A stretch of 39,128 bases of DNA from a virus (taxonomy: Duplodnaviria > Caudoviricetes): positions 1 to 39,128 of the IMG/VR virus record IMGVR_UViG_3300039208_000040; one strand, written 5' to 3'. Position 1 is the first letter of the stretch. Every line of letters starts with the position of its first letter. Both the position numbers and the translations under genes were made by a program. This document shows, in pieces, positions 1 through 39,128 of this stretch. The notes under the pieces were generated by a model. It was not told the DNA's origin. It did not search any database and saw only the letters and a program-made list of their open reading frames with translations.

Positions 1-17
1 GTTTCCCAGTCACGATC
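1..17 (+). other. Untrimmed random-amplification (Round A/B, SISPA) primer tag; library artefact
   Basis: Window starts GTTTCCCAGTCACGATC, the widely used Round-B primer sequence. It also contains the only GATC I found in the window. Confidence 0.9.
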
Positions 18-240
18 CCGCCGAAAGCCTATAGCTTGAGGCAGTCACGCCCGATATTTTTCACTATCTAACCCTGAATGGATATTGCAGTTGTCACAGA
101 TATAGACTACCCAGTAACCATGCCAGTACATTTACCCGTAAGGGGTATGCTGTATGGCACACGGTATGCTACGCGCATGCGATGCAATATACAGCTGGTG
201 TGTCTTGTGGCTTGGAGGCCAACGACAACCGAGCAATGGT

Positions 241-300
241 AATTAAATACAACTTTTATTCCCTGTTAATTCATACTCTTGCAAATTAATTACAACTTTT
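241..300 (+). repeat. AT-rich 17-bp direct repeat x2 upstream of early promoter
   Basis: AATTAAATACAACTTTT (241-257) and AATTAATTACAACTTTT (284-300), 16/17 identical. Confidence 0.75.
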
Positions 301-313
301 TTCATCTTTTTAC

Positions 314-342
314 TTGCACGATTCCATTCCTTGGACGATAGT
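314..342 (+). promoter_or_regulatory. Putative sigma70 early promoter
   Basis: TTGCAC (314-319), 17 bp spacer, GATAGT (337-342), preceded by T-tract/UP-like sequence, facing the early gene cluster. Confidence 0.65.
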
Positions 343-673
343 TAGATTACACAAGGCAACACGGAGACACACACAATCTGATAGCTACCCGATACGAAGG
401 TATCACCTGATAGGTTTACGTAACCTTGTAAGGGATAACCATACTATCTTGTGAGGTAGGTTAGTCATGATGTGTCATGTTGATGTGATGCATGGATAGT
501 CAGGCTGACGGAGTATAGCTGAACACTGATGTTACTCCCGAAGTGAGCACTACATTTACACGGTCAAGTGAGGGCCGATAGGTTCAAGGATTGAATCGCC
601 AAGTCTACCAGAGCACCCTGTCAAGCATGACCGAACCAGCGGGACGACCACGTAATACATGGGAATACTGGCA

Positions 674-763
674 ATTAATAAGGGCTTTTTATGTTGTGAC
701 CTCCTTTGACTCCTACACTCCGACGATGTGTTACTTAACACTGGGTAGAGAGTCCTTATTAAT
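674..763 (+). promoter_or_regulatory. Long RNA stem, putative RNase III processing site
   Basis: 674-692 pairs with 745-763 over 19 bp with 4 G-U pairs; lies just upstream of the first early gene. Confidence 0.55.
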
Positions 764-788
764 GTTAACAACCTGATAAGGTGACATT

Positions 789-1058
789 ATGATTTACAAC
801 ACTATGCAAGATACAGTTGTAGCCATGCTTGCCAATGAGCAAGGCAATGGCACAGAGTGTGAACTTGAACTCGAAGTTCATGAACTGGAATGGCAGACTA
901 ACGGCCTACAACAGACTGCAACAGGGTACGGTGACAAGCTCGCCACCCGATACAAAACACGGTACAACGGCAGACTACGGAGAGTGTATGCCTCCTGCCA
1001 TAGCAACGTCGCCCGGATGTACATCATCATCAACGGCAAACGCCGCACTATCCATTAG
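789..1058 (+). CDS. Early phage hypothetical protein (TATGYG...RRVY motif)
   Basis: ATG with AAGGTGA RBS; motif TATGYGDKLATRY...RRVYASCHSN resembles a recurrent phage early protein. Confidence 0.75.
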   Translation: MIYNTMQDTVVAMLANEQGNGTECELELEVHELEWQTNGLQQTATGYGDKLATRYKTRYNGRLRRVYASCHSNVARMYIIINGKRRTIH

Positions 1059-1069
1059 GAGATAGAACT

Positions 1070-1288
1070 ATGCGAGTTAAGATAATCAAAAGCACCTACT
1101 CATACCCACACCTGATAGAGGGGCACATTGTAGAGGCCCAGCTAGTGGACAAGGGCATACATGGGGATGCTTTCAAAGGGTGTGCGGAGATATCCGGCAG
1201 GATATTACATCAGCTGGCACCGAACGTCTTCGAAGATGACGACTTCATGTACTACTTCAATGCTGGGGAGGTGGAATATGTGGACTGA
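1070..1288 (+). CDS. Hypothetical protein, probable small beta-barrel; paralogue-like to 7532 and 7764
   Basis: AGGAGA RBS; ends F..GEVEYVD like 7532..7771. Confidence 0.75.
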   Translation: MRVKIIKSTYSYPHLIEGHIVEAQLVDKGIHGDAFKGCAEISGRILHQLAPNVFEDDDFMYYFNAGEVEYVD

Positions 1289-1421
1289 AATCAAACGCTT
1301 CACCTTTCGCTGGGGTAGCTTTGCCTTAATCATGGCTGCAATGTTCCTCTATGCTGAGTCCTTGCACTGGGAACTGCGATACGCAGATGGTGTGTTCTAT
1401 TGGATGGAGCTGGCACGATGA
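1278..1421 (+). CDS. Small membrane protein (47 aa)
   Basis: GGAGG RBS; hydrophobic segment WGSFALIMAAMFLYA. Confidence 0.6.
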   Translation: MWTEIKRFTFRWGSFALIMAAMFLYAESLHWELRYADGVFYWMELAR

Positions 1422-1501
1422 AGCATAAGCTCCTAGCGTACACATGGTGGGCCTTGTTACTGGCCTACTGCCTACTACTCCCCTACTTATTTGGAGGCTG
1501 A
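1418..1501 (+). CDS. 27-aa hydrophobic peptide MKHKLLAYTWWALLLAYCLLLPYLFGG
   Basis: ATGA overlap with upstream stop, GGAG RBS, fills the gap to the next gene; not in ORF track. Confidence 0.5.
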   Translation: MKHKLLAYTWWALLLAYCLLLPYLFGG

Positions 1502-1502
1502 T

Positions 1503-1739
1503 ATGAAACAGTTAACATTCTTTGCTCTGGAACAAGAGGCGTCAGGCAACTTTTTAACAGAGCGTTACCCTGATGACTGGAATGACCTGACCGAAGCTGA
1601 ACAAATGGAGTTCATCTCCGACCATGCTTGGGAACCTTTTGAATGCTGGCAAGCCTCAGAAGTACAGTCAGCTATCGACGATGCAGCCAGAGGCATGGAG
1701 TATTTACTAGCAACCTACAACATAGGGGTACAGTCATGA
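1503..1739 (+). CDS. Acidic early protein (78 aa)
   Basis: GGAGG RBS before ATG 1503; 16 D/E versus 3 K/R. Confidence 0.75.
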   Translation: MKQLTFFALEQEASGNFLTERYPDDWNDLTEAEQMEFISDHAWEPFECWQASEVQSAIDDAARGMEYLLATYNIGVQS

Positions 1740-1906
1740 AACAGCAACAACTACCAGCATACTATGACGATGAATCTTTCACCGTAACGTGGGGAGAGGC
1801 AGAGACAGAGGGTGCTAAAGCCTACTGGTGCTGGATGGAGGTCAATGGCAGACCCCATCTAATGGATAAACCTATAGCAAAGTTATTGGGGTACACAGAT
1901 GTTTAA
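1736..1906 (+). CDS. Hypothetical protein (56 aa)
   Basis: ATGA coupling, AGGGGG RBS. Confidence 0.6.
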   Translation: MKQQQLPAYYDDESFTVTWGEAETEGAKAYWCWMEVNGRPHLMDKPIAKLLGYTDV

Positions 1907-2012
1907 CTTCCTATGCAGCATCGTTAACAAACTACTGGGTGGTATCATCTATGCCACCTATCTATATCTTAAGCATGACGGAGTGACCTATGCAAACTAT
2001 CACGCTCGCTAA
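1899..2012 (+). CDS. Small hypothetical protein (37 aa)
   Basis: Overlapping start with GGGG RBS; MFNFLCSIVNKLLGGIIYATYLYLKHDGVTYANYHAR; not in ORF track. Confidence 0.4.
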   Translation: MFNFLCSIVNKLLGGIIYATYLYLKHDGVTYANYHAR

Positions 2013-2139
2013 ACTGCTGCTATTGGCAGCTCTCATTATCCTTGTCAGTGTCGGTGCCATCTCTGTCAGTGAAGTGGCGTCACTACTTCCTACACTGGAA
2101 GCACTAACAGTTGAATCCCTTGTTCCACCTGTACAATAG
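1990..2139 (+). CDS. Small membrane protein (49 aa)
   Basis: GGAG RBS; MQTITLAKLLLLAALIILVSVGAISV... single TM or signal helix; not in ORF track. Confidence 0.55.
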   Translation: MQTITLAKLLLLAALIILVSVGAISVSEVASLLPTLEALTVESLVPPVQ

Positions 2140-2150
2140 GAGTACATGCC

Positions 2151-2432
2151 ATGAAAACTAAAGTCTATAACCTACGTTCCCCACGTTCCGACCGTCCTGT
2201 TGCCAACCAGTACAGTGTAACCACTGAGAAGGGCGAGTACTTCCAGTCCTACAAGAGTATGATTGCTTGTCGTCCTGCTGAAGGCGGTAAGATACAACTT
2301 GACGAGAATTACTGGGACTACTCTGCAACTACCCTGAAGTACCTGAAGCAGTGGCTTAACACTACTGCCAGCAAGAAGGAGATACAGGAACGTATCGACT
2401 CCGGCCAATACGAGCTGGTAGACCTGAACTAA
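2151..2432 (+). CDS. Conserved phage early hypothetical protein
   Basis: AGGAG RBS; motifs VANQ, FQSYxSxIA and WDYSxTTxKY recur in phage early proteins; function unknown. Confidence 0.8.
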   Translation: MKTKVYNLRSPRSDRPVANQYSVTTEKGEYFQSYKSMIACRPAEGGKIQLDENYWDYSATTLKYLKQWLNTTASKKEIQERIDSGQYELVDLN

Positions 2433-2433
2433 T

Positions 2434-2483
2434 CAGTGTAGTTATCTTATGCCCTGTGCAAGGGGGCATACATAACACCACTG
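2434..2483 (+). promoter_or_regulatory. Intergenic long hairpin, putative RNase III site
   Basis: CAGTG-ta-GTTAT-ct-TATGCCCT loop GGGGCATA-c-ATAAC-ac-CACTG, about 18 bp with internal loops, no U tail. Confidence 0.55.
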
Positions 2484-2512
2484 TATACACACTACTCATT
2501 AAGGAGTATCCT

Positions 2513-3007
2513 ATGAAAACCTTCCGCATTAGTTCTTACAACACCTTTACACACAAGACTGCGCAGCATGCCATGAATGCCGGACAGTTGCGCACGTCTT
2601 ACGACTTCATCCCAGCAGACATGTCGTTGAATATGCTGGCTAATATAGGCTCTGCTATGCAATCAGCATGTGATTGTTCTAGTTCTAAAGCAGTGATTCG
2701 TTCTGGTATTCTGTATCATGAGCAGTTTTATACACTGCTGGATATCATACAAGCTGATGAAGGTACAAGCACAGTAGGCGAGGCACTGCACCAGCTGCAC
2801 CTTGAACATGCCACCTTCGAGGTATCCCTCACAGCTGCCGAGATAGTGGAGATATCTCACCGCCTGAACTGTGCAACTGCTCGCTTCAAGGAGGCGTACA
2901 ATCACGACGAGTATAGCCCTGACCTAAAGAGAGATGCGGGTCTGAGTGCATGGCGTAAACTGTCAGCTATCCAACGTGCACACACTATCAAGGGAGGGTC
3001 TAAGTAA
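2513..3007 (+). CDS. Hypothetical protein
   Basis: TAAGGAG RBS before ATG 2513. Confidence 0.8.
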   Translation: MKTFRISSYNTFTHKTAQHAMNAGQLRTSYDFIPADMSLNMLANIGSAMQSACDCSSSKAVIRSGILYHEQFYTLLDIIQADEGTSTVGEALHQLHLEHATFEVSLTAAEIVEISHRLNCATARFKEAYNHDEYSPDLKRDAGLSAWRKLSAIQRAHTIKGGSK

Positions 3008-3165
3008 TGGGCTACTATATCTAAGTACGTCAGCATAGTAATGACGAAGTGGTAGATACTATTCAGTGCGGTGACGTGTCCGAGCGTACCGCCCAACGTG
3101 TGGATGATGGTGTTAATATCAACCTGAACCACGAAGAATTCTATACTGTACTGGAGCGTGAGTAA
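3007..3165 (+). pseudogene. Small gene interrupted by an in-frame TAA at codon 6 (nonsense mutation or sequencing error)
   Basis: TAATG coupling at both ends, GGGAGGG RBS; reads MGYYI*VRQHSNDEVVDTIQCGDVSERTAQRVDDGVNINLNHEEFYTVLERE. Confidence 0.6.
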
Positions 3166-3383
3166 TGGACACCATGATATGTACACCCCTGACTGAGGAA
3201 CAGAAGCGTACCGCCACTGAGTTCTACGACAAAGGCATACTGTATGTGGGTGAGGATGACACCGAAGACATGGGCTGTCTGGAATGTGCCTTTGGTAACA
3301 AACCTTGTGGACAGGTGCCGCAATGCCTGCCTGCTGATAGGGATGATAACAGAAGTATCATCTTTAAGGAGGTGCAGCTATGA
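3165..3383 (+). CDS. Cys-rich hypothetical protein
   Basis: CxxC-x6-C-x5-C and RxD...IFKEV C-terminus; coupled start. Confidence 0.75.
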   Translation: MDTMICTPLTEEQKRTATEFYDKGILYVGEDDTEDMGCLECAFGNKPCGQVPQCLPADRDDNRSIIFKEVQL

Positions 3384-3529
3384 AATTCTATACCAACAGC
3401 TTCCCTGAATTTGCAGCACTGATACACCATGCAGTAACGCATGGTCTGTTGTTCAATGCGTACACTGGCCGTTATAATGAACACGGTACACTGTATGAGT
3501 ACTACATCGAGTACACCGGAGGACATTAA
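3380..3529 (+). CDS. Hypothetical protein (49 aa, ends YYIEYTGGH)
   Basis: AAGGAGG RBS, ATGA overlap; not in ORF track. Confidence 0.7.
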   Translation: MKFYTNSFPEFAALIHHAVTHGLLFNAYTGRYNEHGTLYEYYIEYTGGH

Positions 3530-3530
3530 C

Positions 3531-3665
3531 ATGTACCCAAGCAATCAAGAGATACAAAACCGCATGCAGTATCACCGTGACAGGGCAGCAATGAACCGCA
3601 AGGCTGTAGTCATAGAGGTAGTGATTACTATCGGCATAGCTGCGGTTATCTGGTACTGGGGGTAG
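3531..3665 (+). CDS. Small C-terminally anchored membrane protein
   Basis: GGAGGA RBS; C-terminal hydrophobic VVITIGIAAVIWYWG. Confidence 0.65.
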   Translation: MYPSNQEIQNRMQYHRDRAAMNRKAVVIEVVITIGIAAVIWYWG

Positions 3666-3667
3666 CT

Positions 3668-4015
3668 ATGGCTGACCCCAAGCATGACGGACGTGGTGCC
3701 ATGTGGCTTAATCGCAACAAGCGGGAGCCTAAGCACCCCGACTACACCGGACAGGTGCAGATAGCAGGCCACATTATCAAGCTGTCCATGTGGCAGCAGG
3801 ATGGTGCAGGTTCACGGCCTGATATAACAATCAGGGTGAATGAGCAGACCACCGCACCTGAAACCTTGGCATGGATAGAACATCATAAGCTATCGCCGGG
3901 GGATGTGGTAAAGGTAGCACCTCAATGGCCTACTGAAGTATCAAAGGTGCCTGTCTATCAGAGTGACGGCGACCCTGACGATGCTCCTGATAAAGATGAT
4001 GACATACCCTTTTAG
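3668..4015 (+). CDS. Putative small ssDNA-binding (DUF736-like) protein with SSB-type DDDIPF tail
   Basis: NRNKREPKHPDYTGxVxI..IKLSMW motif; acidic tail ending DDDIPF. Confidence 0.6.
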   Translation: MADPKHDGRGAMWLNRNKREPKHPDYTGQVQIAGHIIKLSMWQQDGAGSRPDITIRVNEQTTAPETLAWIEHHKLSPGDVVKVAPQWPTEVSKVPVYQSDGDPDDAPDKDDDIPF

Positions 4016-4082
4016 TAGTAGGGTTTATCATGGGCATTCTCCGAGTGCCTATGCTTGACCCACCAACAACTAAGGATGTATC

Positions 4083-4316
4083 TTGAATCACTCCAAATAC
4101 TTTGCTTTATGGGTGAGCAATGGCAAGGAGCTAACACTAATCTCCTACTTGTACCTCTTAATAGGTGCTGTTGTCCTATGGTATGGGAACGTTGCAGCTG
4201 CAATGTTCTGTGCTATCCTCGCTGAGTTGGCCCGTGTAGATAAACCTTCACGAGTAGCCAATGTAACTCTAACTGATGAGATATTAAACGGAGGTGGTAT
4301 GGATGGCGAAGAGTAA
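4083..4316 (+). CDS. Putative membrane protein
   Basis: TTG start with AAGGA RBS; long hydrophobic stretch; start uncertain. Confidence 0.5.
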   Translation: MNHSKYFALWVSNGKELTLISYLYLLIGAVVLWYGNVAAAMFCAILAELARVDKPSRVANVTLTDEILNGGGMDGEE

Positions 4317-4788
4317 ACGGCAGCATGTAATTGACAGGCTGAATTCCTTGGAACTACTGACTGATATAGGCCAGAGCTTTAGCTACATGGTGTACGTTGT
4401 AAATCCTTTACACATGTACCAGCCTATCCAGATAGTGGTAACAGGGATAGAGGCTGAGTACCTGACCAAGATGGTACTTGGATGCTGCATGACATGGGAA
4501 CACAACAGCAGTGACACGGAGCACAGCCAGTCAGAGGCTGAGCTTACGGGTGAACTGATTGACTGCCTGATAGGTATGTGCAAGGTGTTGAATAAGCATT
4601 CCCGTGTAACCATATCAGCTGCCCCTCACTGTGAGCTGGGCCAGCAGTCCGGCATAGTAATTAAAGACATATACCCTGATGATAACAAGGTATACCCACA
4701 ACCTACTGTAATCCTGTACGATAATGGGATGGCTGTTGCCTCCGGTTATGCAGGACATTTAATAACAGGAAATCAAGACGATGGCTAA
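4303..4788 (+). CDS. Hypothetical protein
   Basis: GGAGG RBS; operon continuity. Confidence 0.7.
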   Translation: MAKSKRQHVIDRLNSLELLTDIGQSFSYMVYVVNPLHMYQPIQIVVTGIEAEYLTKMVLGCCMTWEHNSSDTEHSQSEAELTGELIDCLIGMCKVLNKHSRVTISAAPHCELGQQSGIVIKDIYPDDNKVYPQPTVILYDNGMAVASGYAGHLITGNQDDG

Positions 4789-5041
4789 ACGTGACATTCG
4801 TACCCTAGTAAGAGCGCGCCGCTCTAACATTCATGCTGTACCATTCAGCTTCAATCACCTACCTGTTGCTACACAGGTGATGTTCAAGCGTATCCGTCAG
4901 TCGGTGGATAACTTCTGCCGGATTGACTGTCGGAGTGGGGTCATCTCCTACACCCAGAAGCATAAACCTAATGAGGTAATGACTCTGGATGCTGCGGAAT
5001 GTCAGCGTATCTTCGACGACCTATACGGTGATGAGCAGTGA
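4781..5041 (+). CDS. Hypothetical basic protein
   Basis: Overlapping start; operon continuity. Confidence 0.65.
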   Translation: MAKRDIRTLVRARRSNIHAVPFSFNHLPVATQVMFKRIRQSVDNFCRIDCRSGVISYTQKHKPNEVMTLDAAECQRIFDDLYGDEQ

Positions 5042-5855
5042 AGACCTGCGCCTAGCTGTCAAGGAACTGGCGCTATCCCTGCCTGATGGTCAGACAGATG
5101 GCAGCTGCGAGTGTCCCAAGTGTGGTAAGGCTGGAAGCTTTAACATTACGAGGGACGGTAACAACATCAAGTTCATTTGCTTTCGTGTTAGCTGTGGCTT
5201 CGCTGGCTACACGGACAGCAAGGGGATGGACACAGGAGTACAACAGAAGACCAAGAAAGTGAAGCTGTTCAAGGGGGAACTGACTAAGCTACTGTTCGAA
5301 GAGATACAATTCCTTGAACGTAAGTTCCTGATAGACCCAGCATGGCTGCAAAATGTGAGGTACTGTGAGAAGGACGGGAGAGTTTACTATCCCCAGTATC
5401 ATGTGTCCGGCAAGCTACAGGGCTACATTGCCCGGTACTATCCTGAGCTGGCTAACTGTAAACAGTTCGGCCCCAAGGCAATATGGAAGCCAGTACGTGC
5501 TACAGTGGGAGGATTGTTGTTGCCTCATATGCGGATACTATCCCAGATACATGAGCAAAGTAGAGTGGTACTGGTGGAGGACTACCCCAGTGCCTTGCGT
5601 ATCAACTCACAGTTGAAGCTACCCACCTGCTGTCTGGGAGGTACGTCGCTGTATCCTGAACATATAGATACCATCTTAGGGTTAGGTGTGGACACCGTGA
5701 TACCTGTCCTTGATGCTGACGCAGTTGTCAAAGCTGTGAAGATGTGTCAGAGTGTCGCGCTCTGCTTCAACACGCAGACGATACCACTAACTGGAGCCGA
5801 CCCGAAGGACATGACTGTCCGACGGCTACGCTCTACCTTCGAATCACTAATCTAA
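5031..5855 (+). CDS. DNA primase (Zn-binding + TOPRIM)
   Basis: CPKC...CFRVSC zinc domain; TOPRIM VLVEDYPSA and LDADA; DPKD motif. Confidence 0.85.
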   Translation: MSSEDLRLAVKELALSLPDGQTDGSCECPKCGKAGSFNITRDGNNIKFICFRVSCGFAGYTDSKGMDTGVQQKTKKVKLFKGELTKLLFEEIQFLERKFLIDPAWLQNVRYCEKDGRVYYPQYHVSGKLQGYIARYYPELANCKQFGPKAIWKPVRATVGGLLLPHMRILSQIHEQSRVVLVEDYPSALRINSQLKLPTCCLGGTSLYPEHIDTILGLGVDTVIPVLDADAVVKAVKMCQSVALCFNTQTIPLTGADPKDMTVRRLRSTFESLI

Positions 5856-5867
5856 AGGAGATGCTTC

Positions 5868-6080
5868 ATGGATATCAGCATACCTACGAGTACCTTTGCA
5901 CAACTGGTGTATAAACTGAACACGGAGGGAACACTGTACATGTTGACAGAGTACCTTCCTTGTCCCACTGATGCGCAGAAAGAGGAGGTACTTGAAGTAC
6001 TCAATAAGTACAAAGACCCATGCAGTACCACGCCACGTTACACATTCAACCAACGTAATCACACATGGGAGTACATCTAA
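5868..6080 (+). CDS. Hypothetical protein
   Basis: AAGGAG RBS. Confidence 0.7.
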   Translation: MDISIPTSTFAQLVYKLNTEGTLYMLTEYLPCPTDAQKEEVLEVLNKYKDPCSTTPRYTFNQRNHTWEYI

Positions 6081-6313
6081 TGGACAAGTTAATGCAGGTA
6101 GGTAAAGCCTACTACCCCACCGATAAGTGGAACCCTGACGGTGTGGAGCTTCCAGAACCTATGCAAATCTTCGTTGTCACCGATATAGATGCTCATGGTG
6201 ATGTGTGGACTGTCAATGCCAAGTACGACGGCCAGCCTCCTGCCGATGCTCAAGGCTGGCATGTGTGCAAAGATGATGCACTAAGTACAGGTGAGATGAA
6301 GGAGGCAACATAG
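6080..6313 (+). CDS. Hypothetical protein
   Basis: TAATG coupling, GGGAG RBS. Confidence 0.7.
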   Translation: MDKLMQVGKAYYPTDKWNPDGVELPEPMQIFVVTDIDAHGDVWTVNAKYDGQPPADAQGWHVCKDDALSTGEMKEAT

Positions 6314-7539
6314 TGTCTGAGCAAAAGATAATGTCAGCTGTCCTCCAAGACCGCCATGCTTTTGCTGTAGTCCAGAAGTTCTACGAACAGGGAGACCTGT
6401 CAGACCTTGGGGAGTTGGTGCTTAAGGAGGCTGCTGCCTACTATAAGCGTGACCCTGAAGCCGAGTATGCAGATGATGAGTCCATACTGACACGGCTCAT
6501 TGATAAGTACCCCAAGCATGAGAAGGCATTCACCAAGTTCATTAACAACATGCAGGATGTATCAGTTGCCAACATCTTAGAGGATTACTGCAACCTGAAA
6601 CGTAAGGCATGCTCTGAACTGGCCGGGAGTTATCTTGTGGCCGGGGAACATGACAAGGCAGAGCCACTGCTCGCCAAGTACAAGCAGCTCACAGAGGTAG
6701 GTCTCGAAGAGTCAGACAATGCAGATGGCCCTAAGATTTATCAGGGTGCCCATGCTGAGGAGTTCACCGAGTCCATGGAGCATGGCAACAGGATACCTAT
6801 GCTGCCTGCTGCACTGAACAAGGTGATAGGTGGAGGCTTGGTTGCCGGATGTCACCTGCTCCTGTATGCACCACCTGAATGTGGTAAGACTGCCACTGCT
6901 ATCAATACAGCCTATGGTTTTGCTAATGCAGGTAAGCTGACTATGTACTTCGGTAACGAAGAGTCAGCGGATATGTACCTGAATCGCATGCTGTGCCGCT
7001 TTTGTCGCTGGCCCCTAGCCAAGGTATTAAAGAACAAGGACGCAGCTACACGGCTCGCTAAGACACGGGGCTGGGACAACCTAATCTTTGTCCATCTCTC
7101 CCCCGGCAGTATCCCACAGGTACAAGAACTCATCCTTGAGTACATGCCTGATGTTGTGGTGATAGACCAGCTGTCCAACCTTACGCTCAATGCTAAGGGT
7201 GGTGGTAAGGAACCGGAGAAGACGCAGCTACTTGAGAAGCTGGCGTACACAATGCGTATGTTCTACTCCAAGCATAAGATTGCAGGCGTAAGCCTCAGTC
7301 AGGCTGATGAGAAGGCCATCGGTAAGCTATACCTCACCATCAAGGACGTGTACTACTCCAATGTAGGTGTGCAAGGGCAGTACGATGTGATGATAGGCAT
7401 CGGGATGGACGACAACTATCAACAAATGGGTAGACGTGTACTTAACGTTACCAAAAACAAACTAGGAGGCGAGCACAGTGCTGTAATTGTACAGCTTGTG
7501 GCTGAGGTCTCCATGCTAAGAGGGATAGGCGATGATTAA
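6313..7539 (+). CDS. DnaB-like (SF4) replicative helicase
   Basis: Walker A APPECGKT, catalytic NEE, Walker B VVVIDQL, LSQ and KNK motifs. Confidence 0.9.
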   Translation: MSEQKIMSAVLQDRHAFAVVQKFYEQGDLSDLGELVLKEAAAYYKRDPEAEYADDESILTRLIDKYPKHEKAFTKFINNMQDVSVANILEDYCNLKRKACSELAGSYLVAGEHDKAEPLLAKYKQLTEVGLEESDNADGPKIYQGAHAEEFTESMEHGNRIPMLPAALNKVIGGGLVAGCHLLLYAPPECGKTATAINTAYGFANAGKLTMYFGNEESADMYLNRMLCRFCRWPLAKVLKNKDAATRLAKTRGWDNLIFVHLSPGSIPQVQELILEYMPDVVVIDQLSNLTLNAKGGGKEPEKTQLLEKLAYTMRMFYSKHKIAGVSLSQADEKAIGKLYLTIKDVYYSNVGVQGQYDVMIGIGMDDNYQQMGRRVLNVTKNKLGGEHSAVIVQLVAEVSMLRGIGDD

Positions 7540-7771
7540 AGTTAAGTTACTATGTGATGGCGGTTATACAGACCTGAAGCCTGCTGTCGGCCTCAAGTTC
7601 TACGCACATGACAAAACGCAGGGGGCCTGTGCTATAGATATCTGTGACTTGGAAGCTGTAGGATGTTCTGTACTCAGGGAGTGTGATAACCCTTTTGGGT
7701 TACATGACTGTAGTGATGACAGCACCACCCTGACATTTCTCAAAGAGGAAGTGGAGGTGGTAGATGCCTAA
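7532..7771 (+). CDS. Hypothetical protein (KVKLLxDGGY family)
   Basis: Overlapping start; similar to the adjacent gene. Confidence 0.75.
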   Translation: MIKVKLLCDGGYTDLKPAVGLKFYAHDKTQGACAIDICDLEAVGCSVLRECDNPFGLHDCSDDSTTLTFLKEEVEVVDA

Positions 7772-8018
7772 AGTTAAAGTAAGAATACTAACAGATGGTG
7801 GCTTCTCCGACTGCAAGGCAGCTGTAGGTCAGGTGGTAGAGGCTTACCCCTATCGTGGTAATGCTGGTGTGCTGGGTTACGATGTTCCGGTAACTGCACT
7901 GACGGCATTAGGCTGTACGGTAGCGGAGTATGAAGCAGATAGTCAGGGCAACATGTACTTCTCCCGGCACCTCGGCTGTGATGAAACACCGGAATGTATG
8001 GCGGTGACTGATGACTAG
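7764..8018 (+). CDS. Hypothetical protein (KVRILxDGGF family), tandem paralogue
   Basis: GGAGG RBS; shares KV.LL.DGG..D.K.AVG with the upstream gene. Confidence 0.75.
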   Translation: MPKVKVRILTDGGFSDCKAAVGQVVEAYPYRGNAGVLGYDVPVTALTALGCTVAEYEADSQGNMYFSRHLGCDETPECMAVTDD

Positions 8019-9984
8019 AGCACACCCGGTACTACGATATGTACCTGAAGAGGTACTGGCCCGGCTTCCGCCTTGGCTACTCAATCCTGACCCAGATATC
8101 TACCTGTCCAATAACTTTGTGGTGCTCGACCTTGAGACCAACACCAAGGGAGATGGTGGTAGTCCTGCTCCATGCTGGCCCCAGAACAATGCAGTATGTG
8201 GTAGCTGGTGTGTCGGGCTGGATGGCCCAGCACATAACATCTATGGCAACCAGCTGGAGTATGGTGAGTTGGTTGAAGCTATGGAAGAGGCCGACTTTGT
8301 TGTGGCCCATAACGGGAAGTTCGACATAGGTTGGATGCTGCGAGCAGGCATTGACCCCTACAAGATTATCCTCTACGACACCATGATAGCTGAGTATGTA
8401 TTCAATGGTAATCGTAAGACACCTCTGAACCTTGACCACATCTCCAAGATGTACGGTCAGGCAGGTAAGGATGACTTCATTAACATCTGTATGAAGGGAG
8501 GTGTTGACCCTGAAGATATGCCCCGGTCTATGCTGGTCGAACGTTGCAACTCTGACATCTTGCAGACTCGTGAGGTGTTCCTGAAGCAACGGGAGAAGAT
8601 GCATAAGCGAGGGCTGTTACCTCACATCCATACCCGGTGCCTGTTATCGATGCCACTTGCTGACATTGAAAGTAAGGGCATGTGTCTGGACGGTGAGGCA
8701 GTAAAGGAACTGTACACTGAACGTGCTACCAAGCTGGCTGAAGCAGCTGCTGAGTTGGATGAGTTCACCGGGGGAATCAATCCCCGGAGTGTACCGCAAG
8801 TCAGGGAGTTTGTTTATGAGACCCTGAAGTTTAAGCCGAAGATGAAGGGCAAGGGCAGGAATGCCACCCCTATCTACAGCACCAAGACTGAAGACTTGCT
8901 GGCACTGAAGGCCACCACCAAGAAGCAGAAGCAGTTCGTGGAGCTGAAGAAGAACTACTCCATGTACAATGCCGACGTTACCAAGAACCTCCTGTTCTTC
9001 AACAGTGTGGTGACTGACCCGGACAAGGAAGACCCTATCTTCTTTGCCCAGTTCAACCAGTGTGTGACGGTGACACACCGCTTGTCCTCAAGTGGTATCA
9101 ACCGTACCTTTAAGCATGTGCTGGATGACAAGGGTAAGCCTATCACTAAGTCGGTACAGTTCCAGAACTTTAAGCGTGAGTTCAAGCCCATTATGTGTGC
9201 CCGTAACCCCGGATGGAGTATGGGTGAGGCCGATGGTAGTCAGCTGGAGTTCCGTGTCGCTGGCTTTATGGGCCAGTGCCGGACAGCAACACAGGAGATT
9301 ATTGACGGTGTGGATGTACACGTACAGTCTGCCTCGGTAATCAATGATGTAGCCAAGGACAAGGTGACTGGTGCCATGCGTACTGCTGCCAAGGCTGACA
9401 CATTCAAGCCGTTGTTTGGTGGGCAGAGTGGTACAGAGGGACAGGTTAAATACTATGAGTGGTTTGCCAAGCACTACGATGGTGTGGCTAATGCCCAGCA
9501 GAACTGGATAGACCAAGCACTGGTGAAGAAGAAAGTTAAGCTGCCTCATGGCTTTACGTTCTACTTCCCACACTGCAAGATGAATGCTAGTGGCTACGTT
9601 AGTCAGTCCACTAACATCAAGAACTATCCTATTCAGCACTTCGCAACGGGAGAAATTATCCCTATTGCGGTAGTGTATCTGTGGCACCTCATGCGTACAA
9701 TGAAGTCCTTCTTAGTTAACACGGTGCATGACTCGGCTATCTCCGAGCTGCATCCCGATGAACATGCTGAGTTTAGTGAGTGCAGTAAGTACGCCTTCAC
9801 ATACTTGGTATACCACTACCTCAAGGAGGTATACAACGTAGAGTTTAACGTTCCCCTCGGTATCGGCGTGAAGATAGGCCCGAACTGGGGTAAGGGTGAG
9901 GAGTATGCTTGTTCACCTATGCCTCCCTTCAAGATGAAAGGGATTGATTATTCGAAACTTAACACTGATTGGGTAAAGGATTGA
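8011..9984 (+). CDS. Family A DNA polymerase with 3'-5' exonuclease
   Basis: Exo I LDLET, Exo II AHNGKFD; TVTHRLSS; motif A DGSQLEFR, motif B RTAAKADTFKPLFGG, NYPIQ, motif C VHDS. Confidence 0.95.
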   Translation: MTRAHPVLRYVPEEVLARLPPWLLNPDPDIYLSNNFVVLDLETNTKGDGGSPAPCWPQNNAVCGSWCVGLDGPAHNIYGNQLEYGELVEAMEEADFVVAHNGKFDIGWMLRAGIDPYKIILYDTMIAEYVFNGNRKTPLNLDHISKMYGQAGKDDFINICMKGGVDPEDMPRSMLVERCNSDILQTREVFLKQREKMHKRGLLPHIHTRCLLSMPLADIESKGMCLDGEAVKELYTERATKLAEAAAELDEFTGGINPRSVPQVREFVYETLKFKPKMKGKGRNATPIYSTKTEDLLALKATTKKQKQFVELKKNYSMYNADVTKNLLFFNSVVTDPDKEDPIFFAQFNQCVTVTHRLSSSGINRTFKHVLDDKGKPITKSVQFQNFKREFKPIMCARNPGWSMGEADGSQLEFRVAGFMGQCRTATQEIIDGVDVHVQSASVINDVAKDKVTGAMRTAAKADTFKPLFGGQSGTEGQVKYYEWFAKHYDGVANAQQNWIDQALVKKKVKLPHGFTFYFPHCKMNASGYVSQSTNIKNYPIQHFATGEIIPIAVVYLWHLMRTMKSFLVNTVHDSAISELHPDEHAEFSECSKYAFTYLVYHYLKEVYNVEFNVPLGIGVKIGPNWGKGEEYACSPMPPFKMKGIDYSKLNTDWVKD

Positions 9985-9986
9985 TT

Positions 9987-10226
9987 ATGCCTATTAAGAG
10001 TACAAGTAACTGTGAGTCAACAGTAATACCAATGAATGCGATGCAGTGCTCTAAACTGTATCAGGTAGTAGGTGATAGTTACACTGGGAACGTGGTAATG
10101 CGCGTCACTGATGATGTAGTTATCAACTTGAGCAATGTCGGTGAGCTTCGTCGCTGGACTGGTAAGTGTTCTTTGAAAGTGGCACCCATGACAGCAGGCT
10201 CAAGCGTCACCCTCACACAGGAGTAG
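9987..10226 (+). CDS. Hypothetical protein
   Basis: AAGGA RBS before ATG 9987. Confidence 0.7.
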   Translation: MPIKSTSNCESTVIPMNAMQCSKLYQVVGDSYTGNVVMRVTDDVVINLSNVGELRRWTGKCSLKVAPMTAGSSVTLTQE

Positions 10227-10230
10227 AGCT

Positions 10231-10488
10231 ATGAACAATCGTAAAGCTAAAGTGCTGCGTAAGTTGGTGTTTGGATGTGCGACATCCTACAACAAGACCA
10301 ATGAAGGTACGGTGATGGAACAACTGGTGCCGGGTAGCTTGGCTACTCCTAAAGTAGTGACCAAGTACACCGCAGTACTAAATCCTGTATGCAAACGTAA
10401 GGCATACAAGGACATCAAGAAGCGCGCATATATCCTTGGAGATATATCGCTAAGAGATTTAACTAAAGCCCTAAAAGGAGAAGCATGA
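10231..10488 (+). CDS. Basic hypothetical protein
   Basis: AGGAG RBS; MNNRKAKVLRK start typical of small phage proteins. Confidence 0.75.
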   Translation: MNNRKAKVLRKLVFGCATSYNKTNEGTVMEQLVPGSLATPKVVTKYTAVLNPVCKRKAYKDIKKRAYILGDISLRDLTKALKGEA

Positions 10489-11162
10489 TGGCTGAAGTAT
10501 ATGGTGTAGTGCAGAAGATTACCGCGAAAGATACACGTAATGGCGGTAAGATTTATAACATCTGTGTCGATGTTGATGGCGAGGACGAGTGGTTCGGCTA
10601 TGGTTTCGATGCGCCTGAGTTCGGTGAAGGCTCAGAGATTGAGTTCGACGTAGAGATGAACGGTGACTATGAGAATGTGGACATCGACTCGCTTGAAATT
10701 ATCGAGCTGGTGGAACCGAAGCGGTCAGGACGTGGCGGTAAGTCTGGCGGCAAGGGCCGTGGTAAGTCTAGTGGCAAGTCTTCTGGTCGTGGTGGTAGCA
10801 GTGGTCGTGGTAAGAGCAGCGGCAGTGGCCGGGGCAAGCCAGCTGGCGGTGGCCGCAAGGCCCCTGCATCTAAAGGTAAAGGCGGTGGTGCTGCGAAAGC
10901 AGAAGTAGACTGGGATAGAAAGGACAATCTGATTCGCTTACAGTCCTGCCAGAACACAGCGGTTGCTACTATCCAAGCAGCTATCGAAGCCGGAGCGGTA
11001 ACTCTCCCGGCCAAGAAGGGTGAGAAGTTTGACGCCTTCCAAGCCCTGATTGAGAAGGAGGCAGCTCGCCTCTACGACAAGTACACCGATATTGTTGACG
11101 GTAACTACCTCAAGGATGAGCCTGAAGATGAGGAGGAGTACGACGAAGATATCCCGGAGTAG
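10485..11162 (+). CDS. Putative single-stranded DNA-binding protein
   Basis: Beta-rich OB-like N-terminus, G/K/R/S-rich linker, helical region, acidic tail EEEYDEDIPE; lies between polymerase and exonuclease. Confidence 0.6.
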   Translation: MMAEVYGVVQKITAKDTRNGGKIYNICVDVDGEDEWFGYGFDAPEFGEGSEIEFDVEMNGDYENVDIDSLEIIELVEPKRSGRGGKSGGKGRGKSSGKSSGRGGSSGRGKSSGSGRGKPAGGGRKAPASKGKGGGAAKAEVDWDRKDNLIRLQSCQNTAVATIQAAIEAGAVTLPAKKGEKFDAFQALIEKEAARLYDKYTDIVDGNYLKDEPEDEEEYDEDIPE

Positions 11163-11176
11163 ACATAGCCGATAAG

Positions 11177-11204
11177 CAGTGTCCCCTGTTTGTGGGGGAC
11201 ATTG
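11177..11204 (+). promoter_or_regulatory. GC-rich hairpin after the SSB gene (no U tail)
   Basis: CAGTGTCCCCT gtttgt GGGGGACATTG, 11 bp. Confidence 0.55.
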
Positions 11205-11422
11205 TGACCTTGGACAACTTCGACCGCCGCACCAAGGGAATCGAGTTCAGGGTACTAGCAACTAATAAGTCTGTTAGTTGTGAGTCTGGGGTGTTGGTAG
11301 CAGTACAGCCAATACCTCATGGCGCTAACATTGTATTAGACAGACACTGGTGCATCTTCAAATCTCGACCCGTCGCTAAGACAGATGACGGATATCTCTT
11401 TGATGACGACATACCCTTTTAG
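11192..11422 (+). CDS. Small protein ending in SSB-like FDDDIPF
   Basis: Open frame ending LFDDDIPF; start (GTG 11192 or 11204) lies within the hairpin. Confidence 0.6.
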   Translation: MGDIVTLDNFDRRTKGIEFRVLATNKSVSCESGVLVAVQPIPHGANIVLDRHWCIFKSRPVAKTDDGYLFDDDIPF

Positions 11423-11430
11423 GAGTACCT

Positions 11431-11586
11431 ATGGAAGATACTCGCTCCCACTCTTATCACCCTGCATCCCCTGACTATGAGGAACCACCTGAATGTCAGG
11501 AATGTGGGGCACCCCTTGAACCCAACACCGGGGCATTCTGTCCCGCTTGCATATTCTACTTAGAGGAACCTGAATCATGGAACTAA
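11431..11586 (+). CDS. Small zinc-ribbon protein (51 aa)
   Basis: AGGAG RBS; CQECG...FCPAC; not in ORF track. Confidence 0.7.
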   Translation: MEDTRSHSYHPASPDYEEPPECQECGAPLEPNTGAFCPACIFYLEEPESWN

Positions 11587-11933
11587 AAACTATACTACTT
11601 AACTGGTCAAAGGCCGTATCCAGCAGCCCTATCTCTAAATTCGAAGGGGACAATGACTCCGGCGTAGAGCCGCACATACACTTACTGGTTAACCTTCTCC
11701 GGGAACCTAATGGAGGCAACCTGTGCAATAACGTGACAGGTTATACCCTTGGCTTGGGCCTATGTCCGGTGGAATGTGGCGTCAACCATGCCATGTCCTT
11801 AGCTGGAGCAGTACTGGACATAGCTGAACCTTATGCTGAGGAGCTGGGGTTAGTTGAAGAGTTCAAGTACGTCCGTACAGCATTAGCCGACGCGCAAGGA
11901 GAGTTAAATGGCATCACGCAAACGCTCCACTAA
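11577..11933 (+). CDS. Hypothetical protein
   Basis: GAGGA RBS; operon continuity. Confidence 0.7.
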   Translation: MELKTILLNWSKAVSSSPISKFEGDNDSGVEPHIHLLVNLLREPNGGNLCNNVTGYTLGLGLCPVECGVNHAMSLAGAVLDIAEPYAEELGLVEEFKYVRTALADAQGELNGITQTLH

Positions 11934-12966
11934 GGTAGACAAGGTACTCTGTATCGATGCCGACTCTGCTGTCTATGCCTGCGGCTTCATTGCCGAGAAG
12001 AAGACACACTATGCTATCGTCGATGGTAAGCCTATCGCCACCTACGACGACAAGCGTAAGTACAACAAGTGGTTCAAGACACTGACCACTGAAGAACAGG
12101 AGGCCATCACCTACGATTATGTAGAGCACAAACTTCCTGAAGCTACCAGCATTCAGGCTATCGACAAGTGGGTACATGACCTGATGAAGTTGGCTGGTAG
12201 TACTCGCAAGATTGTCCTACTCACTAAAGGTGGTGCCTGCTTCCGCACCTACCGGGCCACCCTGAAGAAGTACAAAGGGAACCGGGACAGTATGAAGAAG
12301 CCGGAACATTACCAAGCAATCCGTAACCACCTAAAGAAGAAGCACAAGGCTAAGACGTATGCCAAGTGGGAGGCTGATGACGCAGCCTGTATGTTTATGC
12401 ATGCCAGTGCCGGGAAGCCTGACCAGAAGGCTATCCTTGCTGCTATCGATAAGGACTTGGAGCAACAGATAGGTCAGCACGTTAACCCTAACAAGAAGGA
12501 CGAAGGTGTGTACTTCGTGGATGAGCGTGAAGGTGCTCTGGCCTTCTATACCCAGATGTTGGTAGGTGATGTTGCTGATAACATCCCCGGCCTTAAGGGA
12601 GTGGGGGCCAAGCATAAGTGGGTGGATAAGTTAGCTGAGTGTGAGACTTCAGCTGAGATGTGCCTGCATGTGTATGGTTGCTACATCATCAAGCATGGTG
12701 ACAATGTAACCTACCAGCCTTGGTGGTGGGATGAGAAGTATAACGACCCGGAGTACCACGACGCTGACCTTGTACAGGAGTTGCGTGAGCAGCGTCCCGA
12801 TAAGGAAGTAACTGTCCCTACTGTGGAAGTGTTCAGGGAGAATGCAGACCTGCTGTACATGCTGCGTTACCCTGATGACCAGTACATCCCTGAAGCTGAG
12901 TCAGTTGCCGAGTTAATCAAACCCTACAAAGATGGCATCGTTAAAGAGATGCTGGGAGATAAGTAA
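11908..12966 (+). CDS. 5'-3' exonuclease (T7 gp6/FEN-like)
   Basis: IDAD, YKGNR, EADD, DKDL and GDVADNIPG motifs. Confidence 0.92.
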   Translation: MASRKRSTKVDKVLCIDADSAVYACGFIAEKKTHYAIVDGKPIATYDDKRKYNKWFKTLTTEEQEAITYDYVEHKLPEATSIQAIDKWVHDLMKLAGSTRKIVLLTKGGACFRTYRATLKKYKGNRDSMKKPEHYQAIRNHLKKKHKAKTYAKWEADDAACMFMHASAGKPDQKAILAAIDKDLEQQIGQHVNPNKKDEGVYFVDEREGALAFYTQMLVGDVADNIPGLKGVGAKHKWVDKLAECETSAEMCLHVYGCYIIKHGDNVTYQPWWWDEKYNDPEYHDADLVQELREQRPDKEVTVPTVEVFRENADLLYMLRYPDDQYIPEAESVAELIKPYKDGIVKEMLGDK

Positions 12967-13146
12967 ATGCCTGATATTAATGTTGATATTAATGTGCCTA
13001 TCGAAGAACTACTACGCTTTGCCCCTGACGATGAGGTGTTAGATTACCTTAAGGATGAAACCAGTCAGGAGTATATCCTTGAGCAGCTTGACGAGGACGC
13101 TGTTAAGGAGTACGCCTTACGTAATCTCGGTCTGATTGAGGAATAG
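12967..13146 (+). CDS. Small highly acidic protein (59 aa)
   Basis: GGGAG RBS, abuts upstream stop; 18 D/E versus 4 K/R; not in ORF track. Confidence 0.75.
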   Translation: MPDINVDINVPIEELLRFAPDDEVLDYLKDETSQEYILEQLDEDAVKEYALRNLGLIEE

Positions 13147-13148
13147 CT

Positions 13149-13343
13149 ATGGCTAAGGTAATCAATAAGGATGGTGAGTACCACCTCCGGGGTGCAGTGG
13201 ACGGTGAGACCTTGTGTCAGGTGTACGTCCAAGATGCACAGGTGGAGGACAACATGCTCACCTGCAAAAGCTGTGCTGATGTAGCATTGAATGCTATCGA
13301 ACTAACCACCAAGAAAGAACGGAAGGAGTGGAGAAGCTTATGA
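13149..13343 (+). CDS. Hypothetical protein, possible metal binder
   Basis: GAGGA RBS; H...C...CKSC. Confidence 0.7.
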   Translation: MAKVINKDGEYHLRGAVDGETLCQVYVQDAQVEDNMLTCKSCADVALNAIELTTKKERKEWRSL

Positions 13344-13594
13344 ACTTACAAGACCTGCGAGCATTGAACAATGCCGTTGAACTTGACACTGTTCGACGTA
13401 TCACTGACCGCAAGAACATTGACCCACAGAAGAGGTTCACTGGGCCAGAGTCTGAGTGGTTGAAGAAGAACGGACACAAGTACACGGCCCAGCAAGTGGG
13501 CGCACGTCTTGGGTTCTCCCCTAATACTGTACGTCACAGAGCTACCGCTTTAGGAGTACAGTTGAAGTACGAACGTAACCATAAGAGCGAGTAG
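13340..13594 (+). CDS. HTH DNA-binding protein
   Basis: TAQQVGARLGFSPNTVRHRATALG helix-turn-helix pattern. Confidence 0.7.
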   Translation: MNLQDLRALNNAVELDTVRRITDRKNIDPQKRFTGPESEWLKKNGHKYTAQQVGARLGFSPNTVRHRATALGVQLKYERNHKSE

Positions 13595-13600
13595 GTAACT

Positions 13601-14320
13601 ATGCCGTACCCTAAGAAATCTAAGAATAAGAATGCCCAGCAGGTGGAGGCAAGAGCGTCAGGTGACTGGACTCCCTTGGTGCCATTGAATCCCCGGCAAT
13701 CTGAATACATCCAAGCCATCAAGTCTGACCCGGTAGTGTTATGCATCGGTATCCTTGGTAGCAGTAAGACTTACATTCCCTCCATCATGGCAGCTGATGC
13801 CTTACGTGCCAAAGAAGTAGAGCGTATCATCGTGGCCCGTCCATGTGAGGGCAAGAGTAAGTCTGCTGGCTTCTTTAAAGGTGACAAGAACGAGAAGCTG
13901 GAAGGTTGGTGTGCCCCTGTGACAGAGACCCTGAAGAAGCGTCTCGGAGTAGGTCACTATGAGGCATACCTTGCTAACGGTCGTATCGAGTTGTTGGCTC
14001 TGGAGCAGGTTAAGGGCCGTTCATGGGACAATGCCTTCGTCATAGTGGACGAGGCTGAGGACTTGGATGCAGCTGTTGCTAAATCCTTAGTCACCCGGCA
14101 GGGACAGAATACCACTATGGTAATAGCTGGTGACTTGGCCCAGAAGGATATCAAGCACCACTCAGGTCTGGATACCTTGCTGGCAGTGTCTGAGTACACC
14201 AACTTACGGATGTCCCTGATTGTCTTCGATGACTGGGATGAGCATTGTGTTCGGAGTGACGAGGCCCGTGAGTGGGGCCGGGGCTTCGAAGCATATGAGG
14301 CATTCCACAAAGGTACATAG
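13601..14320 (+). CDS. phoH: PhoH-like ATPase
   Basis: PLNPRQSEY, P-loop GILGSSKT, ARP, KGRSW, IVDEAE, TRxG, GDxxQxD and VRS motifs. Confidence 0.9.
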   Translation: MPYPKKSKNKNAQQVEARASGDWTPLVPLNPRQSEYIQAIKSDPVVLCIGILGSSKTYIPSIMAADALRAKEVERIIVARPCEGKSKSAGFFKGDKNEKLEGWCAPVTETLKKRLGVGHYEAYLANGRIELLALEQVKGRSWDNAFVIVDEAEDLDAAVAKSLVTRQGQNTTMVIAGDLAQKDIKHHSGLDTLLAVSEYTNLRMSLIVFDDWDEHCVRSDEAREWGRGFEAYEAFHKGT

Positions 14321-14321
14321 T

Positions 14322-14516
14322 TTGACCAAGAACAAAGGAGGAAGGCCAGTGTCTGCAAGGGTGTGGGCACTGACCCTCTGGATTATAGAACACCCCAAGG
14401 ACAGGAAGGTTGCAGCTCTGGCCTTGCAGTTCAATGTGGATAGGGACACTGTTCACAGAACACTCAAGAAGTTACACATCCAACAATCTAAGAAACCCCC
14501 ACACTATGTGGGTTAA
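14322..14516 (+). CDS. Small HTH protein
   Basis: GGRP...VAALALQFNVDRDTVHRTLKK; TTG start uncertain. Confidence 0.55.
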   Translation: MTKNKGGRPVSARVWALTLWIIEHPKDRKVAALALQFNVDRDTVHRTLKKLHIQQSKKPPHYVG

Positions 14517-14525
14517 GGAACTGAA

Positions 14526-14888
14526 ATGAAACCATTTAATTTAGAAGCAGCCAAAGCTGGCGCACCTTTAGTAACTCGTGACGGTAGACAAGCACGTATC
14601 ATCTGCTTCGATAAGAGCAGTGCTCATGATAAATTCCCTATTGTAGCCTTGACTAAGGGGAGTTATGGTATTGATGAGAGCATTAACAGTTACACAGTTG
14701 AAGGCACTTACTGGGACGATGGTGATAATAGTCCTCGTGACTTGTTCATGGTCCCTGAGAAAAAGGAAGCATGGGTTAATGTCTACCCCTGCGGTTATGT
14801 CAGTAAGCAGTATGCATCTGAAGACATAGCTAAAGATAATTCATCACCCTCTGTAGTGGCTACCGTCAAGATTGAGTGGGAGGTATAA
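14526..14888 (+). CDS. Conserved phage hypothetical protein (MKPFNLEAAKAG...TRDGR)
   Basis: TAAGGA RBS; recurrent phage motif, function unknown. Confidence 0.8.
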   Translation: MKPFNLEAAKAGAPLVTRDGRQARIICFDKSSAHDKFPIVALTKGSYGIDESINSYTVEGTYWDDGDNSPRDLFMVPEKKEAWVNVYPCGYVSKQYASEDIAKDNSSPSVVATVKIEWEV

Positions 14889-14890
14889 CC

Positions 14891-15127
14891 ATGAAGATGA
14901 CTCCCAACAAAGCACGTAAGCTGTTAGAGACAGCCCCGGAATGCACCACCACATACTCTAATGTGGTACACAACTACACTCAGGCAGAGTTCAAAGCTGT
15001 AGCAGCAGCTCAGGTAGAGGCTCACGCTAAACGTGTAGGCAAGACCAAACCCCTGTCAGCTCCGGTAGTGAAGAAGGTATACCAAGCTGTTAAGAACATG
15101 CCGCACCCTCGCTATGATAAAAGCTAG
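14891..15127 (+). CDS. Hypothetical protein
   Basis: GGGAGG RBS. Confidence 0.7.
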   Translation: MKMTPNKARKLLETAPECTTTYSNVVHNYTQAEFKAVAAAQVEAHAKRVGKTKPLSAPVVKKVYQAVKNMPHPRYDKS

Positions 15128-15329
15128 TGGCAAGGTGTGCATAACCAAGGCAGAACTGGTGGAGTGTGATTACACCTTCACAGTCGAGACCTTGATGAAG
15201 CAGAAGGGTGTACCCATGAGGGGATACATCCAACCTAAACCTCATCCCGACTATGAGTACCGTCAGATGACAGACGTTACCACCGGGAACATTTACATAG
15301 AATGGAGGAAGAGATGTCCGACTACCTAA
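15114..15329 (+). CDS. Hypothetical protein
   Basis: Operon continuity; weak RBS. Confidence 0.55.
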   Translation: MIKASGKVCITKAELVECDYTFTVETLMKQKGVPMRGYIQPKPHPDYEYRQMTDVTTGNIYIEWRKRCPTT

Positions 15330-15715
15330 CTTCTCATGAATATCAATGTCTGAATGATGATGCACAGGCTGCATACGATGACTGGTATGATAGTTACGGA
15401 TGTTGCCACTGTGCCACCTCACCAGCACCATGTGGCAGCTGTACACACATCGGTAATCCTGAGAACCTGCGCAACTTCCCCGGTGCATGGAGGCCGGGAT
15501 GTGGCCCTAACTTCAGTAACCACGGCATAGTGTTCACTAAACCTGAAAGAGGTACAGTCAGAAGGGATGATGCTGCTGACGTTAACCGCCACTTCATTGA
15601 CCAGTATATGCAGGAGCCTGCACCCCCATTACCAGAGCCGGAGGAGCCAGTACCTCCCGGCCCAGAATCAACCAATGAACTACGCAAATACAGATACAGG
15701 AGCATTTATGATTAA
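15314..15715 (+). CDS. Cys/His-cluster protein with Pro-rich C-terminus
   Basis: GGAGG RBS; GCCHCATSPAPCGSCTH. Confidence 0.7.
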   Translation: MSDYLTSHEYQCLNDDAQAAYDDWYDSYGCCHCATSPAPCGSCTHIGNPENLRNFPGAWRPGCGPNFSNHGIVFTKPERGTVRRDDAADVNRHFIDQYMQEPAPPLPEPEEPVPPGPESTNELRKYRYRSIYD

Positions 15716-16106
15716 CTACAAGGGACAGCTTCGTATATGGCCCGACGCCTACAAGCGAGACATCGGTGCATTACAGGAGCTATGCCACGGCCTTGCTAAG
15801 GAAGCAGGCTGGTGGGAGGGTGTTGATGCCACTGACCCAAACATTATCGCTTCCAAGCTATGCCTTGTTCACTCCGAAGTGAGTGAGGCATTGGAGGGTG
15901 TACGTAAAGACCTGATTGATGACCACCTACAGCACCGTCCTATGGTAGAGGTGGAGCTGGCTGATACTATCATCCGGGTGCTGGACTTGGCCGGGGCCAT
16001 GGGCCTCGACATAGGTGGGGCATTGATAGAGAAGTTGCAGTACAACACGCAACGGGCCGACCATAAGCCAGAGAATCGTGCAGCTGCCGGGGGCAAGAAG
16101 ATATGA
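15708..16106 (+). CDS. MazG-like all-alpha NTP pyrophosphohydrolase
   Basis: HSEVSEALE...EVELADTIIRVLD...EKLQYN; AGGAG RBS. Confidence 0.85.
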   Translation: MINYKGQLRIWPDAYKRDIGALQELCHGLAKEAGWWEGVDATDPNIIASKLCLVHSEVSEALEGVRKDLIDDHLQHRPMVEVELADTIIRVLDLAGAMGLDIGGALIEKLQYNTQRADHKPENRAAAGGKKI

Positions 16107-16348
16107 GCAACAAGAGGCATGTCACCTTCCTTGGTGGTGATGCTCACCTCCATGAGAAGCACATCGACATCCGGTGTGATATCGTCCGGCATGCAGTGAT
16201 GCCTCGATTGCAGTGCGTATCTCTCATGCAGATGGAGGAGATGCGACACATAGGCTACGGACGTGATGAAGTCTGCGAGATACAGAACTACCGCTTAATG
16301 CGAGTAGGACGTAACCGCTATATTGCTGTTTATGAAGAGGATTTATAA
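16103..16348 (+). CDS. Hypothetical protein
   Basis: ATGA coupling. Confidence 0.65.
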   Translation: MSNKRHVTFLGGDAHLHEKHIDIRCDIVRHAVMPRLQCVSLMQMEEMRHIGYGRDEVCEIQNYRLMRVGRNRYIAVYEEDL

Positions 16349-16629
16349 TGGACGTTACATTTAAGATAGGCCGCAACACCTTTTCCCTAACCTGTGATAA
16401 CAGGGCATACACCCTGAACAGGCACTACATAACCAAGGGGGAGGAGAGTTCTGAGTTCTATGGATACTTCCAGAACATCCATACCATCGTGGAAAAGCTC
16501 ATCAAGATGCAGCTCAATAAGTCGGTGGCTACATCACTGGATGATATGACAGCTGCCATCAGGGAACTGAATGCGACATTAACTAATGTACTGATGGAAG
16601 GTACTACGGAGGCACAGCGAGATGAGTAG
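16348..16629 (+). CDS. Hypothetical protein
   Basis: TAATG coupling, GAGGA RBS. Confidence 0.7.
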   Translation: MDVTFKIGRNTFSLTCDNRAYTLNRHYITKGEESSEFYGYFQNIHTIVEKLIKMQLNKSVATSLDDMTAAIRELNATLTNVLMEGTTEAQRDE

Positions 16630-16825
16630 TTATGTACAGTACGGTGGGCACCGCAATGCCCCGGTTAATATGGAGCTGGTAGCTTCCTTTAGGATAGACC
16701 GCCATGTCCCTACCTACATGGAGTTCACATTACCCGGCAGAGAGAAGTGCATTGTCTGGGAATTCAAGAATGCAGGCGAGTGTAAAGCTGCATTCGATAA
16801 GTTGGTGGAGGATTATGTGTCATGA
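16622..16825 (+). CDS. Hypothetical protein
   Basis: GGAGG RBS; paralogue-like to the next gene. Confidence 0.7.
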   Translation: MSSYVQYGGHRNAPVNMELVASFRIDRHVPTYMEFTLPGREKCIVWEFKNAGECKAAFDKLVEDYVS

Positions 16826-17079
16826 AGTATATCACTACTAAGAATCCTAATCACCAGCCAGTTAACCTTGAGCAGGTACTCAGTATCCTATACCCAGAGC
16901 TTAATGAAGATACCGTAGCAAAGATGGAGAAGCATGGTCATAAGTTCAAGCTATACTTCATTGGCCCTGCCCTTAATCAAGAGGACTCCCTTGATATTAT
17001 ATGGCAGTTTGCTGACTACGAGTATGGCCGTGATGTGTATAAACAAGTGATGGCCTATGCTGATGTGGTGGTGTTATGA
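16822..17079 (+). CDS. Hypothetical protein
   Basis: GGAGGA RBS, ATGA coupling. Confidence 0.7.
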   Translation: MKYITTKNPNHQPVNLEQVLSILYPELNEDTVAKMEKHGHKFKLYFIGPALNQEDSLDIIWQFADYEYGRDVYKQVMAYADVVVL

Positions 17080-17651
17080 GTGAAAGACCCGAACCGTGGG
17101 AGTACCTACCTGAAATCTGGTCTACCAAAGCAGCCTACTTCACATGGCTCCGGGGACAAATGCGCAGAGCATGGTCACGTCACCCGGTTAAGGTACAGTA
17201 CCAGAAGTCCCGAAGAGTTAGAGCCAACGTCGGTAAGCAAAGAGATAAGCTTACTGGAGTTCGTAAAGAGGTTTGGGCCTTACCCTGTGACATATGTGGG
17301 GGAGTATTTCCTCAAACAGAGGTAGAGGTTGACCATATTGTGCGAGCTGGTAGCTTCCGTAACTGGGAGGAGTGTGAACAGTGGCTCCGGTCACTGATGC
17401 AGATAACTCCCGATGACCTACAGCTGGCCTGTAAGCCCTGCCATAAGATTAAGTCTTACGCTGAACACCACGGCATCTCCTTTCTGGAAGCTCGTGCAGA
17501 AAAGGCCGCTATCGAATGGCAAAAGGAATGCCCACCTGATACACAGAAGAAGGTGTTACTTACTTTGGGTGTAGATGCCATTGATGTGTCTAACGCCAAG
17601 AAGCGCAGAGCTGCTTATGTGGCAGTACTATTGGCTAAGTATGGTGAGTAG
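17076..17651 (+). CDS. HNH endonuclease
   Basis: CDIC...EVDHI...LQLACKPCH. Confidence 0.85.
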   Translation: MSERPEPWEYLPEIWSTKAAYFTWLRGQMRRAWSRHPVKVQYQKSRRVRANVGKQRDKLTGVRKEVWALPCDICGGVFPQTEVEVDHIVRAGSFRNWEECEQWLRSLMQITPDDLQLACKPCHKIKSYAEHHGISFLEARAEKAAIEWQKECPPDTQKKVLLTLGVDAIDVSNAKKRRAAYVAVLLAKYGE

Positions 17652-17733
17652 ATTAGTGCTAATGCAGATTAGTATGTGGGTAGTTCAGCTCACTGCTGGT
17701 GTGATTGTTTTAGTGAACATCGTTAACTTCTGA
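17644..17733 (+). CDS. 29-aa hydrophobic peptide
   Basis: GTG overlapping the HNH end; MSRLVLMQISMWVVQLTAGVIVLVNIVNF; ends just before the terminator. Confidence 0.35.
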   Translation: MSRLVLMQISMWVVQLTAGVIVLVNIVNF

Positions 17734-17740
17734 GAGGAAT

Positions 17741-17765
17741 GCCCCGGCTGATGCTGGGGCTTTTT
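17741..17765 (+). terminator. Rho-independent terminator of the + arm
   Basis: GCCCCGGC tgat GCTGGGGC TTTTT at the convergence point. Confidence 0.85.
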
Positions 17766-17800
17766 AGTGCCTGCTGTAAAGTACTGCACACCCCAAGGGG

Positions 17801-18619
17801 TTACTCCGTCTTCAGGGATTCGTACTTCTTCCGGTACGCTTTAGTCCCCTTCTTACTCTTCGCCTTGCTCCAGTTCAGGCCACCATGCCATCGACTGGCA
17901 GCTTCCAAGTCATCTCCACCTGCTCCCTTCAAGTGGTCGTTCAACATCTTCCTTGCAAACTTCTCATAACTCAGTTCAAACTCTGCATTACCTGCTAAAC
18001 CTAAGTCACCCCCGTAATCGAAAGCCTTTAGGAACTCATCCACTGAGTCGAAGCCGTAACGTGCAGCCCATACCTTGGCCTGTGCATGCTCACTACCTCC
18101 TTTTTGGTAACGAGGTAAATCAACTCCGCCTATCTTGAGAGATATCCGTTGTCTCTCTGCCATCTCATTCATGGCTGACAGCTCACTCTCTGTGAACAGT
18201 GCGCTCTTAGTGGCAAGGTATCCTTTCGTCAGTCCACGAGTGATTTGCATGGGGCCATAAGCACTACTTCCACTCCCATTCACCTGTGTACGTATGAATG
18301 TCTCGTCTAATCCCCCTGTTTCAATCTGTACGATGTTATCTCGGAACATCTGTTGTTTGGTATTGAGTGCTGGTAGCTCCTCTGACAGAGCCTCCTGCGT
18401 ACTCTCAGGGAATAGCTCTGCTTCTTCCTCTGCTGAGATAGTTTCTAGCTCCGGCTGGTGGATACCATCCTGCATAGCACTGCTAAATTCTATCTCTTGC
18501 TCCAGTGGGTCTTCAACAGCCAGTGATGGCTTGAAGGCATCCAGTGCAGCACTGATATCATCATCCGTGAAGTCATCAGGGAATGAGTGAAGCATCCCCT
18601 CAAAATGTATCTGTTGCAT
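17801..18619 (-). CDS. Internal virion protein with lysozyme/transglycosylase-like domain
   Basis: AGGAG RBS before ATG 18619; IVQIETGG and SSAYGPMQIT resemble the catalytic Glu and GxMQ motif of the lysozyme fold. Confidence 0.65.
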   Translation of the reverse strand: MQQIHFEGMLHSFPDDFTDDDISAALDAFKPSLAVEDPLEQEIEFSSAMQDGIHQPELETISAEEEAELFPESTQEALSEELPALNTKQQMFRDNIVQIETGGLDETFIRTQVNGSGSSAYGPMQITRGLTKGYLATKSALFTESELSAMNEMAERQRISLKIGGVDLPRYQKGGSEHAQAKVWAARYGFDSVDEFLKAFDYGGDLGLAGNAEFELSYEKFARKMLNDHLKGAGGDDLEAASRWHGGLNWSKAKSKKGTKAYRKKYESLKTE

Positions 18620-18659
18620 GTACGCTCCTAATATCAATCCTAATATCGACAACTTAATC

Positions 18660-20447
18660 CTACTTAAGACGTATTGGCCTACCTTGTTCATCACGACCCC
18701 ACTGCACTACATTAGCAGGTGGTTTAGTCTGTGGCTGTCCAGACTTCTCCGCGACTTCCTTATCAAATAATGTGGTTACTGTCTCCCAGTACTGCTCAGT
18801 GTTAGTGTAACGTGCTGCTGGCAAGTTACCTGAACGGCGATGCAGGGAGGATATTTGATTGGCTCGGTTAAATCGTGCAACAAAGGCACGTTCTGCACTG
18901 GTGTCACTGACGCCGGGCGCTATTCCCCCGGAGGTAGTACCAGCATCGAAGGCAAATGTCAGCTTATCTCCTTCGAACTTGAATGCGTCCACGTTAGCAC
19001 CATTGGCCCGGAGCTGTGCAAACTCCTGAGCTAACCCTGAAGTGTTACTCTCCTGTAGGGAGATGAGTGAAGCCTTCAGTGCATTGCTTGTCTTGGTTGC
19101 GTTTGCAACTTTACGACTGGCAAAGGCTGTCCATACGTGGTCTTCACCCAGAGCATTCATCTCTTTCTCAGCTGTCACATACTTCTCTTCTTCCATACCC
19201 GGAGTAGCAAACACTAAGCCAGCTGCAACCAGTCGGCCCTGTCTGTCCTCCGCTGTCTCTGCCGGGACACCACTACCTAATAGGCCATACTGCTTGGTAA
19301 CAACGGATGATGCTACCTGACGTAGCTTGAATGCACCCCTTGCACGAGGGCTGAGTTCAGCAAGTACCTGCTCACTGGCCTTAGTAGGGGCCTGTGCTTG
19401 GTAATCTAGCAATGCTTGGAAGCCTCGCTCACCACCAAATGTCCATGCTGCTGCATGCTCAGGCATACGTAGCAATGCGTCCTCCAGTAGGGACTTGGTT
19501 AACAGGTTGTTGTTCTGTGTCAGCTTCAACAGGGAACCATCATCAGCCATACCGTCGATAGCATCGTTCAATAGCTCCAGTGGCTTGATAGCTGCCGCAA
19601 TCTCTGGCCCGGTTACACCATCTGATGCCGCAGTAATGGCACTGATAGACGCTGCAATGTTAGCCTTGGCCTGAGTCTTGATGTTAGCCATAAACTCTGG
19701 AGTAACTTCACCACCCTGTGCCTGACGACGTACTTGTCCCAGTAGGTCAAGCATAATCACACCACCTCTATGGGTTACTTCCTTCTGGGTATCCAGTAAG
19801 GAGTAGGTGCCATTGGCTTTACGCTGGTTCAGTACATTCTGTGCATGCTGTGCTTGCAGGGCCACGTTGTTGAACTCCTGCTGCTGCTCCACAGTTACCC
19901 CATTCTGGATAGCTTCAATCTGTAGCTTCTCGAATGCCTTCTGCTCGGCTGATAGGGCCTGCTTCTGAGTGCTCAGTAGGTCAGCAAAGGTAGCCCTGTT
20001 CGGGTCTATCCCGGTAGCCGTGGTCATGGCTGCACGAATCTCCTTCTCAAACTCAGGAGCGTTAGCGATGGCTGTATCTTGGATAGCTTCCAGACGCTCA
20101 AGGGCAAACTGCCGGGGCAGCTTACCTGACGCAGCTGCATCCTGAATCTGGGTGAACTCCTTGAATGCCTGCGCTGTAATAGGGTTAGCCAGTGCCTCCT
20201 CTTTGAACAGGGACTTGGCTAGTGCCGGGTTACGTTGGGCCAGCAGAGCCTCTTTGATAGACTCAGTCTGGTTAGTGACATCTTCCTGAATGTCTTTGAT
20301 ACGTTCCTCTCGGATAGCAGGAAGAACAGCACCTAATGCTGCTGCGCCTGCCTCCGCTAAACTTGGGGCTGGAGTGAATCCGCCTTGTAATTGCACTGGT
20401 GTAATATCTACTGCCTGATTACCTGTGCTGCTGAATGGGCCTGCCAT
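18660..20447 (-). CDS. Internal virion (ejection) protein
   Basis: 595 aa, Ala/Gln-rich helical; position in the podovirus core gene cluster. Confidence 0.7.
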   Translation of the reverse strand: MAGPFSSTGNQAVDITPVQLQGGFTPAPSLAEAGAAALGAVLPAIREERIKDIQEDVTNQTESIKEALLAQRNPALAKSLFKEEALANPITAQAFKEFTQIQDAAASGKLPRQFALERLEAIQDTAIANAPEFEKEIRAAMTTATGIDPNRATFADLLSTQKQALSAEQKAFEKLQIEAIQNGVTVEQQQEFNNVALQAQHAQNVLNQRKANGTYSLLDTQKEVTHRGGVIMLDLLGQVRRQAQGGEVTPEFMANIKTQAKANIAASISAITAASDGVTGPEIAAAIKPLELLNDAIDGMADDGSLLKLTQNNNLLTKSLLEDALLRMPEHAAAWTFGGERGFQALLDYQAQAPTKASEQVLAELSPRARGAFKLRQVASSVVTKQYGLLGSGVPAETAEDRQGRLVAAGLVFATPGMEEEKYVTAEKEMNALGEDHVWTAFASRKVANATKTSNALKASLISLQESNTSGLAQEFAQLRANGANVDAFKFEGDKLTFAFDAGTTSGGIAPGVSDTSAERAFVARFNRANQISSLHRRSGNLPAARYTNTEQYWETVTTLFDKEVAEKSGQPQTKPPANVVQWGRDEQGRPIRLK

Positions 20448-20449
20448 GC

Positions 20450-23400
20450 TTAATCCTCTACTTTAGGTGCGTCTTGTACTGTGTCTGCAAATGGTACGAT
20501 TACTGGGTTAGTGCTGAACACTTTCTCAGGGCTGAACATGCGCTCATTGTCCATAATCAAACCTTGCGTTACATCACCGGATACCGTAGTACGGAAGTAT
20601 TCCCGTAATGCTCTGTCTTCTGCTGTCTCTGGGTTCTCAAGTATACGGGACTCCAGTGCCTTATGGAAATCCTCCACTAATGCCGGGTTCCCCAGTGACT
20701 CATCCAGTATCTGCTTGGTTGCTCGTACTTGGTCAGCGTAAGCATTGTCCCGGTTGTGCGTGTAAATGTAACGATGCCACACACGTATCATCACATCGGT
20801 AGCTTCCTTGACAGCTTCCTTGTTATCGAAGTTCCGTTCCTCAATAGCACGTAGCCTGGACTCTGCTGATGGCTGGAAGCCGATGGCTACCGCCAACTCA
20901 GTGGCATGGTTGAAGTCGTCACGGATACGCGCTCTGCCTTGCCGACTACGGATGATGTTATGATTCTGCATCATACGTGCCTTCAGGATGTTCCTGCCTG
21001 AAGATGGTATCCCTGCCAAGATAGTGGCTACTTCTTTGAAGACAGTTAGGCGAGTACCGTTGTCCATGTCCGTCATCCCAGACCTGTCTACAAACAGGAG
21101 AGGTTCTACCTGTGCCAGCTGCTTCAGTGCTTCCGACTGGCCCACTAACAGGGCAATGTCCTCAGCTGCTGTGATTACCCGGCCACCTGTCTCACTGGTT
21201 ACAGACAACAGCTTAACCCATGCCGGGTCTTTACTGGTGATAATGTCCTTCACCTTGTCGAATACACCGACACCCAGTGCCGCTCGGCTCGCAACATCTA
21301 CCTCAGCACCAAATACCTCATGTGCCACGAACCCTGCAAACCCCTGATTGAAGGTGTTAGCAAGGGAAGCGATGGTGTCTGCGTCAGTTGTACGGTCTAA
21401 GCCTGTCTGGTCTACCACCCAGTCTGTTAGCCTTGGCCCTACCATACTCATTAGGGGTACACCTGCTGCACCAAATGCCAGCATCTGCCCTGTCACTGCT
21501 CGGGCCTTCTGTGCCTTGGTAAATCCACCACGTCCCTCACCCTTTAGGGTTAGTTCGATGGTCTTTGCCAGTACCTGTGCAAACTGTGTCGCCACTGCTG
21601 CCGTCTTCTGGGCACCTGTTGCCCCATTACCTGCCTGCCACCATGCTCGGTTAGCACCATTCAGCTCCAGCATGAATAGGTTGGCCTGTCGAAGGATGTC
21701 AGACTCAGCTGCGTCATCAATCACTGCCGTCGGGTTGGCCTTGCGCCAGTTGGTGAAGGCTGTGATATAGGAGATACGACGGTTAACCAGCTCTGCTGCC
21801 CGGTATATCATAAGGCTGACGTTACCTGCCTTACGTAGTACGTCACGAGACACACCAATACCAGTACTTGCTACGTAGTTGAGGTCGGCGTTACCACGTA
21901 CCGACTCACGCAGACCAGACCTGTCCCATGCCCGGTACATTTCACCACCATCTGCCACAATATCCGCAAGCTCTCTGTCTCCCTGCATAGACTTGAATAT
22001 CTTACCTACCGTATTACCGTCCTTGATATTATCGATAGCACCAAAGCCTATGGTCTTGGCTAAGATGTTAGGAATCTCGGCCACAGGTGCCAGTGATAGG
22101 GCCACGGTAGCTGCCGATGCCTGCACATATAGCTGTGCCGGGTTCAGTACCCCCAGCATAGTGTGCATGTTCGCTGCCATCATAGCCCCTGCCGGGTTAG
22201 AGTGCTTCAACCACAGGATAGATTCGATGGCATTCTTCTGTAGGCCCAGTGTACGGCTACCATTCAGTGCCCAGTCATGGGTACGTTGTACCGATGCCTC
22301 AAACAGGGACTCCTTCTTGGAAGGTACAGTGTTCCAGATACGGAGCTGGTTGCGTAAACGCTCCAGTGCCTTACCTGTATCATCGTTAGGTAGACGTGTA
22401 CCGTCGAAGCCCTTCAGTTCCACCTCCGGCAACATACGTCGTACTGTGTTCAGCCACTCCTGTTCCTTACCAATACGCATTTCATTCTTGGTTACACGGG
22501 TGGAGAGGTGGTCAAGCCACCGTCCCAGTACATCCTCTGGCTGCATACGCTGGATAGGCTGACCATCCAGTCCCTGAAGTAGGTCATCCTTGGCACGAGT
22601 ACCTGTGAACAGGCCCTTACTACCGGACAGGGAGTTAGTTGCTCGCTCAATCTGGGACATAGCGGAGCCATCTGCCAGTACATACAACTTCTCTGCCACC
22701 TCACGAGTGACACCAGCTACCCTCATATGGGTAGTTATCTGCTGCTCAAGGAATTGCTCTGCATCCAGACGTGAAGAGAAGGCCCTAATAGCCTCCGTCT
22801 TACTTGCTGTGGTTGTTCCTCGCTTCTTCATCGGGTATACACGCTGTGCTACGAACTCAATACCTTCATGTGCCTTCGGTACATAGCCTGCTTTGTAGTG
22901 GTTCACCTGCTCTGGTAAGGGCTTGATAGCCTCACGAGGTACTGCAATGTATTCCACATGCTCACCGCCTCGGGCAAGGTCATTACCTGTCGTATTCCAG
23001 TCCTCATGACTGCGTACAATCATACGACCAGACTCATACACGGTGTCAATGTGGGCATCGGTTGCTGTGAATATCTTCCCGGTTAGGACATCGTACACAC
23101 CGAAGTCTTTCTTAGCTGCCAGTGATGACTTGGCCTGCTGGATATCATCGAAAGGCTTGACGAACAGCATGGCTGCGTCTTCCCCTTCCCCGATAATCAC
23201 ACTACGTTTAAAGCCAGTGAGTTCTAACTCCCGGCGAGTGGCATAGTTGTCGATGCTGTGGAAGGCATCAGCCACTAAGCGACGTTTATAGTAGGCTTCT
23301 ACCACATCAGGGTCAGTGATACCCTTGGCATGCAGTTCCTCTGGCAGGAACACCTTACCCTTCTCAGCAGTGGTAGGGTTAATCCACTCATCACCTTCCA

Positions 23401-25252
23401 GCTCCAAGGCATTCAGCTGGGCACGTTTACCTTTATCACCCAGACCAGCTACTGCTTTGTTCGCCTCAATCCATAGGTCAGCAGTGTCATTACGTACTGC
23501 CACTGTCAGGTCTTCCACTTGGATAGCCAGCTTCACAGTGTCGTTGAAGTCCTGTGCATCTCCCGGCTTAGTCTTCGACCATGCAGCAGGGGATTGGCCC
23601 GGTAAATCTGAAGAGGATGTTGCTACCAAGTCCTCTGCCGTAGCCGAGTAGTCACCCTGCACCCGGCCAGCTGACCATGAGCGACGACCTGTTAAGGTAC
23701 GTGCTGTATTTGTGGCGTCGGTGATGGTGTACTCAAAGGTGAATGCTTCTGTATTCTCTCCGGTAATCTTCACATCAGAGATAGTGAGGCCATCAGACAG
23801 GATGTCTTCACCTACACGCTCTATCTCCTGTTCGAAGTTACGAATCTCATTAGCCCGGTCAGTCCGGGTAGTGGCACCGATACGCATACGGTTAGAGTGG
23901 GAGGTTACGCTGGTAACTGCACCCTCTGCTGTACGGTAGAACTCGTTCAGCTTCTTACCTATCTCAGGTACTAAGCCTTCAACTGCCTGCGGTAGCCAGC
24001 CTTGTGTCTGGTACGGCATGGCATTGGTCACTGCATCGTCTGTGCTGATACCGACAACACGCTGAATGTCTTCTGAGGACATGGCAGCGATGTTAATACG
24101 TGCTGCCTCGGCTCTGTCTCCAGCCTTGGCAATCACCTTAACCAAGTTGTGTTCCTTAGCTGCACGTTCCCCGGCACTAAGTAACGCGCTCTCCATAGCC
24201 TTACGGGTAGGAGCTGGTAATGCCGATACCTCTGCGGAGATACGGTTTAGACCACCATCTGTAACTGGCCCTTTAGGGGTAGGACGAAAAGGCCCTGACT
24301 TAGGCCCCTTGAATGCTCCGCCTAATCCGGCAGCGTCGATGTTCTTCAGCAGTTTGATTGCTCCCGGTGCCAGTGCTAAGGCTTCCAGTCCCAAGTCCAC
24401 CTTCTGCTCATGGGATGCTCGCTCTCCACCTTCCGGGTCGAGGAAGCGGAGCAGCATGGATGCGCCAAGCAGCATGTTCTGGTCTGTTAAATCACCCCAG
24501 TCACCCTCAATTCCTGTGGCTCCGAAGACTGTCTCTGCAAGTGCAGGGTATAAAGCCTTCTTACGCTCTGTAGGAAGCGCCTGCCAAGACGTTATCATCT
24601 GAGCAATGCTATCACCAGTCAAGAAGGCAGAAAGCTGCTTATCGGCTCTCACACCCTTCTTCACGTCTTCCCATTCGATGGTGGTACGTGCAGGCACAAA
24701 CAAGCCACCGATGTCCAGTATCCTGTCCATCAGTCCCTGCTCATCCAACATGGCGGCAAGCTCGTTACGTGCTGCGATATTGAATGCTGCCTCCTCCCGG
24801 ACGGCTGCTTTGAGTGGTACGTTGGTGGCACGTTGAATCACAGCCAGCTCTACTGCTGCTGGGCTGGTCTTCAAGTCTTCGATAGCCTTCACCCCGGAGG
24901 TGAGGTCTTCTGTAATCTGGGCTGTATTGCCGGGGGCCTGTTGCATGGCTGTCACTGATGCAGCTGCCAGTTCTTGCTCCAGCTCAGAGAACAACTTCTC
25001 TGCTTCCTGTGCCAGAGAGTCTGTATGGTTCCACTCTTCAGACGCATTGGCCGCTACTGCTTCATCTGCTACGTCACCCCGAAGAGTAGCCAAGTCACCC
25101 GACTGTATGGCCCGGCGTTTGTCACCGCTGCCCTGTCCACCGTCCAGTAGCTCAGGTAAACCACCTTCCTCTAATGCGGTAGGGTTGGTCTCCATCTCTT
25201 CTTGGTCAAGTACTCTGTCTAACCCTTCTGGGTTAAGTAGTTCATCTGCCAT
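20450..25252 (-). CDS. Large internal virion (ejection) protein
   Basis: 1600 aa helical protein in the core cluster. Confidence 0.75.
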   Translation of the reverse strand: MADELLNPEGLDRVLDQEEMETNPTALEEGGLPELLDGGQGSGDKRRAIQSGDLATLRGDVADEAVAANASEEWNHTDSLAQEAEKLFSELEQELAAASVTAMQQAPGNTAQITEDLTSGVKAIEDLKTSPAAVELAVIQRATNVPLKAAVREEAAFNIAARNELAAMLDEQGLMDRILDIGGLFVPARTTIEWEDVKKGVRADKQLSAFLTGDSIAQMITSWQALPTERKKALYPALAETVFGATGIEGDWGDLTDQNMLLGASMLLRFLDPEGGERASHEQKVDLGLEALALAPGAIKLLKNIDAAGLGGAFKGPKSGPFRPTPKGPVTDGGLNRISAEVSALPAPTRKAMESALLSAGERAAKEHNLVKVIAKAGDRAEAARINIAAMSSEDIQRVVGISTDDAVTNAMPYQTQGWLPQAVEGLVPEIGKKLNEFYRTAEGAVTSVTSHSNRMRIGATTRTDRANEIRNFEQEIERVGEDILSDGLTISDVKITGENTEAFTFEYTITDATNTARTLTGRRSWSAGRVQGDYSATAEDLVATSSSDLPGQSPAAWSKTKPGDAQDFNDTVKLAIQVEDLTVAVRNDTADLWIEANKAVAGLGDKGKRAQLNALELEGDEWINPTTAEKGKVFLPEELHAKGITDPDVVEAYYKRRLVADAFHSIDNYATRRELELTGFKRSVIIGEGEDAAMLFVKPFDDIQQAKSSLAAKKDFGVYDVLTGKIFTATDAHIDTVYESGRMIVRSHEDWNTTGNDLARGGEHVEYIAVPREAIKPLPEQVNHYKAGYVPKAHEGIEFVAQRVYPMKKRGTTTASKTEAIRAFSSRLDAEQFLEQQITTHMRVAGVTREVAEKLYVLADGSAMSQIERATNSLSGSKGLFTGTRAKDDLLQGLDGQPIQRMQPEDVLGRWLDHLSTRVTKNEMRIGKEQEWLNTVRRMLPEVELKGFDGTRLPNDDTGKALERLRNQLRIWNTVPSKKESLFEASVQRTHDWALNGSRTLGLQKNAIESILWLKHSNPAGAMMAANMHTMLGVLNPAQLYVQASAATVALSLAPVAEIPNILAKTIGFGAIDNIKDGNTVGKIFKSMQGDRELADIVADGGEMYRAWDRSGLRESVRGNADLNYVASTGIGVSRDVLRKAGNVSLMIYRAAELVNRRISYITAFTNWRKANPTAVIDDAAESDILRQANLFMLELNGANRAWWQAGNGATGAQKTAAVATQFAQVLAKTIELTLKGEGRGGFTKAQKARAVTGQMLAFGAAGVPLMSMVGPRLTDWVVDQTGLDRTTDADTIASLANTFNQGFAGFVAHEVFGAEVDVASRAALGVGVFDKVKDIITSKDPAWVKLLSVTSETGGRVITAAEDIALLVGQSEALKQLAQVEPLLFVDRSGMTDMDNGTRLTVFKEVATILAGIPSSGRNILKARMMQNHNIIRSRQGRARIRDDFNHATELAVAIGFQPSAESRLRAIEERNFDNKEAVKEATDVMIRVWHRYIYTHNRDNAYADQVRATKQILDESLGNPALVEDFHKALESRILENPETAEDRALREYFRTTVSGDVTQGLIMDNERMFSPEKVFSTNPVIVPFADTVQDAPKVED

Positions 25253-25256
25253 AGTG

Positions 25257-25712
25257 TTATCCAGTAAATAAGTTTTGAATCGCGCTTAGGTTCTGTGCGC
25301 CTATTGGCCCGGAGAATTGCCCAGCTATACCGCCGATACCTGCGAAGGTGTTAGCACTTTCTAACAACTCACTCCGTCGGTTGGCAATAGCTGTCACTGC
25401 CTGCTGTCCTGTGAACTGCTGGTTAGATGCACCTACTGAGGTTGCCAAGTCTCCTTGGATACCACTCACTGCACCGCCTACTGCTGTTCCTCCTGCCACA
25501 CCAAGACCGAAGCCTGCTGCTTCTGCCTGTGCTCTACGTACCCTTGCTGCTGCGATAGCACGACGTACACTACGCATACGCTGGTTGGCTTGGATACGGT
25601 TGGCTACTTCAGCCTGCCGACGCTGTGCTCGGGATGCTCTACGCTGCTGCACTACACCTGCTACTGCTGCGCCTGCACTGACTACCCCTGCTATGATTGC
25701 TACGGTTGCCAT
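25257..25712 (-). CDS. Small internal virion protein (T7 gp14/P22 gp7-type)
   Basis: Hydrophobic Ala/Gly N-terminus, Q/R/A coiled region, Gly-rich; follows the GNAT gene. Confidence 0.7.
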   Translation of the reverse strand: MATVAIIAGVVSAGAAVAGVVQQRRASRAQRRQAEVANRIQANQRMRSVRRAIAAARVRRAQAEAAGFGLGVAGGTAVGGAVSGIQGDLATSVGASNQQFTGQQAVTAIANRRSELLESANTFAGIGGIAGQFSGPIGAQNLSAIQNLFTG

Positions 25713-25714
25713 CG

Positions 25715-26179
25715 TTATACCTCTTTAGTGTAAGCTACCTCTGTGACCATGTAACCTGCATCTTCTAATAGGTCAGGAGTGTTGCCTTTGTACTGTGGAT
25801 TATGGGATACCGTTAGGAATCTGATGCCGAGTTCCTTGATATCTTCCTCTATGTGTGCAAGCAGTTTACCAAAAATACCTCCATTGCGGTACTCCGGCAC
25901 GACGTAGAAGGAATCGGTCACTGCCTGCATCTCTCCTGCATGATGTAACATGCCGGATGCCAGCACTGCCATGTACGCTATGGGATACCTGCCCATGTAC
26001 GCAACATAGATACGCAGATGGCCTTCAGCCTCCGCATGCAGGTAGGCAGCGTCATCTAACTTCAGGTCTAATTCGAAGTTGCCGAAGGGCACCTCCTGCC
26101 AGTGGTCTCCCATGGCCTTGTGCATCTCTTCCACCAGCTGTGCGTAAGTGATAGTTCCTATTAGTAGTTCGTTATCCAT
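25715..26179 (-). CDS. GNAT-family acetyltransferase-fold protein
   Basis: FYVVPEYRNGGIFGKLL acetyl-CoA motif; position like T7 gp13. Confidence 0.85.
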   Translation of the reverse strand: MDNELLIGTITYAQLVEEMHKAMGDHWQEVPFGNFELDLKLDDAAYLHAEAEGHLRIYVAYMGRYPIAYMAVLASGMLHHAGEMQAVTDSFYVVPEYRNGGIFGKLLAHIEEDIKELGIRFLTVSHNPQYKGNTPDLLEDAGYMVTEVAYTKEV

Positions 26180-26198
26180 TTGTGGGTATCCTTAAATG

Positions 26199-26224
26199 AA
26201 GAAAGCCGCATCCGAAGATGCAGC
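26199..26224 (-). terminator. Rho-independent terminator with UUCG loop
   Basis: GCTGCATC TTCG GATGCGGC TTTCTT on the minus strand. Confidence 0.8.
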
Positions 26225-26237
26225 CTTGTGGGGAGAG

Positions 26238-26516
26238 TTACTTGGCTTTCGCCTTGGGCTTGGCTTTAGGCTTGGCCTCCTCTTTGGCCGTACCTTTCTC
26301 CAAAGAGTTGAGGTAGTTGTTCACTGCTGACTGAGCAGCACCTACTGAACTGTATCCACCTGATAAGCAGGGAGGTACTTTACCACCACTGCCCAGCTCA
26401 ATGAAGCGTACCGTGGCATTACTCTTCGCCACATAGTACAGTTCCTTGCCATTAGGGGTTGTGCCTAACAACACCTTGTTTGTCTTCCTATCTTCCACTA
26501 CGTGTCCTCCTGCCAT
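26238..26516 (-). CDS. Hypothetical structural-region protein
   Basis: Overlaps the adaptor end; Lys/Ala/Pro-rich tail. Confidence 0.7.
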   Translation of the reverse strand: MAGGHVVEDRKTNKVLLGTTPNGKELYYVAKSNATVRFIELGSGGKVPPCLSGGYSSVGAAQSAVNNYLNSLEKGTAKEEAKPKAKPKAKAK

Positions 26517-27246
26517 AGTTCGCTACTGATTCGTCACGCTGTGTCCTTGGTTCCAGCTCGCGCATCTTGATGTTCTGCCTACGGGCCAGACGCTCACTGC
26601 GTGGGTCTGCCGTCTGCCTTAGCCTGTAGTTGGCCGTGGCAATGGTCTCATTAAGTACCAAGGAGTGCATCCGTTCCGGTATCGGCAATGTCGCTGCCGG
26701 GTCGGTGAAGTCTACCGTTGGCTTAATGTGCCCTACTATAACAGAGTCAGCTATCAGATTCCCAACTCCTCTAGTGACATCGTAAGCGTCGAAGTACAGG
26801 TACTCTTCGTCGAAGCTTGTGTAGTAGGTTGGGCCTACGTTAGTCTGAATGTACATGGGTACTCCATCAGGGTTATTGATGGTAGTAACGTCAGCATCTG
26901 CCGGGTTACGGGCATGTAACTTCTCAAGGAAGTCACAAGGCTGCAAGTACGTTAGGTCACGAAACTTACCGTTGCTGTCCACATACCGGACACACTGGAG
27001 TTGTGTCACGTTGTCTGGAATCTTCAGCCTGTTCAGCTGCAAGTCACCTGCATCTCGTGCATCCAGCTGCACTACCCGGTCACGAAGGAACTCCCAGTCA
27101 CGACGGTCAAGTATCTCGTTGTATGTCTGCTTCAGGATGGTGCCGATGGCTAAGGACTCATTGGTCTCGTCAAGAACGTCAATCTCATCGGACTCAATCG
27201 CCTCACCCACCTGCTGCACAAACTGTAGTATCGTTAGCTTTGCCAT
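26488..27246 (-). CDS. Tail tubular protein A (adaptor)
   Basis: LTILQFVQQV...WEFL...PTYYTSFDEEYLYFDAYD...IPERM pattern of podovirus adaptors. Confidence 0.8.
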   Translation of the reverse strand: MAKLTILQFVQQVGEAIESDEIDVLDETNESLAIGTILKQTYNEILDRRDWEFLRDRVVQLDARDAGDLQLNRLKIPDNVTQLQCVRYVDSNGKFRDLTYLQPCDFLEKLHARNPADADVTTINNPDGVPMYIQTNVGPTYYTSFDEEYLYFDAYDVTRGVGNLIADSVIVGHIKPTVDFTDPAATLPIPERMHSLVLNETIATANYRLRQTADPRSERLARRQNIKMRELEPRTQRDESVANYGRRTRSGR

Positions 27247-27247
27247 G

Positions 27248-27535
27248 TTATCCCTCGGTTGATGTAGTGAACGGAGTGATACGGCCTATCAACTGGAAGT
27301 CTTTGCCGGGGGATGATTCGTACCGCAGCACTACCACCTTACCCACACCATTCACCTTAAGTTTAGTTTCAACTACCTTGTAAGGGTAGAACTGCTCGGC
27401 AACGTTGGCCCTTGCGAGCCGACGAGTGCTGAGTTTGTAAGCCTCCTGTTGAGGAGTCCACTTACCAGTGCCTGCATCCAGTGCGTAATCGAACTTAGCA
27501 GTGAGCAGGCAGCTGTACACGTCGGATAAAGTCAT
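27248..27535 (-). CDS. Probable detached C-terminal fragment of tail tubular protein B (nozzle)
   Basis: SCLLTAKFDY..GKW..QEAY...VVETKLKVNGVGKVVVLRYESSPGKDFQLIG matches my recollection of nozzle C-termini; GGGAGG RBS and TAATG coupling. Confidence 0.65.
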   Translation of the reverse strand: MTLSDVYSCLLTAKFDYALDAGTGKWTPQQEAYKLSTRRLARANVAEQFYPYKVVETKLKVNGVGKVVVLRYESSPGKDFQLIGRITPFTTSTEG

Positions 27536-28578
27536 TATACCTCCCGGAAGGTAATCTCGAAGCCACTACCTACGGCATCCACTTTGGCCTCAGTCCATGC
27601 ACCATTGTCAGACGGGTCTGTGTCCCGGATGTAGGTGGTCATCTTGTAGGCTCCTGACGAGGCAATGACATCGGTGCCGTTGTCGTAAGCAATACCGCCA
27701 ACAATCATCTGGTCTCTGAACTTCAGCTGTCCGGCATCCGTCTTCTTGGTGGCATTCACTGTCTGCACACCGAAGATAGTGCCGGGCGAGATACCCAAGT
27801 CTGAGAAGTTGGTGTTGTCGTAATCTTCCTTAGCACCCAGCTGACCTGCTTCCACGAAAGTAGTATCTCCGTCGTGTAAGGTTTCATCCATAGCTTGGTA
27901 GTTGGTAGCTGCACCAGTAGGAGTGAAGTTGTTATTAGTACCATTGGCCTTGGGACGTAGAGCTGTGACACGCACATCACCTAAGAAGGTGTTGTTGTCT
28001 GAACCACCAGTGTCCAGAATGTACAGGTCATCAATCCATGAATCATCACCCTCTGCACCACGAGTTATGCGCCACTTACCCATGGCACCGCCTCGGGTAT
28101 CCAGACCTGTGAGACCTAACACCTGTGTACCATTCACCTTAATCTCAATCTCACCCAGTGTAGCATGGGCCTTAACCCGTACTTCCACATACTGCCATAC
28201 CGATACAGTGAGGGCACTGGTAGCTGTGCCCAGTACCGATGTAGTCTTACCTATGGCATCGATATCTGCACCGTTGATTGAGATACCACCTTGCTGGAGA
28301 CCGCCTGTATCAAGGAACACGAAGTCAGCGAAAGCTACGCTGGCATCATACTTAAAAGCAAAGCCGAAGATACACTCCGTCTCTGTCGTGGTGATGTTCT
28401 TGTCCACTGTACCGTTACCAGCTGTACCGCCAGTAACTCCCGTTAAGTGGTAAGCTCCGGGGGTGAACCGTCCCTCAGTTGTCACGTTATGTGAGGTGCC
28501 ACCAGTAATGGACACAGCATCATACTTGTCTTCTGAGGCAGTGTAATGGTCGAAACCATCCATAAATAATAAACTCAT
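27535..28578 (-). CDS. Tail-associated beta-sandwich (LamG/ConA-like) protein, putative adhesin
   Basis: MSLLFMDGFDHY start; WQYVEVRV...IEIKVNG...IDDLYI LamG-like strands; second beta domain; Gly/Thr/Asp-rich. Confidence 0.7.
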   Translation of the reverse strand: MSLLFMDGFDHYTASEDKYDAVSITGGTSHNVTTEGRFTPGAYHLTGVTGGTAGNGTVDKNITTTETECIFGFAFKYDASVAFADFVFLDTGGLQQGGISINGADIDAIGKTTSVLGTATSALTVSVWQYVEVRVKAHATLGEIEIKVNGTQVLGLTGLDTRGGAMGKWRITRGAEGDDSWIDDLYILDTGGSDNNTFLGDVRVTALRPKANGTNNNFTPTGAATNYQAMDETLHDGDTTFVEAGQLGAKEDYDNTNFSDLGISPGTIFGVQTVNATKKTDAGQLKFRDQMIVGGIAYDNGTDVIASSGAYKMTTYIRDTDPSDNGAWTEAKVDAVGSGFEITFREV

Positions 28579-28587
28579 TGTCTACTC

Positions 28588-30765
28588 CTAAAGTGTGTAT
28601 AGTACTTCTGTTATTGACTGGCTCGCTCTGAAGTCAGATGGAGCTTTCATCAACACCTCAGTAACTGATTGTGACGCTCTCAGATTAGATGATGGTCTGT
28701 TCAAGACCTCCAGCACTGATTGCGATACACGTACCCCTGTACTCTGGTAGTACAGTGGCGGTAACTGGTAATAGCCTCCCGGCTCCAAGTTCTTACTCGT
28801 ATGCTGGAAGAAGGTATGCACGTACCGGGGAGTACCCTTAACGTGGAAGGCTCCCATATTGAACTCAGCGAACTCAATATAAGAACTCATCGGTATACCT
28901 ATACCATCTGTACTCGTATCCCACCAGTCTGTGAATGACCTGCTGTGGAAGGTGGAGAAGGTAAACTTATACCCGGCATCCACTGTGGAGTAAACCAGTG
29001 TGGCAGCTTTCAACTGAGTAATCTGTCCTGAGTCGGCCTCTACCTCTTCAGTAACAGGAGTCACACCATCCAGCTCTGTTACGTTAGTGCCGTCCAGTTC
29101 CAGTACTGGCACCACCGCAGTACCTGAAGTCAGGGGCTTGATTAGCGTTAGGCCCACTATCTCCGGGAAGTTCTGTGTGGCATCCTCTGCGATAGAGTAC
29201 TTATAGAATCCCCGGATATCGAAGTCGAGAATCAGGAACTTGTTGAAGGTTACATTGGTAGGTGATGTCTCCTCCACCACATCCCGGTATGCCCAGTATA
29301 TCTTACGCTGTTCTGGGATGTACACAGATGCTGCATCCCTCCGGGCATCAGCTGAGATGGACACGTAGAATGACTGGATAGTATTCTGTGTCAGGTTCTG
29401 GTCATCCAGTCCTATCTCATTAGAGGTAAGCTGGATAATGCCGTCGATACCAAAATAGAATAGAGACCCTTCGGCCTCCACTACACTCTTCGGCCCAAGT
29501 GCCCCAACCTTGCTCACCTTGGATAGGCGTAAGCTTGTCGCTGTTAACGCGCTACCTATTTCAGCACCAGAGATAAACCACACACCATTGGATGCAATGG
29601 CAGCTACACCACCACCTATCTCTTTCAGGGTATAGATTTCACCTACACCCGGCATAGGTAGGAATCCGCCATCGGTATCAACCAAATCATTAATCTCATC
29701 AGCTGTAGGGTCAGCTTGTTGGAAGCATTCCCCGTCGATGTCAGGCTCAGTTAACTGGCGTGAGTAGAACACACCGCCTACTACGTTCTGGGTATTGGGT
29801 GATGTGTAAAATGCTCGGCCCTGATGGAAGGCTACCGACTCTGGCCGTGTCGCAAATGTGGCAAAGCCTGTACCGGGACAACCCAGTGCAGTGTCGTAGT
29901 CCTTGTTAAAGGCGTTCAATATGAAGTGGCCCTTCGGTGCCGGGGTATTACCTAAGTTACTCTCCCTTACGAAGGTGTGGTCAAACACCAAGTTACCACT
30001 GGCATTGGTCACGATACCCACGGACATGTTATCTGCATTGCTTGGGAAGTCACCGTTAGTTCCTGCGGCCAGTCCTCCCGGTGCGCCTGTTCCAGCACAA
30101 AGGTCAGTACCTGCTGCCAGTCCAGTGAACTTCAGGATGTTGGCATCTGTCCAGCCTTGGTTACGTAAGTTGTAGTAGTGGTTACGGGTCAGGCTGGTTG
30201 GCCGTTCCTGTATCTCCAAGCTATCGTCCAGACCTTCCATGTCCCTGATTTGAATATCCAGCTGTATCGCTGTGAACGACGTGCCGTCATACGATACCCG
30301 GACAGGTTCCATGTAGGGGTTCACTACATACAAGTTACCTAAGCCGCTGGCTACCTGTACTGGGTTCCGTTTTAACTCACCCAAGTCTACGGCATATAGG
30401 CTCATGTCCAGTGTGCCCAGCAAGCTTTGGCTGATGGCACCCACCTGCGCATAGAACTGAAGCTCTGCCCCTATCTGCTGTACTACGATGTTCAGCGTAC
30501 CTGAGTTAGCTACGAACTCCCATAAGTGGGTAGAGAAGGCAAGGTCTGGGAGGGCAGCTTCGACCAGTACACCTCCGTCAATTGAGTTAGCCTTCCACTG
30601 TTGTTCTAAATCTAAGCCGGGACGACGACGCACACTGCCGTCTGGGTCTATGATACAGTTGTCCACATCAATGGCTGCATCCTCTGGGAAGGACAATGCG
30701 GTGAACTCAGTGACAAAGCCACGAGTAACCTGTATCTTCTGGTCTACTCCTCCACGTCTTGCCAT
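28588..30765 (-). CDS. Tail tubular protein B (nozzle), N-terminal fragment with C-terminal repeats
   Basis: RGFVTEF...DGSVRRRPG start, YNLRNQGW, FHQGRAFY, CFQQADPT, NGVWFISG beta-propeller-type pattern. Confidence 0.85.
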   Translation of the reverse strand: MARRGGVDQKIQVTRGFVTEFTALSFPEDAAIDVDNCIIDPDGSVRRRPGLDLEQQWKANSIDGGVLVEAALPDLAFSTHLWEFVANSGTLNIVVQQIGAELQFYAQVGAISQSLLGTLDMSLYAVDLGELKRNPVQVASGLGNLYVVNPYMEPVRVSYDGTSFTAIQLDIQIRDMEGLDDSLEIQERPTSLTRNHYYNLRNQGWTDANILKFTGLAAGTDLCAGTGAPGGLAAGTNGDFPSNADNMSVGIVTNASGNLVFDHTFVRESNLGNTPAPKGHFILNAFNKDYDTALGCPGTGFATFATRPESVAFHQGRAFYTSPNTQNVVGGVFYSRQLTEPDIDGECFQQADPTADEINDLVDTDGGFLPMPGVGEIYTLKEIGGGVAAIASNGVWFISGAEIGSALTATSLRLSKVSKVGALGPKSVVEAEGSLFYFGIDGIIQLTSNEIGLDDQNLTQNTIQSFYVSISADARRDAASVYIPEQRKIYWAYRDVVEETSPTNVTFNKFLILDFDIRGFYKYSIAEDATQNFPEIVGLTLIKPLTSGTAVVPVLELDGTNVTELDGVTPVTEEVEADSGQITQLKAATLVYSTVDAGYKFTFSTFHSRSFTDWWDTSTDGIGIPMSSYIEFAEFNMGAFHVKGTPRYVHTFFQHTSKNLEPGGYYQLPPLYYQSTGVRVSQSVLEVLNRPSSNLRASQSVTEVLMKAPSDFRASQSITEVLYTL
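28591..28734 (-). repeat. Three tandem 17-aa (51-nt period) repeats RxSQSxxEVL
   Basis: VRVSQSVLEVLNRPSSN / LRASQSVTEVLMKAPSD / FRASQSITEVLYTL. Confidence 0.9.
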
Positions 30766-30774
30766 AAGTCCTCC

Positions 30775-31392
30775 TTAAGTAGCACGTATCATGCGTACAG
30801 ACGTAACAGCATCTTCGACTGTAAGGTTAATCGTCTTGTCTGAGGCTACCCACAGGGATAGCACATCTCCTGCACTAAGAGACGCCCATTCGTGTGCGCT
30901 CATGTTATGGAACTCTCCCGAGTTACGTAAGAAGTTCTTAGGTCGGCGTCCGGGAACAATCACACCATTGACGGCGAACTTAAAAGCAATCACGGTCGAG
31001 GCTACAGAGGATGAGGCATCTACCCAGATATGTAACTCATAGTCACCATCTTGCTGTACGGTGAGTGTGTCTGCCTGCTGAGTGATACCGTTGTTTAATC
31101 CGTGAGGAAGGGCATCTGTTATGCCTGTAACCTGTATGTAATCTGAGTTTGTAGCCAGAGTAGAATCTGTTGCAGCTGTCAGTGCTATGGTGGACGTATT
31201 GTTAGTCACGTTCAACTGACCATAGTGTAATGTGGAAGTGTCCAGTTCGGAATGTTTAAGTTTACGTGCTTCGGTTGTACCGTCCCCTTTAGAGATAGGA
31301 ACCTTACCTACATCGGCAGCTCCAGCAGTAAGGGTGGTCATATTCTTAGGTTCGTGCATGTTGGTCTCGCCAACATCCTTATGTAATCCCAT
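30775..31392 (-). CDS. Short fibre protein with C1q/TNF(BclA)-like C-terminal domain
   Basis: GAGGA RBS before ATG 31392; N-terminal HEPK anchor; LTVQQDGDYEL...LSAGDVLSLWV. Confidence 0.65.
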   Translation of the reverse strand: MGLHKDVGETNMHEPKNMTTLTAGAADVGKVPISKGDGTTEARKLKHSELDTSTLHYGQLNVTNNTSTIALTAATDSTLATNSDYIQVTGITDALPHGLNNGITQQADTLTVQQDGDYELHIWVDASSSVASTVIAFKFAVNGVIVPGRRPKNFLRNSGEFHNMSAHEWASLSAGDVLSLWVASDKTINLTVEDAVTSVRMIRAT

Positions 31393-31408
31393 TGTAAATT
31401 CCTCAAAT

Positions 31409-31433
31409 AAAAAAGGAGGCACAAGGCCCCCTT
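31409..31433 (-). terminator. Rho-independent terminator after the capsid genes
   Basis: AAGGGGGC cttgt GCCTCCTT TTTT on the minus strand. Confidence 0.85.
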
Positions 31434-31458
31434 ATTAAGTACTTTGCTTACGAGTAGT

Positions 31459-31953
31459 TTACGCTCGTGCAAGCTGCTCTTCAAGTTCTAGTACAACTTG
31501 GAACTTACCAGCAGTGAATGTACCAGTTGCAGCTACTACAAGCTGACCAGCATCTGCACCGATAGAAGCACCAATCAGGGCACCGTCACATGCGATGTGT
31601 GCGCCAGCTGTTAAGGCAGCTGTTGCCACAGCAGCATCGATACCATCAGCATCGATAACTGTGCCATCCGGTTGGTATAAACCGAAGTCGTATGAAGTAC
31701 CGCCAGCAGCAGCAGTCAGCACACGGATATGTGCAGACTTGATTACCGCATTAGCAGGTACACGAAGAATCAACTCATCCAGACCATTCACTGGAAGGTC
31801 ATCATAGCTGAAGGTGTACTCCAACTTAGAGATGCCCTGTGCATGAGCGTACTTACTTGGTGCTACATCTTCAATGACGCGAGGGCCATAGTCAGTAGCA
31901 GCTCGGCGTTTACTGCCAGCAGTTGCGCCAGCAGTGATAGAGATACGTGCCAT
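31459..31953 (-). CDS. Virion structural protein, probable capsid decoration
   Basis: Directly after MCP and before the terminator; TAAGGAG RBS; Ala/Gly-rich beta protein. Confidence 0.7.
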   Translation of the reverse strand: MARISITAGATAGSKRRAATDYGPRVIEDVAPSKYAHAQGISKLEYTFSYDDLPVNGLDELILRVPANAVIKSAHIRVLTAAAGGTSYDFGLYQPDGTVIDADGIDAAVATAALTAGAHIACDGALIGASIGADAGQLVVAATGTFTAGKFQVVLELEEQLARA

Positions 31954-31963
31954 GTTAGACTCC

Positions 31964-32911
31964 TTATCCTACTTGGTCAGTGTCAGAACCAATAACAACT
32001 AGGTTCTCGTCGCGCACCAGACCTGAACCCCAACGGGCAGTAGTCTGGGTCTGTAGCTCATGGATTTTGTTATCCATCTCAGAGATGAGCTTAGGCTTAC
32101 GACGCCATGCCAGCACGAAAGGTAAGATACCTTGTTGCATTGACATGAACAGGTTAGCCTTACCAGCGGTGGTAGTCAGACCATCGATAGTCTCGTTCAT
32201 ATCCGGCAGTAAGTTAGATTCGAACACGTCGAAACCATATACGTTACGGATGAAACGGAAGTTAGACTCGATACCAGACTCAATCACACCTTCCCATTTA
32301 GGGTTATTGCTGACGTTTACCAAGTTAGTGGTAGTCTCCAGCGCGTATGCAACTGAAGGGTCAACAATCGCAATCAGGTTCTGACGACGAACCTTAGCTT
32401 TCTTCAGGGAGTACCCGGCAAAAGCGAAGTCTTGCGGCTGCATGATTTCGTTAGTACCAGATGCAATCTTACGGTGAGCAACACCGTTGATTAAGTTCTG
32501 GTCGTCTGTTCCGTTGAACTGCTGCATAGCCAGAGCCAGCGTATCAGTTTCAAAACGTTCCATGATTGCCTGTGCCTGTTCACCCGGAATGGCAGAAAGC
32601 AAATCGTTAGCCCACATTGAATCTTCCAACAGCACCTCAGAGATAGAGTTAGCTGCTACTACAGGAGCGTTCATTGTGATGGTTGTCTCACCGTTATCCA
32701 GTGCGTCGAAGGTTACTTCAGCGCCTTCTGGCAGGTCACGTACAGCAGGTGTACCAAGAGACGGCATAGTGAAAGCTGTGCCATCTGGGAAGTCTACCTG
32801 ACGAACGAACGGTACGCCTAAAAGATTCTCGTGAAGAATCTCTTCCAGCTGCTGTTGCCATAACTCCGAACGGATGATGCTCTGGGAGTTAGTAGTGTTG
32901 TTACCACTCAT
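31964..32911 (-). CDS. Major capsid protein
   Basis: 315 aa after scaffold; IRSELW, AIVDPS and VYGFDVFESNLLP patterns of HK97-fold podovirus MCP. Confidence 0.9.
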   Translation of the reverse strand: MSGNNTTNSQSIIRSELWQQQLEEILHENLLGVPFVRQVDFPDGTAFTMPSLGTPAVRDLPEGAEVTFDALDNGETTITMNAPVVAANSISEVLLEDSMWANDLLSAIPGEQAQAIMERFETDTLALAMQQFNGTDDQNLINGVAHRKIASGTNEIMQPQDFAFAGYSLKKAKVRRQNLIAIVDPSVAYALETTTNLVNVSNNPKWEGVIESGIESNFRFIRNVYGFDVFESNLLPDMNETIDGLTTTAGKANLFMSMQQGILPFVLAWRRKPKLISEMDNKIHELQTQTTARWGSGLVRDENLVVIGSDTDQVG

Positions 32912-32925
32912 TTCAAATCACCTTG

Positions 32926-33648
32926 TTACTTGTAAAAGTCAGCTGGGCCTAGTGCCGACAGCTGCTTGTTCTCTAACGCATGCTTCTCATGGAGCTTAAT
33001 CTTACCATCGTTGTACATCTTTTGGATGGCTGACTGATTAAGTACTCCACTCGGTTGTCCCGGAGTTTGAGTACGCTGCGTACTGTTAGGCATTGACGGT
33101 TGGTGTTGTTGCGCTGGTCTGGCATCCGACACTAACTTAAGCACAGCTGCTGGGGATTTACCCGCCAGCTCATCCAGATTGATACCTAAATCGTTACCCA
33201 CTTTGGTATAGATTTGCGAAGCCTCTGTACCGTAGAGTTTGCCTAACTCAGTGATGACTTCCTGACGGTTGGCATCCTGTTGCTCGGCTACTGATTTCTG
33301 GTCTCGTTCTGCGAATGCTGCTGCTATCTGCTCTGCTACACTAAGTTCGCTACCTGTTGACTGTTGCTGGTCTTGCGGCTGCTGGTCAGGTTCTTGTGTA
33401 TCAGTGCCTTTAATGGCTGCAAGCACATCTTCTATGCTCTTAGCCTTTTGAGAGGTCTCACGCAATGCTGCGGTCTCCTGCTCTAAAGTTTGGATATGGT
33501 GCTGGCCGTGTACAAAAGCCTTTGCCATTTCCTCTACCGATGCATACTTCTTACCCTCGCCTACCAGTTGCTCCATGGCTTCCTCACCTGTAACTTCTGG
33601 TGCTTGGGTGGTCTGTACTCCATCGAATAGGTTGTTAATGTCAGGCAT
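32926..33648 (-). CDS. Capsid scaffolding protein
   Basis: LVGEGKKYASVEEMAKA..HI.TLE coiled coil; between portal and MCP; AGGGAG RBS. Confidence 0.8.
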   Translation of the reverse strand: MPDINNLFDGVQTTQAPEVTGEEAMEQLVGEGKKYASVEEMAKAFVHGQHHIQTLEQETAALRETSQKAKSIEDVLAAIKGTDTQEPDQQPQDQQQSTGSELSVAEQIAAAFAERDQKSVAEQQDANRQEVITELGKLYGTEASQIYTKVGNDLGINLDELAGKSPAAVLKLVSDARPAQQHQPSMPNSTQRTQTPGQPSGVLNQSAIQKMYNDGKIKLHEKHALENKQLSALGPADFYK

Positions 33649-33649
33649 A

Positions 33650-33952
33650 TTATACTCCCTCGTTTGTTTCGTCAAGTGGTGGCACTACTACTTCTTGGGT
33701 AAGCAGTTCCAACAACTTCATGTTAGCTGAACGGGTAGCCAGTAATGCAGCTACCTCTAAATGACTATTACCACTACTGGAATAGAGGGACTTCACGTCT
33801 GTAAGTTCCCTGTCTATTGCCATCACAGTACCCTCAAGGTACTCAATGATAATCCCTACTGCCCCGGCACTGGCATTGAGGAGTACAGCGTACTCCCTCT
33901 CCTCAGCTGGTGTCAGGTTTTTGAACTTCTTAACAATACGCAAAGCGTTCAT
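33650..33952 (-). CDS. Hypothetical protein
   Basis: TAATG coupling to portal. Confidence 0.7.
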   Translation of the reverse strand: MNALRIVKKFKNLTPAEEREYAVLLNASAGAVGIIIEYLEGTVMAIDRELTDVKSLYSSSGNSHLEVAALLATRSANMKLLELLTQEVVVPPLDETNEGV

Positions 33953-35760
33953 TACTCTTCAACCTCTTCCTCTAGTTCAGGCTCCAGTTCAGCAGGCTCA
34001 GAAGCAGCTACAACATCTGCTGCCTGTGTCGTACCTTGTGACCGCTGCGCCAGACGCTGCGTTTCTTGGTCTTCCTGTATACCGATGTTAGGCACGATTA
34101 TACCAAACTCTTTGAAGTCTCCTAACTCCTCTAAGGCTTGGGCCAGTTTGATACGGGAGATATGCTGGTTGAATATCTGTGCCACTGGCTGGCCCAGTAT
34201 AGTTGTCAGGTTCTGTAAAGCGTTGGCCTTCTCTGCAAACAACTGACTACCCCTTGCACGTAACTGTCCACTCACTGCCAGAGTATCCCGGCGTACTTCC
34301 AAGAACTCTGTGGTATTGAACTGGTTACTGGTGGTGGATACTAAGTCAGTCTCACCCAGATTCTCCCGAGCCAGCTGAATCATATCATTCAAGATAGGCT
34401 CCAAGAAAGTGCGCTCGAAACTCTTTGTCCTGTCACGGAAGATTCGGTTGCCTCCGTTGTCCAGTACCTGCACCTCAAACTTAGTCTTCTCGCCCGGTGT
34501 ACGGAAGCCTGACGCATTACGTGGACTACCTGCCAGTTCTTCCATCATCTCCATGACATTACGAATCTGGAAGTCAGCATTCAGGATGGTTGAGTCTGGT
34601 ACAAGGTAACGTACATTGCCCTGCTCATCTGTAACATAACGGCCTCCCGGCGCACCGCGAGTACCGTAGAACTCCACATCACCCTGCTCTACCACTGTTG
34701 GGTTAGCAATCTGGTCGAAGATATCAGCTCGCATATTCTCCAACTTATCCAGCTTGTACTGCATACCGACGATACGGGCAAGTGGGGACATGCCCATAAG
34801 GTTGTCCGGTCTTGTCTCAGGGGTGGCATAGTACAGATACTGTGAGCCATTGGCTGTAGTAATAGGTGTCTTGTCGATGACCATTCTCCGGTCGATGACA
34901 GTGATACGGTAGTTCTCTAAGAACTCCCCGGTATCCAGTGAGTACATATCGCCATAGAACTCATGCACCTCTACGATATCGCTGTTCATGTAGTCCAGCA
35001 AATTACCAAAACCGTCACGGGTTAGTGCGGTCTGCTTCCAGTCTACCCCTTCAGGGGCAACGGTGTACCCGGCACTACGGACATTGTTACGTGTGATACG
35101 TAGATTCTCCAGAAGCTCTGGAGTGAAGGCTGAGTGTTCATCTGAGTTTACCATCTTGGCAATATCGCCAATGGTGTACACACGACGGATAACCTTACGT
35201 GCTGCTTGGAAGCTGGAGGCAGTGACATCAAAGGCTATATCTGCTGGGGCAATCTTCTCCAGCACTGGGCCTTGGTACGTGACGATATCATTATCGTTCC
35301 CGTCCTTACCCCACTCAGTGACGTAACGTTGTTGTGCGAAGGTGGCCCCGGCAAACAACCAGTCGTCCAGACATGTGCCAAGAATACCTTCGTAGTCCTT
35401 CCGCTCCGCCTTAGTGCGAGCGTAAGCCTCGACTACATTACGCTGCTCCAGTGTGGCAGAGTCTTTGTCGTGTGCTTCGAACTGTACCCAATTAGGGTTA
35501 CTAAACAAATGGGCATTGTAGTTGGCCCGTAAGTTCGTCGCAATCTGGGATAGCTTAGGGATGGTGGTACTGTTCTTGAAGCCGGGTTGGTTGGCCTCAG
35601 TAGTCCGGGTACTGGTGGCAAACTGAAACGCTCGCAACTCTACCATCTCTTCTTCCCACGATGTTCGTGCATTCTTAAACCGTGTCCACATTTGCAGAAT
35701 CTCATCTGCCATGTTCTCCGGCGTTAATGCCGCGATTACCGCAGCTACGTCTGTGTTCAT
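33952..35760 (-). CDS. Portal protein
   Basis: 602 aa after TerL; RPDNLMGMSPL, GFRTPGEKTKFEV. Confidence 0.9.
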   Translation of the reverse strand: MNTDVAAVIAALTPENMADEILQMWTRFKNARTSWEEEMVELRAFQFATSTRTTEANQPGFKNSTTIPKLSQIATNLRANYNAHLFSNPNWVQFEAHDKDSATLEQRNVVEAYARTKAERKDYEGILGTCLDDWLFAGATFAQQRYVTEWGKDGNDNDIVTYQGPVLEKIAPADIAFDVTASSFQAARKVIRRVYTIGDIAKMVNSDEHSAFTPELLENLRITRNNVRSAGYTVAPEGVDWKQTALTRDGFGNLLDYMNSDIVEVHEFYGDMYSLDTGEFLENYRITVIDRRMVIDKTPITTANGSQYLYYATPETRPDNLMGMSPLARIVGMQYKLDKLENMRADIFDQIANPTVVEQGDVEFYGTRGAPGGRYVTDEQGNVRYLVPDSTILNADFQIRNVMEMMEELAGSPRNASGFRTPGEKTKFEVQVLDNGGNRIFRDRTKSFERTFLEPILNDMIQLARENLGETDLVSTTSNQFNTTEFLEVRRDTLAVSGQLRARGSQLFAEKANALQNLTTILGQPVAQIFNQHISRIKLAQALEELGDFKEFGIIVPNIGIQEDQETQRLAQRSQGTTQAADVVAASEPAELEPELEEEVEE

Positions 35761-35761
35761 A

Positions 35762-37336
35762 CTAAACTACTCCACCAAATTTACTATTGAATTTAAGGCT
35801 GCTTGTCACTGCACCTTCGTCTTCCCGTGTCGGTCGTCTTGGCCGTTTCACGTAGTCGCCTGATACACATGACGCGAAGGCATCTTTGATATCATCATGT
35901 TCTGGATTGTCCAATTGTAACTCCTCTTCCAGTAGAGTACAAAGTCCTCCCTTGTAATGGTACACCTGATTCTCCTCATACTTGGGAGTCAGTGCTGCCT
36001 CAATACGTTCTTCCTTGGCCCCGTCATACCTGTTCGGTCGGTGCTCATGTATCCTACAGGACACACCTTCCTCCGATATCAGGTCTTTCAATCCCTGACA
36101 GATTACTGCCTGTGCCGCAGTTACCTCAGCACGTAGCTGGTTAAACTCCCATTTGATAAGCATGTCCTTCAGGTTATCGAAGTACACCCGTATCTTCTTG
36201 GTCTTGAATCGGCATATATCCAAAACGTAGTAGTTGCCTTCCCAGTCAATCCCGACGACGATGATTACTGTATGGTCGGCATCAATCTTGAGACTGTACG
36301 CGAAGTCGATGGCAGCATACACCTTCAGCTTCCGGTCATTGTAATACCAGATGCCCTGCTTCATCCGTATGTGTTCACGCTTGAAGTACTGGAAGTTACT
36401 ACGGTCAAGCTTCCTGTTCTCCAAGTCATTAGGGTTGTTATAGTACTGTGCGAAGAACTGGAGGGTATCTTCGTACTTGGCCTTCTTCCGGTTGTACTCG
36501 GCCCAGTTGAATCCGAACATCTTACCGTCGGACTTACGTGCTTCACGAGGCCACAAGAACTCACCGTTAGTTTCAACCTGACGCTCGTGTACAGCGTACA
36601 CCTTCCGTGTGTCGATAGTTTCGCCTGTCTCTTCGTCGGCAATATTCTCCACCATATTCTTGAGGGAGTTGTAATGGTCTTTCGGATGGTAACGTGTACC
36701 CACGGCACACTCTACCCCTCCGGTGGTAAGTACCGATGCCAGCTGCGAACAGGCCGCTGCCACCTTCTTACGTGCATCTGAGGTGTATGCGTTGTCCGGC
36801 ACAACCACATCATCCTTAGCCAAGAACTGACAATGCCACCCTGTTGTGTTGGTGGTCAGTCCTGCTGTTGCGATTGTCGGGTCACGCACACCTTCCTTCT
36901 CTCGGTCAGGATGGTCAACACTAATCTCCTTAGTGTTCCACATTGCACGTTTACCCTTCTCAGGGTGAATCATATCTGGACTCAGGAGCCTGAAGTACTT
37001 CGACTCCATGATGTTCTGAATATCTAATAGCTGACGTTCTGCTAAACCTGAAGTCGCAGATACGTAGATGATAGTAATGGCAGGGTTCCGGTAGATTTCC
37101 CATGCACAACGGACGGCGAGACAGTGAGACTTCTGATGGTCACGAGGCATGAGGGCCAGCGTGTTATCAATCGCTTGAACTTCGGACTGTTGCCAGAATT
37201 CAAACAACTCCCTATGGCATTCACCATACACCCGGTGAGGCTCCACCGAACAAGCGAACTTCCATAAGGAGTGTTTACATTCATCGCGCAAAGCAGCCAG
37301 ACGTACATCTCTGTCCTTACTTAGCTTTTGCGTCAT
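35762..37336 (-). CDS. terL: Terminase large subunit
   Basis: Walker A PRDHQKS, DDVV, GTRY; nuclease AIDFA...HDDIKDA. Confidence 0.93.
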   Translation of the reverse strand: MTQKLSKDRDVRLAALRDECKHSLWKFACSVEPHRVYGECHRELFEFWQQSEVQAIDNTLALMPRDHQKSHCLAVRCAWEIYRNPAITIIYVSATSGLAERQLLDIQNIMESKYFRLLSPDMIHPEKGKRAMWNTKEISVDHPDREKEGVRDPTIATAGLTTNTTGWHCQFLAKDDVVVPDNAYTSDARKKVAAACSQLASVLTTGGVECAVGTRYHPKDHYNSLKNMVENIADEETGETIDTRKVYAVHERQVETNGEFLWPREARKSDGKMFGFNWAEYNRKKAKYEDTLQFFAQYYNNPNDLENRKLDRSNFQYFKREHIRMKQGIWYYNDRKLKVYAAIDFAYSLKIDADHTVIIVVGIDWEGNYYVLDICRFKTKKIRVYFDNLKDMLIKWEFNQLRAEVTAAQAVICQGLKDLISEEGVSCRIHEHRPNRYDGAKEERIEAALTPKYEENQVYHYKGGLCTLLEEELQLDNPEHDDIKDAFASCVSGDYVKRPRRPTREDEGAVTSSLKFNSKFGGVV

Positions 37337-37559
37337 TCACTAAGTCCTTAATCATGTCTTTGATTTCATCGGTATTCTTCTCCACGTTGTCCAACTGCTT
37401 TTCTATCGGCGCTAAGTGGAGCTTAATCATCTCGGTTGTCTCATCCTTCGTGTATGTCTCTGCTTGCATCTTATCTATCCTCCCAGATAGAATCTTCACC
37501 CACATCATTAACCACCCAATGGGGATGAGAAGTGCGTACTGAACCAATTCTGCTGACAT
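37317..37559 (-). CDS. Holin-like membrane protein
   Basis: Single N-terminal TM helix followed by a charged coiled coil. Confidence 0.45.
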   Translation of the reverse strand: MSAELVQYALLIPIGWLMMWVKILSGRIDKMQAETYTKDETTEMIKLHLAPIEKQLDNVEKNTDEIKDMIKDLVNDAKAK

Positions 37560-37570
37560 CTCTGCTTGCC

Positions 37571-38128
37571 TTAACCTTCGGAAGCTCGACTTAACATCTC
37601 ATCTAACTCGGCGCTACCTGAACCTTCCTTACGCTTACCGCCCTTTGCAGGTCGGCCCGGCTCTCCCGGATTATGCGTTTTACTATTCTGGAACAGTGTC
37701 CGGGCTGCGGTCACATTACCCTTCTCTGCTAACTTCACAACTACGCTACGTGCCAGAGCTTCGTCACGGACGTTCCGCTCATACTCCCAACGTGCATAGT
37801 AATCAGCGAACCACTTCGCTGCTACCAACTTCTTCCAGTGGCCGTAAGACCCCAAGAGTTTGATGGCCGCTTCATACTCACTGTCACAGGACATGTATAC
37901 CATGTACATCGAGCGGTAGGTCTTGCCGCCGATATGCACGTCATAATCCTTGAGAGTATATGGTGCTTGTACCTTCGAGGTCGTCTGGTGCCGATACTCG
38001 TAGAACAATGCTTGTGTCGAGTGACGAAGACTTAACGGTATTGGTAACTCGTCTTCTGTGCGAGGAAGTAAGTCTTCCTTCGACAGAGCATTAGTCTCTT
38101 CCGGCGTCTGTTCATCTTTCTCCTCCAT
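37571..38128 (-). CDS. Putative terminase small subunit
   Basis: Upstream of TerL; SEYEAAIKLLGSYGHW, GNVTAAR, GRP motifs. Confidence 0.55.
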   Translation of the reverse strand: MEEKDEQTPEETNALSKEDLLPRTEDELPIPLSLRHSTQALFYEYRHQTTSKVQAPYTLKDYDVHIGGKTYRSMYMVYMSCDSEYEAAIKLLGSYGHWKKLVAAKWFADYYARWEYERNVRDEALARSVVVKLAEKGNVTAARTLFQNSKTHNPGEPGRPAKGGKRKEGSGSAELDEMLSRASEG

Positions 38129-38130
38129 AG

Positions 38131-38355
38131 TTAATCCCACCCTAAGTTGTGTGTGAGTTGTGACTCATGATAATCGGCGTCCAGTGAAGGAGCGCCGTCT
38201 ATGTGACGTGCCATCAAGTTACCGCATGCGCTGCATTTCCGGTTAGCCATGTCTTCCTTCCGGGTATGCTCAATGACTTCATGCTCCCTGCAAGTCAGGC
38301 ACACGTACTCAAATGGCACCTTGATATTGCAGGCACCTTTAAAGTTAATCTTCAT
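38131..38355 (-). CDS. FmdB-like zinc-ribbon protein
   Basis: PFEYVCLTC...CSACG..MAR. Confidence 0.7.
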   Translation of the reverse strand: MKINFKGACNIKVPFEYVCLTCREHEVIEHTRKEDMANRKCSACGNLMARHIDGAPSLDADYHESQLTHNLGWD

Positions 38356-38711
38356 TGCTTATTCCTTTTGAGGTATTCCCACATCTGCGTCGGAGTAGGT
38401 AGACACAAGGTGATGAAGTTGCTGATGAGCAATGCAATGATGAGCCATGCCGGGTAGGTTACGTTAGTCACCTCCACGGTCTGGGCACCATCCACCTTAG
38501 TAGAGTTGTCGGAGTTGCCGACCACCTTGTCTACCTTATCTGATTTGACTTCTATGTTGCTGCCCACTACCTGCTCTTTATCACCGACAGTCAGTTCTGC
38601 ACTGATACCATCACTGCTTGCCCCCATTATCTTGGTGGCAGCAAAGTCTGCGACGGCAGAGCAGCCAGTTATAACTGACCCGGCAATAATGAGTTTAGTG
38701 TTACGCCACAT
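38352..38711 (-). CDS. Putative unimolecular spanin (u-spanin)
   Basis: N-terminal lipobox ITG-C, beta-rich periplasmic part, C-terminal TM helix and basic tail; same architecture as T1 gp11. Confidence 0.75.
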   Translation of the reverse strand: MWRNTKLIIAGSVITGCSAVADFAATKIMGASSDGISAELTVGDKEQVVGSNIEVKSDKVDKVVGNSDNSTKVDGAQTVEVTNVTYPAWLIIALLISNFITLCLPTPTQMWEYLKRNKQ

Positions 38712-39128
38712 TAGGACACCGTTTGTATTGCGAAAGACTTGTACTCGATAGTGGTAGTACTATCTTCAAAGATAGAACGAACCACGAAGTAGTCACCTGC
38801 TGTTACAGGGACACCGAGTGCTGTCATTGAGATACGGGGAGTGTCGTAGAAGTGGTCAGCTGAGTGACCAGCAACAGAGTTCTGAAGAACATCACTACTG
38901 TTGAAGAGTTGGATTTCTGCCCGGTTCCCGGTGCCACCGAGTACAGCAGACATTTCCAAGTGTGCGCTCACGTTAACACGAGTCACGCCAGTTGGTACAG
39001 TCAGGCGGTCATCGTTGGTTCCCAAGTCGGCAAAGCCATTGTCGTCATAAACTTCAGTGGCAAAGGACATGTTCTGGAAGCCAGCTCCGTGAGACTCAGA
39101 GGTACTGGTCTCGACGAATGCACCGTCA
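38711..39128 (-). CDS. Tail fibre C-terminal part (C1q/TNF-like), truncated by the window end
   Basis: Frame is open to the window edge; RLTVPTGVTRV...VPVTAGDYFVV. Confidence 0.65.
   Translation of the reverse strand, partial: DGAFVETSTSESHGAGFQNMSFATEVYDDNGFADLGTNDDRLTVPTGVTRVNVSAHLEMSAVLGGTGNRAEIQLFNSSDVLQNSVAGHSADHFYDTPRISMTALGVPVTAGDYFVVRSIFEDSTTTIEYKSFAIQTVS

Follow-up and report, generated by a model that had tools for sequence, protein, structure and literature searches.

The locus between positions 27248 and 30765 of the window (the whole 39,128-nt stretch of viral DNA analysed here, IMG/VR record IMGVR_UViG_3300039208_000040) raises the question of how a tail nozzle encoded in two pieces, with a lectin-like gene between them, is put together, and what the repeats and the gene at the break might do. 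Our preferred reading, to which we give a probability of about 0.75, is that the nozzle is split into two chains that reassemble, and that three 17-aa repeats on the larger chain each hold one lectin-like partner protein, likely forming bead-on-rope arms.

Organization of the split nozzle locus

As judged by sequence comparison, the phage is Zobellviridae-like. Matches were found for 20 of the 67 proteins of VpV262, nearly all in the same order, with identities of 49% for the terminase, 51% for the capsid protein and 47% for the DNA polymerase, and the replication and structural genes lie in two arms on opposite strands, which is a feature of Zobellviridae (PMC9960094). No phage RNA polymerase was found in the 25 proteins scanned (including all ORFs longer than 300 aa) from this linear, approximately 86% complete record. 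The source phage is aquatic.

Three ORFs, all on the minus strand, were confirmed at 28588-30765 (725 aa), 27535-28578 (347 aa) and 27248-27535 (95 aa). A Shine-Dalgarno word AGGAG (28585..28589, minus strand) lies 6 nt ahead of the next ATG and overlaps the nozzle stop codon, and the 95-aa gene is coupled to the 347-aa gene by TAATG, both as the first-pass annotation had noted; a GGAGG of good sequence but short spacing is found just 4 nt upstream of the 95-aa gene. The genes have their own starts and ribosome sites, and the layout is common to 21 distinct loci, which supports the earlier view of a functional rather than a decayed split. Promoter-like sites were not enriched over shuffled sequences (5 vs 6.6), no convincing terminator was found in the slot between the two nozzle genes, the G+C content of the slot (0.475-0.51 vs 0.48-0.53 in the neighbours) gives no foreign signal, and no RNA holder is listed. 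Directly downstream of the 95-aa gene lies the head-tail adaptor (tubular tail A) gene (26488..27246, minus strand), which was assigned by PHROG 7592 and by 37% identity to VpV262 gp51; the gene at this place in related Vibrio phages is annotated as a head completion adaptor.

Identity and break site of the nozzle

The 725-aa ORF matches positions 1-669 of PHROG 8094 (E 1e-105; profile length 769) and the 95-aa ORF matches positions 682-758 (E 2.3e-13), while on a profile of 90 intact nozzles, 738 positions long, they match up to 638 and from 648 to 735, respectively (E 4.7e-21 for the small ORF in a 3-sequence search). The full-length tubular tail B match is thus made by the two ORFs jointly and by neither singly, and the proposal that they tile one intact Zobellviridae-type nozzle was borne out. 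The 95-aa chain was moreover 51% identical to VpV262 gp52 over 84 aa (E 4e-30), in agreement with its earlier identification as the nozzle C-terminal part. Pfam gave no match for any of the three proteins, and in the PDB, sequence searches started from the large chain, the tag tail or the profile of the partner returned chance rows only.

The fold, a beta-propeller with a platform barrel, was judged on the model of an intact homologue, P0116, for which Foldseek ranks 1-32 were all phage tail nozzles (VIA Z 21-26) and of which residues 4-761 align with residues 2-791 of T7 gp12 (Z 21.3, rmsd 3.8, 505 aligned). T7 gp12 (PDB 6R21; PMC6702177) belongs to the same fold family, but it is a single chain and T7 has a trimeric fibre between adaptor and nozzle. 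Its platform consists of nine strands, three of them from the N-terminus, and contacts the adaptor at the head-side end (PMC6702177). In the intact homologue model, the break falls in hairpin 654-675 between two long strands, and the length of this segment varies from 5 to 27 aa among the 90 intact nozzles, consistent with the predicted break in a variable loop. Residues 1-661 of the large chain (28783..30765, minus strand) would accordingly supply the N-terminal platform strands, the propeller and the platform strands up to the break, and the small chain (27248..27535, minus strand) the last four long platform strands, corresponding to 676-682, 720-725, 734-740 and 747-758 of the model. By analogy with T7 gp12 and with the two-chain nozzle of phage A1002, we infer that the two chains likely reassemble into one platform domain, to which the small chain gives four of nine strands, and that the nozzle is a hexamer seated on the adaptor ring. 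The locus had previously been placed at the tail tip, which is probably wrong: since the break lies in the platform, the part by which T7 gp12 touches the adaptor ring, the arm likely exits at the head-side end.

Putative docking repeats and the predicted partner gene

Beyond HTSKNL (ending at residue 660), the large chain continues into a Pro/Tyr linker (residues 662-678; 28732..28782, minus strand), and sequence comparison shows that its first part, up to an LPP motif, is where empty-slot alleles stop. Three repeats with a period of 17 aa follow from R679, R696 and R713. Their putative docking tags, all on the minus strand, are residues 679-687 (28705..28731), 696-704 (28654..28680) and 713-721 (28603..28629). 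The 347-aa partner comprises a ConA/LamG-like domain (residues 1-204; 27967..28578, minus strand; model pLDDT 95) and a C-terminal beta domain (residues 205-347; 27535..27966, minus strand), the latter being the predicted tag-binding part.

A complex model of the tag tail with two partner copies scored 0.84, while the best of three controls scored 0.00. Of 157 solved complexes, 116 attain this mark, as do 2 of 215 mismatched pairs, although our job departs from the calibration of the tool in its two copies and its own alignments. Runs agreed in at least 94% of contacts, with partner pLDDT of at least 67. In the model, one partner binds each tag, which is added as a beta-strand: the first tag is bound by partner copy 2 and the second by copy 1, antiparallel to strand 269-277, and the third is unoccupied in this two-copy model, where the interface on the tail comprises 675-709 only. 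On the partner, the interface is formed by residues 199-209, 263-285 and 336-340, and R203, P209, G270, Q272 and G339, which are conserved in 34 distant homologues, are located in the groove.

The distribution of tag and partner points in the same direction. Among the split loci, a partner gene is present in all 10 slots with at least two tags and, at the cut-off used, in none of the 11 without a tag array. A scan for the motif alone, which was designed from positive cases, found 57 loci on 53 viral contigs, and a partner gene lies within 4 kb of the tag on 47 of the 53 (41 of 47 when six nozzle carriers are excluded), compared with 0 of 127 control loci with an intact nozzle (1.26 Mb), near-duplicate contigs being included in both the 53 and the 127. 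The tag and the partner gene thus travel together both inside and outside the split lineage. The carriers include several unrelated tail families, and the 52 carrier ORFs bear 2-10 tags each, as standalone peptides (15), at the N-terminus (16), at the C-terminus (16) or in other placements (5). Two near-identical loci, L234 and L251, are tagged but lack a partner gene within 4 kb. In the opposite direction the coupling is less tight, as the strict motif was found within 2.5 kb in 23 of 48 loci collected by their partner gene; looser versions were recognized by eye in about nine more, and about 15 had none among the genes displayed, so some members of the partner family can attach otherwise. 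Taken together, co-occurrence and the predicted complex suggest that the repeats likely serve to dock the LamG-like neighbour, as had been suspected.

According to the proposed mechanism, the 725-aa and 95-aa chains would rejoin as one platform domain and free the large-chain C-terminus, which would expose the three repeats. Each repeat would then add a beta-strand to one 347-aa partner in the conserved groove of its C-terminal domain, giving short bead-on-rope attachment arms near the adaptor ring, with the variable ConA-like domains outward, on host surface glycans. A hexameric nozzle would then bear six such arms, with a maximum of 18 partner copies.

Distribution and history of the split

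Among 173 loci examined, 24 (21 distinct) are split, 127 are intact at the site, 20 are truncated and two have no C-terminal part in view. Six of the 21 distinct split loci are cultured-phage or reference records or their near copies. Among the 97 best protein homologues (P0004-P0100), 94 extend as far as the break, and the C-terminal part is entered by none of the 97 but by 20 of the 22 that rank next. In 17 of 19 split relatives, the small gene has retained a start of its own and a word resembling a Shine-Dalgarno sequence. The split is therefore neither recent nor unique, but lineage-wide.

The content of the slot varies: it may be empty (3 of the 21 split loci), fused to other domains or otherwise filled with unrelated cargo, or it may hold two or three 17-aa tags and a ConA/LamG-like gene. 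On a tree of 72 of 146 eligible rows, kept after thinning and with phiRIO-1 and three duplicate loci left out, the tag state switches at least four times among the split rows. The first-pass annotation had envisaged a plug-in cassette that landed in the nozzle gene; the exchange of slot content agrees with the plug-in part, but the same split with an empty or unrelated slot speaks against this cassette as its cause. It may still be, at somewhat less than even odds, that insertion of a tag and lectin cassette broke the gene and that the empty or differently filled slots are later losses and replacements, a history compatible with our preferred reading, so that both may hold. Tag and partner occur in both split groups, including a four-row group about 32% identical to the window's nozzle, the VpV262 slot contains a distant relative of the partner and another 16-17-aa repeat, and a single origin of the split was not rejected in a clade test of 42 rows (p-AU 0.10). 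However, empty slots are found in separate branches (L005, L061 and Vibrio phage 1.077.O), deep split rows (L082, L217 and L219) carry other cargo, and the free tree requires two changes for the split. The tree is unrooted and therefore gives no order of gain and loss.

Structure and possible function of the partner protein

The 347-aa protein belongs to PHROG 2448 and matches neither nozzle profile. Residues 1-204 form a ConA/LamG-like beta-sandwich, with VIA Z of 15-17 to lectins, lyases and mycobacteriophage gp23; for the last (PDB 9n6a, titled a receptor-binding domain), Z was 15.3 and rmsd 3.1 over 178 aligned residues. No fold could be assigned to the C-terminal domain, as whole-model searches were filled by matches to the ConA domain, and an Atlas search gave only unnamed, mostly viral clusters. 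Chi-like phages among the structural matches suggested a link to flagellum-binding fibres, for which the accessible sections of PMC12264135 gave no support.

A ConA fold by itself indicates no function. In 98 close homologues, mean identity is 31% over residues 13-180 and 64% in the C-terminal domain, and a part far more variable than its anchor is what would be expected of a ligand-binding part. On our reading, these variable domains would be turned outward and would engage glycans on the host surface. It is possible, but unlikely, that the partner docked by the tag is no host adhesin and serves as a stabilising decoration, as a spacer or as an enzyme that cuts glycans. A glucuronan lyase and alginate lyases rank beside lectins among the top fold matches, the Pam4 homologue is annotated as a polysaccharide lyase, and a lyase similarity of the VpV262 gene was remarked on by Hardies et al. 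in the accessible sections of PMC4819975; as well, phages with an empty slot manage without a partner. These points are opposed by the variability of the ConA-like part and by the receptor-binding domain of gp23.

Comparison with other divided nozzles

VpV262 (Zobellviridae, Vipivirus; NC_003907) has the same gene order and the same break as the window: gp54, gp53 and gp52 are a large nozzle chain, the product of a 359-aa gene and a 98-aa C-terminal part. In a one-sequence search, the partner profile recognizes VpV262 gp53 as a distant relative (E 7e-8), and the predicted structure of gp53 matches the partner with TM 0.68 if Q8LT51 is gp53, as its length and organism indicate. The tail of the large chain differs, with another 16-17-aa repeat and an extra terminal domain. 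The displaced nozzle C-terminus of VpV262 is already in print as the unusual plasticity of one phage, and the accessible sections of that paper (PMC4819975) make no mention of repeats, of docking or of a slot that is shared. According to the Figure 7 legend in these sections, the small gene would instead be a repeated nozzle C-terminal domain within a fibre module, with the large chain completing its own platform, and the 221-aa tail of the VpV262 large chain is in keeping with this. We consider such an arrangement very improbable, because no split large chain retains a match to the C-terminal part, and empty-slot alleles end 16-17 residues past the last nozzle match, with the small gene 9-13 nt further on, so the small gene is the only copy of those strands.

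Still less credible is a rejoining of the halves in the cell, by an intron, ribosomal bypass or readthrough, into one ordinary nozzle chain. In 7 of 19 relatives, two of the three empty slots among them, the large and small genes share one reading frame, but in the window and in the other 12 their frames differ, and the small gene has a start and a ribosome site of its own in 17 of the 19. An Rfam search over 26000-32000 gave no intron-like match at E up to 0.1, and one unrelated match far under its gathering score. Moreover, the accessible sections of PMC4819975 report that the nozzle halves gp44 and gp40 of Pseudoalteromonas phage phiRIO-1 (Zobellviridae, Melvirus), with a different break, are separate virion polypeptides on gels, and that two inserted products are virion proteins. 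The tubular tail B of phiRIO-1 is split with inserted genes like that of the window, but its break lies mid-protein (320 + 393 aa), which makes this split an independent event, and its inserts belong to other families.

An assembly chimera or a decaying gene, for which no supporting evidence was found, has a negligible probability, as single contigs of three further runs (X2, X3 and X4, which all belong to one study together with X1, possibly the source run) cross the two junctions without joints and show 1, 0 and 0 differences, and the layout recurs at the 21 distinct loci, including VpV262, 1.209.O, 1.077.O and 1.015.O. A raised contig depth in run X1 was also followed up; the sole variant contig had a depth below 5 and 36 listed C-to-T differences, and is likely a library artefact.

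A likely mechanistic parallel is Pseudomonas podophage A1002, in which nozzle-rope gp39 and nozzle-base gp42 form a two-chain nozzle via strand complementation, and the rope carries separately encoded fibre dimers (gp40/gp41) docked by beta-sheet augmentation (PMC13730344). As in the window, the genes for the beads are placed, judging by gene number, between those for the nozzle chains. However, A1002 is broken in the propeller and fibre dock with the rope on the C-terminal fragment, whereas the window's nozzle is broken in the platform with the rope on the N-terminal chain, and the beads of A1002 and of Ralstonia phage GP4 are dimers of 140-171-aa proteins, whereas here a 347-aa two-domain protein is predicted to bind one per tag. 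The GP4 protein of 140 aa, which by its length we take to be gp80, belongs to PHROG 240 and is not matched by the partner profile (E 1.3); nine GP4 tail-region proteins were free of the tag motif. By the precedents of phiRIO-1 and A1002, two-chain nozzles can work, and the complex model predicts that the window's arm would work like the A1002 rope-and-bead, with another break and other parts.

phiCbK homologues and implications

The same partner family and the same tag are found in Caulobacter phage phiCbK as gp103 and gp102 (PHROG 2448 and PHROG 13560, both hypothetical). This phage is a siphovirus, and its tag is a standalone 69-aa peptide adjoining the partner gene, with no nozzle fusion and no assigned function. 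Neither gp102 nor gp103 was among the eight virion proteins identified in a shallow survey by gel-band mass spectrometry (PMC3556154 Table 2), and this list gives no support for the presence of the tag peptide or the partner in the virion.

Split nozzles, the same break (in VpV262) and beta-augmented bead fibres are already in print, while the tag-partner pair was not described in the literature searched, which comprised main texts outside subscription-only papers such as the original VpV262 and GP4 reports. We think it rather probable, though less so than the arms themselves, that the 17-aa tag and the PHROG 2448 C-terminal domain make up an undescribed portable tag-and-catcher, and that the split nozzle is a standing port with swappable cargo. 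If true, two to ten tags grafted onto nearly any protein of the virion, be it a podoviral nozzle, siphoviral hub or tail proteins or a free adaptor peptide, would recruit as many lectin modules, and valency would be set by tag number, as one module is hung per tag. The cargo of the port, whether tags with a lectin, vWA or other domains, or nothing, would be exchanged with the nozzle core untouched, so that an essential virion protein would have been turned into a permanent accessory port. The recorded puzzle of VpV262 could be reinterpreted in this way, and a testable role is offered for PHROG 2448 and PHROG 13560, two widespread and functionally unassigned families to which genes of phiCbK, a model phage, belong. 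If a folded domain is indeed recruited by a nine-residue strand, this would add a second rope-and-bead chemistry, apparently independent of the one in A1002 and GP4, and the strand might serve as a display handle.

Organization of the split nozzle gene

The tail nozzle of this phage is encoded on the minus strand by two ORFs, of 725 aa (28588-30765) and 95 aa (27248-27535), separated by the gene of a 347-aa ConA/LamG-like partner protein (27535-28578; PHROG 2448), and all three occupy the positions assigned in the first-pass annotation. The proposal that the outer two together make up one nozzle sequence was borne out: on PHROG 8094 (tail appendage, 769 positions) the large chain covers 1-669 and the small chain 682-758, and on a 738-position profile of 90 intact homologues only, the large chain extends up to 638 and the small one spans 648-735. 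The large chain ends in three tags of period 17, whose first residues are 679, 696 and 713. Both junctions match the initial description, with strong, closely coupled ribosome-binding sites, except that the site of the small gene sits only 4 nt ahead of its ATG. A chimeric assembly is at odds with sequencing runs X2, X3 and X4, each of which yields one contig that spans the two junctions without a joint and shows no more than one difference; the runs, including X1, all belong to one study. The split nozzle is real and functional-looking.

In run X1, contig depth rises to 273 over 27125-28048, against 45-55 in the flanks. The assembly has a loose end at position 27154, and 36 C-to-T differences are listed for a contig of low depth; these features are likely library artefacts.

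Position of the break in the nozzle fold

A model of the intact homologue P0116 (pLDDT 88.5) matches solved podoviral nozzles and can be superposed on T7 gp12 over its whole length (Z 21.3, rmsd 3.8, 505 aligned residues). The break falls in a hairpin (654-675) that connects two long strands, a variable loop as had been predicted: its length ranges from 5 to 27 residues across 90 intact nozzles, so the segment tolerates change. According to the part of PMC6702177 that describes the T7 platform, this is a nine-strand barrel contacting the adaptor, to which the N-terminus gives three strands and the C-terminus the others. From strand order, the small chain would provide the last four long platform strands. 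By this analogy, the new C-terminus would exit at the head-side end of the nozzle, and the tail-tip location originally suggested is probably wrong.

The split among relatives and the contents of the slot

Among the 97 best protein homologues, 94 reach the break and none extends into the C-part, while 20 of the next 22 do extend. Of 173 classified loci, 24 are split (21 distinct), 127 are intact at the break site, 20 are truncated and two have no C-part in view. In 17 of 19 relatives, the small gene is equipped with a start and a Shine-Dalgarno-like word of its own; its frame differs from relative to relative. On these sequence comparisons, the split is old and common to a lineage.

The slot between the nozzle halves is empty in two loci (L005 and L061) and in Vibrio phage 1.077.O. 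A second type has domains, vWA among them, fused to the large chain; in a third, found in Vibrio phages 1.209.O and 1.015.O, the slot holds other genes, and the fourth carries tags and a partner gene. Several split nozzles (P0009, P0018, P0019, P0022, P0024, P0027 and similar) run 80-380 residues beyond the third tag, so the tag-bearing chain, or rope, can carry a fused-domain cap. Slots with a vWA fusion are followed by a gene of about 410 aa (L002:8490-9722 and L006:818-2044), that of L002 matching no PHROG family; fusion and gene are possibly another anchor-and-partner pair. In Vibrio phage 1.209.O (L217:1320-5992), the 36-aa tail of the large chain has one tag-like strand and is followed by an 867-aa gene in no PHROG family. 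Another nozzle (L103:5001-7124) is divided between ORFs of 108 and 588 aa, owing either to an additional split or to a frameshift.

The predicted docking tag and its partner

The partner (model pLDDT 95) is predicted to comprise a ConA/LamG-like domain (residues 1-204) and a C-terminal beta domain, with mean identities of 31% and 64%, respectively, across 98 close homologues. The whole architecture recurs, often as several paralogues, in BFVD structure matches (TM up to 0.76) from phages that include JS26, Kokobel1, Enc34, AchV4 and Saba, a wider range than sequence search found. The ConA-like fold occurs in lectins and lyases alike, and a host-binding role is putative.

The first-pass annotation took the repeats for a docking peptide, which co-occurrence and a complex model both favor, binding being predicted. 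A single prediction, combining the partner in two copies with residues 662-725 of the nozzle, scored 0.84, against 0.00 in the best of three controls; of 157 solved complexes 116 attain this mark, as do 2 of 215 mismatched pairs. At least 94% of contacts are shared between runs, and partner pLDDT is at least 67. In the model, one tag per copy lies antiparallel to strand 269-277 and contacts 202-207 and 336-340, in a groove lined with residues conserved in distant homologues; the third tag is unoccupied for reasons of size. The model supports tag-partner binding, and a sequence search of the PDB found no similar complex.

In the slot, the partner gene is present in 10/10 loci with at least two tags and, at the cut-off used, in 0/11 without a tag array; VpV262, a Vibrio phage among the latter, has a distant partner relative and a different repeat. 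None of the 127 intact-nozzle loci has a partner gene. When IMG/VR was scanned for pairs of tags spaced 17 aa apart, regardless of neighboring genes, 57 loci on 53 contigs emerged; near-duplicates are counted individually here, as among the 127. The partner lies within 4 kb in 47 of these contigs and elsewhere on the contig in one; in three the contig breaks off upstream within 504 bases, and the last two are without it. The tags, 2-10 per chain, form free peptides or are fused to the N- or C-terminus of other proteins, including tail proteins of PHROG 778, 1082, 1101, 553 and 394. The reverse link is looser, as the strict motif is nearby in 23 of 48 partner-first loci, some of the others having looser forms and some none. 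Judged by gene neighborhood, tag and partner gene travel together. The pair is also present in phiCbK (gp102, tag; gp103, partner), but both are missing from the eight virion proteins of Table 2 in PMC3556154, an observation that speaks against the proposed place in the virion.

As a whole, a split nozzle whose large chain ends in docking tags for the partner is the best explanation, to which we give a probability of about three in four.

Comparison with known systems and history of the split

The split itself is already known. The VpV262 record annotates gp52 as resembling the nozzle C-terminal region, and PMC4819975, in the portion concerned, describes a displaced C-terminus in VpV262 and a split nozzle in phiRIO-1, with halves that are separate virion polypeptides; the phiRIO-1 break lies elsewhere than ours. 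A solved split nozzle is described in PMC13730344, where a rope holds 11 fibre dimers via beta-sheet augmentation. The present system is predicted to work likewise but is not a member, because the break, the rope-bearing chain and the family of the docked protein (bead) differ. Our literature search found no description of the tag-partner pair. Added here are a swappable slot found throughout the lineage, a portable tag together with the family of its partner, and docking that is strongly predicted.

On an unrooted tree of the nozzle N-part (72 rows), the split state needs 2 changes, against a shuffled mean of 17.7, and the tag state at least 4 among 20 split rows. One origin of the split is compatible with the tree test, neither rejected (p-AU 0.10) nor shown. 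Because the tree is unrooted, the first-pass proposal that the cassette broke the nozzle gene remains a conjecture. A second split group with tags and a partner gene (L063, L073, L101 and L148), about 32% identical to our nozzle and separate on the free tree, represents either a deeply diverged relative or a separate, second break in that hairpin.

General features of the phage

The plus strand encodes the replication functions and the minus strand the structural proteins, and 20 of the 67 VpV262 proteins match in the window, nearly all in the same order; both agree with the description of Zobellviridae in the relevant part of PMC9960094, and by sequence the phage fits this family. The record is linear and an estimated 86% complete. 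The gene upstream of the nozzle (30775-31422) shares its N-terminal ~30-60 aa with relatives, the remaining 215-422 aa being wholly variable, and is proposed as a putative second variable fibre or decoration slot. The replication arm also possesses a PhoH-like gene (13601-14320) and a pyrophosphatase-like gene (15567-16106), which are common in aquatic phages.
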